Assembly: GCA_900768435.1 (NCBI GenBank)
Contig: CAAGCW010000003.1
Coordinates: forward strand, 4,599 to 68,598
Origin: an uncultured Collinsella sp.
GTDB taxonomy: Bacteria > Actinomycetota > Coriobacteriia > Coriobacteriales > Coriobacteriaceae
Length of the DNA stretch: 64,000 nt
Direction: 5' to 3'
The position numbers and the translations under genes were made by a program. Each line of letters begins with the position of its first letter. Position 1 is the first letter of the stretch. Positions 1 through 64,000 of this stretch are shown here, piece by piece. The notes beneath the pieces are model-generated. The model had not been told where the DNA came from, did not search any database, and saw only the letters and a list, made by a program, of their open reading frames with translations.

Positions 1-966
1 GGCTCCGAGGTCATCGAGCTCGCCGAGCTCCAGGAGGCCTGGGAGAGCGGCATCGAGGGCGTCTTCGCCTACCGCAGCGCCGGCGAGACCCCCGAGGTCG
101 AGACCATCGACTTCCGCGCCAAGGATATCCACGTGTACGGCGGCGCCAAGATCGCCCGCCCGCGCGTGATCATCCCCGTGTTCCCCGGCAACAACTGCGA
201 GTACGACAGCGCCCGCGCCTTCCGTGCCGCCGGTGCCGAGGCCGACACCTTCGTGATCAACAACCTCACGCCCGAGGCCGTCGCCGAGAGCACCCACGAG
301 CTTGCCCGCCGCATCCGTGCAAGCCAGATCGTTATGATCCCCGGCGGCTTCTCGGGCGGCGACGAGCCCGACGGCTCTGCCAAGTTCATCACGGCGTTCT
401 TCCGCGCTCCCGAGGTCACCGAGGCAGTCCGCGACCTGCTCAAGGCCCGCGATGGCCTGATGCTGGGCATCTGCAACGGCTTCCAAGCCCTGATCAAGCT
501 CGGCCTGGTGCCCTACGGCGACATCGTCGACGCCACGCCCGATGCGCCCACGTTGACGTTCAACACCATCGGTCGCCACCAGAGCCGTCTGGTGCGCACC
601 CGCATCTCGTCCAACTTGTCCCCGTGGCTGTCGCAGTGCAGCCTGGACGACCCCTACACCGTCGCCATCAGCCACGGCGAGGGCCGCTTTGTCGCCAATG
701 ACGAAGTGCTCGCCCAGCTGATCGCCAACGGCCAGGTCGCCACGCAGTACGTGGGCGAGAACGGCAAGCCCAGCATGGATCTCTCTGTCAACCCCAACGG
801 CTCCGCACTCGCCATCGAGGGCATCACGAGCCCCGACGGCCGCGTCCTGGGCAAGATGGGCCATGCCGAGCGTCGCGGCGACAACCTGTACCGCAACGTG
901 CCCGAGCATGTCCCCGGCGATAAGTTCATGCCGATCTTTGAGAGCGGCGTGGCCTACTTCGCTTAA
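1..966 (+). CDS. purL: Phosphoribosylformylglycinamidine (FGAM) synthase, large single-chain type. Only the C-terminal glutamine-amidotransferase domain is present; the 5' end lies outside the window.
   Basis: Reading frame is open from nt 1 into the 133..966 ORF. Contains a GICNGFQAL nucleophile-cysteine motif and ends SHGEGRF, as expected of the PurL C-terminal GATase domain. Confidence 0.8.
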   Translation, partial: GSEVIELAELQEAWESGIEGVFAYRSAGETPEVETIDFRAKDIHVYGGAKIARPRVIIPVFPGNNCEYDSARAFRAAGAEADTFVINNLTPEAVAESTHELARRIRASQIVMIPGGFSGGDEPDGSAKFITAFFRAPEVTEAVRDLLKARDGLMLGICNGFQALIKLGLVPYGDIVDATPDAPTLTFNTIGRHQSRLVRTRISSNLSPWLSQCSLDDPYTVAISHGEGRFVANDEVLAQLIANGQVATQYVGENGKPSMDLSVNPNGSALAIEGITSPDGRVLGKMGHAERRGDNLYRNVPEHVPGDKFMPIFESGVAYFA

Positions 967-1002
967 ACCTTTCCCATCGGGTACAATCCCCTCGGGTAAC
1001 AA

Positions 1003-1040
1003 CGCCCGCCACTGGCACACCCGGTGGCGGGTTCTTTTTT
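1003..1040 (+). terminator. Intrinsic terminator after purL
   Basis: GC stem cccgccac/gtggcggg followed by a T7 run. Confidence 0.55.
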
Positions 1041-1065
1041 GCTTCGCGCATACAGGAAGGACATC

Positions 1066-2001
1066 ATGGAAAGCTGCAAGCCGCATCTCGCCACCCTGCC
1101 TGGACTCATCCTGGGCTGTCTTGTTTGTTGCGCGCTCTGGGGGTCGGCTTTCCCCTGCATCAAAATCGGCTATGCACTCTTTGGTATCCCGGCACACGAT
1201 AGCGCCTCGCAGCTGCTCTTTGCAGGTTTGCGCTTCACGCTTGCCGGTATCCTGGTTATCGCCGGTATGAGTGCAGCCCAGCGCCGCCCGCTCGTCCCAC
1301 AGGTACGCGACATTAAGCCCATCTGCATCCTGTCGCTCTTCCAGACTATCGGACAGTATTTCTTTTTCTACCTGGGACTCTCGCGCGCCAGCGCCATGTC
1401 GAGTTCCATCATCGAGGCCAGCGCCAACTTCCTCGCAATCCTCTTTGCCGCCCTGGCATTTCACACCGAGAAGCTCAATACGGCCAAGGTGCTTGGCTGT
1501 GCGCTGGGCTTTGCCGGCGTCGCGCTCGTCAACCTCTCGGGCGCAGATGGCACCTTTGGCTTCAGGCTCGATGGCGAGGGTTTTATCCTGGCATCCACCG
1601 TCGCGGGCGCCCTTTCGACCTGCCTGATCGGCATCTTCTCGCGCGAGCACGACGGCGTCTTGCTTGCCGGCTGGCAGTTCTTGGTCGGCGGCCTCGTCCT
1701 CACTGCTATCGGCTTTTTGATGGGCGGCGTGCTCTCCCCCACCGCGATTGCCCCCGCCATCGCGCTCATCGTCTACATGGCGCTTATCTCCGCGGTCGCC
1801 TACTCGCTGTGGTCGCGTCTGCTTGCCGTCAATCCCGTCAGCCGCGTCTCGGTCTTTGGGTTTATGAATCCGGTCTTTGGCGTACTGCTGAGCGCGCTGC
1901 TGCTCGGCGAGGGCGCCGGCACGAGCCCCGTTACCGTTATCGTTGCCCTGCTGTTGGTCTGCGGCGGCATCATCATCGTCAACAAACCAAAAAAGGCCTA
2001 G
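1066..2001 (+). CDS. DMT/EamA-family transporter
   Basis: About 10 predicted TM helices with a duplicated EamA-like architecture. RBS aggaagg lies 7 nt before the ATG at 1066. Confidence 0.7.
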   Translation: MESCKPHLATLPGLILGCLVCCALWGSAFPCIKIGYALFGIPAHDSASQLLFAGLRFTLAGILVIAGMSAAQRRPLVPQVRDIKPICILSLFQTIGQYFFFYLGLSRASAMSSSIIEASANFLAILFAALAFHTEKLNTAKVLGCALGFAGVALVNLSGADGTFGFRLDGEGFILASTVAGALSTCLIGIFSREHDGVLLAGWQFLVGGLVLTAIGFLMGGVLSPTAIAPAIALIVYMALISAVAYSLWSRLLAVNPVSRVSVFGFMNPVFGVLLSALLLGEGAGTSPVTVIVALLLVCGGIIIVNKPKKA

Positions 2002-2067
2002 CGAACTGCCGCGTTCCGAGAAAAAGACGAGGCGTATCTTCGACAGCCTCTACTGATCCCACAAACG

Positions 2068-2110
2068 CAAAAAGGGCGCACGACCATCAATGCGGTCGTG
2101 CGCTTTTTTC
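2068..2110. terminator. Bidirectional intrinsic terminator between the convergent EamA and GGDEF genes
   Basis: Stem gggcgcacgacc/ggtcgtgcgc with an A-run on the left and a T6 run on the right. Confidence 0.55.
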
Positions 2111-3252
2111 TAGCGGATCCGCGCGCCCGCTTTTTTCTTTTCAGCCTTAACACGATAAAGCTCTGCATCGGCAGTGCGCAGCAAATCCTGCCAGGCCTCA
2201 ACCCCGCTGTCATAGCGTGCGTACCCAATTGACATACAGAGCGGATACGGCACTTCGGCCTGTGCAAGCGCATCGTTGATTGCAGTGCTCAGGTCGACAA
2301 TATCTTGCTCGGTTGCATCTCTCTGCACCACCACAAACTCATCGCCACCATAACGCGCGATAAAGCCACCGGACGGCGAACAGACGTCCTTGAGCACCGA
2401 TGAGATGATTTCCAAGGCATGATCACCTTCGACATGCCCGTAATGGTCGTTAATATGCTTAAAGCCGTCGGCATCCATAATGAGCAGATACGTATCCTCG
2501 GCATGATCAGCACCGGAAAACAGCGTCTGCATATACGTCTCAAAACGATTGCGGTTGTTAAGGCCCGTGAGCGGGTCGGTCGAGATTAGCTGCTCCTGAT
2601 AGATAAGGTAGAGCAAAAGATTACTCGCGGCTATGCCAACGCACAGGCCGGGAATCGACCAAGCGACCTGAACAATTCCACCAATCATGGCAGGAACAGC
2701 AAAAAACGCCAGCGTTCTATAGATCGCCTTTGTCTGCAGACTTTCGACCCGTCGCGACTGCACAAACGCATGCAGGGACGTATGGATGATGTAGCAGTAG
2801 CTAACAACAGGCTGAATCATATAAAGTGCACCGCGACGATACACGCCCTGAGTATCGATGTAGAACAGGGCATGTGTCCAGTAGCTGGTAAAAGCCAGTA
2901 CGACCACCAGCGCCGTGGGCAACGTCGCAAGTGCCAGCCTAGAGGTCGTGGTCAAAAGCCGCGAACCCTGCATGGTCTCGGAATAAAGGAACCAAAAGAG
3001 GCATGCGAGGGCGAACAGCGAAAACGAGACCGCGTTGGAAATCCAGTTGGCAGTGAGGCCCGCCGTGCCGCCCACTCCGTCAGAGAGGGTCCAGATCATA
3101 TCGAAAAAGATATACGCGGCCGACGTGTAGCCGAGCATGCTAAACAAAAGCTGCTGAGTGCTGGAGAACAAGGAGCGACGACTTCGTATGGCAAGTCCGA
3201 TAAGGACAATCATGCACATCAGGAAAATCTCGATCTTGAGTGCCTTAACCAC
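2110..3252 (-). CDS. Membrane-anchored diguanylate cyclase (GGDEF domain)
   Basis: N-terminal half has about 6 TM helices. C-terminal half carries the GGDEF signature (RYGGDEF) with DADGFKHINDHYGH upstream. GTG start with RBS gaggggatgg. Confidence 0.8.
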   Translation of the reverse strand: MVKALKIEIFLMCMIVLIGLAIRSRRSLFSSTQQLLFSMLGYTSAAYIFFDMIWTLSDGVGGTAGLTANWISNAVSFSLFALACLFWFLYSETMQGSRLLTTTSRLALATLPTALVVVLAFTSYWTHALFYIDTQGVYRRGALYMIQPVVSYCYIIHTSLHAFVQSRRVESLQTKAIYRTLAFFAVPAMIGGIVQVAWSIPGLCVGIAASNLLLYLIYQEQLISTDPLTGLNNRNRFETYMQTLFSGADHAEDTYLLIMDADGFKHINDHYGHVEGDHALEIISSVLKDVCSPSGGFIARYGGDEFVVVQRDATEQDIVDLSTAINDALAQAEVPYPLCMSIGYARYDSGVEAWQDLLRTADAELYRVKAEKKKAGARIR

Positions 3253-3441
3253 CAGGTTCCATCCCCTCTATATCCAAGTGGCCAGAATCGCCCGGATCTT
3301 GCCGGACACCAAACACCCCTTACTCCGCAGGGGTATGGGGAATAATAGCAGAGCGCCCGAATGACACTGAATAACAGATGCCGTACGGGCGCTCGGATGG
3401 CGTGAATTGCACACGCCGATTTCATTGGTTCGAAGAGACGA

Positions 3442-4464
3442 TTACTCGCCGTCAATATCGGTCGCGACAGCCTCCTCGATAGCCTCGACACCGGCAACCG
3501 ACAGGTCTTCCTTGCCCTTGCAGAACTTCTTGTCGACCCAGCCGGTCAGGATCGGGGCCATGATCGCCGTGATGATAACGGCGGTAGCGATCTGGGCGTA
3601 CGCGGTGGGCGCAAGTTCGGCATAGCGCGGAGCGACCTCGGCAAGCGCGACCGGCGTGGTCATGGCCGTACCGGCAATGGTGGAGCAGGCAACAGCGGCC
3701 TTGCCGTTGCCGCCGCACAGGCGCTCAAAGGCAAAGGTAATGGGGCCGACGATAAAGAGCGTGATAAGACCCAACAGGATGCCCGAGATGCCGCCGGTAA
3801 TAAAGCTCGACAGGCTCATGGACGCACCAAGCTGAAAACCGATGACGGCAATTGCGGGATTGGCGCCGGGAACCAGCAGGTTCTTGATAAACGGGAACAG
3901 GTTGCCCAAAACCATGCCGATAACGAGCGGCAGGATAGAACCGACGATAGTTCCCAGCGGAATGTTAGCGAGACCCGAGACACCGAGGATGATCATCGTG
4001 ACGGCGGGGCCGGCCGTAAAGAACAGGATACCGACAGCGCCCTGCTCGGACTCATCGCCAAACTCGCCCATGATGCCCGTATAGAGCGCCATGTTGCAAA
4101 ACGTGATGCCGCCGATGATTGAGACCGAGCTCAGGCCCAAAAAGTTATCGTTAAAGAAATACGCAACGCCCAGGCCCAGCGCGGCTGCCACCACAAGCTT
4201 GGGGATCAGCACGACGATGCCGGTCTTGATAGCGCCCGGCGTGGACTTAAAGCTGATGCCGGCACCCACGAAGAGCAGGATCGCGGCAACGATGGTATTG
4301 GAGCCGCCGCGGCAGGCAGCCGTAAAGAAGCCGCCGATCTCAAAGACCTGCGGACAGAAAGTGTTGAGCAAAAGGCCAACGATCATGGGATAGATCATGA
4401 TGTCACCCGGGATACGCGGTACCTTGAATTTCTTTTGCTCGTTGGCGGTCGCTTCCTGTGCCAT
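3442..4464 (-). CDS. kdgT: 2-keto-3-deoxygluconate permease (KdgT family)
   Basis: Polytopic membrane protein closely resembling KdgT-family permeases across the hydrophobic core. Start placed at MAQEATANEQ. Confidence 0.7.
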   Translation of the reverse strand: MAQEATANEQKKFKVPRIPGDIMIYPMIVGLLLNTFCPQVFEIGGFFTAACRGGSNTIVAAILLFVGAGISFKSTPGAIKTGIVVLIPKLVVAAALGLGVAYFFNDNFLGLSSVSIIGGITFCNMALYTGIMGEFGDESEQGAVGILFFTAGPAVTMIILGVSGLANIPLGTIVGSILPLVIGMVLGNLFPFIKNLLVPGANPAIAVIGFQLGASMSLSSFITGGISGILLGLITLFIVGPITFAFERLCGGNGKAAVACSTIAGTAMTTPVALAEVAPRYAELAPTAYAQIATAVIITAIMAPILTGWVDKKFCKGKEDLSVAGVEAIEEAVATDIDGE

Positions 4465-4614
4465 GAAACCCCCATTTCCGCTGACGGGGTACAAAAGCCC
4501 ACGTCACGCTTTGCTACAGTAAAGTTTGACCATGGTACCAGAAGAAATAGACCAGCTCGGTGAAAAACTCGACAAGTTGGGATGGAACGAGATTCGGCGC
4601 CCGCGACGCCACCC

Positions 4615-4941
4615 CTATATAAGGCTCAAGACGATATAGAGTACGATGCCCGAGACGCAGCACCACAGCATCGATTTTGTCTTGACCGCCACGACCACGA
4701 CGCCGGCGGCCGCAATCCAGGGAACCAAGGCAGGCCAGAGCCCCGCGTCGAACGCGCCGGGACTCACCAAGTCGTTGGCGACCAGCGCGGCAAAGGCAGC
4801 GGGCGGGATATAGCCCAGGGCCTCGGTAATACGGGGCGACAGGGTCCGCCCGCGCAAGGCGAACGCCGGCGCGATGCGAAAGAACGCGATAGCAGCCCAC
4901 GACGACAGCCACAGAACCAAGAACTCGTTAACGGGCATCGC
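4615..4941 (-). CDS. azlD: Branched-chain amino acid transport protein AzlD
   Basis: About 105 aa hydrophobic protein. Overlaps the azlC stop by 14 nt, the typical azlCD arrangement. Confidence 0.65.
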   Translation of the reverse strand, partial: AMPVNEFLVLWLSSWAAIAFFRIAPAFALRGRTLSPRITEALGYIPPAAFAALVANDLVSPGAFDAGLWPALVPWIAAAGVVVVAVKTKSMLWCCVSGIVLYIVLSLI

Positions 4942-5620
4942 GGGCACCTCTTCCGTCAAATACAGCATCGCACGCCAGCGCAATGGTAATGCCGACCACG
5001 ACGCTTGCCGGCACGGCAATATTCACGAGGCCCAAGAACTTGCATACGGCGACGGACACCGCGCCCGAAACCGCCGCGACAACGTTGCCGCGCGACAGCC
5101 GCTGCGAAAAGAGCAGGCAGATAAAGAGCGAGGTGCAGACAAAGGCTGCAATGGCGGTGGGAACATCGACAACGGCGCCGACGATGGCGCCCGTCGTACA
5201 CGATACGCCCCATGTTGCGATAAGGATCACGTTGAGCACAAAGGACTCGCGCGGGCCCCAATCCTCCCCTTCAACCAACTTGGCAAGCGAGATGCCATAT
5301 GCCTCCTCGGTAAGTGTCGCGGCAACAGCCAGCGTCTGACGCTTCGAGGCACCCGTCAGATGCGACGTGATCGATGCCGAGTAAAGCGCAAAGCGCGAGG
5401 AGATGGCAGCAACGCTCGCGACGATCGACGCCGCAGGCACACCTGCCAGCCACAGATTGCAGATCATAAACTGCCCGCTGCCCGTCACGAACGTGCTGCT
5501 CAGAGCAAAGACCATCCAGGGTTCCATTCCCGTCTGCCCCATGATCATTCCGCACGGCGCGCCTATTGCAACATAGGTAAGCATCACTGGCCAGACGGTT
5601 CTAACGATTTTGAGCACCAT
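4928..5620 (-). CDS. azlC: AzlC-family branched-chain amino acid permease
   Basis: Polytopic membrane protein with AzlC-like sequence. Start placed at MVLKIVRT (internal ATG of the longer ORF). Confidence 0.65.
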   Translation of the reverse strand: MVLKIVRTVWPVMLTYVAIGAPCGMIMGQTGMEPWMVFALSSTFVTGSGQFMICNLWLAGVPAASIVASVAAISSRFALYSASITSHLTGASKRQTLAVAATLTEEAYGISLAKLVEGEDWGPRESFVLNVILIATWGVSCTTGAIVGAVVDVPTAIAAFVCTSLFICLLFSQRLSRGNVVAAVSGAVSVAVCKFLGLVNIAVPASVVVGITIALACDAVFDGRGARDAR

Positions 5621-5746
5621 ACGCTTCTCATCCTGACAAGGTCTCCGAGCCGCATGTAGCGACACGGCAGAATCATCATCCGACAGCAACCGAGTTCGCC
5701 TACAATTGCCACCGGATCGAAAGACACAACTTTTTAGGAAGTCATT

Positions 5747-6559
5747 ATGACAGCTATCGATCGAGACCGGGCGCGCGCGGCCTTCAAAAGCTACACCGAT
5801 GCCTACGACGCCACCAACCCACGCATCGCGCTCAAAATCGAGCATACGTACCACGTGGCCGAGGCATGCGATGCCGTAGCACGCGAGCAGGGCTGGTCGT
5901 CAGAAGATATTGACCTGGCATGGCTTTGCGGCCTGCTACACGATATGGGCCGCTTTGAGCAGTTGCGGCGCTGGGACACCTTTAAGGACGCCGAGAGCAT
6001 GAGCCATGCAGCGCTGGGCATCGAGGTCCTCTTTGGCGAGAATCCCGCCGATGCACCCGCCGTAACGAGCATCCGCGACTTTATCGATGACCCGGCAGAA
6101 GATGAGCTCATCCGAGCGAGCATTGCCTATCACAGCGATTTTCGTCTACCCGCGCAGCTCGACGAGCGTACGCGGAGCTTCTGCGATATCGTGCGCGATG
6201 GTGACAAGATCGACATTATGCGCACCATCGCCGACAGCACCGTCGACACCATCCTCAAGGTGGATGAGGACGCGTTTCTAGCCAGTCGCTTCTCGGCACC
6301 GACGCTTGCCGCCTTTGACGAGCACCGCTGCGTCACGCGCGATGAGCGCGATGAGCCCGCAGACTACCTGGTGGGACTCATCTGCTTTATGTTTGAGCTC
6401 GTCTATCCAGCGAGCCGCGCGCTGGCGCGCGAACAGGGCGATATCCACCGCCTGCTCGATGCGCCCTTTGGCATTGCACGGCCCTTTACCGACCCCGCCA
6501 CGCAGGCAACCTGGAGCCGCCTAAAGGACGAGATGCGCGACTGGCTGACGCGCGCTTAG
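5747..6559 (+). CDS. HD-domain phosphohydrolase
   Basis: Metal-binding H...HD motif (LLHDMGR) with later DGDKID. RBS aggaag. Confidence 0.7.
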   Translation: MTAIDRDRARAAFKSYTDAYDATNPRIALKIEHTYHVAEACDAVAREQGWSSEDIDLAWLCGLLHDMGRFEQLRRWDTFKDAESMSHAALGIEVLFGENPADAPAVTSIRDFIDDPAEDELIRASIAYHSDFRLPAQLDERTRSFCDIVRDGDKIDIMRTIADSTVDTILKVDEDAFLASRFSAPTLAAFDEHRCVTRDERDEPADYLVGLICFMFELVYPASRALAREQGDIHRLLDAPFGIARPFTDPATQATWSRLKDEMRDWLTRA

Positions 6560-7761
6560 CGCTCAAGCTGAGCCAGCAGCTCCTCAACGATCTCAACGGC
6601 ATCGCCGACGACCTTATACTGGGCAGCACCGAAGATGGGGGCATCCGGGTCCTCATTGATGGCGACAATGCACTCCGCCCCACCGATGCCGGCGAGATGC
6701 TGGATAGCGCCCGAGACACCGATGCTCACGAGGAGCTTGGGCGAGACCGATACACCCGTCTGGCCAATTTGGTGGCGATACTCCAACCAGCCTGCCTCCA
6801 CAATGGGACGCGTGCAACCAAGCTCGGCACCCAGGGCATCGGCGAGCTTTCGCATCAGGGGCAGATTCTTCTTGGAGCCGATGCCGCGGCCCACCACGAC
6901 CAGACGCTCGGCATCGGCAATTGAGGCCTGCTGTCCCCACTCCTCGGCGGGAATCGAGATCTCGACGCGGGCCTTAACGTCATCCGCAAGCACTACCTGG
7001 GTAATCGTGCCGGAGCGGCTATAGTCAAACTCGGGCGCCTTAAAGATGCCGGGGCGCACCGTTGCCATCTGAGGACGGTGGTTGGGGCAGATAATGGTGG
7101 CCATCAGGTTGCCGCCAAACGCCGGGCGTGTCTGCTGCAGCAGACCCGTCTCCGTATCCATCGAAAGCACCGTGCAATCGGCCGTAAGACCCGTCTGCAA
7201 GCGCACGGCCACACCGGGCGCCAGCTCGCGACCAAAGGCGGTCGCGCCGTACAGAATGGCCTCGGGCTTGCGCTCGGCTACCAAATCGCAGATCAAGCGA
7301 GCGTAGACCTCCGCGTCGTTCTGACGCAGGCGCTCGTCACGACAGACCAGAACTTCGTCCGCACCGGCGCAAATCAGATGCTCCAGGTCCCCGAGTGAGC
7401 CCTCGGGGCTCATGCCGACCAGTGCCACCAGACGGCAGCCGCGGGCATCGGCAAGCTCGCGCCCCTTGCCCATGAGCTCGAAGGCCACGGATGCAACGGC
7501 ATCGTGCTCGTCAGTCTGCACGAAGATCCAGATGTCTCGATATGCGTCAAGGTCTGCCGCGCCGGCGGCCTCGTCGCGCTCAATCGAGATGGCGTTGACG
7601 GGGCAGGCATCGACGCACCCACCGCACAGGATACAGCCGTCGGTTACGCGGGCACAGCGATTGGGGCGCTCACCCTCCACCACAATGCCGCCCGAGGCGC
7701 AGGCGCGAACGCAGCGACCGCAGCCGATACAGGCTTCGCTATCGATAATCAGCCCGCTCAT
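6556..7761 (-). CDS. etfA: Electron transfer flavoprotein alpha subunit with N-terminal 2x[4Fe-4S] ferredoxin domain (LctC-like)
   Basis: Two CxxCxxCxxxCP motifs in the first 60 aa, followed by the EtfA FAD-binding region. Its ATG abuts the etfB stop (ATGGCATAGATG). Confidence 0.8.
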   Translation of the reverse strand: MSGLIIDSEACIGCGRCVRACASGGIVVEGERPNRCARVTDGCILCGGCVDACPVNAISIERDEAAGAADLDAYRDIWIFVQTDEHDAVASVAFELMGKGRELADARGCRLVALVGMSPEGSLGDLEHLICAGADEVLVCRDERLRQNDAEVYARLICDLVAERKPEAILYGATAFGRELAPGVAVRLQTGLTADCTVLSMDTETGLLQQTRPAFGGNLMATIICPNHRPQMATVRPGIFKAPEFDYSRSGTITQVVLADDVKARVEISIPAEEWGQQASIADAERLVVVGRGIGSKKNLPLMRKLADALGAELGCTRPIVEAGWLEYRHQIGQTGVSVSPKLLVSIGVSGAIQHLAGIGGAECIVAINEDPDAPIFGAAQYKVVGDAVEIVEELLAQLER

Positions 7762-8583
7762 CTATGCCATCCCCTCAATAATCTTGGCAAGTTTTACCGC
7801 CTGCTCGGACGCCGTTCCCTCAACGGCCTCGCACGTTTGGTCACGGTCGGGCACAAACGAGCGCACGACCTGCGTCGGTGATCCGGCAAGGCCGCAACGC
7901 GAGGGATCGGCGTTTACGTCGGCAGCGCTGGCCACACGCACGTCTGCATCCTCGGCCGCGCGAATACCGGCAATACTCGGCATGCGCAGCTGGCCAATCT
8001 CCTTGGCGGTCGTCATCGCACACGGCATCTCCAGGTACACCGTCTCCTCGCCGGCATCGCAGCCGTGAACGAGCGCCAGCGAGCCACACGTCGTAAATCC
8101 CGCGCTCTGCACACAGCTCACGTCGGTCACGCAGGGGACCCCAAAGGCGACGGCCAGCTCGGGGCCGATCTGGGCCGTATCGCCGTCCACTGCCATCTTG
8201 CCGCAGATGAGCAGGTCAAAGTCCTCATCGAGTGCCTCGATGCCGCATTTGAGGGCATAGGTGGTGGCTAGGGTATCGGCGCCCGCAAAGGCGCGATCGG
8301 TCAGCAGCAGCGCGTCGTCGGCACCGCGGGCGATGCAGTCGCGCAGCAGCGATTCGGTCGCGGGGATGCCCATCGACACCACCGTCACACGCACGTCCAT
8401 GCCAAAGCCGATAAAGTCGTCCTTCAGCGCTAGCGCACATTCGAGGGCACTTGCATCGAAGGGATTAACGACCGCCTGCTTGCCATCACGCACGATAGTA
8501 TTGGTCTTGGGGTCCATCTTGACCTCGGTGCTTCCGGGCACCGCCTTGACGCACACCACCATATGGAAATCACTCATCTTCAC
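7762..8583 (-). CDS. etfB: Electron transfer flavoprotein beta subunit
   Basis: EtfB-like N-terminus MVVCVKAVPGSTEV. GTG start overlaps the TGA stop of the upstream FAD oxidase. Confidence 0.8.
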   Translation of the reverse strand: MKMSDFHMVVCVKAVPGSTEVKMDPKTNTIVRDGKQAVVNPFDASALECALALKDDFIGFGMDVRVTVVSMGIPATESLLRDCIARGADDALLLTDRAFAGADTLATTYALKCGIEALDEDFDLLICGKMAVDGDTAQIGPELAVAFGVPCVTDVSCVQSAGFTTCGSLALVHGCDAGEETVYLEMPCAMTTAKEIGQLRMPSIAGIRAAEDADVRVASAADVNADPSRCGLAGSPTQVVRSFVPDRDQTCEAVEGTASEQAVKLAKIIEGMA

Positions 8584-10181
8584 GCGCCCCCTTTCTGGAC
8601 GAGTTCATCCAAGAGCTTCTCCGTAAACAGGTTGCCGCGACCCAGCTGGCCGGCAGGATCAAGCTGGAGTTTGAGACGCGCCGACTCGACCATGGCCTCG
8701 TGGCCGTACATCGTCTCCAAGAAGCCCGCCTTGATCTTGCCGACGCCGTGTTCGGCAGAAACGGCACCGCCCATGGCCGTGACCTCGGAAGCCCACTGGG
8801 CAAAGAGCTCTCCACCACGACGGTAGTCTTGCGCATCGCGCGGCAGGATGTTCACATGCAGATGGTTGTTCCCGATGTGTCCCCAGGCAGCAGACTCAAG
8901 CCCGCTTTCGGCCAGCGTGCGGCGATAGAGGGCCACGACATCGGCAAGGCGTGCATTGGGCACCGACATATCCGATCCCAGCTTGGTAATGGTGGGGTCG
9001 GTGCGGCGACGCTCGTCAATGAGCATGTTGACGCTCTCGGGCACCGCGTGGCGGAAGAACCGCTGGCACTCGCGATCGACTTCGTTGCGGGCGACCCATG
9101 TCGCATCGTCGCGGCCGCCCGCAAGCTCCAGCACCCATCCCAAGTGGTACAGCTCCTCGGTCGCCTGCGCCTCGTCATCGCAATCGAGCTCCACGTAGAC
9201 ACATACCTTGGCCTCTTTGTCGAGCGCCGGCAGCGAGGCAAACGCCGTCGACTGCTCGCGCTGGCGACGTAGAATATCCAGGGCGCCAGCATCGAAGTAC
9301 TCGATGGCAGCCGCATGGGACAGGACAGGGCGCACGGAATCGGTAAAGGACACCGCCTTGTCCTCGCTATCGAAAAAGCAACTCACACCCCAAACGACCG
9401 CAGGCGCCGCCTGCAGGGCAATCTCAAGCTCGGTGATAACGCCGAGCGTGCCGCACGCGCCGATAAAGAGGTCGATGGCGTCCATATCGTCCGCAACGAA
9501 ATAGCCTGAGGCATTTTTTGTCTCGGGCATGGTATAGCCGGGAAGATCGAGCTCGAGCGTACGGCCCTCTGCCGTCACGAGCGACAGGTGGCGGCCCTGG
9601 GCAAAAGCCTCGCCGCGCTGGAGCTCAAGCAAATCGCCATCAGCCAGCGCGACGTGGAGTCCCGTGATATGTGGGCGCATGGGGCCGTAGGCGTAGCTGC
9701 GGGCACCGGAGGCGTTACATGCCGCCATGCCGCCCAGACAGGCAGACGCCTCGGTGGGATCGGTGGGAAAGAACTGCTCGGGGGCCTCTTGAAACTCATC
9801 GTAGGCCTTAAGCGATGCCTGGTCCCAACCAGCGGTCGGCAGCATCTTCTTGCTCAGCTGCTTGCGCAGCTCCGAGAGCACAACGCCCGGCTCCACGCGC
9901 AGCAAAAATTGGCCTTGTTCATCGCGGCGAAGGCCCAAGTAGCGATTCATACGGGAAGTATTGAGGATATGCCCGCCGTGGGGCACGGCACCGGCGGCAA
10001 GGCCGGTTCGGGCGCCCTGAACCGTTACCGGGACACGCTCGGCATGGAGCGTTTCCAAAATGGCACGGACCTCGTTTTCCGTTGTCGGAAACGAGATGCT
10101 CGATGCTTCGCCCGATGCGCGAGATTCATCGCGGCCATACTCTTCGAACTCGTCGGTGAAGGGTTTGATGGTTGCAGACAC
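8580..10181 (-). CDS. FAD-linked oxidase (GlcD / D-lactate dehydrogenase family; LctD-like)
   Basis: FAD_binding_4-type N-terminal domain (VTVQGARTGLAAGAVP) plus an FAD-oxidase C-terminal domain. Translationally coupled to etfBA. Confidence 0.75.
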   Translation of the reverse strand: MSATIKPFTDEFEEYGRDESRASGEASSISFPTTENEVRAILETLHAERVPVTVQGARTGLAAGAVPHGGHILNTSRMNRYLGLRRDEQGQFLLRVEPGVVLSELRKQLSKKMLPTAGWDQASLKAYDEFQEAPEQFFPTDPTEASACLGGMAACNASGARSYAYGPMRPHITGLHVALADGDLLELQRGEAFAQGRHLSLVTAEGRTLELDLPGYTMPETKNASGYFVADDMDAIDLFIGACGTLGVITELEIALQAAPAVVWGVSCFFDSEDKAVSFTDSVRPVLSHAAAIEYFDAGALDILRRQREQSTAFASLPALDKEAKVCVYVELDCDDEAQATEELYHLGWVLELAGGRDDATWVARNEVDRECQRFFRHAVPESVNMLIDERRRTDPTITKLGSDMSVPNARLADVVALYRRTLAESGLESAAWGHIGNNHLHVNILPRDAQDYRRGGELFAQWASEVTAMGGAVSAEHGVGKIKAGFLETMYGHEAMVESARLKLQLDPAGQLGRGNLFTEKLLDELVQKGGA

Positions 10182-10527
10182 GCGAACTCCCCCTTTAGCT
10201 AACTACAGTGTTTGCAGGGAGATGTTACCGCATCGTTTCGTCGACGTGTTCGAGACCGTCTCCATAATTGGCGATTTTTACGTTCGTGCAATTCGGCGAG
10301 CGGCTGGATTTCCTCGGCAGACGATGCTTTTGACAAATATCGCCCCGCCGTCGCCGATCGCGTAAATGTCGCTCGAAAAAAGTTGAAGTAATTTTTTCCA
10401 CCTTTTACCTGCGGAGATGTCAATCCGTCAAGCATTTGGTCAGAAATTGGTCAAGTAGCGGCTGATACGGTCGGCGTCGACAGCCAAAACCGATAGAAGT
10501 TTTGGCCCCAGAAGCAGGGAGGTTCCC

Positions 10528-10824
10528 ATGGCATATTACTGGCCCCAGTACGGCGTCGCCATCGAGGTCGACGACGATCCCTATCTCCTGCCTTTCGACG
10601 AAGAGGCGTTCCCCGATACGGCGGTCTACCACGTCACCACCGATGTTATCTGCGACCCCGAGTCGTTCTCGGCGCTCGCCCACCACATCGCGCGTATCCA
10701 CGACATCGAGCTCCCTCACGACTTTGACGAGCTCATCTACTCGCGCCGCCTGATGCTTCACATGCTCTTTGGAGCGGACCCGTCCACGTTCGCACGTGTC
10801 TACACCACCAAGGACGCCGCATGA
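10528..10824 (+). CDS. Hypothetical acidic cytoplasmic protein (98 aa)
   Basis: Strong RBS agggagg. ATGA overlap with the next gene. Confidence 0.5.
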   Translation: MAYYWPQYGVAIEVDDDPYLLPFDEEAFPDTAVYHVTTDVICDPESFSALAHHIARIHDIELPHDFDELIYSRRLMLHMLFGADPSTFARVYTTKDAA

Positions 10825-11330
10825 GTGCGAAGAAGCCGCCCCGCCTCGCAGGACTGGGGCGTCGAAAGAAACTCGTCGTTGTCTGTCTGGCTATCGTCTG
10901 CGCCCTCATCGCCGTAGGGCTATACGCCTGGCAGTCGCAGCCCGTGCCCGAAGCGGGCGCCTCAGTCACGACGGCAGAGGGTAAATCGCGACAAGAAATC
11001 CAAGATGAGCTCGATGCCATCGTCCGCGACAACATGATGACGATTTCGGTCGCGCCGGTCGCTCAGCTACAGGAGGACGGCAAGCTGCGCGTCAACGTGC
11101 AAAACGTCCAAGACAATAAATTTCCCCAGCGATTCCGCGTCATCCAAAACGACGAGACCATGTACGAATCCGGTGTGGTCGAGACCGGCAAGACAATCGA
11201 GACGTGCCCCGCCGGCGACATCAAAGAAGGCGAGGCATACATCGAGATCCAGGCACTCGATGCCAAGACCCTCGACAGCCACGGCAATCCGACACGTGTC
11301 AAGGTACGGGTTGAGCAAGCCGAGAACTAG
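10821..11330 (+). CDS. Hypothetical membrane-anchored protein (basic N-terminus, one TM helix, extracytoplasmic domain)
   Basis: KKPPRLAGLGRRKK followed by the TM helix VVVCLAIVCALIAVGLYAW. Translationally coupled to the upstream ORF. Confidence 0.55.
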   Translation: MSAKKPPRLAGLGRRKKLVVVCLAIVCALIAVGLYAWQSQPVPEAGASVTTAEGKSRQEIQDELDAIVRDNMMTISVAPVAQLQEDGKLRVNVQNVQDNKFPQRFRVIQNDETMYESGVVETGKTIETCPAGDIKEGEAYIEIQALDAKTLDSHGNPTRVKVRVEQAEN

Positions 11331-11420
11331 CTTTTTCGGCCGACGCGGCACCGCACGCAATTCACCAGCATTCGTCCAATCATCGCGGGGACGGCCCGCG
11401 GCGAATAGAAAGGAACGACC

Positions 11421-12020
11421 ATGGACATCACCAGGAACATGAACGGAGCCAGAGCGCTCGTCGTGGGCGCAGGGCTCGCGCTCGCGCTCGCAATGGGCGC
11501 CGCCCCGACGCCAGCTCTGGCAGCCGGGCGCGTTGGAACCACGAAAGTAATGGTCAGGACCGAGATCGACAACGTAGAGTTCAAAGTTCCGACGGTTATT
11601 CCCTTCGTCGCCAAGGCCGACGGCACGCTTCAGGGCCCCTCAGAAGACGCGACCACCATCGACAATCATTCGGCCTACGGCATCCATGTCACCAACATGA
11701 AGATCGACGCCATGAACACCTGGACCATTGCCGCCGACGCCAAGGCCGGAACCGCGCAGAATTCCATCGACTTTAAGGTCGGCCCCGACGGCGCACTCCA
11801 GAACGCCAGCGCCGCAATGCAGGAGACGGGCCTCGATCTTTCCAAGAATGCAGCCTTCGACATGGGCTACCAGGGCATTGCCGGCGGCACGGACAAAATT
11901 AAGCTCAAGACAAGCGGAAACGTCGCCCGCGTCACGCGCGACATCTTCCGCGTAACCGGCGAAGGCGATCAAGTTGCAACGATCACCTGGACGGTCGAGC
12001 CCGGTGCGCACACGGCATAA
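11421..12020 (+). CDS. Hypothetical secreted protein (199 aa) with two T-W-T-[IV] motifs
   Basis: Signal peptide ending ALAAGR. Beta-rich composition. Motifs NTWTIAAD and ATITWTVEP. Confidence 0.55.
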   Translation: MDITRNMNGARALVVGAGLALALAMGAAPTPALAAGRVGTTKVMVRTEIDNVEFKVPTVIPFVAKADGTLQGPSEDATTIDNHSAYGIHVTNMKIDAMNTWTIAADAKAGTAQNSIDFKVGPDGALQNASAAMQETGLDLSKNAAFDMGYQGIAGGTDKIKLKTSGNVARVTRDIFRVTGEGDQVATITWTVEPGAHTA

Positions 12021-12285
12021 GGCCGTCGCCCTGGCCACCGCCGTCAGTATCCTAGCGTTTGGGCCAGCCATGGCCTTTGCCCAGCAAGAACAGGCGCAGG
12101 CCGCCACGCAGGTGACGGTCGACCTCTCGGAGCTCGACCGCGGCAACTGCAAGGAACCGTTGGCACAGACAGACGACAGACGATGGCTCTTGGCAGCAGG
12201 CGCCACGGCAGCAGGCGCGGGAACCGCCGGCCTCGGTCTGCACATCAAACGCAGCCAGAAACGAAACACGGACAGGCCGCACTAA
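12004..12285 (+). CDS. Small secreted protein with a C-terminal hydrophobic anchor and basic tail (sorting-signal-like architecture)
   Basis: GTG start gives the signal peptide VRTRHKAVALATAVSILAFGPAMAFA. C-terminus is LAQTDDRRW-LLAAGATAAGAGTAGLGL-HIKRSQKRNTDRPH. Confidence 0.45.
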   Translation: MRTRHKAVALATAVSILAFGPAMAFAQQEQAQAATQVTVDLSELDRGNCKEPLAQTDDRRWLLAAGATAAGAGTAGLGLHIKRSQKRNTDRPH

Positions 12286-12303
12286 ATTAGCTAAGGAGAC
12301 CCC

Positions 12304-13734
12304 ATGGCATCGAAGAACCTTTTGCCCGTCGTCGCACTCTGCGGCGCGCTCGCAACCGGAACGCCTGTCGCCGCTTGGGCGACTCCCGTCATGGCAGACT
12401 CCTTACCAGCAGCCCTAAGCTCCGCACCAAATCCGTCGAGCGCCATTGCGTGCAAGCGTTTTTCGTTCGCACAGGCCGCAATCTCAACCTCGGGATGCCT
12501 TCGTCGTAATACGGACGGCTCGATAGTCGTGGATATCAATCGTTCGAACAAGGCAAACGGCTCCCAGGCGGGGTGCGCCGTCTGCACGTGGCGCTCGATT
12601 GTGCTCGATGCAGATGGCGATCCGTGCGATTTGGGGTTGCGCATCGATATCGCTTCGGTCGATGACTCGGCGAACGGAGCGAAGGTCGCCTTCGACGGTG
12701 CGTTTTTCGAGAAAGGAGGCGGTATATGTCTGGGCTGCGCCGCCGCGAATGCAGACGATGTGCAGCCCACCCTCTCATTCACGGCATCGCTGCGGCTGAC
12801 CAAGGCGGGCACCGATGCCATCGCGGCGGGAGAAGCATCCCTGCTGTTCTACGCCGCCAGCACCGAAGAAACAGACATTCATTTCGAGAAGCCGGCCGGA
12901 TCGCTCAGCCTTACGCGCGGGACGGAGGCAGGCCCTATTGCGATCGATACCCACACGCTAGGCAGGCAACGCATTCTTGCCGACCCGGCGCTTCTCGAGA
13001 TGGAGTGGAACGGATCCGGAGCCGTCGGGATTGTCCCCTCCGCGCTTGACGCCAAGACGCTCCCCTCAAACGACGAACCCATCAACGCAACCATACAAGA
13101 AGAGAGCACGGACAAAGAAGCAGGTGCGGGCGACACGCCGTCGCCGACAAACAGCGTCCCAGCTTCTTTCGAAGCACCGAATGAGCCCGCTACCGGTCCA
13201 AACGATCCCGAGCTCGCGGACAGTCTGGGGCTTGCTGATCCTCAGGAGATCGATGAAGGTAACTGCTGCGTGCTTGCCGCCCTCGACCACACAGAGGTCA
13301 TCGATGCTGCAAACATCGAAGTTGCCGCCGCCAATCAGCCCGTCCGCAAGTCGGCCATCATCGCATTTCCCGAATCCATCGAAGTCGTCTTTTTGCCATC
13401 GGGCGAGGTCGTGGCCCCAACACTGCTCACCTTGTTGGGCGCCAAGAATACTCGAAACGAAATTAAAAAGGTCACGGTTGTCGACCCTGCAACCACCGCT
13501 AAACTGCGTCTATACGCCGTTGCCCCAGACGGAGGCAAGACCTTGGAATTCGATGGCGACACACTTCTAGCCTGGCGACGTCTGGACATTATGCAAGACG
13601 TCTCGTATCAGATCGAACTCGAAGGGTTTGATCGTGCCCGCGATGCCAATATCATCGCCGCGGCTATTGAATCCCCGCAGCGGCTTATGACACTGCGCTT
13701 TGACTACTACCCCTATGTCCCGACAACCACCTGA
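12304..13734 (+). CDS. Large hypothetical secreted protein (476 aa) with a Cys-containing N-terminal region
   Basis: RBS aaggag. Signal peptide MASKNLLPVVALCGALATGTPVAAWA. No recognised domain. Confidence 0.55.
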   Translation: MASKNLLPVVALCGALATGTPVAAWATPVMADSLPAALSSAPNPSSAIACKRFSFAQAAISTSGCLRRNTDGSIVVDINRSNKANGSQAGCAVCTWRSIVLDADGDPCDLGLRIDIASVDDSANGAKVAFDGAFFEKGGGICLGCAAANADDVQPTLSFTASLRLTKAGTDAIAAGEASLLFYAASTEETDIHFEKPAGSLSLTRGTEAGPIAIDTHTLGRQRILADPALLEMEWNGSGAVGIVPSALDAKTLPSNDEPINATIQEESTDKEAGAGDTPSPTNSVPASFEAPNEPATGPNDPELADSLGLADPQEIDEGNCCVLAALDHTEVIDAANIEVAAANQPVRKSAIIAFPESIEVVFLPSGEVVAPTLLTLLGAKNTRNEIKKVTVVDPATTAKLRLYAVAPDGGKTLEFDGDTLLAWRRLDIMQDVSYQIELEGFDRARDANIIAAAIESPQRLMTLRFDYYPYVPTTT

Positions 13735-13852
13735 GGCTTAAATGCTGCGCATCATTCCTAATACCACTTATATAACGTATTAGATGAGTCGCGATGTGCC
13801 TCGCATTTCGTTCTGCTACGATTGCCACGTTGGCATCAATACAGGAGGGCTC

Positions 13853-14569
13853 ATGCCGGGCTTGGGAACAATCATCAACGTTGCGCTTTTAGTTGCGGGC
13901 GGTCTTTTGGGATTAGCGGGCGGCCGCTTCATTACACCGCGCATCCAAGACACGCTCATGAAAGCATCGGGGCTGTGCGTCCTGTTTATCGGCCTGGGCG
14001 GCACCATGCAAAAGATGCTCATCATCGATGGAAAGGCGCTAGCGACCACCGGTACCACCATGCTCATCGTCTCATTTGCGCTCGGTTCGCTCATCGGCGA
14101 GGCCATCAACTTGGAGGCCTCCATCGAGAACCTTGGCGAATGGCTCAAGCGCAAGACTGGCAGTGAGGGCGATAACGAGTTCACCAACGCTTTTGTCTCG
14201 ACTTCACTCACCGTGTGCATCGGCGCCATGGCCATTGTGGGATCGATCCAGGACGGCCTGCTCGGCGACTGGTCAACGCTTGCCCTCAAGGGCGCACTGG
14301 ACTGCATCATCGTCTGCACCATGACGGCGTCGCTCGGACGCGGCTGCATCTTCTCGGCCCTGCCCGTCGCCGTGTTCCAGGGGACGATCACGTTGTTTGC
14401 CGGCGCGCTCTCCCCCATCATGACCACGGCAGCCCTCAACAGCCTTTCGCTCGTAGGCTCCATGCTCATCTTCTGCGTCGGCGTCAACCTCATCCGTCCT
14501 CAGACCTTCCGCACGGCCAATATGCTTCCCTCCGTCGTCATCGCCGTCATATACGCCCTCCTGTTCTAA
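13853..14569 (+). CDS. DUF554-family membrane protein
   Basis: Six-TM protein resembling YdfK/DUF554. RBS aggaggg before the ATG at 13853. Confidence 0.6.
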   Translation: MPGLGTIINVALLVAGGLLGLAGGRFITPRIQDTLMKASGLCVLFIGLGGTMQKMLIIDGKALATTGTTMLIVSFALGSLIGEAINLEASIENLGEWLKRKTGSEGDNEFTNAFVSTSLTVCIGAMAIVGSIQDGLLGDWSTLALKGALDCIIVCTMTASLGRGCIFSALPVAVFQGTITLFAGALSPIMTTAALNSLSLVGSMLIFCVGVNLIRPQTFRTANMLPSVVIAVIYALLF

Positions 14570-14603
14570 ATCTATCAACGCAGCGGTATCTCGAACATCT
14601 GTT

Positions 14604-14653
14604 TGATGCTGTGCTATGATATGAGGTCACCGTAGCTGCGTTCGAGAGGAGGA
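14604..14653 (+). promoter_or_regulatory. Putative sigma70-like promoter and RBS for the TerB-ATPase-helicase operon
   Basis: ttgatg, 11 nt spacer, extended -10 tgctatgat, then RBS gagaggagga before the GTG at 14657. Confidence 0.35.
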
Positions 14654-14656
14654 GCG

Positions 14657-16411
14657 GTGGCCGACCAGGACATCAAGATGCTCATCGAGCGCATTATGGC
14701 CGAGGCCCGGACCCATCAGTCCGCCCGCTTCTCAAACGAAACCTACGCAGACGAGCCGATTCTCAAAACCGGCCGACAGATGCAGAATTTCCTCCCCGAC
14801 CAGTACCGTAAAATGCGCGAGATATCGCGCTGGCAGGATGACCCCAAGGGCGGTGCGGGCCGCTGGCTTTCGGAAGCCGAGCTTTTTTACCGCCAGGGCC
14901 TGCTGATGGCCGGCTTTGAGGACGACTGTCCCTACAACGGCACCTTTAAGTCGTACTTTCCCACCTACAACGCCATGAGCGACCGGCAACTGCGCGGCTA
15001 CTTTACCTGGCGTGCCCAAGTGCGCCGCGGAACCGTCGAGGAAACGTCTACGTCCTTTGCCTTTCTGTATCTCTATGAGCTGATCTGCGGCATTGGCATA
15101 GATGACCCGCTCGATGGTTTTAACAAGATCAAGGCTTTTTGGGATGTCTATCGCGCCTTCGAGCCCGGCATCGACCGGTTTGCGCGCGTGTGGCTGCAAG
15201 ATTACGCCGTGTTCCACGGGCTCGACCCCAAGCTGCTTCGCGACTCTAAAACCGTCATGTTCGATAACGCCCTTATCGAACTGCGGCGCGCGGCACGAGA
15301 CCTTGTACCGGCACCGTCCGGCCAGACCCCTAAGCGTCGCAAAACCTCCGAGCCCACGCTCCCCCTTCCGCCCGATGAGGTGCGCGAGGAGCGACTCATG
15401 GCCGCCATCAACGCCCTCTCCACGTACAACCTAAGTAGCTCGCGGCTCGACCGCAGCCACCACCGCGATCTGCGCCACGTGGCGTGCGCCGTGTATGTCC
15501 GCATGGCGCGCTACTATGACACGCACCGAAAGACCGGCATCGTGGCAAGTTTATTTGGGGAGGAGACGGCAATGCCCTACACCATGTTTGCCTCGGCCGT
15601 ATTCTTTGCGCCCGAGCGCCACGAGGACTGCGAATACCGTCTGGACCCCATCCATATCTACCGTTGCCAAAACGGCTTTTGGGAATGCATGCGTATCCAC
15701 GGTAGTAGGCAAAAGAGCAGCAAGCTCGGTGAAATGATGCGCGCCTGCGACCAACGCCTGCGCCTGGCGCTGGACCCTGCCCATCCCCTTAAGGAAGAAA
15801 AGGCCCCCAAATATCTGGCCAAGATTATCGATGACGAGATTGTGGCATGGCTTTCGTGGGACGCCGCACACCAGCCCGTCAAGATCGATATCGATCTGAG
15901 TCAGCTGGGGCATATTCGGAGCGCCGCCGCACAAACGCGCGAGGCGCTTTTGATTGACGAGGAACGCGAGGACGGCGCGTCCGCAGAAGCCGAGGCAGCG
16001 GACTCAGGGCAACCAGAAGCCGAGCCCGTAGCCGACGCGATGGTCGAGGCGGTCGCGGCGGCTGCAGGGCAGGACGAGTCCGACGAGCCGACCATATCCA
16101 CCGAACAGTTTGGTGTCGTGGCACCGCTTCTCGCGCCGACGCCCGCGTTCGCAGCTGCTACGCCCGCTGACGCCACAAACGAACTCGCGCCCGCCGCAAA
16201 CGCCTATCTCCGCGCTCTGCTCGAGCACAACGCAGTACAGGCGGAATCGGCGGTAGTGCAATCGGAGCAGAGCGAGGACATGCTCGTCGATACCATCAAC
16301 GAGGCGCTCTTTGACCTGGTGGGCGACACCGTAATTGAATTTAGCGCAGCAGGGCCGCAGATTATCGAGGACTACGAAGCAGACGTGAGAGGATACCTAG
16401 ACCATGAGTGA
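14657..16411 (+). CDS. sngA: TerB-N / TerB-C domain protein (Shango SngA-like)
   Basis: N-terminal region with the YFTWR signature (RGYFTWRAQVRRG) typical of TerB-N, and an acidic C-terminal region consistent with TerB-C. ATGA-coupled to the next gene. Confidence 0.6.
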   Translation: MADQDIKMLIERIMAEARTHQSARFSNETYADEPILKTGRQMQNFLPDQYRKMREISRWQDDPKGGAGRWLSEAELFYRQGLLMAGFEDDCPYNGTFKSYFPTYNAMSDRQLRGYFTWRAQVRRGTVEETSTSFAFLYLYELICGIGIDDPLDGFNKIKAFWDVYRAFEPGIDRFARVWLQDYAVFHGLDPKLLRDSKTVMFDNALIELRRAARDLVPAPSGQTPKRRKTSEPTLPLPPDEVREERLMAAINALSTYNLSSSRLDRSHHRDLRHVACAVYVRMARYYDTHRKTGIVASLFGEETAMPYTMFASAVFFAPERHEDCEYRLDPIHIYRCQNGFWECMRIHGSRQKSSKLGEMMRACDQRLRLALDPAHPLKEEKAPKYLAKIIDDEIVAWLSWDAAHQPVKIDIDLSQLGHIRSAAAQTREALLIDEEREDGASAEAEAADSGQPEAEPVADAMVEAVAAAAGQDESDEPTISTEQFGVVAPLLAPTPAFAAATPADATNELAPAANAYLRALLEHNAVQAESAVVQSEQSEDMLVDTINEALFDLVGDTVIEFSAAGPQIIEDYEADVRGYLDHE

Positions 16412-17699
16412 TACCGCATCCGCAGCACCTCGCGTGCCCAAGCGCGTCGCTGCCGTCATTCTCAACTCGCTCAAGGGCGGCGTGGTCCCGCGCATCGGCC
16501 TTCCTTACATCACCGTAGGGCGCGAGGTCGAGATCCGCGCCCTGCTCACCGATCTGAGTCTCATCGCCGACGGTGGCGCGAGCTTCCGCTTTCTGGTCGG
16601 TCGTTACGGCGCCGGCAAGAGCTTTTTGCTCCAGACTATCCGCACGCACGCCATGGGCGAGGGGTTCGTCGTCGCCGATGCCGACCTTTCCCCCGAGCGC
16701 CGACTGCAGGGCGGTCAGGGGCAGGGCCTCGCTACCTACCGCGAACTCATCCGCAACATATCGACCAAGACGCGCCCCGAGGGCGGCGCACTCAACCTTA
16801 TCCTAGATCGTTGGGTTGCCTCGTGTGCCGATGCCGACGAGTCGGCCATCAATGCCCAGCTCGCTCCGCTCGAGGAGATGGTCCACGGCTTCGATTTCAC
16901 CCGTATGCTCCGTCGCTATCGTACGGCCGTCGCAGAGGGAGACGAAGAGGCCATGAGCCGCGTGACTAAATGGATTCGCGGCGAGTATCGCACCAAGAGC
17001 GAGGCGCGCGCCGAGCTAGGCTCCTCGACCATCATCAGCGACGACGACTGGTACGACTACGTCAAGCTCATCGCACGCTTTTTGGTCTGCAGCGGCTACA
17101 AGGGCATGCTGGTGCTCATCGACGAACTTGTAAACCTGTACAAGATTCCCAACGCCATCACGCGCCAATACAACTACGAGAAGATCCTGACCATGTACAA
17201 CGACACGCTCCAGGGCAAGGCGCAGTACCTGGGCATGATCATGGGCGGCACGCCAACCTCCATCGAAGACCGCCGCCGCGGCGTGTTCTCCTACGAGGCC
17301 CTGCGCAGCCGACTCGCTCAGGGCCGCTTTGCGCGCGAAGACCTTAAGGACATGCTCGCGCCCATCATCCGCCTGCAGCCACTCACCTATGAGGAGTTGC
17401 TGGTGCTCATCGAAAAACTCATGCAGATCCATGCCGGCTACTTTGGCTGGACGCCCACGCTTGCCGAAAACGACTTGGTGGACTTTCTCAAGATTGAGTT
17501 TGGTCGCGTGGGAGCCGATACGCACCTTACGCCGCGCGAGGTCATTCGCGACTTTATCGAGCTGCTCGATATCCTGTGTCAGAACCCCGATGCCAACGTG
17601 GCCGAGCTGCTGCAAAGCGTCGGTGGCGATGCTCTCGCGCCGGCCAGCGAGTCGTCCGCATCATCCGACGAGCGCAACTTCGCCGAATTCACCATCTAA
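16404..17699 (+). CDS. sngB: P-loop ATPase (DUF2791/BrxD-like; Shango SngB-like)
   Basis: Walker A GRYGAGKS and a Walker B-like LVLIDE. About 430 aa, consistent with defence-associated ATPases. Confidence 0.6.
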   Translation: MSDTASAAPRVPKRVAAVILNSLKGGVVPRIGLPYITVGREVEIRALLTDLSLIADGGASFRFLVGRYGAGKSFLLQTIRTHAMGEGFVVADADLSPERRLQGGQGQGLATYRELIRNISTKTRPEGGALNLILDRWVASCADADESAINAQLAPLEEMVHGFDFTRMLRRYRTAVAEGDEEAMSRVTKWIRGEYRTKSEARAELGSSTIISDDDWYDYVKLIARFLVCSGYKGMLVLIDELVNLYKIPNAITRQYNYEKILTMYNDTLQGKAQYLGMIMGGTPTSIEDRRRGVFSYEALRSRLAQGRFAREDLKDMLAPIIRLQPLTYEELLVLIEKLMQIHAGYFGWTPTLAENDLVDFLKIEFGRVGADTHLTPREVIRDFIELLDILCQNPDANVAELLQSVGGDALAPASESSASSDERNFAEFTI

Positions 17700-17815
17700 C
17701 CTGCCAAAAAGGGACAGATTTATTTTGGAAGGTTTTATCTGGACAAACGTTAAGACAGCAGCGCAGCCACCCGTTGCCCATCAACCTGAGAGGTTCATTT
17801 TTGAGAGGAGGCCCC

Positions 17816-20254
17816 GTGAACGCCTTTGAGCGGTATGCCCCGTTTATCCAAGACTTCATCTACTCCCACGATTGGGAGAGCCTGCGCTCGATTCAGGTTG
17901 CGGCGGCAGACGCCATCTTTAACACGCAAGACAATGTGCTCCTGACGGCATCCACGGCTTCCGGCAAAACCGAGGCGGCCTTCTTTCCCATCCTGACCGA
18001 GTTTTGGGAAAACCCGCCCGCAAGCGTGGGCACCCTCTACATCGGCCCCCTCAAAGCACTCATCAATGACCAGTTTGTCCGCCTCAACGACCTCTGTGAA
18101 GAGGCCGATATTCCCGTCTGGCACTGGCATGGCGATGTCTCGCAGTCGCACAAGGCCAAGCTCATTAAAAAGCCGAGAGGCATCTTGCAGATTACACCTG
18201 AATCGCTCGAGGCGCTGCTCATTCACAAGCACATGGCGATTCCGCGCATGTTTTGCGACCTGCGCTATGTGGTCATCGACGAGGTGCATTCGCTCATGCG
18301 TGGCGACCGCGGCGGGCAGACGCTCTGCCTGATCGAGCGACTCTCGCGCATGGCCGGCGTGCAGCCCCGTCGCATTGGCCTTTCGGCTACCATCGGCGAC
18401 CCCGAGCGCACAGGCGCCTTTCTCTCGCAGGGAACGGGACGCGACTGCGTTATCCCCCGTTTTGAGGAACCGCGCCGCGTGTGGCGCATTTCCATGGAAC
18501 ACTTCTACAACTCGGGCCCCCAAGCGCAGCAGCGAGGATTCCAGAGCACGGGCCCTCAAGAAGCCGACGTGCTTGCGTGCGAGCGCATCGAGGCCGCGGT
18601 GCCTACGGCATTGCCCGCCGGTACCCAGGACAGACGCCGCGGCGGACAGCGCGCGCAGGAGGAACGCCGTCAGCGTCGCGAACAGGCACAGGGCGAGGCT
18701 ACCCCCAGGGATCACCGCACTTCTTCGGCCCCCGAGGGCGAAGTCGATATCCCGCGAGCAACCGAGCAGGCGCTCCTCAACCCCACCGACACCGCGCCCG
18801 ACAACGCCGACCCCGGCATGGGCTACATCTTTGAACACACGCGTGGCCGCAAGTGCCTGGTCTTTGCCAACTCGCGCGAGGAGGCGGAGGCCGTGTGCTC
18901 CATGCTGCGCAGCTACTGCGAGAACCGACACGAGCCCGACCGCTTTCTCATCCACCACGGCAATCTTTCGGCATCGCTGCGCGAGACGGCCGAGGAGCTG
19001 ATGCGCGACGAAGAGCAGGCGCAGACTACCGTCACCACCTCCACGCTGGAGCTCGGTATTGATATTGGCCGCCTGGAGCGAGCGTTTCAGATCGATGCAC
19101 CGTTTACCGTCAGCTCCTTTTTGCAGCGCATGGGCCGCACGGGACGCCGCGATCTTCCGCCCGAGATGTGGTTTGTCATGCGCGAGGAAGAGCCCGAGCC
19201 GCGCACGATGATGCCCGAGACCATCCCGTGGAAGCTCCTGCAGGGTATCGCACTCGTACAGCTCTATCGCGAGGAAAAGTGGGTCGAGCCGCCCGAGCTC
19301 GATCGACTCCCCTACAGCCTGCTCTATCACCAAACCATGTCGACGCTTGCCAGCACCGGCGAGGCCACGCCGGCCGAACTTGCTCAGCGCGTGCTCACGC
19401 TCAGCTATTTCCATCGCGTCTCGGCCGATGACTATCGCGTGCTGCTGCGCCACCTCATCAAGATCGACCATATTCAGGTTACCGAGGGCGGCGGGCTCAT
19501 CGTGGGTCTCGCGGGCGAGCGCGTCATTAACAACTTTAAGTTCTACGCCGTGTTCCAGGAAAACGAGGAGTTCACCGTTCGCAGCGAGTCGGCCGAGTTG
19601 GGCACGATCGTCAATCCGCCACCGCCCGGCGAGCGCATCGCCATTGCCGGACACTGCTGGATGGTCGAGGAAGTGGACTGGAAGCGTCACACCGTCTTTG
19701 CCACGCAGGTAAAAGGTCGCGTGCCGGCCTACTTTGGCGATTGCCCCGGCGACATCAACACACACGTGCTCGAACGCATGCGCAAGGCGCTGAACGAGCA
19801 CGCGTCATATCCGTACCTCATGGGTAACGCGCGGGCCCGCCTTGCACAGGCTCGTCATACGGCCGAGATTTCGGGCGCGGGAGCCAAGCCGCTCATCAAC
19901 CTGGGCGGCGACACCTGGGTACTCTTCCCCTGGCTGGGCAGCTACGCCTTCCTGGCGCTCGAGCGCATGCTCAAGATTAAATGTGCCGCCGAGCTGGGAC
20001 TTCGAGGGCTCGATCCGTCACGTCCGTACTTTATGCAGTTTAAGATGAAGGCCGACGAAGAGAGGTTCTTTGAGGTGCTCGCCGCCGAGGCCGAGAAGGA
20101 CTTCGATCCCATCGAGCTCGTCTATCCCGGCGAGGTGCCCTACTTTGATCGTTACGACGAGTTCGTTCCCGAGGAGCTTGTGCGCAAGGGCTTTGCCGAA
20201 GGCGTGCTCGACATAGAGGGCATGAAGCAACGCATCCTCAGCTGGACCAGCTAA
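17816..20254 (+). CDS. sngC: DEAD/DEAH-box superfamily-2 helicase (Lhr-like; Shango SngC-like)
   Basis: Motif I TASGKT, DEVH box (VVIDEVHS), SAT (LSAT), a HELICc region (ELGIDIG, QRMGRTGR) and a roughly 290 aa C-terminal extension. GTG start with RBS gagaggagg. Confidence 0.6.
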   Translation: MNAFERYAPFIQDFIYSHDWESLRSIQVAAADAIFNTQDNVLLTASTASGKTEAAFFPILTEFWENPPASVGTLYIGPLKALINDQFVRLNDLCEEADIPVWHWHGDVSQSHKAKLIKKPRGILQITPESLEALLIHKHMAIPRMFCDLRYVVIDEVHSLMRGDRGGQTLCLIERLSRMAGVQPRRIGLSATIGDPERTGAFLSQGTGRDCVIPRFEEPRRVWRISMEHFYNSGPQAQQRGFQSTGPQEADVLACERIEAAVPTALPAGTQDRRRGGQRAQEERRQRREQAQGEATPRDHRTSSAPEGEVDIPRATEQALLNPTDTAPDNADPGMGYIFEHTRGRKCLVFANSREEAEAVCSMLRSYCENRHEPDRFLIHHGNLSASLRETAEELMRDEEQAQTTVTTSTLELGIDIGRLERAFQIDAPFTVSSFLQRMGRTGRRDLPPEMWFVMREEEPEPRTMMPETIPWKLLQGIALVQLYREEKWVEPPELDRLPYSLLYHQTMSTLASTGEATPAELAQRVLTLSYFHRVSADDYRVLLRHLIKIDHIQVTEGGGLIVGLAGERVINNFKFYAVFQENEEFTVRSESAELGTIVNPPPPGERIAIAGHCWMVEEVDWKRHTVFATQVKGRVPAYFGDCPGDINTHVLERMRKALNEHASYPYLMGNARARLAQARHTAEISGAGAKPLINLGGDTWVLFPWLGSYAFLALERMLKIKCAAELGLRGLDPSRPYFMQFKMKADEERFFEVLAAEAEKDFDPIELVYPGEVPYFDRYDEFVPEELVRKGFAEGVLDIEGMKQRILSWTS

Positions 20255-20276
20255 TTTAGGACGGGCAAACGATAGG

Positions 20277-21152
20277 CTAGTCGTGGAGGGCGGTACCGAG
20301 GAAGTCGGCATCGAAGGGCACGGCTTCGGCAAAGGTGTAGTCGCCATCGCTGGCAATGAGCAGGTAGTTTTCCTCGCCGCCGAACTCCGCATCGCCGCAA
20401 GGCACCACCCAAGCGTACTCGAACACCTCAAGCGCCGTGGCAACGCAATCGCGCAGGAACGTCACATCGCTCCCCTCGTTCGCGCTCACGATATTGGCAG
20501 CATAGATACCGCCGGGGTTCAGGCTGCCCCGCACCAAGCGCAGCGCCTCAACCGTTGCCAGCTCGCGCACGGGCTCGGCACCGCCAAAGCAATCGCTCAC
20601 GACCACATCGTAGCGACGATGCCCCACGCTCGTCACACCCAGATACGAGCGCGCCTCAGCGGTAATCACCCGCAAGCGGTCCCCCACCGCGCGCTCCAGC
20701 TCACTCAGGTAGAACCATCGACGTGCCAGACGCGTAATCTCGGCATCGTACTCAACGACGTCCATGTGCAGGCCCTCGTGCGACATCAGCGCGAACTTGG
20801 GATAGGCAAACCCGCCGCCACCCAGCATAAGCATGCGGTCGATGCCGTGGCCATAAGCGCCGCGCATGGCATCCTCGGCCTCAAACACATCGTCAAACGC
20901 ACGATAGTACGCAAAGACCGGCTCCGTCCAACGCTCACCAACGTAGCTCGCGCTTTGATAGACGCCGCCTTGCACCAACACGCGGACTTCGTCGCCGCCC
21001 TCATCGTGCACGCGCTTCACACGCGCTAACCCATTGCGGGTCCTCGCGACCTGCAGACAGGCAGCGCGAACAGCGACGGCGGCCGCACCAAGCGCCGCAG
21101 CGCCCAGGGCAACGCCGGCAACGACGCCAGCAGAAACACTCGGCTTGTTCAT
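20277..21152 (-). CDS. Membrane-anchored spermidine/spermine-synthase-like protein (PABS fold)
   Basis: N-terminal TM helix, then a class I MTase/PABS-like core (VLMLGGGGFAYP; DVVVSD). Its ATG abuts the Elp3 stop. Confidence 0.55.
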   Translation of the reverse strand: MNKPSVSAGVVAGVALGAAALGAAAVAVRAACLQVARTRNGLARVKRVHDEGGDEVRVLVQGGVYQSASYVGERWTEPVFAYYRAFDDVFEAEDAMRGAYGHGIDRMLMLGGGGFAYPKFALMSHEGLHMDVVEYDAEITRLARRWFYLSELERAVGDRLRVITAEARSYLGVTSVGHRRYDVVVSDCFGGAEPVRELATVEALRLVRGSLNPGGIYAANIVSANEGSDVTFLRDCVATALEVFEYAWVVPCGDAEFGGEENYLLIASDGDYTFAEAVPFDADFLGTALHD

Positions 21153-23060
21153 CTAGAGCTCCTTTTGCAGATAGAGTCCGTGGTCGCAAAAACCCAGGTG
21201 GCGATAGTACTCACGCGTGCCGATCGCGCTGATCACGTTGATGCGCGCATAGCCCGCATCCCGGGCAATATCGCACGCGCGCCCCACCAACGACCGTCCC
21301 AGCCCATGGTGCTGCGCCGCCTGACCCTGATCACCCACGCGCGCCGCCATACCATAAACGTGCACCTCGCGAATCATCGCCTCCTCCGGCCCCGTCGGCA
21401 GCTCGTCCGCGTGCGCGGCAACAAACGAACGGTCGGGCAGCGACAGGCGCAAAAAGCCGGCGATCTTGCCTTCGGGCGTCACCCACTGCAAAAAGCGTTC
21501 GCGCGTCACCGGCGTCTCGTACGCCACCTCCTCGTCAAGGATCAGCTCATCCAAGTCGGCGCCCGCCGTGCTGATCTCGCGATAGCGAATCTCACGGACC
21601 TTCGCGCCCGCGCCGCGCGCCGCCAAGCGGTTTTCGACGAGCTGACGCAGGTTGGGCTTCTTGTTGCCCACCATGATGTCGTCTGAGCTAAAGTCGCGAA
21701 TCATACGGCTGATGCGGCAGAACGACGGTGTCACCACGATGTCGTCGGCCAACACGTCGAGTAGCTCTTCCTCGGTATAGGGGCGCCATTCGCCACGCTC
21801 ATAGCAGCCCACCAGGCGCGAGCCCTCGATGAGCGCACACGGGTAGACTTTGACCTCGTCGGGCATAAAGGCCCCCTCGGTCATAAAGCGCTCGTAGTCG
21901 CGCTTGTCCCCCTCGGGTGTGGCGCCCAGCAAGTTGAGCATAAAATGCGCATGGATCTTAAAGCCAAACAGGCGCGCAAGCGAAAACGCCCGCTCAATCT
22001 GCGCCACCGAAATGCGACGCTCGTTGATATCGAGTAGATGCTGGTCAAGGCTTTGGATGCCCATCTGTATCTTGGTGCAGCCCAGGCGGCGGATAAGCGT
22101 AAGCGCCTGCGGCGTTACGGTATCGGGGCGCGTCTCGATAACGAGTCCCACCACGCGATGCTTCGCCGTCTCGTTGATGCGCTGCTGACGCTCGAGCTCC
22201 TCCATCGTTGCCGTCTGCCACTCGGTGACCTCGCCCCACGGCGTACCGGGGCCGTACAGACGACGCACCGCGCGGTTATAGCCGCCCACGGCAGCATCCA
22301 CACGCTCCTGCTCGTCGGCAACGCCGGCAGCGAGCTTGGCCTCGTCTGTCGCAATGCCGGCAGCCCGATAGCACTCGCGGCGCTCTGTTACCACCGGCGG
22401 CAGGGCATCGGCGGGAGCGTCATCGAGCAGGCGCCCCGCCTCGGCACGGCTGATGCCCGGACGCGCCAACATGGGGTTAGCCGCCACACCGGCGACGGCA
22501 TCGTCATTGAGCGCACGGAAAAGCTCCGACATAAACCACGTCTGATACCCTTGCGGATAGTCGCTCCAGGTGCCACCGAGCACGATGAGCTCTATCTTGT
22601 CGGTCGCATGCCCCATCTGCGAAAGCGCGGTCAGACGAGCGCTCACCTGCAAATACGGGTCAAAGCAGTTTTGCTCCGCACGGGCGCATGCCGGCTCGGC
22701 ATGCAGATAGCTTTTGGGCATGCGCAGATCGTTGGGGCAAAACAGGCAATCGCCCGAACAGGGCCACGGCTTGGTGATGACGGTAATGGTCGCCACGCCC
22801 GAAGCCGTGCGGCGCGGCTTCATGCGCAGCACCTGCAGCAGCTGACGCTCCAGCTCGGCATCGACATTCCATCCAGCCCAACGAGCCGGCTTCTCACGTT
22901 TAACCCGCTGGTAGAACGGCAGCAGACGGCGCTTGGCCAGATCTCGTTTGTCGGCACCCTCACGGCGCGCCTCGGCATGTATCAGTTTGACGAGCGCCTT
23001 GTCGTCCACGGTCTCACCGCGACGCAGAGCCTCGAGTATGTTCAAAATAATCTGTTCCAT
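21153..23060 (-). CDS. Elp3-like radical SAM / GNAT acetyltransferase
   Basis: Radical-SAM Cys cluster (CSGDCLFCP) followed by a C-terminal GNAT region (QHHGLGRSLV). Length of about 635 aa is typical of bacterial/archaeal Elp3. Confidence 0.7.
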   Translation of the reverse strand: MEQIILNILEALRRGETVDDKALVKLIHAEARREGADKRDLAKRRLLPFYQRVKREKPARWAGWNVDAELERQLLQVLRMKPRRTASGVATITVITKPWPCSGDCLFCPNDLRMPKSYLHAEPACARAEQNCFDPYLQVSARLTALSQMGHATDKIELIVLGGTWSDYPQGYQTWFMSELFRALNDDAVAGVAANPMLARPGISRAEAGRLLDDAPADALPPVVTERRECYRAAGIATDEAKLAAGVADEQERVDAAVGGYNRAVRRLYGPGTPWGEVTEWQTATMEELERQQRINETAKHRVVGLVIETRPDTVTPQALTLIRRLGCTKIQMGIQSLDQHLLDINERRISVAQIERAFSLARLFGFKIHAHFMLNLLGATPEGDKRDYERFMTEGAFMPDEVKVYPCALIEGSRLVGCYERGEWRPYTEEELLDVLADDIVVTPSFCRISRMIRDFSSDDIMVGNKKPNLRQLVENRLAARGAGAKVREIRYREISTAGADLDELILDEEVAYETPVTRERFLQWVTPEGKIAGFLRLSLPDRSFVAAHADELPTGPEEAMIREVHVYGMAARVGDQGQAAQHHGLGRSLVGRACDIARDAGYARINVISAIGTREYYRHLGFCDHGLYLQKEL

Positions 23061-23078
23061 GCCCCCATTGTAAAGGCA

Positions 23079-23112
23079 AAGGCGCCGGAGCCGATCTCGG
23101 CTTCGGCGCCTT
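23079..23112 (-). terminator. Hairpin downstream of the XRE-DUF4097 operon
   Basis: aaggcgccggagccga / tcggcttcggcgcctt: 16 bp stem with one mismatch. Confidence 0.4.
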
Positions 23113-23159
23113 CATCAAACAGCGCGTCTATATCTTCGCCCAGGCTTTCGTCTGCCTCA

Positions 23160-24062
23160 CTACTCCGAATCAAACGACATGTCGCCCGAATCGACCTCAA
23201 AACGATACGTGGCAGACTTGTCACCGTTATCGAATTCAAGATTCAAAATGGTCTCGCCGTCGTAGCCAAGCGGAAGGAAATCGCTCTCGAAGTCGCCGCT
23301 GCCCAAGGTGAGGCTCGCCTTAAAGCCCGTCGAGTTCGGAACCGTCATCTCCACATCGCCCGAGCCCACACTCACGTCCATCGACTTCGTGGGGGCCTGG
23401 TAAAGCTCGAACGTCACATCGCCCGAACCGACCTCAGCGCTGAGCGCATCAGTCACGCTGCCCGTAAACTCTACATCTCCCGCACCCAGGAAAAGATCGA
23501 AACCATCACAGATGACACCGGCAATCTGCAGATCACCCGAGCCCACGTGCGCGTTGACTCCCTTCAGATGTTCGGCAACACGGCGCGGCAGCTCAACCGT
23601 AACCGAGCGGTCAATTGCCTTACCGTCATCACTTCCAAACTGGGAAACCTTGAGCGTCGAGTCCTCGACGGATGCGATGTTCTGCGTCGCGGCCTTGGAG
23701 GCATCCATACCATTGGCAACGCGTCCCCGCTCGATAACGCGAGCCTTGTTGCCATCAACAACCTTGACGTCCACCGTAGCCGCATTGATATCGAAATCGA
23801 GGTAGCGAAACTCATCGGCATCAAAGGTCGTACACGAAAGCTGCTGAGGCCGAGCGGAATAGTTACCGCCATCGTTCATAAAATCGTCGTCGTCAACCAC
23901 ATCGTCAAAATCAGACAAATGGCCAGATAGAATACCGGTCGTACGCACCATATCAGAATGAGCCAATAGCCGCGAAGTGCCAAAGACAAGCCCGATGATG
24001 AGCACAAACGCTCCGATGCCAACGCCCAAGCGTACCTTGGATTCATGCGAAAGCTTCATCAT
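23160..24062 (-). CDS. DUF4097-family putative adhesin / beta-repeat protein with N-terminal TM
   Basis: Repeated GSGD[VL] beta-strand repeats in the C-terminal half. Start overlaps the XRE stop (ATGATGAAG). Confidence 0.55.
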   Translation of the reverse strand: MMKLSHESKVRLGVGIGAFVLIIGLVFGTSRLLAHSDMVRTTGILSGHLSDFDDVVDDDDFMNDGGNYSARPQQLSCTTFDADEFRYLDFDINAATVDVKVVDGNKARVIERGRVANGMDASKAATQNIASVEDSTLKVSQFGSDDGKAIDRSVTVELPRRVAEHLKGVNAHVGSGDLQIAGVICDGFDLFLGAGDVEFTGSVTDALSAEVGSGDVTFELYQAPTKSMDVSVGSGDVEMTVPNSTGFKASLTLGSGDFESDFLPLGYDGETILNLEFDNGDKSATYRFEVDSGDMSFDSE

Positions 24063-24775
24063 TCATCACCCTCTTTGGCAATCGGCTCAGCGGTAGTCGC
24101 GGTAGCCACGTCAGTATCAACCGCAGCGGAAGCATTCCGAACCCTAGCCACCACCGACGCCGAACCAACCTGAATATCCCCGCGCGCCCAATCGCCATCG
24201 AGCGCACGTGCCACCCAGTGATAGATGGGGATTGTAAAGAAGATCAGTGCGGGAAAGGGGCTGACACCAACCAGGAACATCAGTAAAAAGAACAGCAGCC
24301 AGCACACGGCCCAATACGGGAACGACTGGAACGGACCCTTCACCGGAGTCGGAGCGGCCGCGCCGCCGCCCGTCACCTGCGCCGTCGCCGCATTGGCGGC
24401 CTGCGCACTCCAGCTTGCCGCCTGCGCCGCCTTGGCTGCCGCGTCACTTGCCTGCGTTGCCGCCTCAGTCGCACGCGCCGCTGCCTCATGGGTGCGGGCG
24501 CGCTCTGCCGCCTCGGCCTCGCGCTGGCGGGCGCGGTCCTCGTTCTCAAACTCGATATCATCCTCGATCTCGTCGCTCGGATTAAGCAACTCGTCCAGAC
24601 TCACGTCATAGAGCTTGGCGAGCGAGATCAAATTCTCGGTATCGGGCGAGCTCTCCGCGCGCTCCCATTTACTGACCGCCTGGCGCGACAGGCCCAGCTT
24701 TCGCGCCAACCCCTCTTGGCTAAAACCCTTGCTGCGGCGAAGGTCGGCGAGCCGCTGCGCAGTTTCTACATTCAT
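24059..24775 (-). CDS. XRE-family HTH regulator with C-terminal TM segments
   Basis: HTH LADLRRSKGFSQEGLARKLGLSRQAVSKWE, an Ala-rich linker, then two TM helices. RBS aggagg. Confidence 0.7.
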   Translation of the reverse strand: MNVETAQRLADLRRSKGFSQEGLARKLGLSRQAVSKWERAESSPDTENLISLAKLYDVSLDELLNPSDEIEDDIEFENEDRARQREAEAAERARTHEAAARATEAATQASDAAAKAAQAASWSAQAANAATAQVTGGGAAAPTPVKGPFQSFPYWAVCWLLFFLLMFLVGVSPFPALIFFTIPIYHWVARALDGDWARGDIQVGSASVVARVRNASAAVDTDVATATTAEPIAKEGDE

Positions 24776-25042
24776 GGTTCCTCCTATGCTTTTGCCAGCC
24801 GTGCCGCCGGACCGTTTTTGTTCTTAAGGCGCCTTGCACAGTTAAAATCTATCCGCCACCGCCAAAATCATGCCACCTATTCTAGTGGGATTTTTGACAA
24901 CCAGCGGTTGCGGGCACATATGAGCTGCGGAAATGTGTCCAAACAAAGCATTGATCCGCAGCTCGGTTGTCCCCGTTGCAGCGTTAACGGTAGTATGGAC
25001 GTATTGTTTATTCCGCACCGCCAACGGAGGGAGTTCCGCGCC

Positions 25043-25915
25043 GTGAACCGCGATTTCGCCTCATCGCTCATCCAGCTCAACAATACGTTTTATCGCGAGC
25101 ACTCCGCCTCCTTTTCCGATACGCGCCAGGCCCCGTGGCCCGGCTGGGTGCGCACCATGGATATCGCGCTCGAGCAGCTCGACGTCGCCACCATCGAGCA
25201 TCCCGTCCGCGTCTTCGATCTCGCCTGCGGCAACATGCGATTCGAGAACTTTGCCGCCGGCGGCGCACTTGCCGCCAAGGGCGTCGACGGCGCAAACCCC
25301 TCGGCAGATGCCAGCTGCCCCTTCGAGTTCTATGGCGTCGACTCGTGCCAAGACCTGGCCATCGATGCACATGGCCACGCCCTGCGCATTCCCAACCTGC
25401 ACTTCCAGGAACTCGACGTACTCGATGCCCTCATGAAGCTCAACCCCGCCGAGACACCCGACGTGCTTTTCGACGCCCCGCTCGCCGACATCTCGGTCTG
25501 CTTTGGCTTTATGCACCACGTGCCGTCATGCGAGTACCGCGTACGCGTGCTCGACGCCCTGGTGCGCCAGACGCGCCCAGGCGGCATCATCGCCATCAGC
25601 TTTTGGGAGTTTATGAACGACGAGCGCATGGCGCGCAAGGCCGTTCGCGCCGAAGCCCGCGCCGAGCTCACCCCACCGTTTGAGGGTTACGATTCCGCGC
25701 AGTTTGAAGCCGGCGACCACCTCATTGGCTGGCAAAACGACCGCCACGCCTACCGCTATTGCCATCACTTTGACGATCAGCAGATCACCGACCTGGTGCG
25801 CGGCGTCCGAACGTTCTACAAGAGCGGCGAGGTCCCCGTGCGCGAGCTTGAGCGCTTCCATGCCGACGGTCGCAGCGGCGAGCTCAACCGCTATGTGATC
25901 CTCAAGCGCCTGTAG
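25043..25915 (+). CDS. Class I SAM-dependent methyltransferase
   Basis: Motif I VFDLACGNMRF. GTG start with RBS ggaggg. The N-terminal extension of the 24488 ORF would overlap the XRE gene and is rejected. Confidence 0.55.
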   Translation: MNRDFASSLIQLNNTFYREHSASFSDTRQAPWPGWVRTMDIALEQLDVATIEHPVRVFDLACGNMRFENFAAGGALAAKGVDGANPSADASCPFEFYGVDSCQDLAIDAHGHALRIPNLHFQELDVLDALMKLNPAETPDVLFDAPLADISVCFGFMHHVPSCEYRVRVLDALVRQTRPGGIIAISFWEFMNDERMARKAVRAEARAELTPPFEGYDSAQFEAGDHLIGWQNDRHAYRYCHHFDDQQITDLVRGVRTFYKSGEVPVRELERFHADGRSGELNRYVILKRL

Positions 25916-26034
25916 GCATCGACGACTCGCCGCCGAGCCGCGCCGCATCTTTTGGGTAAGCTATGCCCATCCGTTTTCCAACCCACCGACGGAACGCGCA
26001 GCCACGCGTTCCATACGTATGACCAAGGAGCCTC

Positions 26035-26874
26035 ATGGGAGCCGTCCACGTTCGCACGCCTAAGAACTTTGTGCTCGAAGAGCGCCTGGAGCGCTACGCC
26101 GATGCGATTGAGACGAACCCCGAGGCCTATGCCGGAGATTGGCGCGAGGCTTGCGCGCCAGTTGGCAGCAAGCCCTTCGAACACCTTCACCTGGATCTTG
26201 GCTGTGGCAAGGGAACGTACCTTGTAGAGCGCGCGGCCCGCGAGCCAAACACCCTCTTTATCGGTATGGACCAGGAGCCCATCTGCATCGCCTACGCCGC
26301 ACAGAAAATCTGCGAGCAGGAGCTGTCCAACGCACTCGTCCTGCCCCGAGGCGCCGCATCGCTGCCGCAGCTGTTTGCCGCAGGCGAGCTCGACGCCATA
26401 ACCATCAACTTTCCCACGCCGCAGCCCAAGGCCAAGTACGCCAAAAAACGACTCGTCCATGTCGACCATCTGATGCTCTACCGCCCGCTCTTTTCAGCCG
26501 GCGCCACCGTCACACTGCGAACCGACAGTAAGCCATTGCGCGACTACGCCCTGGGGCAGTTTGCCGCGGCCGGCTACGGCACGCTTTGGGTAAGCGACGA
26601 CGTCCGCCGCGACCATCCCGAGCATCCCGAGACCGAATACGAATGCCGCACGCGCGAGATGGGTGCCGTCGTCTATGGCATTTGCGCCACACCCGGCGCG
26701 CAGCCCAGCAATGAACAGCTCGCGGCGGGCCGCGCGCAGGAGCAAAGCCTTGCCTGCTACCTGCCCGAAAACCTCGATGAGCTCACCTATGTACCTCTGG
26801 GCATGGAAGAGGCCGTCGAGAACTTTAGAAACCGCGCCCGCAAGGGCAAGAAGCGCCTTCCGCAGGAATCCTAG
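26035..26874 (+). CDS. trmB: tRNA (guanine46-N7)-methyltransferase TrmB
   Basis: LDLGCGKGTYLVERA motif and the conserved TrmB C-terminal region. RBS aaggag. Confidence 0.75.
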   Translation: MGAVHVRTPKNFVLEERLERYADAIETNPEAYAGDWREACAPVGSKPFEHLHLDLGCGKGTYLVERAAREPNTLFIGMDQEPICIAYAAQKICEQELSNALVLPRGAASLPQLFAAGELDAITINFPTPQPKAKYAKKRLVHVDHLMLYRPLFSAGATVTLRTDSKPLRDYALGQFAAAGYGTLWVSDDVRRDHPEHPETEYECRTREMGAVVYGICATPGAQPSNEQLAAGRAQEQSLACYLPENLDELTYVPLGMEEAVENFRNRARKGKKRLPQES

Positions 26875-26939
26875 GGGCTTTTGGCGGTCGCGGCATCAAC
26901 AACCAGGCACAAATAGGCGCCGACAAACGACCCCCAAAT

Positions 26940-27062
26940 CTAAGTGAGTAGGCTTTTTGGCAATAGCCAAGCACAACCCGTAGGGCGAAAACTAAAACCG
27001 CAGGTAGAGCCCTTGCACAAAAACCGTGTGCTCGCAATATCGGAGAAAGACTACTCACTTAG
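26940..27062. repeat. 123-bp element bounded by a 13-bp terminal inverted repeat (copy 1)
   Basis: Ends ctaagtgagtagg ... ctactcacttag. Shares an internal aaaaccgcaggtaga block with copies 2 and 3. Confidence 0.7.
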
Positions 27063-27184
27063 TTCGCAACAGCACAAAACGGGTAGGCAGAACGCCCATT
27101 TCCTGCATTTTCTCGCGCGCAGGCACCCCGCGCCGCCGCTACGCCATAATGGATGGCGGACAAACGCGAGAGAAAGTTAACCGC

Positions 27185-29866
27185 ATGACGCAAAGCACGA
27201 CAGATATCGCCGCCAGCACCGTCTCCGGCGCCGGCGCCGCCAGCTCATTCTCGGGCGGCACGGGAACCGAGGCCGAGTTCGGCTCGCTCGGCGCGCTCTC
27301 CCCCACCTGGTGGGAGCCCGAGGACGGCAGCGAGCCCGAACCGTGGCTCACGCCCGACCAGGCCTTCGAACGCTTCTTTGAATGGACGAGCGACCGCGGC
27401 ATTGAGCTGTGGGACCACCAGGAAGAGGCCCTCATGGACCTGGCCGCCGGCGATCACGTCATCCTGGGCACACCGACCGGATCGGGCAAATCGCTCGTCG
27501 CGCTGGGCATGCTCTTTATGGGCATGGCGCAGGGCAAGCGCTGCTATTACACGGCCCCCATCAAGGCCCTGGTCAGCGAAAAGTTCTTCGACCTGGTGCA
27601 GGTGCTCGGCCGCGATAACGTCGGCATGATCACCGGCGACACACACATCAATACCAAGGCGCCCGTCATCTGCTGCACGGCCGAAATCCTTGCCAACGAT
27701 GCACTGCGCGAGGGTGAGGATGCCGACGTGGGCTGCGTGGCCATGGACGAGTTCCACTACTTCGCCGACCCCGACCGCGGTTGGGCCTGGCAGGTGCCGC
27801 TGCTTACCCTTCCCCACACGCAATTTATGCTCATGAGTGCCACGCTCGGCGATGTCACCGCCATCGCCGCCTCACTCGAAGAGCACACCGGCGCCACATG
27901 CGACCTGGTCGTCGATGCCCCGCGTCCTGTTCCGCTGAGCTACGACTATGTGACGACCTCCCTCGAAGGCACGGTCGAGCTCGCCATGCGCCGCGGCGAG
28001 GCCCCGCTCTACATCGTGCACTTTAGTCAGGACGCCGCACTTGCGACGGCGCAGTCGCTCGCCAACTTCGGCATCGCCAGCAAGGAGCAGCGCGAGGCCA
28101 TTAAGGAAGCCGCCAAAGGCACGAGCTTCTCCACGGCCTTTGGCAAGATTCTCAAGCGCCTGCTCGGATGCGGCGTCGGCGTGCACCATGCTGGCATGTT
28201 GCCGCGCTACCGCCTGCTGGTCGAGCGCTTGGCGCAGCAGGGCCTGCTACCCGTCATCTGCGGCACCGATACGCTCGGCGTCGGTATCAACGTGCCCATC
28301 CACACCGTTGTGCTCACCGCGCTCACCAAGTTCGATGGCTACAAGATGCGTCGTCTGCGCGCCCGCGAGTTCCATCAGATTGCCGGTCGTGCCGGCCGCT
28401 CGGGCTTCGATACCGAGGGCATGGTCATCGCCGAGGCACCCGAGCACGAGATCGAGAATGCCAAGCTTATGGCCAAGGCGGGCGACGACCCCAAAAAGCT
28501 CCGCAAGATTAAAAAGAAGAAGGCCCCCGAGGGCTTTGTCACCTGGAACAAGCAGACGTTCGAGCGCCTGATCGAGACGCAGCCCGAGACACTCAAGCCG
28601 CGCCTGCGCATCACGCACTCCATGGTGATTAGCGTGGTCGAGCAGGGTGGCGATGCCCGAGCCCGCGTACACGACCTCATCGAGACGAGCCTGCAGACCC
28701 CCGAGGAAAAGGCTAAGCTCGAGGTTCGTGCCGACGAGATCTTCGCCACGCTCATCGATTCCGGCGTCGTCGTGCGCACCGAGGTGCCGCCCGCACCCGA
28801 CGCTCCGGCTGACGCCGCGCCGGACATCGACTACGCACTGACGGTCGATCTGCCCGAGGACTTCGCGCTCGATCAGCCGCTCTCGCCGTTCTTACTTGCC
28901 GCATTGGAGCTGCTCGATCCCGAGAGCGAGACCTATACCATGGATCTGATCTCAATGGTCGAGGCAACGCTCGAGGATCCCAAGCAGGTGCTGCGCGCAC
29001 AGGAGCGCGCAGCACGCGATCGCGCTATGGCCGAGATGAAAGCCGACGGCATTGAATATGAGGAGCGTCTGGAGCGCATTCAAGACGTCACGTATGAAAA
29101 GCCGCTCGAGGATTTGCTCGACGCCGCCTTTGACAAGTACTGCCAGGAAGTGCCCTGGGCCAACGACTATCAGCTCTCTCCCAAGAGCGTTCTGCGCGAT
29201 ATGCTCGAAAGCGCGAGCGATTTTAAGGGTTACATTCAAAAGCTCGGCATCGCCCGCTCCGAGGGCATTTTGCTGCGCTACCTGGCAGAGGCCTATCGTT
29301 CGCTCGACCGCACCGTGCCCATCGAGAAGCGCGACGAACGCCTGCGCGACATTATCTCGTGGCTGGGCTTTGTGGTGCGCTCGGTGGACTCGAGCCTGGT
29401 GGACGAGTGGGAGAACGCCGGCAACCCCGCTGCACTCGACGCCGCACCGCCGCAGGGCATCGATGAAGTCGTGGCAGACCGCCGTGGCTGCACCCTGCTG
29501 GTGCGCAACGCACTCTTCCGCCGCGTGACCCTTGCCGCCCGCGAGCACATTCGCGACCTGGGCGAACTCGACGACGACTGGGGCATGAGCGAGATCCGCT
29601 GGCAAAAGGCCCTCGATGCCTACCATGAGCAGCATGAGGAAATTCTCACCGACGGAGACGCCCGCAGTGCCGCAATGTTTTCCATCGATGAGTCCGACGA
29701 GAAGACCGCGCACGTATGGCACGTGCACCAGATCTTTGCCGACGAGGATGGCGACCACGATTTTGGCATCATGGGCGATGTCGATCTGGACGCCACGCAA
29801 GACGGCGGCGAGGTAATCTTCAAAAACTACCGCGTCGGCTTTATCGAGGACCTGCTCGAGAACTAG
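27185..29866 (+). CDS. Ski2/DEAD-DEAH-like helicase with C-terminal DUF3516-like region
   Basis: Motif I GTPTGSGKS, DEFH box, SAT, HELICc (QIAGRAGRSG), then a C-terminal extension of about 450 aa. Confidence 0.7.
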   Translation: MTQSTTDIAASTVSGAGAASSFSGGTGTEAEFGSLGALSPTWWEPEDGSEPEPWLTPDQAFERFFEWTSDRGIELWDHQEEALMDLAAGDHVILGTPTGSGKSLVALGMLFMGMAQGKRCYYTAPIKALVSEKFFDLVQVLGRDNVGMITGDTHINTKAPVICCTAEILANDALREGEDADVGCVAMDEFHYFADPDRGWAWQVPLLTLPHTQFMLMSATLGDVTAIAASLEEHTGATCDLVVDAPRPVPLSYDYVTTSLEGTVELAMRRGEAPLYIVHFSQDAALATAQSLANFGIASKEQREAIKEAAKGTSFSTAFGKILKRLLGCGVGVHHAGMLPRYRLLVERLAQQGLLPVICGTDTLGVGINVPIHTVVLTALTKFDGYKMRRLRAREFHQIAGRAGRSGFDTEGMVIAEAPEHEIENAKLMAKAGDDPKKLRKIKKKKAPEGFVTWNKQTFERLIETQPETLKPRLRITHSMVISVVEQGGDARARVHDLIETSLQTPEEKAKLEVRADEIFATLIDSGVVVRTEVPPAPDAPADAAPDIDYALTVDLPEDFALDQPLSPFLLAALELLDPESETYTMDLISMVEATLEDPKQVLRAQERAARDRAMAEMKADGIEYEERLERIQDVTYEKPLEDLLDAAFDKYCQEVPWANDYQLSPKSVLRDMLESASDFKGYIQKLGIARSEGILLRYLAEAYRSLDRTVPIEKRDERLRDIISWLGFVVRSVDSSLVDEWENAGNPAALDAAPPQGIDEVVADRRGCTLLVRNALFRRVTLAAREHIRDLGELDDDWGMSEIRWQKALDAYHEQHEEILTDGDARSAAMFSIDESDEKTAHVWHVHQIFADEDGDHDFGIMGDVDLDATQDGGEVIFKNYRVGFIEDLLEN

Positions 29867-29887
29867 CCAAACATACTGGAACGGAAT

Positions 29888-29929
29888 AAAACGAGGCCGT
29901 TGGCACTATCGCCAGCGGCCCCGTTTTTG
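29888..29929. terminator. Bidirectional terminator between the convergent helicase and DUF2130 genes
   Basis: ggccgttggc / gccagcggcc stem flanked by an A-run and a T5 run. Confidence 0.5.
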
Positions 29930-29945
29930 CACTATCCGCTATGCC

Positions 29946-31703
29946 TTACTCGGCATCCTCGACCTCATACGAATCCGCCTCGGCTGGCTCATCGTTCGTC
30001 TCTGTCGCGGCCCCGCGCGCCTCGTCAAACGCTGCTTTCATGGTCTTGTTGCCCCACGTGAGCTTGCGAATGGTAAGATCGTCGGCTTTCTTGTTGGCAA
30101 GGCGCAGATTGTTCTCGGAGGACAGCAACGCCTCCTTGGTTTTCTGCAGATGGCTAATCGTCTTGTCGATCTCATCGATTGCCGTTTGGAACTTGCGGCT
30201 CGCGATCTCGTAGTTGCGGCCGAAATCGTTCTTGAACTTCTCCATCTTGGCTTCGAAGTTCGTGACATCGATATTCTGCTGCTTGTACTCCGCCAGCTCC
30301 TGCTTATAGCGAAGCGAACCCATGGCGGCATTGCGTAGCAGCGTAATGATGGGAATGAAGAACTGCGGGCGGATCACATACATCTTCTCGTAGCGATAGC
30401 TCACGTCCACGATTCCCGCGTTGTAAAGCTCGCTCTCGGGCTCGAGCAGCGTGCAGAGCACCGCGTACTCACAGCCTTTCTGGCGACGATCGTGATCGAG
30501 TTTCTTAAAGAAGTCCTCGTTTTTATGCTTGGTCGCGGTCTCGTCGTTCTCGTTTTTCATCTCGAACATAATCGAAATGACCTCGTTGCCGCTCGCGTCG
30601 CGCTCACGGAAAATGAAGTCTCCCTTGGTGCCCTCGGATGCATCGTTATCTTTCTCGAAGTACGCATTGGGAAACGCCGTCATGCGCAGACGGTTAAACT
30701 CGGTCTCGCAGTGCTGCTCGAGCGACTCGCCCACCATCTTGGTGGACAGGCGAACCTTCATGTCCTTAAGGCGCTCAATCTCTTCATCCTTGTAGCGAAT
30801 CAGGTCATCGCTCGCGCGCTTGGCCTGCGCAAGCTCGAGCTCGTGTGCCGCCTTGGCTTGCTCCTCGCGAGAATCGCGCACCGCCAGCTCGCTCGTCAGT
30901 TTGGCACGTGCCTCATCGCGTTCTCGCTCCGCCGCGGCGACCGCCTCTGACAGGTTCATTTTTGCCATCAGTTCCTGCTCGCGCAGCTGGGCACGCAGGC
31001 CCTCGGCCTCTTGCTCGGACTGAGCCTTTGCGGCGGAAAACTTCTCTTGCACCTTCGCGCGATAGTCAGTAAGCGCGCGCTCGGCCTCGCTGCGAGCGGC
31101 ATCGAGCTCACGCTGCGACTCTGCCGCGGCAGCGGCAAGCGCCATCTCCTGGGCCTTGTCCGCCGCGGCGATCCTGGCCTGCAGCTCGGCAATCTGAGCG
31201 TCGCGCGCGGACAGGTCGTTTTGAGCAGCATTGCGTGCCGCCGCCTCGGCAAGCCTGGCTTCATCATCTTTGCGCTCCAACTGCGCACGTAAATTGTCGA
31301 TCTCGCGCTGAAGCTCGGCATTCTCCTTTTGAGCATCGGAACGGGCCTCAACCGCCGCGCGCTGACTTGCACTCTCGCGCTCTGCGGCAGCGCCTTCGAG
31401 CTTGGCGTGCAGCTCGGCAAGCTCAGCGTCGCGCTTGGCAACCTCTTGTGCCAGCTGCTGAGCTGCAGCGTTCTTCTGCTCGACAAGCTGAGCGTCGCGC
31501 TGAGACTCTGCCTTTTGCAAAGCAGCCGTCGAGCGCGAGCGCTCAAGCTCCAGTGCCTGCTCGCCCTCGCGCTGGACCGCCTTCACGCGCTCATCCAGGT
31601 CGCGCGAGAACTCGGCATCGCGCACCTGCTTGACGATATCCGCATAACCGGACGCATCGACCTTAAAAACTTCGCCGCAATGCGGGCACTTGATCTCGTT
31701 CAT
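29946..31703 (-). CDS. DUF2130-family protein: zinc ribbon, long coiled coil and a PD-(D/E)xK-like nuclease-type C-terminal domain (RmuC-like organisation)
   Basis: CPHCGEVF start, about 300 aa of A/E/R/Q coiled coil, then GDFIFRERD...EMK. RBS gaggag. Confidence 0.6.
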
Positions 31704-31796
31704 GGCAGCTCCTCGATGGACGCAAATATCAATCGTCTACACTCTACCGCGCCGCACGGACAAAAAAGACGCCGCCGCCACAATGGCAACAGCGCC

Positions 31797-31837
31797 AAAA
31801 CCACCACAAAGGGGACAGGCACCTTTGTGGTGGTTTA
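31797..31837. terminator. Bidirectional terminator (perfect 15-bp stem)
   Basis: aaaccaccacaaagg / cctttgtggtggttt. Confidence 0.55.
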
Positions 31838-31842
31838 AGTTC

Positions 31843-32607
31843 TTACAGGTCGCGGTAGTCGATCAGGCGAAGATCGGGCTGAGACTCGAGCCAAGCGCGA
31901 AGCTCAGGATCGATCAGTGCATCGACTTCCTTGGTACGATCGGTCGTAAGCGAGCTGTTCTCGAGGATAAAACGATCGAGGTAGCCCGGATGGCAAACAA
32001 AGACGACCGTCTCGCCGTCCACCATCTCGCGAACCGTCTGCATAATTGCCTCTTTGGGCTCGTAGCCCGGCTCCATCGAGCGCATCACCATGCGTAGGCC
32101 GGTATCTCCGCAATGCACCACCGCCGTGGAGTCGAAGCTCGCCTTTTGCTCCTTAAGACCCAGCTCCTGGGCAACCGCCGAGATCGCTCGGTTAAGGTTT
32201 TCGCTCATGACGGCATGGGCCTCAAAGTAATCGGGCTCGCGGCCCACAATCTCGACAAAGCGGTCATGCTGCGCGCGGATCTCGATGCAGGCCTCGTCAA
32301 AGTCTACCAACTCCTCGCCGCGCTTAAAGTGCTCGCGGAAGGTACGGCTGCTATGGAACTCGCCGCGTTCGTCGAGCATGCTCGGAATGAGCGCCGGGTC
32401 GGCGCAGGGCTTGCCCAGGCACACATTGGTATGTTGACCCACCGCAATGCCGGCATCCGCCACGAGCGACCAGCCGCGTTCGGCCTCGGGCATATTCGGC
32501 ATAAGGCCAGCCGAGCGTACCAGACCCTCGTTGACGCTGCGGGCGATCCCCAAGTCAACGGCATACGAATAACCGATATCATCGGCACGAATAAGCAGTT
32601 GCTTCAC
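31843..32607 (-). CDS. ChbG/YdjC-family carbohydrate deacetylase
   Basis: YdjC-like N-terminus RADDIGYS with conserved His/Asp positions. GTG start. Confidence 0.7.
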   Translation of the reverse strand: MKQLLIRADDIGYSYAVDLGIARSVNEGLVRSAGLMPNMPEAERGWSLVADAGIAVGQHTNVCLGKPCADPALIPSMLDERGEFHSSRTFREHFKRGEELVDFDEACIEIRAQHDRFVEIVGREPDYFEAHAVMSENLNRAISAVAQELGLKEQKASFDSTAVVHCGDTGLRMVMRSMEPGYEPKEAIMQTVREMVDGETVVFVCHPGYLDRFILENSSLTTDRTKEVDALIDPELRAWLESQPDLRLIDYRDL

Positions 32608-32684
32608 AACGACTCCAATCTATGGAAAAGGGCACCTGGAGCGTAGCCAAGTGCCCCGGTAATTCTCCTACTTAAGCAGATGCC

Positions 32685-34133
32685 TTAAGCCCTGGCGGCG
32701 GCAGCATCTTCCTCGAGCTGCTCCTTGGTAAAGCCAAAGAAGTAGGCGATGGCAGCAGCGGCAACGAATGCAGCGCCCGACGCAACGCATCCCCATACGA
32801 GATTAGAGGTTCCGCCGGCAACAAATCCAGTGATGCCCAGGATATTAGTCGCGCCCAAAACATACGTCGTCACATTGGTGAGAGCAGCGATCAGGCCACC
32901 GATAGCACCGCCGGCAACCATGGCGCCCAGGCAGCGGGTGTACTTAAAGCCGCAGCCATACAGCGCGGGCTCCGTCACGCCGCCGACAATGCCGGAGAGC
33001 GAGAAACCAAGCATGGCGCCCTTTTCGTCGGTCTCCTTCAGGCGCAGGAAGGCGCCGAAGGCCATGCCCCACGTAGCGAACTGAGCGATGCCGCCCGCGA
33101 CCATAACGCAGGAGTCAGAGCCCAAGGTGAGCAGCTGCACAATGCCAAGGGTAAGCAGAACCTGGTGCATGCCGGTCATAACCAGGAACTCCCAAAGTGC
33201 GGCAATGGCAACGAGGGAGAGGATCGTGACGATGCCGCCGGCGTTGCCGAGGCCGAACATGAAGTTACCAACCACATTACCCAAGATGGAGCCAATCGGA
33301 GCCAGCGCACACAGCGAAACGGGAATCATAACGGCCATGGTGCACACGGGCACAAATACCGTAGAGAGCATGTCGGGAATGACCTTCTTCATGAACTTCT
33401 CGACGACCATGAGCACCGGCATGGACAAAACCATGGGGAGCACGGTGGCAGAATAGTTGTTCAGCTGGGCCGGCAGCACGCCATAAACCATCGTGGTCGT
33501 AGCGCCCGAATCCGCTGCTGCGTTAACCAGCGTCATGAACTCGGGGGCAATGAGCACGCCACCGAGCATCATGCCGAGCGGCTGACTGCAGCCGAGCTGC
33601 TTTGCGGCAGCCCAACCCAGATAGACAGGAAGGAAATAATAGCCGGCGTTGTAAATCCAGTTGTAGAAGAAGTTATAAATGTCGGAATCGGCAGCCCAGA
33701 TACCGAGCATACCGTCACCGCAAAGTACGGCAATGGTACGGAACATGGCGGCGCCCATGATGATGGGGATCGTCATGACCATTGTCTTGGACAGGTAGTT
33801 AAGGGTCTTCTTGCCCGCAGTCTTAAGCGTCAGCGGCTCCTTGGTGCCGTCATCGAGATTCTCGTCAATGGAGCCTTCGCCCTTAACGCCCAGCGCAATG
33901 GCAGCGTCATAGACCTTTGGCACGTTCTGGCCAATGATGACCTGATACTGGCCGCCAGACCACTGCGCACCCAGCACGCCCTTGATCTTCTTAACCTCGT
34001 CGTCATTGGGGATGGACTGATCCTTGAGGTTCAGACGCAGGCGGGTCATGCAGTGCGTCGCGTTCGTCACATTGGAGGCGCCGCCGACGGCAGCGAGCAC
34101 GTCCTCGGCAATCTTCTTGTTATCGACAGCCAT
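32685..34133 (-). CDS. PTS EIIBC component (glucose/beta-glucoside superfamily)
   Basis: N-terminal EIIB with the phospho-Cys motif CMTRLR, then a 10-TM EIIC. ATG at MAVDNKK with RBS agaaggga. Confidence 0.75.
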   Translation of the reverse strand: MAVDNKKIAEDVLAAVGGASNVTNATHCMTRLRLNLKDQSIPNDDEVKKIKGVLGAQWSGGQYQVIIGQNVPKVYDAAIALGVKGEGSIDENLDDGTKEPLTLKTAGKKTLNYLSKTMVMTIPIIMGAAMFRTIAVLCGDGMLGIWAADSDIYNFFYNWIYNAGYYFLPVYLGWAAAKQLGCSQPLGMMLGGVLIAPEFMTLVNAAADSGATTTMVYGVLPAQLNNYSATVLPMVLSMPVLMVVEKFMKKVIPDMLSTVFVPVCTMAVMIPVSLCALAPIGSILGNVVGNFMFGLGNAGGIVTILSLVAIAALWEFLVMTGMHQVLLTLGIVQLLTLGSDSCVMVAGGIAQFATWGMAFGAFLRLKETDEKGAMLGFSLSGIVGGVTEPALYGCGFKYTRCLGAMVAGGAIGGLIAALTNVTTYVLGATNILGITGFVAGGTSNLVWGCVASGAAFVAAAAIAYFFGFTKEQLEEDAAAARA

Positions 34134-34154
34134 GTCGAATCCCTTCTCTTCCAA

Positions 34155-34474
34155 CTAAAAGCTCGTGGGGCTTCACGACGCCAAGACACACGATTCTGCT
34201 CGCACCTGCGCAGCGCGCGATGCCCGTTGGCAAGAGATTTCATTGCATGTGATTCCCGGGTGGATCGACATGAAAAAAGCCCCGCGCACAACCGACAGAG
34301 ACCCAATAATGGCCTCGGCAGAATCGGTAGTGCCTCTCGGAGCTGCGCCGTGAGTAACACCCAACACACGGCGAGTATATACGGCAGACTCGTTCGCCGC
34401 GGATCAGATTACCGACGAACGGTAGCAAATGAACCGCGAACGGTCGTCGTGACAGAGGAGAAACGCCAGAAACC
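34155..34474 (-). promoter_or_regulatory. Leader region between licT-like and PTS genes with a putative RAT/terminator attenuator
   Basis: Minus-strand transcript contains GGGTGTTACTCACGGCGCAG, resembling the RAT consensus GGATTGTTACTG. A downstream GC-rich segment is followed by a T6 run. Confidence 0.35.
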
Positions 34475-35311
34475 CTAGTTATCCTGGCTGTTAGGAGCCA
34501 CGCGATTCACGTGCATGATCAGATAGACGAGCTCCTCTTGGGCCAAGGGCTCGCCAAAGGTCTCTTGAATCAGGGCGTCGACACGATGAGCACAACGCGA
34601 TGCCGCTGGATACTGCTCCACGAGCACGTCGTAGAGACCGGAGTTCTCGGTATCGATCGGTTCCTTCTTTGCCACGCGGTCGAGTAGATAGCGCACATGA
34701 GTGGCAAAGCGAGTAAAGGCGAACGACGAGCGATCGACCGTCACACCCAGCTCTTCTTGAATAATCGCGACCGTCATATCGAGCAGCCGTTCCTCGTGCT
34801 GCTCGGCAAGCACGCGCCGTTCGCTCGGCTTAACCGATGCGTTGACAATCGACATGGCAATGCCCGCGGCCTCGCTTCGGGGCATACGCACACGGAAGCT
34901 TTTCTGAATACCGCGAACAGCCAACTCGCCCAAGCGGTATTCGATGGGATGCAGCTGCTCCAGATCGCGCTCGAGCGGCAGCGACACCACCATATGCTCA
35001 CGGGCGCGCTTAATGGCAAACTGAATATGGTCTGCCAATGTAATGGGAAGATTAGGGCTCAATTCGTACGAAAGCTGTCCGGTTGCGATATCGGCCAGCT
35101 GAGCAGAAAACTCCAGCACCTCGGGATCGACCTCGTCGATAAACGCCAGGTACTTTGAATCGATGCCGTAAAAGGTGCGTGTAATAACATCCAGATCGAC
35201 CTCGTGCGGCATCTCGCCAAAACCGATGCCGCGACCCAGCGCGATAAGCTGACGCCCTGCGCCGTCTTCACAGATGGCAGCATTGTGGTTAATGCGCTGG
35301 ATAGCCCTCAT
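34475..35311 (-). CDS. BglG/LicT-family transcription antiterminator (CAT domain plus two PRDs)
   Basis: N-terminal CAT RNA-binding region and two PRD regions with conserved His. RBS aggagcg. Confidence 0.75.
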   Translation of the reverse strand: MRAIQRINHNAAICEDGAGRQLIALGRGIGFGEMPHEVDLDVITRTFYGIDSKYLAFIDEVDPEVLEFSAQLADIATGQLSYELSPNLPITLADHIQFAIKRAREHMVVSLPLERDLEQLHPIEYRLGELAVRGIQKSFRVRMPRSEAAGIAMSIVNASVKPSERRVLAEQHEERLLDMTVAIIQEELGVTVDRSSFAFTRFATHVRYLLDRVAKKEPIDTENSGLYDVLVEQYPAASRCAHRVDALIQETFGEPLAQEELVYLIMHVNRVAPNSQDN

Positions 35312-35384
35312 GAAATCTTCGCTCCTACTAAAAAGCGCCGCGCAGACCATCCACGCAGCGCGTTCATTCTACCTGCACTTGCAG

Positions 35385-35930
35385 CTATAGTCCAAAGAAG
35401 CCCAGGATCTGGTCGCGGCTTACGGGCTTGTAGCCATTGGCGTCGAGACCGACATCGTAGCGAAAGACAGGGCGCTCGCGATCGCGATTGCGCGCATTGG
35501 TGCGGTCTCCCCTACTATGGATATGCCCGTGCAGCATGATGGCGCCGCGCGCCTTGCCGTTCCAGCTGAGCATGGGGTAATGGCTCATCACCAGGCGATG
35601 GCCCTTCGCGTAACCGGGAGCGATCTCCAGATAATCGCGCACCTCATCCCAAATCTGCGGCGCGTCCGGATCCTCCCAATCGCCGTCATGGTTACCACGG
35701 ATAAGCGTCACATTCTGACATTCGATGCGCTTACGCAGGTGCACCGCCTCCGCCATGGGTAATCGATACGTAAAGTCTCCCAGGATATAGAGGCGGTCGT
35801 CCGCAGCCGCGCACTCGTTAATGGCATCGATGACCTTACGATTCATTTCCTCGACCGAGGCAAACGGCCGATCCATGTCGTGCAAGATATTCGTATCGCC
35901 CAGGTGCAGGTCGGCGGTAAACCACATCAT
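35385..35930 (-). CDS. Calcineurin-like metallophosphoesterase
   Basis: DLHLGD, GDFT, GNHD and GHIH metallophosphatase motifs. Confidence 0.65.
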   Translation of the reverse strand: MMWFTADLHLGDTNILHDMDRPFASVEEMNRKVIDAINECAAADDRLYILGDFTYRLPMAEAVHLRKRIECQNVTLIRGNHDGDWEDPDAPQIWDEVRDYLEIAPGYAKGHRLVMSHYPMLSWNGKARGAIMLHGHIHSRGDRTNARNRDRERPVFRYDVGLDANGYKPVSRDQILGFFGL

Positions 35931-35996
35931 TGTCTCTGTCCCCATTTCGCTGTGCGTATAAGACCTGTTTAGTATACAGACGCAGCGATGCGACAG

Positions 35997-36176
35997 TTAT
36001 CCAAAGAGCCCGCCGAACAAGCCTCGGCGGCGCTTGTCCTGCTTTTTCGAAGCGTCGCCCTGGGCTTGCTTGTCCTGCCGCTTTTTACGGTCCTGCTCCA
36101 GCTCATCGTCATCGAGCAGCTGATCCCACTCAAACGGATCATCTGTCAGATCGAACAGGTCGTCGTCATCAAACAT
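35997..36176 (-). CDS. Small highly acidic protein (59 aa) not in the ORF track
   Basis: MFDDDDLFDLTDDPFEWDQLLDDDELEQDRKKRQDKQAQGDASKKQDKRRRGLFGGLFG. RBS ggagg 6 nt before the ATG. Lies directly downstream of the HIRAN gene. Confidence 0.3.
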   Translation of the reverse strand: MFDDDDLFDLTDDPFEWDQLLDDDELEQDRKKRQDKQAQGDASKKQDKRRRGLFGGLFG

Positions 36177-36194
36177 GACCGCCTCCCTTCCCAG

Positions 36195-36521
36195 CTAGCG
36201 AGCATCCACCACATAGAGGCCAACGCGAACCTGATGCCACGGGCTGCGCTCGGGCGCAACCTGTTGCACACGAGCCTCAAATACGCCCTCGTGCCCGTAA
36301 TACATCATCAAGGACAGCGGGCCAACCTCGTTTCCCGGAACATACCCAAGCTTGGTCTTGCCGTAATAGATCGCAACCGCCTCGGGGTCGTGAGGGTTAT
36401 CGCGCTCGGCACACAGCGTCAGTCTATCGCCCACCTTAAGATCGCCCAGGACCAAGGCGCCGTCGGCATACTGAAATCCCGCGATATGAAATGACAGAAG
36501 AACACGTGAAGGCTCGTACAT
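36195..36521 (-). CDS. HIRAN-domain protein
   Basis: FHIAGFQYADG...ERDNPHDPEAVAIY matches the HIRAN signature. RBS agaggag. Confidence 0.6.
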   Translation of the reverse strand: MYEPSRVLLSFHIAGFQYADGALVLGDLKVGDRLTLCAERDNPHDPEAVAIYYGKTKLGYVPGNEVGPLSLMMYYGHEGVFEARVQQVAPERSPWHQVRVGLYVVDAR

Positions 36522-36596
36522 AGCAGCTCCTCTAACGGCCGGATAAACCGGCATCTAACCTTATTGAGAAGTCTACGGGCCCGTGCGGACACAATT

Positions 36597-37976
36597 CTAA
36601 TGCACGAACATGCGCACAAACTTGTGCTTCCAGCTTGCATACGGGGCGTAGCGGAACGGTACGTCGAGCCACGTCGCCTTGTTCACGATGCTCTTCTTGT
36701 GGCTAAACGTATCGAAGCTCTCGCGTCCATGGTATTGCCCCATGCCGCTCGCGCCCATGCCGCCAAAGCCCATATGGCTCGTGGCCAAGTGCATGATCGT
36801 GTCGTTGACGCATCCGCCGCCAAAGGGCACATAGCGCACAAAGCGCTGCTGAGTTGCACGGTCTTGGCTAAAGACATACAGGGCCAGCGGCGTCGGGCGA
36901 TCCGTGATAAACGTCTCGGCCTCGTCTAGGCTCTCAAACGTCAGCACCGGCAAGATAGGACCGAAAATCTCCTCCTGCATCACGGCGTCATCGGGGGCCA
37001 CACCGTCCAAAATCGTCGGCTCAATCTTGAGCGAAGCCTCGCGCGCGCCACCTCCAAGCACGACCTTATCGGGATCGAGCAGCCCGCGAACGCGAGCAAA
37101 ATGCTTGGCGTTGACGATATGCCCGTAATCCTCGTTGTCGAGCGGATGCTCACCAAACATGCGGCGGACTTCCTCCTTGATGAGGTCCAGCAGCTCGTCG
37201 TGCACGCGCGCATCGACCAGCAGGTAGTCGGGTGCCACGCAGGTCTGCCCCACGTTGAGCCATTTGCCAAAGGCGATACGCCGTGCCGCGACCTGCAGGT
37301 TTGCCGTCGCATCCACGATGCAGGGGCTCTTTCCGCCCAGCTCAAGCGTCACGGGCGTAAGGTTTTTACTCGCGCGCTCCATGACGAGCTTGCCGACCGG
37401 AACGCTACCGGTAAAGAAGATTTTGTCCCAGCACTCATCGAGGAGCGCCTCGTTCTCGGCGCGGCCACCCTCCACAACCGTCACCAGGCGCGGGTCGAAT
37501 GTCTCTTCGCAGATTTGTTTGAGCACCGCGCTCGATGCCGGAGCATAGGCACTCGGCTTGATGACCACGGTATTGCCCGCGGCAAGGGCGCCGGCGAGCG
37601 GCTCGAGCGTCAGCAAGAACGGATAGTTCCATGGAGCCATGATAAGCGTGACGCCATAGGGTACGGCCTGCGTCTTGCACACGCTCACGGCGTTGGCGAG
37701 GTCGCACGGGCGCAGGCGCGGACGACTCCATCGAGCCACGTGCGCAATCTGATGACGGATCTCGGAAAGCGAGGTGCCGATCTCGCACATATAGGCTTCG
37801 TCATGTGACTTACCCAGATCGGTCTTGAGCGCATGGGCAATATCGGCTTCGTGCGCCCGCACTGCGTCGCGCAAGCTCACGAGCGCGCGACGGCGAGCGT
37901 TGACATCAAACGTGGCGTGCGTCTTAAAATAGGCGCGCTGATCGGCAACGATGCGCGCGATTTCCTCGGTGTTCAT
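36597..37976 (-). CDS. NAD(P)-dependent aldehyde dehydrogenase
   Basis: ALDH family with ELGGKSP and a catalytic Cys region (GQTCVAPDY). Confidence 0.8.
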   Translation of the reverse strand: MNTEEIARIVADQRAYFKTHATFDVNARRRALVSLRDAVRAHEADIAHALKTDLGKSHDEAYMCEIGTSLSEIRHQIAHVARWSRPRLRPCDLANAVSVCKTQAVPYGVTLIMAPWNYPFLLTLEPLAGALAAGNTVVIKPSAYAPASSAVLKQICEETFDPRLVTVVEGGRAENEALLDECWDKIFFTGSVPVGKLVMERASKNLTPVTLELGGKSPCIVDATANLQVAARRIAFGKWLNVGQTCVAPDYLLVDARVHDELLDLIKEEVRRMFGEHPLDNEDYGHIVNAKHFARVRGLLDPDKVVLGGGAREASLKIEPTILDGVAPDDAVMQEEIFGPILPVLTFESLDEAETFITDRPTPLALYVFSQDRATQQRFVRYVPFGGGCVNDTIMHLATSHMGFGGMGASGMGQYHGRESFDTFSHKKSIVNKATWLDVPFRYAPYASWKHKFVRMFVH

Positions 37977-37984
37977 GGGCCCTC

Positions 37985-39205
37985 CTAGTTCTCGTCTTCA
38001 AACATACCACCCGCAACGACCTCGTACATATGCTCGAGCTCCAAACGGTCCATTAAAAGCGGAACGGGGTACAGGGGATTGGCCTCGGCATCGGCATGCG
38101 CCGCCATCTCAGGAATGTCGGAGCGGCGAATGCCCGTCACATATTTGGGTATGCCCAAGGCGGCGTTCATGCGGTCGACCCAATCGATAAAGGCCTCAGC
38201 AGCCACGTTGTCCAGCGCATTAGCCGGCGCAATGCCGGCCATGCGGGCGAGATCGGCGAGCTTGGGAGCAGCAGCTTCGCCATAGGCACGAAGCATATGC
38301 GGCAGGATGATAGCGTTGGCCAAGCCGTGCGGAATCCCGTAACGCCCGCCCAAGCTGTGTGCGATGGCATGCACATATCCAACATAGGAGCGCGTAAAGG
38401 CAACACCCGCCTTATACGCCGCCGAAAGCATATTGCGGCGCGCACGCATGTTCTCCCCGTGCTCATAGGCCTCGAGCAAATTGTCGTGGATGAGCTGCAC
38501 CGCCTGGCGCGCCATCTTGCGCGTGTAGGGCGTGGTGCTACGGCCGATAAAGGCCTCGACGGCATGCGTCAGGGCATCCATACCCGTCTGCCCCGTAATG
38601 GAGGCGGGCAGGCCACGTGTAAACTCGGGGTCGTGCACCGCAAAGCGCGGGATCAGCACAAAGTCGTTAATGGGATACTTGTAGTGCGTCTCGTCGTCGG
38701 TAATTACCGCTGCAAGCGTGACCTCGCTTCCCGTGCCCGCCGTGGTGGGAACGGCGATGAGCAGCGGCAGGCGACGATGGATACGCAACAGGCCGCGCAT
38801 CTTGTTGATGGGCTTCTTTGGCTGCGCGATGCGCGCGCCCACGCCCTTGGCGCAGTCCATGGCCGAACCGCCGCCAAAGCCGATAATGGCCTGGCAGGCG
38901 CTCTCTCGATACAGAGATGCCGCTTCCTCCACGTTTGAGACCGTGGGGTTCGCACGCGTTTCGGCATAGACCGCAGCGCTAATTCCCTTGGACGCGAGCG
39001 CTGTCTCGAGCGGTGCCGTGAGCCCCAGACGGGCAATGCCGGGATCTGTCACGATAAGAACATGGTGTATTGAACGCTTTTGAAGCACTGCGGGCACTTC
39101 CTCAGCGTGCTCTAAAATGCGTGGCTCGGTATAGGGCAGCACCGGCAATGCGATGCGAAAAACCGTTTGATACGTTCGGCACCAGGCGCGGCGGGCTAGA
39201 TGCAT
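37985..39205 (-). CDS. Iron-containing alcohol dehydrogenase
   Basis: Fe-ADH family motifs (GGGSAMD, HAIAHSLGG). Start at MHLARR with RBS gaaggag. Confidence 0.8.
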   Translation of the reverse strand: MHLARRAWCRTYQTVFRIALPVLPYTEPRILEHAEEVPAVLQKRSIHHVLIVTDPGIARLGLTAPLETALASKGISAAVYAETRANPTVSNVEEAASLYRESACQAIIGFGGGSAMDCAKGVGARIAQPKKPINKMRGLLRIHRRLPLLIAVPTTAGTGSEVTLAAVITDDETHYKYPINDFVLIPRFAVHDPEFTRGLPASITGQTGMDALTHAVEAFIGRSTTPYTRKMARQAVQLIHDNLLEAYEHGENMRARRNMLSAAYKAGVAFTRSYVGYVHAIAHSLGGRYGIPHGLANAIILPHMLRAYGEAAAPKLADLARMAGIAPANALDNVAAEAFIDWVDRMNAALGIPKYVTGIRRSDIPEMAAHADAEANPLYPVPLLMDRLELEHMYEVVAGGMFEDEN

Positions 39206-39222
39206 AAAGGAAGCTCCTTCAT

Positions 39223-39240
39223 TTGTTGATTGGTCAACAT
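39223..39240. promoter_or_regulatory. 18-bp palindrome TTGTTGA-TTGG-TCAACAT immediately upstream of the adh RBS
   Basis: Inverted repeat seen directly. Lies in the adh / rubrerythrin divergent region. Confidence 0.35.
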
Positions 39241-39461
39241 TTGCTCGACCGATTGTACTCATCGGAGGTCGCACGAGGTCTAGCAATCGTTAATCAATCA
39301 ACATCTACACATGCTTAAATTGTTTTATTAAAAATCATTCCTAATAGGCTTCACATTCGGTCTCATTTATGGATAATAGAACTCGTCAAGACGCACGTCC
39401 GGAGAGGGCCCTTACGGGACCGGACGAGCGCACCATCGCCATCGATCGAAAGGATCGAATC

Positions 39462-40022
39462 ATGAAGTTTGTTTGCCCCGTTTGCGGTTATGTGGAAGAG
39501 TTCGACGGCGACCAGCTGCCCGAGGATTTCAAGTGCCCCCAGTGCGGCGTTCCCGGCTCTCGCTTCCTGAAGCAGGAGGAGGGCCAGCTCGAGTGGGCTG
39601 CCGAGCACGTCGTGGGCGTCGCCAAGATGGAGGGCGTCTCCGAGGACATCGTTGCCGATCTGCGCGCCAACTTTGAGGGCGAGTGCTCTGAGGTCGGTAT
39701 GTACCTGGCCATGGCTCGCGTCGCTCATCGCGAGGGCTATCCCGAGATCGGCCTGTACTGGGAGAAGGCTGCCCACGAGGAGGCCGAGCATGCCGCCAAG
39801 TTCGCTGAGCTCCTGGGCGAGGTCGTGACCGACTCCACCAAGAAGAACCTCGAGATGCGCGTTGAGGCCGAGAACGGTGCCACCGCCGGCAAGACCGATC
39901 TCGCCAAGCGCGCCAAGGCCGCTGGTCTCGATGCCATCCACGACACCGTGCACGAGATGGCTCGCGACGAGGCTCGCCACGGCAAGGCTTTCGCCGGTCT
40001 GCTCAAGCGCTACTTCGGCTAA
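39462..40022 (+). CDS. rbr: Rubrerythrin (reverse type: N-terminal rubredoxin-like domain, C-terminal ferritin-like domain)
   Basis: CPVCG...CPQCG at the N-terminus, then a four-helix diiron E..H-motif region. Confidence 0.8.
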
Positions 40023-40055
40023 GCCAACCGCCTGAGAGATAATCTCTAGCTCAAT

Positions 40056-40087
40056 GAGGCCCGGACCGCACGGTTCGGGCCTTTTTC
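40056..40087 (+). terminator. Intrinsic terminator after rubrerythrin
   Basis: ggcccgga / tcgggcc stem followed by T5. Confidence 0.5.
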
Positions 40088-40153
40088 GTGCCTCGCGCAG
40101 TTCTTAACGGCCCAAAATAGGACCGGCCACGGCATCAACCCCCCCGTCAAAAA

Positions 40154-40276
40154 CTAAGTGAGTAGGTCGTTTGGAAAATCTCAAGCAGACCGATTATCTT
40201 GTTTTGTAAAACCGCAGGTAGATAGCTTGTTGTAAAACGGTCTGGTCGGCAAAACGCGAATAGCCTACTCACTTAG
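40154..40276. repeat. 123-bp TIR-bounded element (copy 2)
   Basis: ctaagtgagtagg ... cctactcacttag. About 85% identical to copy 3. The right TIR encodes the L-S-E-stop end of the DUF559-like gene. Confidence 0.75.
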
Positions 40277-41398
40277 ATCGGTGACCGTCCACGATTGGGC
40301 CTTCTTGTATCTAACGGGCTTCCTTTTGTCGATTTCTCCCAGTTTTGACCAGTCAATGAATAGCTCAGACCGGAGTAGCGTCTCGGCCCTTTGCTCCTCC
40401 GGGCTTTTATCGCGATATTCAACATCGAGCATCCTGCATATGGCCTTCACGATCGCTCGAAATCTATCCGCATCGGATATCTGTCCGTGAGTCAGGAGAA
40501 GCACGTCGTAGCCCATGGCCTGTAGCGCCGTCATGCGATCGGCATCACGCAAACCGTCCCCCGCTCGCCCATGCGAGGCCTTTCCCTGGCATTCAATAGC
40601 AACCTGTCGCTCTCCGTCCGGCGAAGACAGAAGTAGGTCTATGTATACGCGGGACTTTCCTACAATCGCTCGAGCACTTGTGCTTAGCGCCACTTCGACA
40701 TTAAGTTCTATGCCGCAAAAACCTTCGCCTCCCAGGGATCGTGGCAACCCAAGCAACAAATACGTCTCAACCTCAAAAGGCGATGCTGCGCCCAGTGGAA
40801 CGAGATGCGATACCGCGACAAATCGCTTGCCGTAACGCATCCCACAAACATCTGAACAAAAACGGTCAAGATCTTCGCCCAAAACCAAAGCCTCGCGCCG
40901 CCACATATCTGAAGCGGTCCCGTCCTCGGACGGACAGCATGTCCAGCCAAAGTCTGCCGGAATCGACTTCGAATCAATTGCGCGCGAAAGCTCCGCCTCA
41001 AGTGCCGCCGGCAAGGCACACACCGCAAACAAGCCGCACACCTCTGCCAATACCAAAAGAAGCTGCAGATCCGTCAGATGCCGCGACATGATGAATGCCG
41101 TCAGCAGAGGAGACGTAACCAAAAACCCATGTTCCGTTTCTAGCACGGATTCCCTGGGGAGCTCGTCTAGGAACAGCCGCTGCCTAATGCTGACAGGGCA
41201 AGTCCGCTTGTTTCTCGTCCGAACCAATGTATACAATGGCAAGCCGAGTGCAACCGCAGCCGTCGGATTATGGACGAGGTCATGTCGCAGTCGGTCTTCT
41301 TCCGGCCGTGGAAGTGGCGGGCACAGAGCAAGGACCTGAGGGGGCAAGCGCCAGTATCTAAAAGCCGATATGTCACAAAGTAAGTCCTTCATAGACAC
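40265..41398 (-). CDS. DUF559 / Vsr-like endonuclease-domain protein
   Basis: C-terminal region VYIDLLL...IECQG..HGRAGDGLRDADRMTALQAMGYDVLLLT resembles the restriction-endonuclease-like DUF559 fold. Flanked by repeat copies 2 and 3. Confidence 0.45.
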   Translation of the reverse strand: MSMKDLLCDISAFRYWRLPPQVLALCPPLPRPEEDRLRHDLVHNPTAAVALGLPLYTLVRTRNKRTCPVSIRQRLFLDELPRESVLETEHGFLVTSPLLTAFIMSRHLTDLQLLLVLAEVCGLFAVCALPAALEAELSRAIDSKSIPADFGWTCCPSEDGTASDMWRREALVLGEDLDRFCSDVCGMRYGKRFVAVSHLVPLGAASPFEVETYLLLGLPRSLGGEGFCGIELNVEVALSTSARAIVGKSRVYIDLLLSSPDGERQVAIECQGKASHGRAGDGLRDADRMTALQAMGYDVLLLTHGQISDADRFRAIVKAICRMLDVEYRDKSPEEQRAETLLRSELFIDWSKLGEIDKRKPVRYKKAQSWTVTDLSE

Positions 41399-41573
41399 AG
41401 GGAAACACGAATTTCAACCCGGGCGCTCACGCATTGGCGCGAACGCACCGAAAAGGGGGCTGAACGGACTGCTGAGTTTTCAACAGCCCTGCCCAGCTGA
41501 CCAAAAGCTTGCCAAGAGCTGGACGGAGCACTGTTGAAAACCTGATGTTTCTCTCGCGCGGAAGCTTTGCGCA

Positions 41574-41696
41574 GCAAGTGAGTAGGCTTCTTGGAGCATC
41601 CCGAGCAGACAGTTCATCTTGTTTTGCAAAGCCGCAGGTAGACGGCTTGCTGCAAAACGGTCTGGTCGCCACCGCGCCAAAAGCCTACTCACTTAG
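41574..41696. repeat. 123-bp TIR-bounded element (copy 3)
   Basis: gcaagtgagtagg ... cctactcacttag. The right TIR encodes the L-S-E-stop end of pdxR. Confidence 0.75.
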
Positions 41697-43124
41697 GTTG
41701 GAGGGCGCGCCCATTAGCTCCAATTCCAGAGTATTTAGCGAGTTTGGACTCAAATTGTCGTACTGGACAAGGATTCGAGTCGAGTTTGAAGAGCCAAGTG
41801 CGCCATCGGGACACCAAAAACAGTCATTGATATCGATGTAAGGGATACTCGAGCGCGTGAGGGCGCGTGTAAAAGAGCTTCCGCCCGTATCACGCTGCGC
41901 AACTACGACGCAGTAGAGGCCGGCATCCGCGTGCTCGACCAAAAACTCCCCCGTCGGAAATGCCTTCCGCACAAGCGCTGCCAGACCATCGCGCGCCTCG
42001 CGAGCACGAACGCGCACGCGGTTCACATGCCGCTCGTAATCGCCCGATTCCAACAAACGCGCCAAAGCAACCTGGTCAACAGAACTCACCGATGAGGCAT
42101 AAAAGCCAAGGTCGCGCCTAAACCGCCTCATCAGCTCATCGGGCAACACCATGTATGCCAAACGCAACGCCGATGAAAGGCTCTTCGAAAACGTGTTGGT
42201 GTAGATAACCGACTGAGCGGCATCGATCGATGCGAGCGCGGGAATCGGCTTGCCGGCAAGGCGAAACTCACAATCGAAGTCATCTTCGATGAGATACCGA
42301 CCCGGCTGCTCGGCGGCCCAGCTCAGCAGCGCATAGCGACGCGCAATGCTCGTCACAAGGCCGGTCGGATACTGATGCGACGGCATCAGGTGAAGAACGT
42401 CTGCCTCAGCATTCAGCAGCTCACCCAAGCAAACGCCCTCGTTATCCAGCGGGATATGTCGAACTTCGCAACCCATAGCCTGATAGATGCGCGTCAGACG
42501 CAAATAGCCCGGATCCTCGACGGCATACACCTTGTCCGCGCCAAGCAACTGAACCAACATGGTATCGAGCAGCTGGGCACCTGCGCCGATTACGATGTTG
42601 TCAGGGTCGACATTCATACCCCTTGTCCCACGCAGATGACGCGCGATTGCTCGTCGTAGCCGAGCGGTGCCCTGCGCCGGAGCAGGCGAAAAGATTTCAC
42701 GTTCGTCTTCGGACGTCAGTGTCGCCCGAAGCGCACTTTGCCAAAGCCGCGCCGCCTCCAAAGCGGAAGGAGAAAGTGCGTCAAATCGCTCGGCCGGATC
42801 ATCGGCATCATGCGCGCCGGCGCCCATGGGAGCAGCATCTCGGTCGATATCCCCCGCAGCCAAAGCCAAAACCGGTGCATCCGGAAGCTCGCACGCGTAG
42901 TAGCCACGACGCGGCTTTGAGCAGATATAGCCCTCGGCAAGCAACTGGCTATATGCATTCTCGATGGTAATGACACTGATTCCCAGATGACTCGCAAAGG
43001 CGCGCTTGGACGGCAGATGCTCCCCCGCCGCAATGCGTCCGGCAACAATATCATCTCGAATTTGCTGGTAAACATATTCATAGAGCGATGATTCGCCACG
43101 ATTTTCCAAATTATAGTCAAGCAT
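41685..43124 (-). CDS. pdxR: MocR/GntR-family PLP-dependent regulator, likely PdxR
   Basis: N-terminal GntR HTH plus a class-I aminotransferase-like domain. Divergent from pdxST, the arrangement expected of PdxR. RBS aggtga. Confidence 0.7.
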   Translation of the reverse strand: MLDYNLENRGESSLYEYVYQQIRDDIVAGRIAAGEHLPSKRAFASHLGISVITIENAYSQLLAEGYICSKPRRGYYACELPDAPVLALAAGDIDRDAAPMGAGAHDADDPAERFDALSPSALEAARLWQSALRATLTSEDEREIFSPAPAQGTARLRRAIARHLRGTRGMNVDPDNIVIGAGAQLLDTMLVQLLGADKVYAVEDPGYLRLTRIYQAMGCEVRHIPLDNEGVCLGELLNAEADVLHLMPSHQYPTGLVTSIARRYALLSWAAEQPGRYLIEDDFDCEFRLAGKPIPALASIDAAQSVIYTNTFSKSLSSALRLAYMVLPDELMRRFRRDLGFYASSVSSVDQVALARLLESGDYERHVNRVRVRAREARDGLAALVRKAFPTGEFLVEHADAGLYCVVVAQRDTGGSSFTRALTRSSIPYIDINDCFWCPDGALGSSNSTRILVQYDNLSPNSLNTLELELMGAPSNLSE

Positions 43125-43269
43125 GAGTTTGTCACCTGACCTTATCGAGCTATTCAATCTGGTATTAGTCTGACCTTGTTATTATCTTCAAAACTGAGTA
43201 TTCCGCCATACCCAGCTCCCCGATAGGATGTTCCGTCAAGCAATGCACATGCCAACCAAGGGAGCAACC

Positions 43270-44160
43270 ATGGCAGAACAGATCAGCAGGGCCGATCGTG
43301 TCAAACTCAATCGCGAGCTCGCGCAGATGCTCAAGGGCGGCGTCATCATGGACGTCACCACGCCCGAGCAGGCACGCATCGCCGAAGAGGCGGGCGCCTG
43401 CGCCGTCATGGCACTCGAGCGCATCCCGGCCGACATCCGTGCCGCAGGCGGCGTCTCGCGCATGAGCGATCCCAAGATGATCAAGGGCATCCAAGAGGCT
43501 GTCTCCATCCCCGTTATGGCCAAGTGCCGCATCGGCCACATTGTCGAGGCGCAGATCCTGCAGGCCATCGAAATCGACTACATCGACGAGTCCGAGGTGC
43601 TCTCCCCCGCCGATGATGTCTATCACATCGACAAGACCCAGTTTGACGTGCCGTTTGTCTGCGGCGCCCGCGATCTGGGCGAGGCGTTGCGCCGTGTTGC
43701 CGAGGGCGCCACGATGATTCGTACCAAGGGCGAGCCGGGCACGGGCGACGTCGTTCAGGCCGTGCGCCATATGCGCAAGATCCAAAAGCAGATCCGCGAC
43801 GTTGTTGCTCTGCGCGACGACGAGCTCTTTGAGGCAGCCAAGCAGCTACAGGTTCCGGTCGAGCTGGTGCGCGAGGTCCATGCCACGGGCAAGCTCCCCG
43901 TCGTAAACTTTGCCGCCGGCGGAGTCGCGACCCCCGCCGACGCCGCGCTGATGATGCAGCTGGGCGCCGAGGGCGTCTTTGTTGGCTCGGGCATCTTTAA
44001 GAGCGGCGACCCCGCCAAGCGCGCCGCCGCCATCGTCAAGGCCGTGGCAAACTTCACCGACGCCAAGCTCATCGCCGAGCTTTCGGAGGACCTGGGCGAG
44101 GCCATGGTGGGCATCAACGCCGACGAAATCGAGATCATCATGGAGGAGCGCGGGCACTAG
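43270..44160 (+). CDS. pdxS: Pyridoxal 5'-phosphate synthase lyase subunit PdxS
   Basis: Near-canonical PdxS sequence (GGVIMDV, AKCRIGH). RBS aagggag. Confidence 0.9.
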
Positions 44161-44180
44161 TCCAGCAGAAAGGATCGCAC

Positions 44181-44768
44181 ATGAGCGATTATGCAGACCA
44201 AACGGTCGCCGTGCTGGCGGTACAGGGCGCTTTTGCCGAGCACGAGGCAAGACTGTCCGAGCTGGGCGCACGTTGTATCGAGCTGAGGCAGGCGGCCGAT
44301 TTGCAGCAGAACTTTGACCGCCTGGTCCTCCCCGGCGGCGAGTCCACCGTTCAAGGGAAACTGCTTGATGAGTTGGGCATGCTCGAGGAGCTTCGTACCC
44401 GTATCGCTGAAGGCATGCCCGTCCTGGGCACCTGCGCCGGCCTGATTCTGCTGGCTCACGACCTTGCCGCTCATGACGATAAGGGCACGCCGCGTTTGGC
44501 AACCATGGATGTGCTCGTTGAGCGCAATGCCTATGGCAGACAGCTCGGCAGTTTTCGCACCAAGGGACAGGTAGACGGCATCGACGGTGAAGTGCCGCTG
44601 ACATTTATCCGCGCGCCCCGCATCGTCGAGGTCCACGGCGACGCCAAGGCCTTGGCAGAGGTCGATGGCCGCATCGTCGCCGCCCGCCAGGGCAACCAGC
44701 TCGGCGTCACCTTCCACCCCGAGCTCGACGAAGACACCCGCCTCCACGAACTGTTCCTGCAAATGTAG
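44181..44768 (+). CDS. pdxT: Pyridoxal 5'-phosphate synthase glutaminase subunit PdxT
   Basis: Class I GATase with the nucleophile Cys in GTCAG. Confidence 0.85.
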   Translation: MSDYADQTVAVLAVQGAFAEHEARLSELGARCIELRQAADLQQNFDRLVLPGGESTVQGKLLDELGMLEELRTRIAEGMPVLGTCAGLILLAHDLAAHDDKGTPRLATMDVLVERNAYGRQLGSFRTKGQVDGIDGEVPLTFIRAPRIVEVHGDAKALAEVDGRIVAARQGNQLGVTFHPELDEDTRLHELFLQM

Positions 44769-44810
44769 GCAGAGTAGAAACGAGCGTGGATTTCCGGACA
44801 CAGAACAAAT

Positions 44811-44874
44811 GAGAGTGGATAATCTCCCACTTTGAGCTTGAATGCAGGCTCAAACCGGGAGATTATCCACTCTC
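44811..44874. repeat. Long hairpin 1 (18-bp perfect stem plus 7-bp inner stem)
   Basis: gagagtggataatctccc ... gggagattatccactctc. Confidence 0.7.
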
Positions 44875-44884
44875 ATCCTATGTA

Positions 44885-44936
44885 GTCGTTGGGGACGTTC
44901 TTAAACGACTAGTCAAACAAGAACGTCCCCAACGAC
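44885..44936. repeat. Long hairpin 2 (18-bp perfect stem; loop contains the gactagtc palindrome)
   Basis: gtcgttggggacgttctt ... aagaacgtccccaacgac. Confidence 0.7.
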
Positions 44937-45065
44937 CATATTGCGATAGACGACCACGTTTGCCCAGATAAAACCGACCAAATAAACCTGTCCCCTTTTG
45001 GTAGGTTTGGATCAAGGCAACGCCGATGTTTTGGCAACGCCAGCGAGCGCCGCCCAGGGCGAACA

Positions 45066-45108
45066 AGTTGGCATGAAAAAGGCAAGGCATAGACCTTCTG
45101 GTCATGCC
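45066..45108. terminator. Bidirectional intrinsic terminator
   Basis: aaaaaggcaaggcat ... atgccttgccttttg: perfect 14-bp stem with A and T tails. Confidence 0.6.
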
Positions 45109-45189
45109 TTGCCTTTTGAATGACAAATTGTCGCCCTGGGTGGCGCGCAGCGTCAACTAGTTACGCGGTTTGATAAAACCGCGTAACCC

Positions 45190-46098
45190 CTAAAAGCGGT
45201 TGCCGCGGAAGCCGCCACCGTTGCGGCCGCCACGGTCGCCACCGCGACCGCCGCGGTCGTTACCACGGTTGCCGCCGAAGCCACCACGGTTGCCACCGCG
45301 ATCGCCATAGCCACCACGGTTGCCACCAAAGCCGCCGCGACCGCCACGGTCGCCGCCACGGTCGCCAAAGCCGCCACGGCCACCGCGATCGCCACCGCGA
45401 CCGCCGCGGTCACCGCCACGGCCACCGCGATCGCCAAAGCCGCCGCGACCGCCACGGTCGCCGCCACGGCCACCGCGCTCGTCACGGCCGCCGCGAGGAC
45501 CGCGGTCCTCGTCCAGGCCCATGGCGACGAGCGGAGCGATAACCTTATCGAGAGCGGCCATCAGCTCGGTGGCCTCCTCGTAAGAAAGCTCGGGCAGGAG
45601 CTTCTCCTTCTTGTTGGCAAGCTCGGTCAGGCCCTCAGCGGCATCCTCGGCAGCGAAGACAACGATCTTGCGCATATCGCCCTCGGCGTCGTCGATGCGG
45701 CCGACCAGATCGGCAGCCTCGGCCTCGGCCATCAGGCCATCGAGCTCACGAAGGCGCATGCCCAGCAGGTCGGACATTTCCTTCTGCTCCATCTTGGGCT
45801 TGAGGTCAAGAAGCTTGATGGCGCGCTCGATGTTCGCCATGCGCTCGGCCTTGGCCTCCTCCTCCTTGGAAATAGCAAAGCGACGGCTGCGCAGCAGGCG
45901 GGCGGCCTTCTGCATCTTGTCCATCAGCTCTTCGTCATCGTAATCAGCGGCGGCCTCGACAACCTCGGCCTCCTCGGCGGAAACCTCGTCAGCAGCCTCA
46001 ACCTCAGCAGCTTCGGTCTCCACGGTCTCGACTGCCTCGACCTCGGCAGCCATGGTCTCGTTCTCGGTCTCGTTCATGATCTCTTCGTTCTCAGACAT
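45190..46098 (-). CDS. Protein with acidic N-terminus and C-terminal RGG/GRGGD tandem repeats (possible nucleic-acid-binding protein)
   Basis: About 20 repeats of the G[DF]RGGRGG type at the C-terminus, with the corresponding periodic DNA repeats at 45195..45490. RBS ggagtc. Confidence 0.55.
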   Translation of the reverse strand: MSENEEIMNETENETMAAEVEAVETVETEAAEVEAADEVSAEEAEVVEAAADYDDEELMDKMQKAARLLRSRRFAISKEEEAKAERMANIERAIKLLDLKPKMEQKEMSDLLGMRLRELDGLMAEAEAADLVGRIDDAEGDMRKIVVFAAEDAAEGLTELANKKEKLLPELSYEEATELMAALDKVIAPLVAMGLDEDRGPRGGRDERGGRGGDRGGRGGFGDRGGRGGDRGGRGGDRGGRGGFGDRGGDRGGRGGFGGNRGGYGDRGGNRGGFGGNRGNDRGGRGGDRGGRNGGGFRGNRF

Positions 46099-46250
46099 GA
46101 GACTCCTTCTTGGCCCTCTCGGGCATCATCGCCCCATTCGCGGGGCCCGTCGCGCACTCTTTGCGCCTTATACATTCATGCCTCTCGGCAAAACGTCCAT
46201 TAGTTTATGGTGTCGCCATCCAATCTAGCTGCAGAATCTATGTGCACACA

Positions 46251-47666
46251 TTAATGCGACATGTGCGACTCGCGGCGAGCGTACACCAGCGACACCGCGA
46301 ACCCGACAACGGCAATCACGGCCGCCACGCGCACGGCGGCTGCAAATCCTATCGCCTGGGCAACGTCCGACGCAACGCCCGCGGCGCCAGCAGCCACCGC
46401 AGAACTCGAAAGCAGGCCGATAAACAGCGACGGACCAAACGACGCGGCAATCATGTTCCACGTGTTGAGCAATGCCGTTCCGTGAGGATGCTCAGCGGCG
46501 GGCAACGTCTCCAGGCCGGCCGTCTGCGAGGGGCTCAGCACCAAACCGACACCGGCATACACCACAACGGTCAGCAGCACGACAACGCCGATGTTCATGC
46601 TTGCCGCGGTCATCGAGATTGCCGTCTGCCCCACAGCGATCAGGGCAAAGCCGACCGGCAGCAGCGGCCACGCACCACGGGCATCCATCACGCGTCCGCC
46701 CACAATCGAGGTCACGGCGTTGCAGGCGATCGCCGGCAAAATGAGCAAACCCGCGACAAGTGCGGTCATGCCGTATGCGCCCTCAAAATAGAGCGGCAAC
46801 AAAACGCTCATCGAGAACGTTGTCATCATCGACACCACCACAAGCAAACACGCAGGCCAAAAACGAACGCTCGCCATGGGACGCACGTTAAGCACCGGAT
46901 GCTCGAGCCTGAGCTGACGGACCGCAAACAGGCCGAGCAGCACAACGGCGACGAAAAGCGTCGCGATGCCGGCAATCAGATTGGTCGAGAACTCGCCTAC
47001 GGAATACACAAATGCCGTAATGCCGGCGGCGAGCAAAACAACCGACAGAATATCAAGCGTGGTGTTCGAGCGCTCTCCGACATTCTGAACGAGCTTTACA
47101 CCCGCAGCAGCAACCACAATGCCGCCCACCAGCGGCACTACGAACACCGCCCTCCAGCCAAACAACGTGCACATAAGACCGCTGATCACGGGTCCAAACG
47201 CCGGCCCCAGCGTAATACAGGCACCGCCCAGGCTCAGATACAGACCAAGCTTCTCGCGCGGGGCGCAAGACAGCACCACGTTCATCATGAGCGGGAACAA
47301 GATGCCCGATCCCGCAGCCTGCAAAATACGGCTTGGCAGCAAAACGCTAAATGACGGAGCGAACAGGCACAGGACTTCGCCGGCGACCATGCATCCGCAT
47401 GCGAAAAACAGCAGCCTGCGCGTCGAGAAACGGCCGGACAGGAAGGCCATGATGGCCGTAAAGATCGACGTCACGATCATGTAGCCCGAAACGAGCCACT
47501 GCGCCGTGGTGGCACTCACCGAAAAGGCTGCCATAATGTCGTGCAACGCCACGTTAATGATGTTCTCGTTAAACGCGGCAACAAAGGCTGCAATATACAT
47601 AACGACGAGAATCGCCGCAGTGGCCGATGGCCTTACTTTAACTTGTTGCTGAGATTTGCTCCCCAT
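46251..47666 (-). CDS. MFS transporter (14-TM, DHA2-like)
   Basis: Fourteen hydrophobic segments. Start at MGSKSQQQ with RBS gaggaagg. The longer 607 aa ORF extension is rejected. Confidence 0.7.
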   Translation of the reverse strand: MGSKSQQQVKVRPSATAAILVVMYIAAFVAAFNENIINVALHDIMAAFSVSATTAQWLVSGYMIVTSIFTAIMAFLSGRFSTRRLLFFACGCMVAGEVLCLFAPSFSVLLPSRILQAAGSGILFPLMMNVVLSCAPREKLGLYLSLGGACITLGPAFGPVISGLMCTLFGWRAVFVVPLVGGIVVAAAGVKLVQNVGERSNTTLDILSVVLLAAGITAFVYSVGEFSTNLIAGIATLFVAVVLLGLFAVRQLRLEHPVLNVRPMASVRFWPACLLVVVSMMTTFSMSVLLPLYFEGAYGMTALVAGLLILPAIACNAVTSIVGGRVMDARGAWPLLPVGFALIAVGQTAISMTAASMNIGVVVLLTVVVYAGVGLVLSPSQTAGLETLPAAEHPHGTALLNTWNMIAASFGPSLFIGLLSSSAVAAGAAGVASDVAQAIGFAAAVRVAAVIAVVGFAVSLVYARRESHMSH

Positions 47667-47871
47667 GCATTTCCTTCCTCTTGGAACGACAGTCGCATCG
47701 CCCCAGAGGAACAGTCCAGGGCGAAAAATGAGCCCTAGACTTACGCCAGACGCCGCACACGACGAGTCTGACAACATGGTCCAACGTCGATAGATTGTAA
47801 CGCGGACGCACAGCTTTCCTTCCGCGCTATTATTAAAAGTCCACGAAAGCATAAGACATGAGGAGCCCACC

Positions 47872-48279
47872 ATGATACCCATCATGAAATCCGAGTTCTT
47901 TTTGCGCCTGCCTTCCGAAGACGCGGGACCCGACGACGCCGCGACCGGGCAGGACCTCCTGGATACGCTCCACGAGCATGAGCACGAGTGCGTGGGCCTC
48001 GCCGCCAACATGATCGGCGTGCGCAAACGCATCATCTGCGTAAAGGACGGCAACAGGACACTCCTGATGTACAACCCTCAAATTCTTGAGCAGGTCAATG
48101 CCTATCAGACGAGCGAAGGATGTCTCTCGCTGATCGGCGAGCGTCCCTGTACACGCTATCGCCGCATTAAGGTTGAGTATTTGGACGAGAACTTCGTCCA
48201 CCGCATCAAAAACTTCTCGGGCTACACCGCCGAGATCATCCAGCACGAAATCGACCACTGCAACGGCGTCGTGGTTTAG
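47872..48279 (+). CDS. Short peptide-deformylase-like protein (motif 1 Gln replaced by Met)
   Basis: Carries GLAANMIG, EGCLS and HEIDHCNG. At 135 aa it lacks the usual C-terminal helix. Confidence 0.6.
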   Translation: MIPIMKSEFFLRLPSEDAGPDDAATGQDLLDTLHEHEHECVGLAANMIGVRKRIICVKDGNRTLLMYNPQILEQVNAYQTSEGCLSLIGERPCTRYRRIKVEYLDENFVHRIKNFSGYTAEIIQHEIDHCNGVVV

Positions 48280-48315
48280 GCCACCTGACAAAATGAGGGT
48301 ACCGGAGGCCTCCCT

Positions 48316-49239
48316 ATGGATATCAGCCGCTTTGGCGAATTCGCCATCTTAGCGCAGTCACGCACGTTTCTCGATGCGGCGGAACTGCTTTTCATGTCGC
48401 AATCAACCCTCTCCAAGCACATCATGGCAATGGAGCACGAACTCGGCTGCAAGCTCATCGATCGAAGCAAGCGCCACGTAACACTCACCGCGCAAGGTGA
48501 AGCGCTCCTCCCCTATGCGCAAAAAATTGCGACGCTTCAGCATCGCTATCTTGCCGCCATTCAAATAGGTGCAGATGAGCCGCTCGAGCACCTCACCGTC
48601 GGTTCTATCCCCATTATGGCCCCTTATGGGATTACGGACGCCGTCATCGATTTTCAGCAGGCGAACCCCTCATATTCTGTCGAGCTCATCGAAGGCGAGG
48701 GCGACACACTCAAGCGCATGCTCCTGCACGAGGACATTGACCTGGCCTTCATCCGCGACAGCGGCGCCATCGAGCCGGAGTTCAAAAAGATTCCCTTTAC
48801 GACCGACCGGCTCGTGGCCGTCCTTTCGCTCGACCATCCACTCGCCGAACGTGACACCGTCGAGATAGACGACCTTATCGACGAGAATTTCCTCATGCTT
48901 CCCCAAGGCTCGTTCGTAAGCGAGCTCGTCCTTTCCCTTTGTCGCAAAGCTGGATTTGGCCCACGTGTTACGTTCACCGGCAAACGAGCCGAGAACATCA
49001 TCTCTCTTGTCGCACGCGGCGCCGGTGTCTCATTCCTCATGCGCAAGCCGGCGGAATCGCTTGCCAGCGGAAAGGTAGCCCTGGTGCCGCTTGAGCCCGC
49101 GACGACCTCCGAGGTCAGGCTCTACCTCAAGCGGAACGCCGCGCACTCGCAGGCGGTCGTCTCGTTCATCGGCTTCCTCCCCTACCGTCAGCTCCTGCAG
49201 GGCGACCGTGCGTCTTCCACCGCGGCACGACCGTCATAA
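48316..49239 (+). CDS. LysR-family transcriptional regulator
   Basis: N-terminal LysR HTH (TLSKHIMAMEHELGCKL) and a C-terminal substrate-binding domain. Confidence 0.75.
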   Translation: MDISRFGEFAILAQSRTFLDAAELLFMSQSTLSKHIMAMEHELGCKLIDRSKRHVTLTAQGEALLPYAQKIATLQHRYLAAIQIGADEPLEHLTVGSIPIMAPYGITDAVIDFQQANPSYSVELIEGEGDTLKRMLLHEDIDLAFIRDSGAIEPEFKKIPFTTDRLVAVLSLDHPLAERDTVEIDDLIDENFLMLPQGSFVSELVLSLCRKAGFGPRVTFTGKRAENIISLVARGAGVSFLMRKPAESLASGKVALVPLEPATTSEVRLYLKRNAAHSQAVVSFIGFLPYRQLLQGDRASSTAARPS

Positions 49240-49301
49240 TCCCCGTTGCTCCACAACCGCAGGCTTGTGTCCGCAAACACGCTGACAACGGCACAAAACA
49301 C

Positions 49302-49341
49302 AAATATGCCTCGGGCGGCACGTCACCGTCCGAGGCATATT
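49302..49341. terminator. Bidirectional terminator (13-bp perfect stem)
   Basis: aaatatgcctcgg ... ccgaggcatattt. Confidence 0.55.
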
Positions 49342-49362
49342 TAGTTAAAGTGTGCAGACAGA

Positions 49363-50802
49363 CTAGTCCACCGAGATGTTGAGCGCCTTACCGCCCTCGT
49401 CCTTCCTGGTACCGATCACCATAGCGGCGACAAGAGCCAGAACGAAAGCGACCACACCGGAGATGACAAGGCCGATAAAGCCCGTGTCGATGCCGGCAGG
49501 GTTAATAAAGCTCGGGAAACCGAGCGGGCCGGAGGCACCGAAGGCATAGAGTTTGGCACCCATGAGGCCGGCGATGGCGCCGCCTACACCAGCGGAAATA
49601 AAGGTTACCCACATAAGGCGCTTACGCGGCAGCAAGATGGCGTAAAGCGCAGGCTCGTTGACACCGAAAATCGAAGAGACAAGGGCGGGAATGTTGACGG
49701 CAGCATTTTCCTCGGAATCCTTGGTTCGGATGACCATGCCAAGCACAGCACCGGCGATGGCACAACCGCCTGCATACACGAGCGGGTTAATGAGGTCATA
49801 GCCGTAGGTTGCGACATCGAGAAACCACAGCGGGATGATACCCCAGTGCAGGCCGAACATGACGAGCAGGCTCCAGAACGTGCCGATGACGAAGCCGGCG
49901 ATGGCGGGCTGGAAGTTGATGAGCATCAAGATGATCTGGGCAACGATGTTGGAGAGGACCGTCATGACTGGACCGACCACAAGCAGGCCAAGGATGCCGC
50001 AAATGAGGAGCGTCAGGATGTTGGAGAAGAACGAGCTCACAAGCGCGGGCAGCGCGTTAGAAAGGGCCTTGTGCACCTTGGAGGCAATCCAGACGATAAA
50101 GATCGCAGGCAGAATCGTCGATGAGTAATTCTGCATGATCAGCGGGATGCCAAAAATATCACCGTAGACATTGGACTCGAAGACCGTACCGGCGCCGAGC
50201 GTGTAGAGCGGATCTCCGCCCATAAGGGCAACGAGCGTCGGGTAGACGAGGATACCGCCGAGCGCCATTCCCATAACGGGCTTAAGTCCGAACTTCTTGG
50301 CCGACGTCCAGCCAATGATTAGCGGAAAGTAATAGAAGACCGAATCTCCGATTGCCGAGAGCGTCACATACGTATTGCTGTCCTTGGCAAGCCAACCGGC
50401 AACCGTGCAGAGCGCGAGCATCGACTTGATAAAGCCACCGGCCATAAGCACGCCAAGAACCGGCTGCAGAATCTCGGAAATGATGGCGAGCAGACGCGAG
50501 AATGGATCGCCCTTTTTGACGTCGTCGCCCTCATCGATATCGAGTGCGGGTTTGGAGTCGAACCCGCCAATCTGAACAAGGTCGTTGTAGACGGCCTCGA
50601 CAGTGGCACCAATCACGACCTGATACTGTCCGCCGGCCTGGATGACGTCAACGACGCCCTTCGTCGCCTTAAGTTCATTGGTCTGGGCGAGCGATTCATC
50701 CTTGAGGTGGAAGCGGAGACGCGTAATGCAGTGGCTCACGTCTAACACATTGTCTCGACCACCGACCTTTGTGATGATTTCATCGCAAAGCTTCTGGTAT
50801 TT
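49363..50802 (-). CDS. PTS EIIBC component (glucose/glucoside superfamily; MurP/BglF-like domain order)
   Basis: EIIB motif CITRLR at the N-terminus followed by EIIC. Start at MKYQ with RBS aaggag. Confidence 0.7.
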   Translation of the reverse strand, partial: KYQKLCDEIITKVGGRDNVLDVSHCITRLRFHLKDESLAQTNELKATKGVVDVIQAGGQYQVVIGATVEAVYNDLVQIGGFDSKPALDIDEGDDVKKGDPFSRLLAIISEILQPVLGVLMAGGFIKSMLALCTVAGWLAKDSNTYVTLSAIGDSVFYYFPLIIGWTSAKKFGLKPVMGMALGGILVYPTLVALMGGDPLYTLGAGTVFESNVYGDIFGIPLIMQNYSSTILPAIFIVWIASKVHKALSNALPALVSSFFSNILTLLICGILGLLVVGPVMTVLSNIVAQIILMLINFQPAIAGFVIGTFWSLLVMFGLHWGIIPLWFLDVATYGYDLINPLVYAGGCAIAGAVLGMVIRTKDSEENAAVNIPALVSSIFGVNEPALYAILLPRKRLMWVTFISAGVGGAIAGLMGAKLYAFGASGPLGFPSFINPAGIDTGFIGLVISGVVAFVLALVAAMVIGTRKDEGGKALNISVD

Positions 50803-50998
50803 CATGGAATTCTCCTTTTTCTGAGCGGGGCATAGCGTAGATTTCAGGCCTCCGTAGTCGACGTGGGAGGGCAAGGAACCCACTTCCCCCTTTGAAATCC
50901 GCGGACGCACGTACGCCCGGGATAGGAAACGGCAGAGAAGATGGAAGATGCCGATCACATGGCAGCGAGCCTCATTAGCCCATGTCACGCAATCAGGT

Positions 50999-52117
50999 CT
51001 ACAGACGCGAATCTGCTGCGCCGAGAAGTCTCGTCGTCTGGCAGAACTTGTCACACAGACGTTCCGGTTCGCCCTGGGGAATCTGAGTACGCTCGGTCTC
51101 AAAGGAGAGGCCGTACTCGCGTGCCGGAAGGAAATACTCGAAATAGCCGTTGGTGTAACCGCAAACTATTCCCTCGACCGGACATTCGCGCTTCATGCGA
51201 ATACCCAGGTCGCTGCCGAGCTCACTCGGGAACACAAAGAGATGCAGGCCGCCCAAACTGATGACGGCACACTTAAGCGTGAGCGAAAAGTCGTCATGGG
51301 CAACGGTGTGATAGAACGTCTGAGGCTCGATGCGGTCAAGAACGACCTCGCGATCGAGCTTGATCTGGGAAATCGCCTCGGCAAGACCGGTCGAAACACG
51401 CTCAACCTCGGGAATGCCGCGTCCCTGGCGAAAATTGCGGTCGCTACAGTCGCCAGCAGCACCGACGACCATGGCCGGATAGTAACCAAGACTCTGAGCG
51501 AGCTTTTTGCCGGTAAGACCGGCGAGTTCGCTCGTGAGCTCCGTGCAGTCGGGTCCGACACAGGCAGAATGCACCGCCCAGTTCACAAAGCCCGCAAACG
51601 ATTTGCCTTCGTCATCGAAGAACGACACCACGATAACCTCATTGTCGGCAAGCTCTCCGGGAATGATGCGGTTGTCGTAGAAACCGGTGATGACTTTTTT
51701 GCCCATGCGGCAGGTCGCAGGTCGCGCGTTGGCGCGGCACTCTTCGAAGCATTGACAGATGGTATCGAGGAACCAGCGATAGTAGTCCTCGTTGAATTTT
51801 CCCGTCCACCAGCTGCGATGGTAGGCGACGATCGAAGTGTGGTCGTGCGTCGCGGAGAGCAGAACGCAATCACGGTCGATTCCGTAGCGCTCGGCGAGCA
51901 TCGTCTTAACCTCCTCGGCCATGCTCTCCTCAAACTCGAGAACATCGGCGTTAAAGAGAAAAACTTCGCGGTCGTCCTGTTGGAAAAGAATCGCGTTGGC
52001 GAAGACGTCGTCATGGACGCCTGTCGCAGGCTCCAGACGGTTGGGGAGGTTACGGTATCCGATTAGATAGATGTCGCCTTGCGGGGTAATCTTGCGGCGT
52101 GCATGTCCGATATTCAT
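50999..52117 (-). CDS. Neutral/alkaline ceramidase-like N-terminal-domain hydrolase (uncharacterised bacterial family)
   Basis: GHARRKITPQGDIYLIGY...GVHDDVFANAILF...VLLSATHDHTS matches the ceramidase N-terminal pattern G.A..DITP..G..L.GY...GVHD...ARA...SATHTHSGP. ATGA-coupled to the upstream paralog. Confidence 0.5.
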   Translation of the reverse strand: MNIGHARRKITPQGDIYLIGYRNLPNRLEPATGVHDDVFANAILFQQDDREVFLFNADVLEFEESMAEEVKTMLAERYGIDRDCVLLSATHDHTSIVAYHRSWWTGKFNEDYYRWFLDTICQCFEECRANARPATCRMGKKVITGFYDNRIIPGELADNEVIVVSFFDDEGKSFAGFVNWAVHSACVGPDCTELTSELAGLTGKKLAQSLGYYPAMVVGAAGDCSDRNFRQGRGIPEVERVSTGLAEAISQIKLDREVVLDRIEPQTFYHTVAHDDFSLTLKCAVISLGGLHLFVFPSELGSDLGIRMKRECPVEGIVCGYTNGYFEYFLPAREYGLSFETERTQIPQGEPERLCDKFCQTTRLLGAADSRL

Positions 52118-53382
52118 GCAAGGTCTCCTTTTTGTCGCGCCGCGTTTAAAGCGGCAAGGATGGTTTGGAGGAGGCGCTCATGGGAACCGGCGGCAAAGCC
52201 GGAGTTCATGGCCTCATAGGTGATTTTCTCGTACGCATCGGGGGCCGGCAGATACTTCTGCCCTCCGTTGACAAGCGTGGCAAAGAGCACGGGGCAGAAT
52301 CGGGCGGCGCGCACGGCGGCGCCAAACGAGCTCGAAACCTCGGGCTGGATACCAACGAACTCGGCATTTCCCAGCCGAAGTAAATAGACCCTCGTACGCT
52401 GTTCGCCCGCCGCATGAAACTCATAAGTTCGATGCGGGGCCAATGAGCAGAAGTCGGCGCGCGTCTGGGCGGGCAAAAGGACGTCGACCGTGCGAGCATC
52501 GACGCCGATGGCATCGTCCTCACGCGCCGCACGGACGGCCTCAATCAACGCATCGCTCAGAACGCGACCCTGTCGATGCAGCATGCGATATCCACTCTCG
52601 TGAGCATCTAACGTTTGCTTCGCCCCGGTCGAATCAAACGCAACGGTCACGGCGCGCTCCGCCGGACTCTGATCCCCCGCGGCACCGGGCAGCAGCAACA
52701 CGACTCCGCCCAATTCGCGCTCGAGAGCCATGGCGGCAAAGCCAAAGAGGTCCCCGCTCACCACGCGCTTCCCTTGAGAATCGTGCGATCCGTCGAGCAC
52801 GGAAGACTGGACATCAGCCGTCGCAAGCATGGCAACGAGCCCGCCCTCGGCATCCCTCGCGACAAGTACGGGCATCGCGTGGTCGGCAAACCCCTTGGGG
52901 TCTACTCCCAGCCACCAGCCGGCCGGCGTCTCAATGTCGCGGTTAACGTTCACAGGACAGTGGCCCTCCGCCGAGGCGAGCGTGACAGAGCGAATGCCCG
53001 CAACCGCCTGCTCAACAGCCGCGCGTGTCGCGGCGATGAGCGCGGCACGATAGCGCTCATTTCGATCGCGGGCATCGGTGTCGGCCAGATGCCCAGGGGT
53101 GCGCACGTGAGGCGCAGAAAACGTGTGGGTCGGGACCACCCAAGAAAAGGCGCCGTCGCAATTGGAGACATCCTTGACAACCTCACGCAGATCGGCGAGT
53201 AGGGCCGGAGCGATCGAGGTAACCTCAAGTGAAAGGATGCAAGCGCGCCGCCCCATCCCTTCGACCACGAAGGCACGGACAAAGATTTCATGACGGAGTG
53301 CGTCGAAACCGTCGAACGGCAATACGTCCTCTAAGTTAATGGCCACCCGGGCGGCTCCGGCCTTCATCTCTCCCTTATCCAT
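52114..53382 (-). CDS. Paralogous ceramidase-like hydrolase
   Basis: AGAARVAINLED...VRAFVVE...VVPTHTFSAPH follows the same pattern. RBS aaggaggg. Confidence 0.45.
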   Translation of the reverse strand: MDKGEMKAGAARVAINLEDVLPFDGFDALRHEIFVRAFVVEGMGRRACILSLEVTSIAPALLADLREVVKDVSNCDGAFSWVVPTHTFSAPHVRTPGHLADTDARDRNERYRAALIAATRAAVEQAVAGIRSVTLASAEGHCPVNVNRDIETPAGWWLGVDPKGFADHAMPVLVARDAEGGLVAMLATADVQSSVLDGSHDSQGKRVVSGDLFGFAAMALERELGGVVLLLPGAAGDQSPAERAVTVAFDSTGAKQTLDAHESGYRMLHRQGRVLSDALIEAVRAAREDDAIGVDARTVDVLLPAQTRADFCSLAPHRTYEFHAAGEQRTRVYLLRLGNAEFVGIQPEVSSSFGAAVRAARFCPVLFATLVNGGQKYLPAPDAYEKITYEAMNSGFAAGSHERLLQTILAALNAARQKGDLA

Positions 53383-53408
53383 GGCGAACGCCCTCCTTTA
53401 TCTGTCGC

Positions 53409-54443
53409 TCACTCGATGCCGTACAGGCGCTGTGCCGTGCCGCCAAGTATAAGGTCCTTGTCCGTATCACTTAAATCCGTGGCGCGGACGCAGGCGACAC
53501 CCTCTGTTAGCCACTCGCGTTTAACGGGATAACTCGTACCAAAGACAATATGGTCTGCACCAAGGACTTCAACCGCACAGGCAAGAAGTGTCTCGCCCCA
53601 GGGCTGAGCATGGGACATGTCGAAATAAACGTTGTTCTCAAGACGCTTGGAGACCGTCTCGGTATCGGTCTGGAAGCGACCCGAGGCATCTGGACGCTTG
53701 GGACCGTGCGGCAGCAGCATCTCCTTAAACGCAAAATAAGCGCCACCGAGCATGGAGTGGACCATCTTGACGTTGGGATAACGCTCGAAGAAGTCGCTGA
53801 AGATTTCACGACCGATCACCGTGGTCTGGTCGACGCAACGGCCGTAGGAGCGACGCAGGTTGTCGTATGCGAGCAGCGACGTATGCTCGACCGGTACGGG
53901 CACATGGTGCACGTAAACGGTGACGCTGCGTTCGTTCAGTCGCTCAAAAAAGCCCGAAAAGATCGGATCGTCAAGATAGCGCTTGCCGTAGTGGGCGCAG
54001 AGTTGCACGCCCGCGAAACCCTCGTCGAGCCTGCGATCGAGTTCCTCAAGGTTCGCCTCGGTGCCAAAGGGAGGCACGGCGACAAGCGGTATCAAGCGAC
54101 CGTTCGACGCTTTTGCGTCAGCGGCCATACCATCGTTGAAGCGCCGGCACATCTCGAGTGACATCCACTCATGGCAGCCGGGGAGTTTGAGAATCGCTTT
54201 ATCGACCCCCGCCTCGTCCATGTCTGCCAGACGCTTCTCAAGGGTGTAGTCTCCCTCGATATAGTTGAGGCCCGGGAAGCCAGCGGGCTTTTCGATCACA
54301 ATCTGTCGCTTGCCCGTGGGGCTTACGGTCAGGTAGCCCTCGGTGTCGTAAGCGCGGGGCACCTCGGCCAAAAACTGTTCACAGAGTGTCTCGTCATGGA
54401 AGATGCGCTCGTCAAACCAGTAGGAATTTGCATCGATAATCAT
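53409..54443 (-). CDS. Amidohydrolase_2 (ACMSD-like) TIM-barrel metal-dependent hydrolase
   Basis: MIIDANSYWFDE start, HHV...HY and D..E metal-ligand pattern. Start at internal ATG with RBS gaaaggcgg. Confidence 0.6.
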   Translation of the reverse strand: MIIDANSYWFDERIFHDETLCEQFLAEVPRAYDTEGYLTVSPTGKRQIVIEKPAGFPGLNYIEGDYTLEKRLADMDEAGVDKAILKLPGCHEWMSLEMCRRFNDGMAADAKASNGRLIPLVAVPPFGTEANLEELDRRLDEGFAGVQLCAHYGKRYLDDPIFSGFFERLNERSVTVYVHHVPVPVEHTSLLAYDNLRRSYGRCVDQTTVIGREIFSDFFERYPNVKMVHSMLGGAYFAFKEMLLPHGPKRPDASGRFQTDTETVSKRLENNVYFDMSHAQPWGETLLACAVEVLGADHIVFGTSYPVKREWLTEGVACVRATDLSDTDKDLILGGTAQRLYGIE

Positions 54444-54670
54444 TGGTGGGGACCGCCTTTCATCTTGTCGAGAACATTCTAAAAAAGCGGACACACGGAC
54501 ATCAATTCCAGTTGAAGCACACTGTATTCCATTTTGGAATACAGTTTTCCGTTCACACGCGAACCCCACTCACCCAAACGATCGAGACGCCGACAACGCG
54601 AGCTTTAACAGAAAACGGGCGACCCGAATCTGTTACGGGCCGCCCGTTAAATGACAAACTATCTCTGTCG

Positions 54671-56191
54671 TTATGATTGACGGTAATGGTCAAAAAAGTC
54701 GGCGAGATCTTCGAGGGACTCTTTGAGCACTTCCATGCGCGGCAGGTACACGATACGGAAGTGGTCGGGCTCAGCCCAGTTAAAGCCGCCGCCGCGCGTG
54801 ATCAGGATCTTCTTCTCGTGCAGCAGGTCAAGGGCGAACTGCTCGTCATCGGTAATGTTGAACTTCTTCACATCCATCTTGGGGAAGATGTAGAACGCCG
54901 CACGGGGCTTGACCACCGAGATGCCGTCAATCTTGTTGAGCGCCTCATACACAAAGTTGCGCTGCTCGTAGACACGGCCGCCGGGGCGGATGTAGTCGTT
55001 GACGGACTGATGGCCACCGAGCGCCGTCTGAACGATCGACTGAGCCGGCACGTTGGAGCACAGGCGCATGTTGGAGAGCATGTTGATGCCCATGATGAAG
55101 TCGCTCATGCAGCGCTGGTTGCCCGAAAGCACCATCCAGCCAATACGATAGCCCGCGATCATGTGCGACTTGGACAGACCGCTAAAGGTAACGCAGGGTA
55201 GGTCGGGGGCGAGCGAGGCAATCGAGACGTGCTCGTAGCCGTCCATGCACAGGCGGTCGTAGATCTCATCGGCAAAGATCATCAGCTGATGCCTGCGTGC
55301 AACCTCGACGATGCCCTCGAGCACCTCGCGCGGATAGACGGAACCCGTGGGGTTGTTGGGGTTGATGATGACGAGGGCTTTGGTCGCGCTCGTGATCTTG
55401 GACTCCATATCCTCCAGGTCGGGATACCAATCCGCTTGCTCATCACACAAATAATGTACGGGATGACCGCCGGCAAGGGTTGCGCACGCCGTCCAGAGCG
55501 GATAGTCGGGGCTGGGGATCAGAATCTCGTCGCCATTGTCGAGCAGCGCGTTCATCGAAAGCTGAATGAGCTCGGATACGCCGTTGCCTGTGTAGATATG
55601 CTCCATCTGAACGTTGGGCAAGCCCTTGATCTGCGAATACTGCATGATCGCCTTGCGCGCGGAGAACAGGCCACGCGAGTTGGAATAGCCTTCGCAGTCG
55701 GGCAGCTGCTGGCGCATGTCCTTGATGACCTCATCGGGCGTGCGGAAACCGAAGGGCGCCGGGTTGCCGATATTGAGCTTGAGGATGCGCTCGCCCTCGT
55801 CCTCCATACGGGCGGCCTCGTCGACGACGGGACCGCGCACGTCATACAGGACGTTATCGAGCTTGGTGGATTTAGAAAAAGTACGCATGGTGGCGCTCCT
55901 TGCAATTTGAGCTGAGGGATGGGGTTCGGGCTTGGAATCGTTGCGGGGAGATGATTCCTCGCCTTGGTCGGCGTCACCGGCGAGCAGCCAGGTAACATCG
56001 ACCTCCAAAATACGGGCGAGCAGCTCTGCCACATCGCGCCGCGGAATCGTCTTGCCGCTCACATATTGGCTCATCTGACTCTTGCCGAATTTTTTACCGA
56101 GCATCTCCGATGCGCGGATTACGTCCGACTGGCGAACGTCGCGATCGGACATAGTCTGTCGCAGGCGATCGCTAAACGTCTCTTGGGCCAC
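54671..56191 (-). CDS. Fusion of an N-terminal XRE-type HTH domain to an AlaA-like glutamate-pyruvate aminotransferase
   Basis: Residues from about 115 onward align closely with E. coli AlaA (KLNIGNPAPFGF, SKSHMIAGYRIGW). The N-terminal 100 aa form an XRE HTH (LRQTMSDRDVRQSDV...VSGKTIPRRDVAELLARIL). GTG start with RBS aaggagg. A second RBS (gcaaggag) precedes an internal ATG at the canonical AlaA start (about 55890). Confidence 0.7.
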   Translation of the reverse strand: MAQETFSDRLRQTMSDRDVRQSDVIRASEMLGKKFGKSQMSQYVSGKTIPRRDVAELLARILEVDVTWLLAGDADQGEESSPRNDSKPEPHPSAQIARSATMRTFSKSTKLDNVLYDVRGPVVDEAARMEDEGERILKLNIGNPAPFGFRTPDEVIKDMRQQLPDCEGYSNSRGLFSARKAIMQYSQIKGLPNVQMEHIYTGNGVSELIQLSMNALLDNGDEILIPSPDYPLWTACATLAGGHPVHYLCDEQADWYPDLEDMESKITSATKALVIINPNNPTGSVYPREVLEGIVEVARRHQLMIFADEIYDRLCMDGYEHVSIASLAPDLPCVTFSGLSKSHMIAGYRIGWMVLSGNQRCMSDFIMGINMLSNMRLCSNVPAQSIVQTALGGHQSVNDYIRPGGRVYEQRNFVYEALNKIDGISVVKPRAAFYIFPKMDVKKFNITDDEQFALDLLHEKKILITRGGGFNWAEPDHFRIVYLPRMEVLKESLEDLADFFDHYRQS

Positions 56192-56203
56192 AGGAACCTC
56201 CTT

Positions 56204-56300
56204 GCTGGCAAAGTTCAATTTATAGAACACGAATTGAACCAGGGTTCAATTTAGCAAGCAGTATAGCGCGGCACCTCATTTGAAAGTTCAATTTCAAAAA
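56204..56300 (-). promoter_or_regulatory. Promoter/operator region: -10 TATACT plus four GTTCAATT-type repeats, including the palindrome GAATTGAACC-AGG-GTTCAATTT
   Basis: Motifs at 56211-56221, 56231-56252 and 56284-56294. The -10 on the minus strand lies at about 56262-56267. Confidence 0.4.
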
Positions 56301-56354
56301 TAAAATGAGCCAAACCTCGAGATTTATCCCAAAGCGTCAACGGCGTGCGCTCAT

Positions 56355-57212
56355 TTAGAGGTATTCAATGAATCGAGCGGCGGCAAGTGAAACATCGGCC
56401 GTTCGATATATGGCGTTGATCTGCCGATGGGGATGTCCTTCGAGCGAACGAATGGCGACATTGAACTGGCAGCGGCGCAAGATGAGCGCCGGAAGGACGC
56501 TCACGCCCAGGCCGTCCTCGACCATGGCCATAATCGCATAGTCATCCCAGGTCGACAGCTTTGAGCGCACGGTCAGCCCCGCCCGACGGAACAGCGGCGT
56601 AATCTCGTCATCGGTGCCGCGTTCCAGCAGAATAAACTGCTCGTTGGCCAAATCGGCAAGAGAGACGACCTCTTCAGTGGCAAGCAAAGAGTCTGCCGGC
56701 ACTACCGCCATCAACTCGTCGCGCACCAAAGACCGCGACGTCATGCCATTTTCTCGGGGCTCATGCGGGATAAAGCCCAGATCGCAGCGGCCCTCTGCCA
56801 CCCATTGTTCAATCTCTGAATAGTCGCCCATCAGCAACTCGTAATCAATGTCTGGATAATCGGCACGAAAACGAGCAATCACCGGCGGCAGCACGTGGGT
56901 CGCCACGCTCGAAAACGTACCGATGCAGATTTTGCCGCGCATGAGCCCACGCATCTCATCCACGCGTCGCTGCAAGCGAACGAATTCCTCGCAGAGCGCC
57001 TCGACAGCCGGCATGACCTGCCGCCCGTCAGCAGAAAGAACCACACCCTCGCGACTGCGGTCGAGCACCTTAAAGCCCCAATCGGCCTCAAGATCGGCCA
57101 CCATGCGGCTCACGCCCGATTGCGAATAGCTCAGGCGCTCGGCGGCGCGCGTAAAGCTTCCGGCGCGCACTGTCTCGAGCAGCACCTGCATCTTTTGAAT
57201 ATTCGTTTCCAC
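56355..57212 (-). CDS. LysR-family transcriptional regulator
   Basis: LysR HTH (FTRAAERLSYSQSGVSRMV). GTG start preceded by ggagg. Divergent from the EamA gene. Confidence 0.7.
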   Translation of the reverse strand: METNIQKMQVLLETVRAGSFTRAAERLSYSQSGVSRMVADLEADWGFKVLDRSREGVVLSADGRQVMPAVEALCEEFVRLQRRVDEMRGLMRGKICIGTFSSVATHVLPPVIARFRADYPDIDYELLMGDYSEIEQWVAEGRCDLGFIPHEPRENGMTSRSLVRDELMAVVPADSLLATEEVVSLADLANEQFILLERGTDDEITPLFRRAGLTVRSKLSTWDDYAIMAMVEDGLGVSVLPALILRRCQFNVAIRSLEGHPHRQINAIYRTADVSLAAARFIEYL

Positions 57213-57330
57213 GGCAGTCCTCCATCCTTGCATGAGCTTTTGTCATGTCTGCCATGCATTATATTCGCTTTTCTTCTAAAGCCAGTTCACCCATAGTGAA
57301 GATGCTCGGATATAGAGGGGATGTCAGCGC

Positions 57331-58242
57331 ATGAACAACGGACTGTTTACGTACTTAGCAGCATTGCTATTGTTTGGCTCCAACGGCATCATCGCCGCTG
57401 CCATCGCGCTGCCGAGCTCCGATATCGTGCTACTACGCACGTTTTTGGGCGCACTCTCGCTTGTCACCATCCTCGCCATCACCCAACGCCATAAGTTGCA
57501 GGCGCCATCTCGCCCCCGCGAAGCCGCAGCCCTCCTCCTCTCGGGAGCCGCGCTGGGCGCCAGCTGGATTTTTCTATTCCGCGCCTACCAGACGATCGGC
57601 GTCGGCGTATCCTCGCTGCTGTACTACTGCGGCCCCATCATTGTCATGGCGCTCTCCCCGCTCATCTTTGGCGAAAAGCTGACCGGTGGCAAAATCGCCG
57701 GCTTCATCGCCGTTGCTTGCGGTGCTTTTCTCATTGCAGCGCAAGGTCTAGGCGGCAATATGCCCATTGCTGGTATCGCTTGCGGAATCGCCTCGGCATT
57801 TTGCTATGCGCTGATGGTCATCGCTAGCAAGGGTGCGCCACACATCGAAGGCCTCGAAAACTCCACGCTCCAGGTGAGCGCCGGCTTTGTGACCGCACTG
57901 GTCCTCACGCTCATCACGCAGGGCGTCCCCTCATTCCTGTCCGCCGGCGTCGCCGCCGGTATTGATTGGCGCGCCGTCGTCATGCTCGGCGTCGTCAACA
58001 CCGGCATCGGTTGCCTGCTCTACTTTAGTGCCGTCGCCAAACTGCCCGTCCAGACCGTCGCGGTTGTCGGCTACCTCGAGCCGCTTTCGGCCGTCGTGTT
58101 CTCCGCCGTCCTTTTAGGCGAAGCCATAACACCGGTCCGCCTGATGGGCGCCGCACTTATCATCGGCGGTGCGATCTTTTGCGAACTCGCCGGTAAGCGC
58201 GCAAGCGCCAAGGCCGGTATCGCCCAGGCAGTACGTGCCTAA
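57331..58242 (+). CDS. DMT/EamA-family transporter
   Basis: Ten TM helices with duplicated EamA halves. Confidence 0.7.
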   Translation: MNNGLFTYLAALLLFGSNGIIAAAIALPSSDIVLLRTFLGALSLVTILAITQRHKLQAPSRPREAAALLLSGAALGASWIFLFRAYQTIGVGVSSLLYYCGPIIVMALSPLIFGEKLTGGKIAGFIAVACGAFLIAAQGLGGNMPIAGIACGIASAFCYALMVIASKGAPHIEGLENSTLQVSAGFVTALVLTLITQGVPSFLSAGVAAGIDWRAVVMLGVVNTGIGCLLYFSAVAKLPVQTVAVVGYLEPLSAVVFSAVLLGEAITPVRLMGAALIIGGAIFCELAGKRASAKAGIAQAVRA

Positions 58243-58345
58243 ACGCCCCTCTTCAGTTCAAAGCAGGGGTGCGTCCGCGATTAACACACTGCAGCAAACC
58301 ATACAGCGGATACGCCCCTGTTTTGAAATGCTACCTGCGTACATG

Positions 58346-58369
58346 AATAATCCCCAGCTGGGGATTATT
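58346..58369 (+). promoter_or_regulatory. Perfect 11-bp-arm palindrome in the kup leader
   Basis: aataatcccc-agc-tggggattatt. Preceded by alternative CCCCT/AGGGG pairing segments at 58250-58325. Confidence 0.3.
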
Positions 58370-58450
58370 GTCTAAAACACCCCGATGTGCCAAACTGCTC
58401 TTAAATGTATAAAGATGGCATAAAGGTCTACTGCTCTTTGCAGAGGCCAG

Positions 58451-60700
58451 ATGTCCAAGGGAGTCCACGTGGCACACAACAAGCTGGAGGCAAGCCTCCA
58501 AGACCAGCATAGTCAGGGCGGGCATGGCGCCATCCCCCTCTCCGCTGGCATGTTGCTCGTAACGCTCGGCGTCGTCTACGGCGACATCGGCACGAGCCCC
58601 ATGTACACCATGAAGTCAATCGTCGCCAACAACGGCGGCATCGGAACCGTCAGCGAGGACATGATCCTGGGCGCGCTTTCACTCGTTATCTGGACCATGA
58701 CGCTCGTGACCACGGTCAAGTACGTGCTGATCGCCATGAAGGCCGATAACCATAACGAAGGCGGCATCTTCGCCCTGTTCAGCCTCGTACGCAAGGTGGC
58801 ACCATGGCTGATTCTACCCGCCATGATCGGCGGCGCGGCGCTGCTCGCCGACGGCATCCTCACCCCCGCCGTCACGGTTACCACGGCCATCGAGGGCTTG
58901 CGCACCATCGAGTGGGGCCATGCGCTTTTGGGTGACGGCCAGACCAACGTCATCATCATCACCATCATCATTATCTGCGGCCTATTTGCCATGCAGCGCG
59001 CCGGTACCTCGTCAATCGGCAAGCTGTTCGGCCCGCTCATGACGCTGTGGTTCCTGTTCCTGGCAGGCGCCGGTCTGTTCAACATGCTCGGCAACCTGTC
59101 CATCTTGCGCGCGCTCAACCCCATCCGCGGCATTATGTTCCTGTTCTCGCCCATCAACCACTCGGGCATCATGGTGCTCGGCTTTGTCTTCCTGTCGACA
59201 ACCGGTGCCGAGGCGCTCTACTCGGACATGGGTCATGTGGGCAAGGCCAACATCTATGCATCCTGGCCGTTTGTTAAGGCGGCCCTTATCCTCAACTATC
59301 TAGGTCAGGGAGCCTGGCTGCTCGCCAATAACTCCAACCCCCAAATGCTCGCGATGGATATCGTCAACCCGTTCTACATGATGCTTCCCGAGCCCCTGCG
59401 CCCCTTTGCCATCGTGCTTTCGGCCGTGGCGGCCATCATCGCCTCGCAGGCGCTCATCACCGGCTCGTTCTCGCTGGTATCCGAGGCAACCCGTCTCAAT
59501 CTCATGCCGCACCTGCGCATCCACTACCCCAGCGACACCAAGGGTCAGCTCTATATTCCGCTCGTCAACAACATCATGTGGGTCGGCTGCATCTTCATTG
59601 TGCTGCTGTTCCAGAACTCCGAGCGCATGGAAAGCGCCTATGGCCTCGCCATCACCGTGACCATGCTCATGACCACGACGCTTTTGACGAGCTATATCGC
59701 CGGCATTCTCAAGCACAAGCTGGGCGCCTGCATCTTCGCCCTGCTTTTCGGTGCCATTGAGCTGTGCTTCTTCGCCTCGTGCCTTACCATGTTCTTTGAC
59801 GGCGGCTATGTGATGATCTTCCTGGCCTCGCTGCTGTTTGGCCTTATGTACGTGTGGCGCCGCGGCACCGCCATCGAGCGCACGCAAACGATCCTGCTGC
59901 CCGTCTCCAAGTACATCGATCAGCTCAACCGCCTGCGCAACGACGAAACCTACCCCGTGCTCGCCGACAATCTGGTGTTCCTCACCAACAGCCCCGATCC
60001 GCTCACGCTCGACCGCGACGTGCTCTATTCCATCCTGGACAAGCATCCCAAGCGCGCCAAGGCATACTGGTTCATCAACGTGCACGTTACCGACGAGCCC
60101 TATACGCACGAGTATTCCGTTGAGACCTTTGGCACGGACTTCTTGTTCCGCGTGCGCTTGGACCTGGGCTTTAAGGTCAACCAGCGCGTTAACGCCTACC
60201 TGCGCCAGATTGTTGGCGACCTGATGGCATCGGGCGAGCTGCCGCCACAGCACCACACCTACTCCATCTACGAGACGCGCGGAAACGTGGGCGACTTCCG
60301 TTTTTGCATGCTGCGCAAGATGCTTGCCCCCGAAACGGACATCAACCGCAACGACCACCGCGTGATGGCCATCAAGTACGCCGTCCGCCGCGCCTGCGGA
60401 AGCCCGGCACGTTGGTATGGTCTCGAGAACTCGGCCATCATCATCGAGTACGTGCCGCTGTTTGCCCGCATGCGCCCAGCCGTTAAGCTCGTGCGCACCC
60501 AGGTGCCGCTCGAGGTTCAGATCGAAGAGGCCGAAGAAATGGAAGTCGACATCTTCTCGGACGACTTGGTCAACGGCAACGAGGCCGGTAGGGACATGAA
60601 CGTCGATCCCACTGAGCTGCTCGAGAGCGTCGCAGATACGCCCGAACAGCAACAGCTCGACGGCCTCGAGAGCGAACAACTCAACGACGCCAACTTCTAG
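58451..60700 (+). CDS. kup: KUP/HAK/KT-family potassium uptake transporter
   Basis: Signature GVVYGDIGTSPMY, 12 TM helices and a long cytoplasmic C-terminal domain. Confidence 0.85.
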   Translation: MSKGVHVAHNKLEASLQDQHSQGGHGAIPLSAGMLLVTLGVVYGDIGTSPMYTMKSIVANNGGIGTVSEDMILGALSLVIWTMTLVTTVKYVLIAMKADNHNEGGIFALFSLVRKVAPWLILPAMIGGAALLADGILTPAVTVTTAIEGLRTIEWGHALLGDGQTNVIIITIIIICGLFAMQRAGTSSIGKLFGPLMTLWFLFLAGAGLFNMLGNLSILRALNPIRGIMFLFSPINHSGIMVLGFVFLSTTGAEALYSDMGHVGKANIYASWPFVKAALILNYLGQGAWLLANNSNPQMLAMDIVNPFYMMLPEPLRPFAIVLSAVAAIIASQALITGSFSLVSEATRLNLMPHLRIHYPSDTKGQLYIPLVNNIMWVGCIFIVLLFQNSERMESAYGLAITVTMLMTTTLLTSYIAGILKHKLGACIFALLFGAIELCFFASCLTMFFDGGYVMIFLASLLFGLMYVWRRGTAIERTQTILLPVSKYIDQLNRLRNDETYPVLADNLVFLTNSPDPLTLDRDVLYSILDKHPKRAKAYWFINVHVTDEPYTHEYSVETFGTDFLFRVRLDLGFKVNQRVNAYLRQIVGDLMASGELPPQHHTYSIYETRGNVGDFRFCMLRKMLAPETDINRNDHRVMAIKYAVRRACGSPARWYGLENSAIIIEYVPLFARMRPAVKLVRTQVPLEVQIEEAEEMEVDIFSDDLVNGNEAGRDMNVDPTELLESVADTPEQQQLDGLESEQLNDANF

Positions 60701-60721
60701 CGACGCCGCGAATCGACGACA

Positions 60722-60759
60722 GCGGCCCTGCACCTCACGAGAGATGCAGGGCCGCTTTG
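60722..60759. terminator. Bidirectional terminator between the convergent kup and BSH-like genes
   Basis: gcggccctgca ... tgcagggccgc, then tttg. Confidence 0.5.
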
Positions 60760-60779
60760 CGTTGCAGTAAAGCTAACGG

Positions 60780-61745
60780 CTACGAACGACGCGGCTCGGG
60801 AACCACGAGCCTATCGGGGCTCGCGCCCTCGGCATCCATCAGGCTCACGTAGCGAATCGACGGATCCTCATACATCGCGTAGTAATAATTGCCCGTGCGC
60901 GCGCTAAAGCATCCGGTGTAGATAGTCTTCTCGAACTTGCCGTCGCCCATCCTGGACGCCCCCTCAATCATCACCACGCCCTCGAGTGAACGGAACATGC
61001 GGACGACGTTTTCGACCTCGCTCTCCTTTTGCGGGTAATTGGCATTGAGGTACGCCGCCTTTACAAAACGGCTCGGTGAATAGCAGTCACCCGGAATACC
61101 GCGCATGCCGGCACCCGCGCCATAGGGCTTGAGCTCGGCGCCACGCCATGTCGCCGTCTGCGGAAAATCGCTTGTGGCTGTGATATAGGTGCGCAGGTTT
61201 TCCATGTGCCACGGGAAGGTCGGCTGGTTGGCAAGGGTGTCGACCGGATCGTCGTATACATGCAGGCCGTCAGCCATCATCTCGACCACGATGCTGCGCT
61301 GGCTGTCGCCGATAATCCAATGGAGCAGCGACACGCCCAGCCCCTCTCCGGCAGATTTGGCGACAATCACCGTGTCGCGCAGCGCAGCCTCGACCTCATC
61401 GACCGTCGAGAACGTCGCTGCCACCCACAGGGGAAACTCATAGGCCGCGATATTGGTCTTGCCGTCAACCGGGCCCTCAGCATACTTGGCATAGCCGGGA
61501 AAGTTGAGCCCCGCCACGGCGAGGCCCGCATCGTTGCCGCAGTCGAAGAACATAGGGTAGTTCTTGTAATCGATGCACATACCGATCACCGCGTGTGCCG
61601 CTGTCGTGTCGTCGATAAACGAATACGGAATGTGAAACCCACGCGGCATCACGCGAACCTGTTGGCCGTAGTCAAAGCTCCAGTCGAGGTTGCGGCCCAG
61701 ATACATGTTGCCGGAATTATCGGTAAATCGAATGCTCGTACACAT
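60780..61745 (-). CDS. Choloylglycine hydrolase / bile-salt-hydrolase-family Ntn hydrolase
   Basis: Mature start MCTSIRF (Cys2 nucleophile) and conserved RNLD. RBS aggagg. The upstream ORF extension is rejected. Confidence 0.75.
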   Translation of the reverse strand: MCTSIRFTDNSGNMYLGRNLDWSFDYGQQVRVMPRGFHIPYSFIDDTTAAHAVIGMCIDYKNYPMFFDCGNDAGLAVAGLNFPGYAKYAEGPVDGKTNIAAYEFPLWVAATFSTVDEVEAALRDTVIVAKSAGEGLGVSLLHWIIGDSQRSIVVEMMADGLHVYDDPVDTLANQPTFPWHMENLRTYITATSDFPQTATWRGAELKPYGAGAGMRGIPGDCYSPSRFVKAAYLNANYPQKESEVENVVRMFRSLEGVVMIEGASRMGDGKFEKTIYTGCFSARTGNYYYAMYEDPSIRYVSLMDAEGASPDRLVVPEPRRS

Positions 61746-61876
61746 AGCGCCTCCTAGCTTTACGTTCTTGCTAAGGTTATTGTCACCAAACAAAAAGGCG
61801 CTAAACACAAAAGCCCGGACATGACAACAATGTCACGCCCGGACCAAAAACGACGAAGTGCGGTGCTGTGGTCGCC

Positions 61877-62295
61877 CTAGACAAGCTTGCCAAGACAGTG
61901 ATCGATCATATGCTGGATCATCTGCGCCTCGAAGCCCACAAAGTCCTGCTTGCGCTCGCGCATCTTGCCGTCGACGATCACGTCATAAGCGACCTTGCAC
62001 TTGATATAGCGCGTGGACTTGGTGACCTCCTCGTGCGTCAGGCAGCTCTCCTCCATCTTGCTGGCGCCCAGGCCAAACACCAGGCGGGGGTTGTAGAGCA
62101 CGTGGGGCTCGCCGGCGTCGTCCAGGTAGACGCAGACCTTCTTGGTAACGCCAATCTGGTTAGCGGCAAGGCAGCCGGCATCGTCGAGCGACTTGATGGT
62201 ATCGATCAGGTCCTGAGCAACCGACTCGTCCTCGACGGTCGCAACCTCGCAACGCTGGGACAGGATAGCCTCGTCGTGGCAAAGCTCTTTAATCA
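61877..62295 (-). CDS. Short peptide-deformylase-like protein (HEXXH Glu replaced by Met)
   Basis: Carries GCLAANQIG, EESCLT and QHMIDHCLG. RBS ggagg before MIKEL. Confidence 0.55.
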
Positions 62296-62488
62296 TACGT
62301 TCCTCCATAGGGTCGTTGTAACCGCTTAAGTATACGGTACCCACACATTTTCATGCGTAAAATACCGTCCGTCTGCTACAAAGCGCCGAACATCAACATG
62401 CGAGGAACAGCAAGGTTGTAAAGACGATATAGTAAGTGAGTTCGTGTCAATCGGCCTAAACTCGGGGCCGAACAAGGAAAGGGTATGC

Positions 62489-63802
62489 ATGGACGAACTT
62501 TTTCACGTCAGTGAGCGCAAGTCCACAATCGGGACCGAACTTCGCGCTGGACTGACAACATTCCTGGCGATGGCCTACATCATCGCCGTCAACCCCGCAG
62601 TGCTCTCGGGCGCTGGCATCGATGCGGGAGCGCTCGCCTGCGCCACCTGCCTGGGCGCCGGCATCATGACCATCTGCATGGGTATCTTCGCCAACCGCCC
62701 GCTCGCCTGTGCGTCGGGTCTGGGCATCAACGCCATGATTGCGGGCATCGCCACCACCATGTGCGGCGGCGACTGGCACGTGGCCATGAGCGTTATCTTC
62801 CTCGAGGGCGTCGTCATCTTGCTGCTCGTCCTTTGCGGCCTGCGCGAGGCCATCATGGACGCCATCCCCGTGGTCCTGCGCCACGCCATCTCGGTGGGCC
62901 TGGGCCTGTTTATCGCCATGATCGGCCTGTGCGACGCCGGCATCATCACCGCTGGCGCCGGCACGCTCGTCGGCTTGGGTGACATCACCTCCCCCACCTT
63001 TATCGTCGGCATCATCTCCATCGTCGTGACGGTTGCCCTGGCTTCCCGCAACGTGCCGGGCTCGCTGCTCATCGGCATCATCGTCGCCGTTATCGCCGGT
63101 ATCCCGCTGGGCGTCACCCATGCGCCCGAGGGCCTCATCGCACCGCTCGACTTCTCGACCTTTGGCGCCCCGTTTGCCAGCACCGCCGACGGCAACATGG
63201 CCATCGTGAAGGTCCTGACCGACCCGATGCTGCTCGTCGTTGCCTTCTCGCTGCTCATGAGCGACTTCTTCGACACCATGGGCACCGCGATGGCCGTCGC
63301 CAAGCAGGGCGAGTTCCTGACCGAGGACGGCAATGTCGAGGACATCCGTCCCATCCTGGTCGTCGACTCCGTGGCCGCTGCTGCCGGTGGCTTTATGGGC
63401 GTCTCCTCCATCACCACCTTCGTCGAGTCCACCTCTGGCGCTGCCGACGGTGGCCGCACGGGCCTCACCTCCGTCACCACCGGCGTGCTGTTCATTCTCG
63501 CCGCGTTCTTCTCCCCCATCGTCACCATCGTTTCCAGCGCCGCCACCTGCGGTGCTCTGGTCTACGTCGGCTACCTCATGATGAGCGAGGCCTCCGAGAT
63601 CGACTGGTCCGACGTGTCGCAGGGCTTCCCGGCGTTCATGATTGTCGCCGGCGTGCCCTTCACCTACTCCATCTCTGCCGGCATTGGTCTGGGCTTTATC
63701 GCCTACGTGGTCGTCGCGCTCTTTAAGGGCGAGGCATCCAAGATCAAGCCGCTCATGTGGATCGCAGCCCTTGCCTTCCTCGTCTACTTCTTTGTAGCGT
63801 AG
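62489..63802 (+). CDS. NCS2/AzgA-family purine (adenine/guanine/hypoxanthine) permease
   Basis: AzgA-like N-terminus KSTIGTELRAGLTTFLAMAYIIAVNP with 12-14 TM helices. Confidence 0.75.
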   Translation: MDELFHVSERKSTIGTELRAGLTTFLAMAYIIAVNPAVLSGAGIDAGALACATCLGAGIMTICMGIFANRPLACASGLGINAMIAGIATTMCGGDWHVAMSVIFLEGVVILLLVLCGLREAIMDAIPVVLRHAISVGLGLFIAMIGLCDAGIITAGAGTLVGLGDITSPTFIVGIISIVVTVALASRNVPGSLLIGIIVAVIAGIPLGVTHAPEGLIAPLDFSTFGAPFASTADGNMAIVKVLTDPMLLVVAFSLLMSDFFDTMGTAMAVAKQGEFLTEDGNVEDIRPILVVDSVAAAAGGFMGVSSITTFVESTSGAADGGRTGLTSVTTGVLFILAAFFSPIVTIVSSAATCGALVYVGYLMMSEASEIDWSDVSQGFPAFMIVAGVPFTYSISAGIGLGFIAYVVVALFKGEASKIKPLMWIAALAFLVYFFVA

Positions 63803-63826
63803 GCGCAAGATTCGCAATACCAAACA

Positions 63827-63869
63827 GCAAAGCGCGGAGTCGCATCGAGCGGCTCCGCGCTTTGCTTTT
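63827..63869 (+). terminator. Intrinsic terminator
   Basis: gcaaagcgcggag ... ctccgcgctttgc followed by tttt. Confidence 0.55.
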
Positions 63870-64000
63870 AAAGCCAGGCGCCACACGGACGCGCGATGTA
63901 TTGCTTCGCAAGTTTTGGACGTTTTGCTCTCCAAACGGCACTACCGCCGGCTACATCCTGCAGATATGCTGGGCGTAATCGCATAGGCCCTATGAGGATG

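Follow-up and report, generated by a model that had tools for sequence, protein, structure and literature searches.

Alanine aminotransferase connects pyruvate with the amino-acid pools, and we know of no description of its regulation in gut anaerobes such as Collinsella or Lachnospiraceae. The locus analysed here raises the question of what is made from an aminotransferase gene of this kind that begins with a DNA-binding domain: an enzyme, a regulator or both. It lies in a 64-kb stretch of DNA from an uncultured Collinsella sp. (the window, i.e. all of the DNA that was analysed), and a preliminary description had read it as a single 507-aa open reading frame (ORF) joining an XRE helix-turn-helix (HTH) to an AlaA-type aminotransferase. 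The answer proposed below is that the locus probably encodes an autoregulated enzyme-repressor made as two isoforms, in which DNA binding, repression and the use of both isoforms are predicted features.

The fusion protein and its distribution

The ORF is uninterrupted on the minus strand (56191..54671) and its 506 codons, to which the 507 of the earlier reading add the stop codon, encode an XRE/CI-type HTH of about 70 aa, a disordered linker of about 30 aa and a full AlaA. The ORF listing extends the same frame to an upstream GTG (54671..56230, minus strand). The start position of the coding sequence, GTG 56191 in the window, is kept as GTG or ATG across Collinsella, and the Shine-Dalgarno (SD) sequence AAGGAGG in front of it (56197..56203, minus strand) is nearly invariant in 52 distinct Collinsella upstream regions. 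A frameshift or stop codon between the two parts, or a misassembly, was ruled out as the source of the fusion: of 80 species-level Collinsella genomes, 79 carry an unbroken 506-aa ORF. Two broken versions (L083 and L085) look like assembly frameshifts.

The HTH (aa 1-72; 55976..56191, minus strand) is, by profile comparison, specifically of the type found in the CI repressor of phage TP901-1, which narrows the XRE assignment made before. A profile built from 20 relatives matches the N-terminal domain of TP901-1 CI (3zhm, 5a7l, 6tri) with an E value of 7e-15 and, weakly, the 434 repressor. Searched with Pfam, the single window protein gives weak HTH_31 and HTH_3 matches at aa 6-69 that stay below the gathering scores (24.1 against 27 and 18.7 against 23, respectively), and precomputed matches to PF01381, PF13560 or PF12844 are found in many relatives. 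The GntR winged HTH (PF00392) is absent from the window protein according to Pfam, in agreement with the distinction from MocR regulators that had been drawn. The AF2 model places five helices within residues 6-70, with pLDDT of about 80-93 in the HTH block; the full-length model has a mean pLDDT of 59 and a poor aminotransferase domain (shallow alignment of close relatives), and it was used for confidence in the HTH and linker only. The domain contains an invariant GKSQxSQYxSGK..PR signature and is under purifying selection, with pN/pS of 0.077 among the Collinsella loci.

The C-terminal module (54671..55888, minus strand) is a class I aminotransferase, matching Pfam Aminotran_1_2 (PF00155) over aa 136-485 with an E value of 1.7e-54 (185.8 bits against a gathering cutoff of 19.7). 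Among solved structures it is closest to E. coli AlaA (4cvq, E 1e-165), and the AlaA-like character attributed to this part was confirmed by alignment: query residues 102-505 match AlaA 1-404 with 58% identity over 404 residues and no gaps, M102 falling on AlaA M1. The catalytic residues are intact. N280, D308, Y311, K341 (the PLP-lysine, 55169-55171), R349 and R479 correspond to AlaA N179, D207, Y210, K240, R248 and R378, and these six active-site residues are invariant in 51 relatives. With a pN/pS of 0.016 among the Collinsella loci, the domain is under very strong purifying selection. On the window protein no NCBIfam model reached its own cutoff, the alanine aminotransferase equivalog NF006230/PRK08363 scoring 342 bits against 534. 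The module appears fully catalytic, and we infer a glutamate-pyruvate (alanine) specificity from its likeness to AlaA.

The fusion had been considered unusual, a view that has to be abandoned: gut Coriobacteriia and Lachnospiraceae commonly have it, and its HTH signature is present in at least 592 species-level genome matches. A search of relatives located it in other genera and in a second phylum: fused homologues with 73-98% identity occur in Collinsella, Enorma, Olsenella and Thermophilibacter, and fusions of 498-532 aa are found on human-gut contigs of Lachnospiraceae type (source names [Ruminococcus] and Coprococcus comes). Individual clusters at the 90% level contain up to 14,636 members, and the fusion entries are annotated simply as 'aminotransferase'. 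The 80 loci kept from the HTH-profile genome scan are all of the near-identical Collinsella type (two under other bin names); wider taxonomic coverage was obtained by exact look-ups and by scanning metagenomes with a Firmicutes-first profile. The homologue search with the N-terminal 101 aa returned mostly short contig-end fragments and served only for pointers to Firmicutes relatives. In the representative-library search the family collapses at the 50% identity level, and fragments account for many of the matches. All that this last search added was P0427, in which a different XRE is fused to AlaA; this suggests that such fusions may have arisen repeatedly, the alternative being one ancient fusion and its transfer between gut phyla. 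No description of an XRE-AlaA fusion was found in the literature, the coverage of which was incomplete, so that this is absence of evidence only.

Promoter, candidate operator and internal start

Upstream of the fusion gene there are four copies of the motif AATTGAAC/GTTCAATT (56213-56220, 56232-56239, 56244-56251 and 56286-56293), all within an 82-bp promoter. The rest of the 64-kb window contains zero further copies, about 1.0 being expected in the whole window on both strands, and the four half-sites previously noted in the promoter are therefore all the copies that the window holds. Candidate half-site 1 (GAAATTGAACTT; 56286..56293, minus strand) is located 20 nt upstream of TATACT. Half-sites 2 and 3 form a candidate palindromic operator (56232..56251) between TATACT and the SD sequence; the palindrome reported at this position is indeed present, and its AGG-centred form is better written as AATTGAAC-N4-GTTCAATT, or alternatively as 9-nt arms with 2 nt between them. 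Candidate half-site 4 (AAATTGAACTTT; 56213..56220, minus strand) is just 5' of the SD sequence. Phylogenetic footprinting supports these elements: the palindrome arms do not vary among the 52 distinct upstream regions of Collinsella, and half-site 4 is identical in all but one of these, whereas the N4 spacer varies freely (CCTG, CTTG, TTAG, TCAG, TCTG, CATG, TACG and others).

TATACT (56260..56265, minus strand), upstream of the palindrome, is the probable -10 hexamer. It is part of TATACTGCT, invariant in all Collinsella upstream regions, and it is also found in the loci L081, L167, L170 and L113. The sigma-70 consensus scan did not call a promoter of the fusion gene because there is no TTGACA-like -35 at 16-18 nt, and the positions of the half-sites relative to the transcription start are consequently provisional. 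In the Lachnospiraceae loci a TTGAAC equivalent to half-site 1 is located 17 nt upstream of the -10 (spacing counted from the sequences); this distal TTGAAC of Lachnospiraceae/Firmicutes may simply be a -35 box, or may double as one.

The half-sites travel with the fusion gene across lineages. The motif AAATTGAAC(T)TT occurs in 3-6 copies upstream of the gene in all 13 lineages, from two phyla, whose upstream DNA was readable; the 878 kb of fetched loci contain 473 copies between -200 and 0 and 40 elsewhere. Most of the other lineages have a half-site at about -20 to -35; the nearest copy is further upstream in the L113/L114 and L172 types. The layout differs by lineage, with direct and inverted repeats and a spacer that is N4 in Collinsella and N13 in O. 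uli. Within the window, distances of 31 and 42 nt between half-sites look helically phased; those of other lineages do not, and for this reason no phasing is claimed. Lone extra motif copies directly after the stop codon were observed in some Firmicutes loci (L120 and L134).

Downstream of the gene there is an intrinsic terminator (54605..54648, minus strand) composed of a 13-bp GC-rich stem, a 9-nt loop and a UUUUCUGUU tail. The terminator pattern scan missed this hairpin because its loop exceeds 8 nt, and it was recovered by RNA folding (-29.6 kcal/mol, z -4.44, with 0 of 200 shuffles equally stable). Since the fusion gene has its own intrinsic terminator, it is probably monocistronic.

The linker between both domains (aa 73-101; 55889..55975, minus strand) is variable and probably disordered: its length ranges from about 16 to 127 residues among relatives, AF2 pLDDT is below 50 for residues 74-100, and pN/pS is 0.44 among the Collinsella loci. 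A linker of such length and low conservation speaks against a tight allosteric link from the active site to the HTH. It ends at a second potential start. As had been claimed, a strong ribosome-binding site precedes an internal ATG at the AlaA start, with AAGGAG at 55901-55896 (7 nt 5' of the ATG) and ATG at 55888-55886 on the minus strand. This ATG is M102, the equivalent of E. coli AlaA Met1, and would be the start of a 405-aa isoform that does not carry the HTH. Of 359 fused relatives, 251 have a Met at this position and a further 84 have one no more than 8 residues away. Two variant forms were read at the nucleotide level, one with no Met (L172) and one with a Met two codons upstream (L114), and in both there is a GTG at the M102 position, 7 nt after AGGAGG. 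In all examined lineages except one, an internal SD sequence (AAGGAG, GGGAG or CAGGAGG) precedes the ATG or GTG by 6-9 nt, and it encodes linker residues that differ by lineage (RS, GS, GG or TGD). Its pairing with the anti-SD has a mean energy of -8.8 kcal/mol, compared with -2.2 for the background, and in each gene it ranks in the top 0-10% of codon positions. The internal start is thus conserved at the nucleotide level across lineages, and it is not universal: L171 has lost both the SD sequence and the internal Met, while retaining the fusion and the operators, so the internal start is not essential in at least one lineage. The conserved second start probably also yields the plain enzyme.

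Proposed model and alternative readings

In the model that is favoured here, the AlaA module would dimerise as class I aminotransferases do, and each dimer would then display a pair of TP901-1 CI-type HTHs, each tethered by a flexible linker of about 30 residues. These HTHs are predicted to bind the AAATTGAAC half-sites (complement AGTTCAATTT) that flank and follow the -10 of their own promoter and to repress transcription, which would amount to negative autoregulation of the fusion gene. From the internal SD sequence and the start at the canonical AlaA Met1, an additional 405-aa enzyme would be made that does not have the HTH. Heterodimers of the short and long forms would carry a single HTH and bind weakly, and the ratio of isoforms could in this way tune repression. 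DNA binding, the sign of the regulation, use of the internal start, enzymatic specificity and any response to substrate or PLP are all predictions of this scheme.

Three other explanations have to be weighed against this model. The protein could mainly regulate other genes, e.g. those of alanine or nitrogen metabolism or of transport, with AlaA as a sensor in the manner of MocR/GabR and autoregulation as a side feature. A DNA-binding N-terminus, a linker and a fold-type I aminotransferase dimer are indeed the MocR layout (PMC5320631), and the lone motif copies after the stop codon in L120 and L134 could be understood in the same sense. However, the aminotransferase module resembles a true AlaA (58% identity, all catalytic residues) and is under very strong constraint (pN/pS 0.016), a second motif cluster is absent from the 64-kb window and from the 878 kb of flanks, and the gene neighbours are not conserved between genera, all of which makes this explanation unlikely. 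The two-product aspect of the model could also be mistaken. The internal SD/ATG might be an unused relic of a two-gene operon (an HTH gene followed by alaA), or the internal start might give the main enzyme and the long form be a minor regulator, and the existence of L171, as well as an apparent split arrangement in L086 with TAA overlapping ATG, would fit a single relevant product. Against this, the SD sequence is preserved in two phyla and with differing codons inside a linker that otherwise varies freely, and the start alternates between ATG and GTG at constant SD spacing; we consider it quite unlikely that only one product matters.

It is very improbable that the repeats act as RNA, through a hairpin of the 5'-UTR (AAAUUGAAC-N4-GUUCAAUU) affecting stability or translation, or that they bind an unrelated factor, the HTH having another role or being vestigial. 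The palindrome is 3' of the probable -10 and would hence be transcribed, its fixed arms and free loop would also suit a hairpin, and the minimum-free-energy fold includes it. Nevertheless, the fold of the 5'-UTR is no more stable than that of shuffles (z -1.41), one half-site copy lies upstream of the -10, and L083, L086 and L113 have only direct repeats, which are unable to pair. In addition, the HTH is kept by purifying selection and its nearest solved homologue recognises the AGTTCA core that the repeats also contain.

Relation to known systems and significance

Trigger enzymes such as PutA, BirA and NadR are active enzymes with a DNA-binding domain that repress their own or pathway genes, and in them the coupling of catalysis and DNA binding has been demonstrated. 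In HTH-AlaA purifying selection acts on both modules, each of them intact, and the protein is a candidate member of this class, with folds and a DNA-binding domain unrelated to those of the three. A conserved internal start making an HTH-less isoform is not known to us for any of them.

Among transcriptional regulators, the MocR family (GabR, PdxR, TauR) resembles HTH-AlaA in having a DNA-binding N-terminus, a flexible linker and a dimeric class I aminotransferase fold, and its operators are repeated half-sites near the regulated promoter (PMC5320631). On the other hand, the HTH is of the GntR type in MocR and of the XRE/CI type here; the aminotransferase-like domain is sensory in MocR (PMC5320631), whereas a near-canonical AlaA with all the catalytic residues is found here, together with a conserved internal start that can yield the free enzyme. 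BzdR, composed of an XRE HTH and a shikimate-kinase-like domain, has been discussed as an example of how an enzyme becomes a regulator (PMC3602430). It shares with HTH-AlaA an XRE-family HTH joined by a linker to an enzyme fold, but BzdR is a regulator derived from an enzyme (PMC3602430), while the AlaA module belongs to another enzyme family and appears fully catalytic. E. coli AlaA itself (YfbQ, 4cvq, a glutamate-pyruvate aminotransferase of 405 aa) is colinear with the module, ungapped from Met1, and differs in having neither N-terminal HTH nor linker.

The CI repressors of Lactococcus phage TP901-1 and Staphylococcus phage phi13 (3zhm, 5a7l, 6tri) have a homologous HTH, as the profile match indicates. 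Changing GTTCA to GTTGA abolishes the binding of phi13 CI. The tested half-site of TP901-1 CI is AGTTCAYR, its OL being AGTTCATGAAACGTGAACT (PMC8516035, PMC4941734, PMC7250872), and the AGTTCA core is common to this half-site and to the motif of the fusion gene (PMC8516035, PMC4941734). The N-terminal domains of CI are monomers, tethered by a flexible linker to a C-terminal dimeriser that raises their affinity (PMC4941734); the same arrangement, monomeric HTHs on a flexible linker with a C-terminal dimeriser for cooperative binding, is proposed for HTH-AlaA. Three differences should be pointed out. Where CI has its helical-hook oligomerisation domain, the C-terminal part here is a metabolic enzyme, the gene is a chromosomal housekeeping gene and not a phage switch, and the half-sites differ in orientation and spacing (TTGAAC-N4-GTTCAA here against AGTTCA-N7-TGAACT in CI operators).

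A wider proposal can be advanced tentatively, and we hold it to be possible rather than probable: an enzyme of central metabolism in abundant human-gut bacteria would be its own CI-type repressor, and alternative translation initiation would determine the ratio of repressor to enzyme. Dimers of two long forms would act as bivalent repressors, mixed long/short dimers as weak, monovalent ones, and short/short dimers would be pure enzyme, so that translation conditions, and possibly the state of alanine, pyruvate or PLP, would feed back on alaA transcription; the module would have been kept or exchanged across Coriobacteriia and Lachnospiraceae. The candidate operator is well defined, and the possible titration by two isoforms is directly testable. 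Judged from its sequence, the locus may serve as a compact model of an enzyme that gained a phage-type repressor domain and yet stays an enzyme, intermediate between plain enzymes and the MocR-type regulators with their aminotransferase-like sensory domain. In the databases, thousands of sequences that bear just the label 'aminotransferase class I/II' would then probably be transcription factors as well.

The fusion gene and its product

The listed reading frame of the fusion gene runs on the minus strand from 56230 to 54671. The GTG at 56191 is taken as the biologically supported start codon because it lies 5 nt after a Shine-Dalgarno (SD) sequence, AAGGAGG (56203-56197, minus strand), because this position is GTG or ATG in other Collinsella genomes, and because the DNA 5' of it diverges among them in a non-coding manner (upstream-region comparison). 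The product has 506 aa. Directly 3' of the stop codon, RNA folding revealed a 13-bp GC-rich hairpin (-29.6 kcal/mol, z -4.4) followed by UUUUCUGUU (54648-54605), and therefore the gene owns an intrinsic terminator.

Pfam assigns residues 136-485 of the window protein to Aminotran_1_2 (E 1.7e-54), and its HTH_31 and HTH_3 matches at residues 6-69, from this protein alone, are weak and both below gathering score. In the AF2 model the HTH forms five helices at residues 6-70 with block pLDDT of about 80-93, and the linker stays below pLDDT 50; relatives have linkers of anywhere between about 16 and 127 residues. Among solved structures E. coli AlaA (4cvq, E 1e-165) matches best, with 58% identity over 404 residues without gaps and M102 aligned exactly with AlaA M1. 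The PLP-lysine K341 (AlaA K240) and the residues N280, D308, Y311, R349 and R479 do not vary among 51 relatives. The preliminary description of one continuous frame joining an HTH to a full-length AlaA is confirmed, and the window protein is very likely, judging from its sequence, an active alanine aminotransferase.

In the window, the gene is located between a LysR-type regulator immediately upstream (56355-57233, minus strand) and an Amidohydro_2 protein downstream. Divergent from the LysR gene is an EamA-family transporter (57331-58242, plus strand), beyond which lies a Kup potassium transporter (58451-60700). These neighbours are not conserved at the loci compared in other genera. Two further minus-strand ORFs, 50999-52117 (372 aa) and 52114-53382 (422 aa), overlap by 4 nt; the downstream one (50999-52117) matches the neutral/alkaline ceramidase N-terminal domain (Pfam, E 2.8e-11), and the Pfam search of the upstream one (52114-53382) gave no match.

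Distribution and conservation of the fusion

The source Collinsella belongs to the aerofaciens group. At least 592 genomes encode the HTH signature (profile scan, one genome per species), and closer study used the best 80 of these matches, almost all labelled Collinsella, with 96-99% HTH identity. The 506-aa ORF is intact in 79 of the 80 loci, the remaining one ending at a contig edge. Measured against the window across these loci, pN/pS comes to 0.016 in the aminotransferase (AT) module, 0.077 in the HTH and 0.44 in the linker; by these ratios purifying selection acts on both the HTH and the AT module, with relaxed constraint on the linker. Synonymous divergence (pS) within Collinsella is less than half as high in the HTH-coding part (55976-56191, 0.091) as in the AT-coding part (54671-55888, 0.207), which hints at an additional constraint on the nucleotides towards the 5' end.

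Fused proteins of 500-600 aa with 73-98% identity are found in Collinsella, Enorma, Olsenella and Thermophilibacter, and human-gut Firmicutes contigs, with source names including [Ruminococcus] and Coprococcus comes, encode complete fusions of 498, 526 and 532 aa with 65-71% identity to the window protein. Single 90% clusters of fused proteins hold up to 14,636 members, so the arrangement, initially considered unusual, is common. Database names for these proteins are restricted to 'aminotransferase class I/II-fold PLP-dependent enzyme' or 'alanine-synthesizing transaminase'.

Some relatives depart from this pattern. The 516-aa homologue P0427 carries a clearly different XRE HTH (…LSAQQLADAMTAAGVKVSRGAISNWERG…) on an AlaA about 52% identical to that of the window, and therefore XRE-AlaA fusions may have more than one origin, or an old divergence may separate them. 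At locus L086 (1066-2633, low-GC contig), the TAA of a 133-aa HTH ORF overlaps the ATG of an alaA in another frame (ATAATG), with operator copies upstream; either the fusion is naturally split here, with translational coupling, or two frameshifts may account for the break. The near-identical homologue P0001 (610 aa, single contig) contains some 100 extra internal residues that partly repeat the AT N-terminus, which may be an assembly artefact.

The internal start

An internal SD, AAGGAG (55901-55896, minus strand), precedes by 7 nt the ATG of M102 (55888-55886, minus strand), which corresponds to AlaA M1. Across lineages the SD/anti-SD duplex energy at this site averages -8.8 kcal/mol, vs -2.2 over all codon positions, which puts the site among the top 0-10% of its gene in each case. 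The SD is written with different codons: (A)AGGAG as Arg-Ser in Collinsella, O. uli and the lineages L170 and L168, GGGAG (Gly-Ser) in Enorma, GGGGGAG (Gly-Gly) in L167, and CAGGAG(G) in Firmicutes as Thr-Gly-Asp, Pro-Gly-Gly or Thr-Gly-Gly. Met occupies the canonical position in 251 of 359 fused proteins and lies at most eight residues away in another 84. In L172, which has no Met, and L114, with Met two codons upstream, the canonical position is taken by a GTG that follows AGGAGG at a distance of 7 nt. At L171 (1501-3057; protein P0009, sharing 82% identity with the window protein) Arg replaces Met and the SD is gone too, while the frame stays fused and the AAATTGAAC sites upstream of it persist.

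The maintenance of the SD through different codons in an otherwise free linker, and the joint loss of Met and SD in L171, point to nucleotide-level selection on the internal SD and start. Most lineages therefore probably produce an AlaA of 405 aa, as long as its E. coli counterpart, and use of the internal start seems fairly likely. The suggestion of an internal ribosome-binding site at the AlaA start stands for most lineages and fails for L171, whose sequence shows that a lineage can manage with only the long form.

Operator repeats and proposed autoregulation

All four AATTGAAC/GTTCAATT octamers of the 64-kb window, where about one is expected, fall within 56213-56293. Among 52 distinct Collinsella upstream sequences the blocks GAAATTGAACTT, TATACTGCT, AAATTGAAC-N4-GTTCAATTCGT and TATAAATTGAACTTTGCCAGCAAGGAGG show at most a few single-base departures, the DNA between them varies freely, and the central N4 of the palindrome takes at least nine forms. 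In Olsenella uli, Enorma, four more Coriobacteriia lineages and five Firmicutes lineages, 3-6 copies of AAATTGAAC(T)TT lie within roughly 130-170 nt upstream of the gene. Over 170 loci (878 kb), not independent of one another, 473 copies fall no more than 200 nt 5' of the gene vs 40 elsewhere, an enrichment above 100-fold in both phyla. The half-sites and palindrome noticed earlier at this promoter are thus upheld. The common layout begins with a site that coincides with the -35 position or lies just 5' of it, followed by the -10 (TATACT or TATAAT), one to three sites and then the SD. By spacing counted from the sequences, the distal site lies 20 nt from the -10 in Collinsella, and the distal TTGAAC of Firmicutes, exactly 17 nt from it, may double as -35.

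Variants occur around this layout. One Firmicutes lineage (L120, ~3999; L134, ~3996) has an extra AAATTGAACTTT directly 3' of the stop codon, which may act on the downstream neighbour. In the Firmicutes lineage of L113 and L114 the leader that separates the last operator copy from the SD, some 70 nt before the start codon, is longer and holds a short hairpin (GGGGTCTGATCCCC). Just downstream of the gene in some Collinsella genomes, a ~130-nt segment flanked by inverted repeats (GCCGCATT..CGCCAA / TTGGCGCAAATGCGGC) and containing one GTTCAATT lies in L003 (~4530-4660), L047 and L067 in the orientation opposite to that in L005, L010, L017 and L043 (~4590-4720); it was not seen in the inspected downstream part of the window.

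The HTH belongs with the N-terminal domains of the TP901-1 CI type (closest solved relative, profile E 7e-15), the 434 repressor being far behind. The experimental CI half-site is AGTTCAYR (OL, AGTTCATGAAACGTGAACT), and a core C-to-G change abolishes binding by the phi13 homologue (PMC8516035, PMC4941734, PMC7250872). The complement of the present motif, AAGTTCAATTT, contains the same AGTTCA core, and the fused HTH can be predicted with good confidence to bind the upstream sites. The N-terminal domains of CI are monomers on a flexible linker with weak binding to half-sites, and a C-terminal dimeriser raises the affinity (PMC4941734). Tethering by a long linker would explain the lineage differences in half-site orientation and spacing. 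In the fusion, the AT dimer would supply the dimeriser role, the class I aminotransferase fold being obligately dimeric; the 4cvq entry has two chains.

With moderate confidence, the fusion is regarded as a negatively autoregulated enzyme-repressor in two isoforms: the HTH would bind sites in its own promoter and lower its own transcription, and a long HTH-AlaA and a short AlaA would arise through the internal start. Repression is the rather probable effect at the sites; that binding responds to substrate or PLP is doubtful. Alternatively, the AlaA part could serve as sensor for a broader regulon, but further sites were not found within the window and the related loci compared. The palindrome could instead act at the RNA level; however, its predicted fold lacks significance (z -1.41), and the repeats of other lineages are all direct. 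It is also conceivable that just one of the two products, long or short, matters.

The autoregulated enzyme-repressor resembles MocR/GabR in layout, but Pfam finds no GntR HTH and the AT module is instead a true AlaA homologue, and therefore it is not a MocR member. Conceptually it is akin to DNA-binding trigger enzymes (PutA, BirA, NadR) and to BzdR, an XRE-enzyme-fold fusion (PMC3602430). A full-text literature search, of incomplete coverage, did not find a paper describing an XRE-AlaA fusion. This fusion is widespread, unannotated and readily testable.
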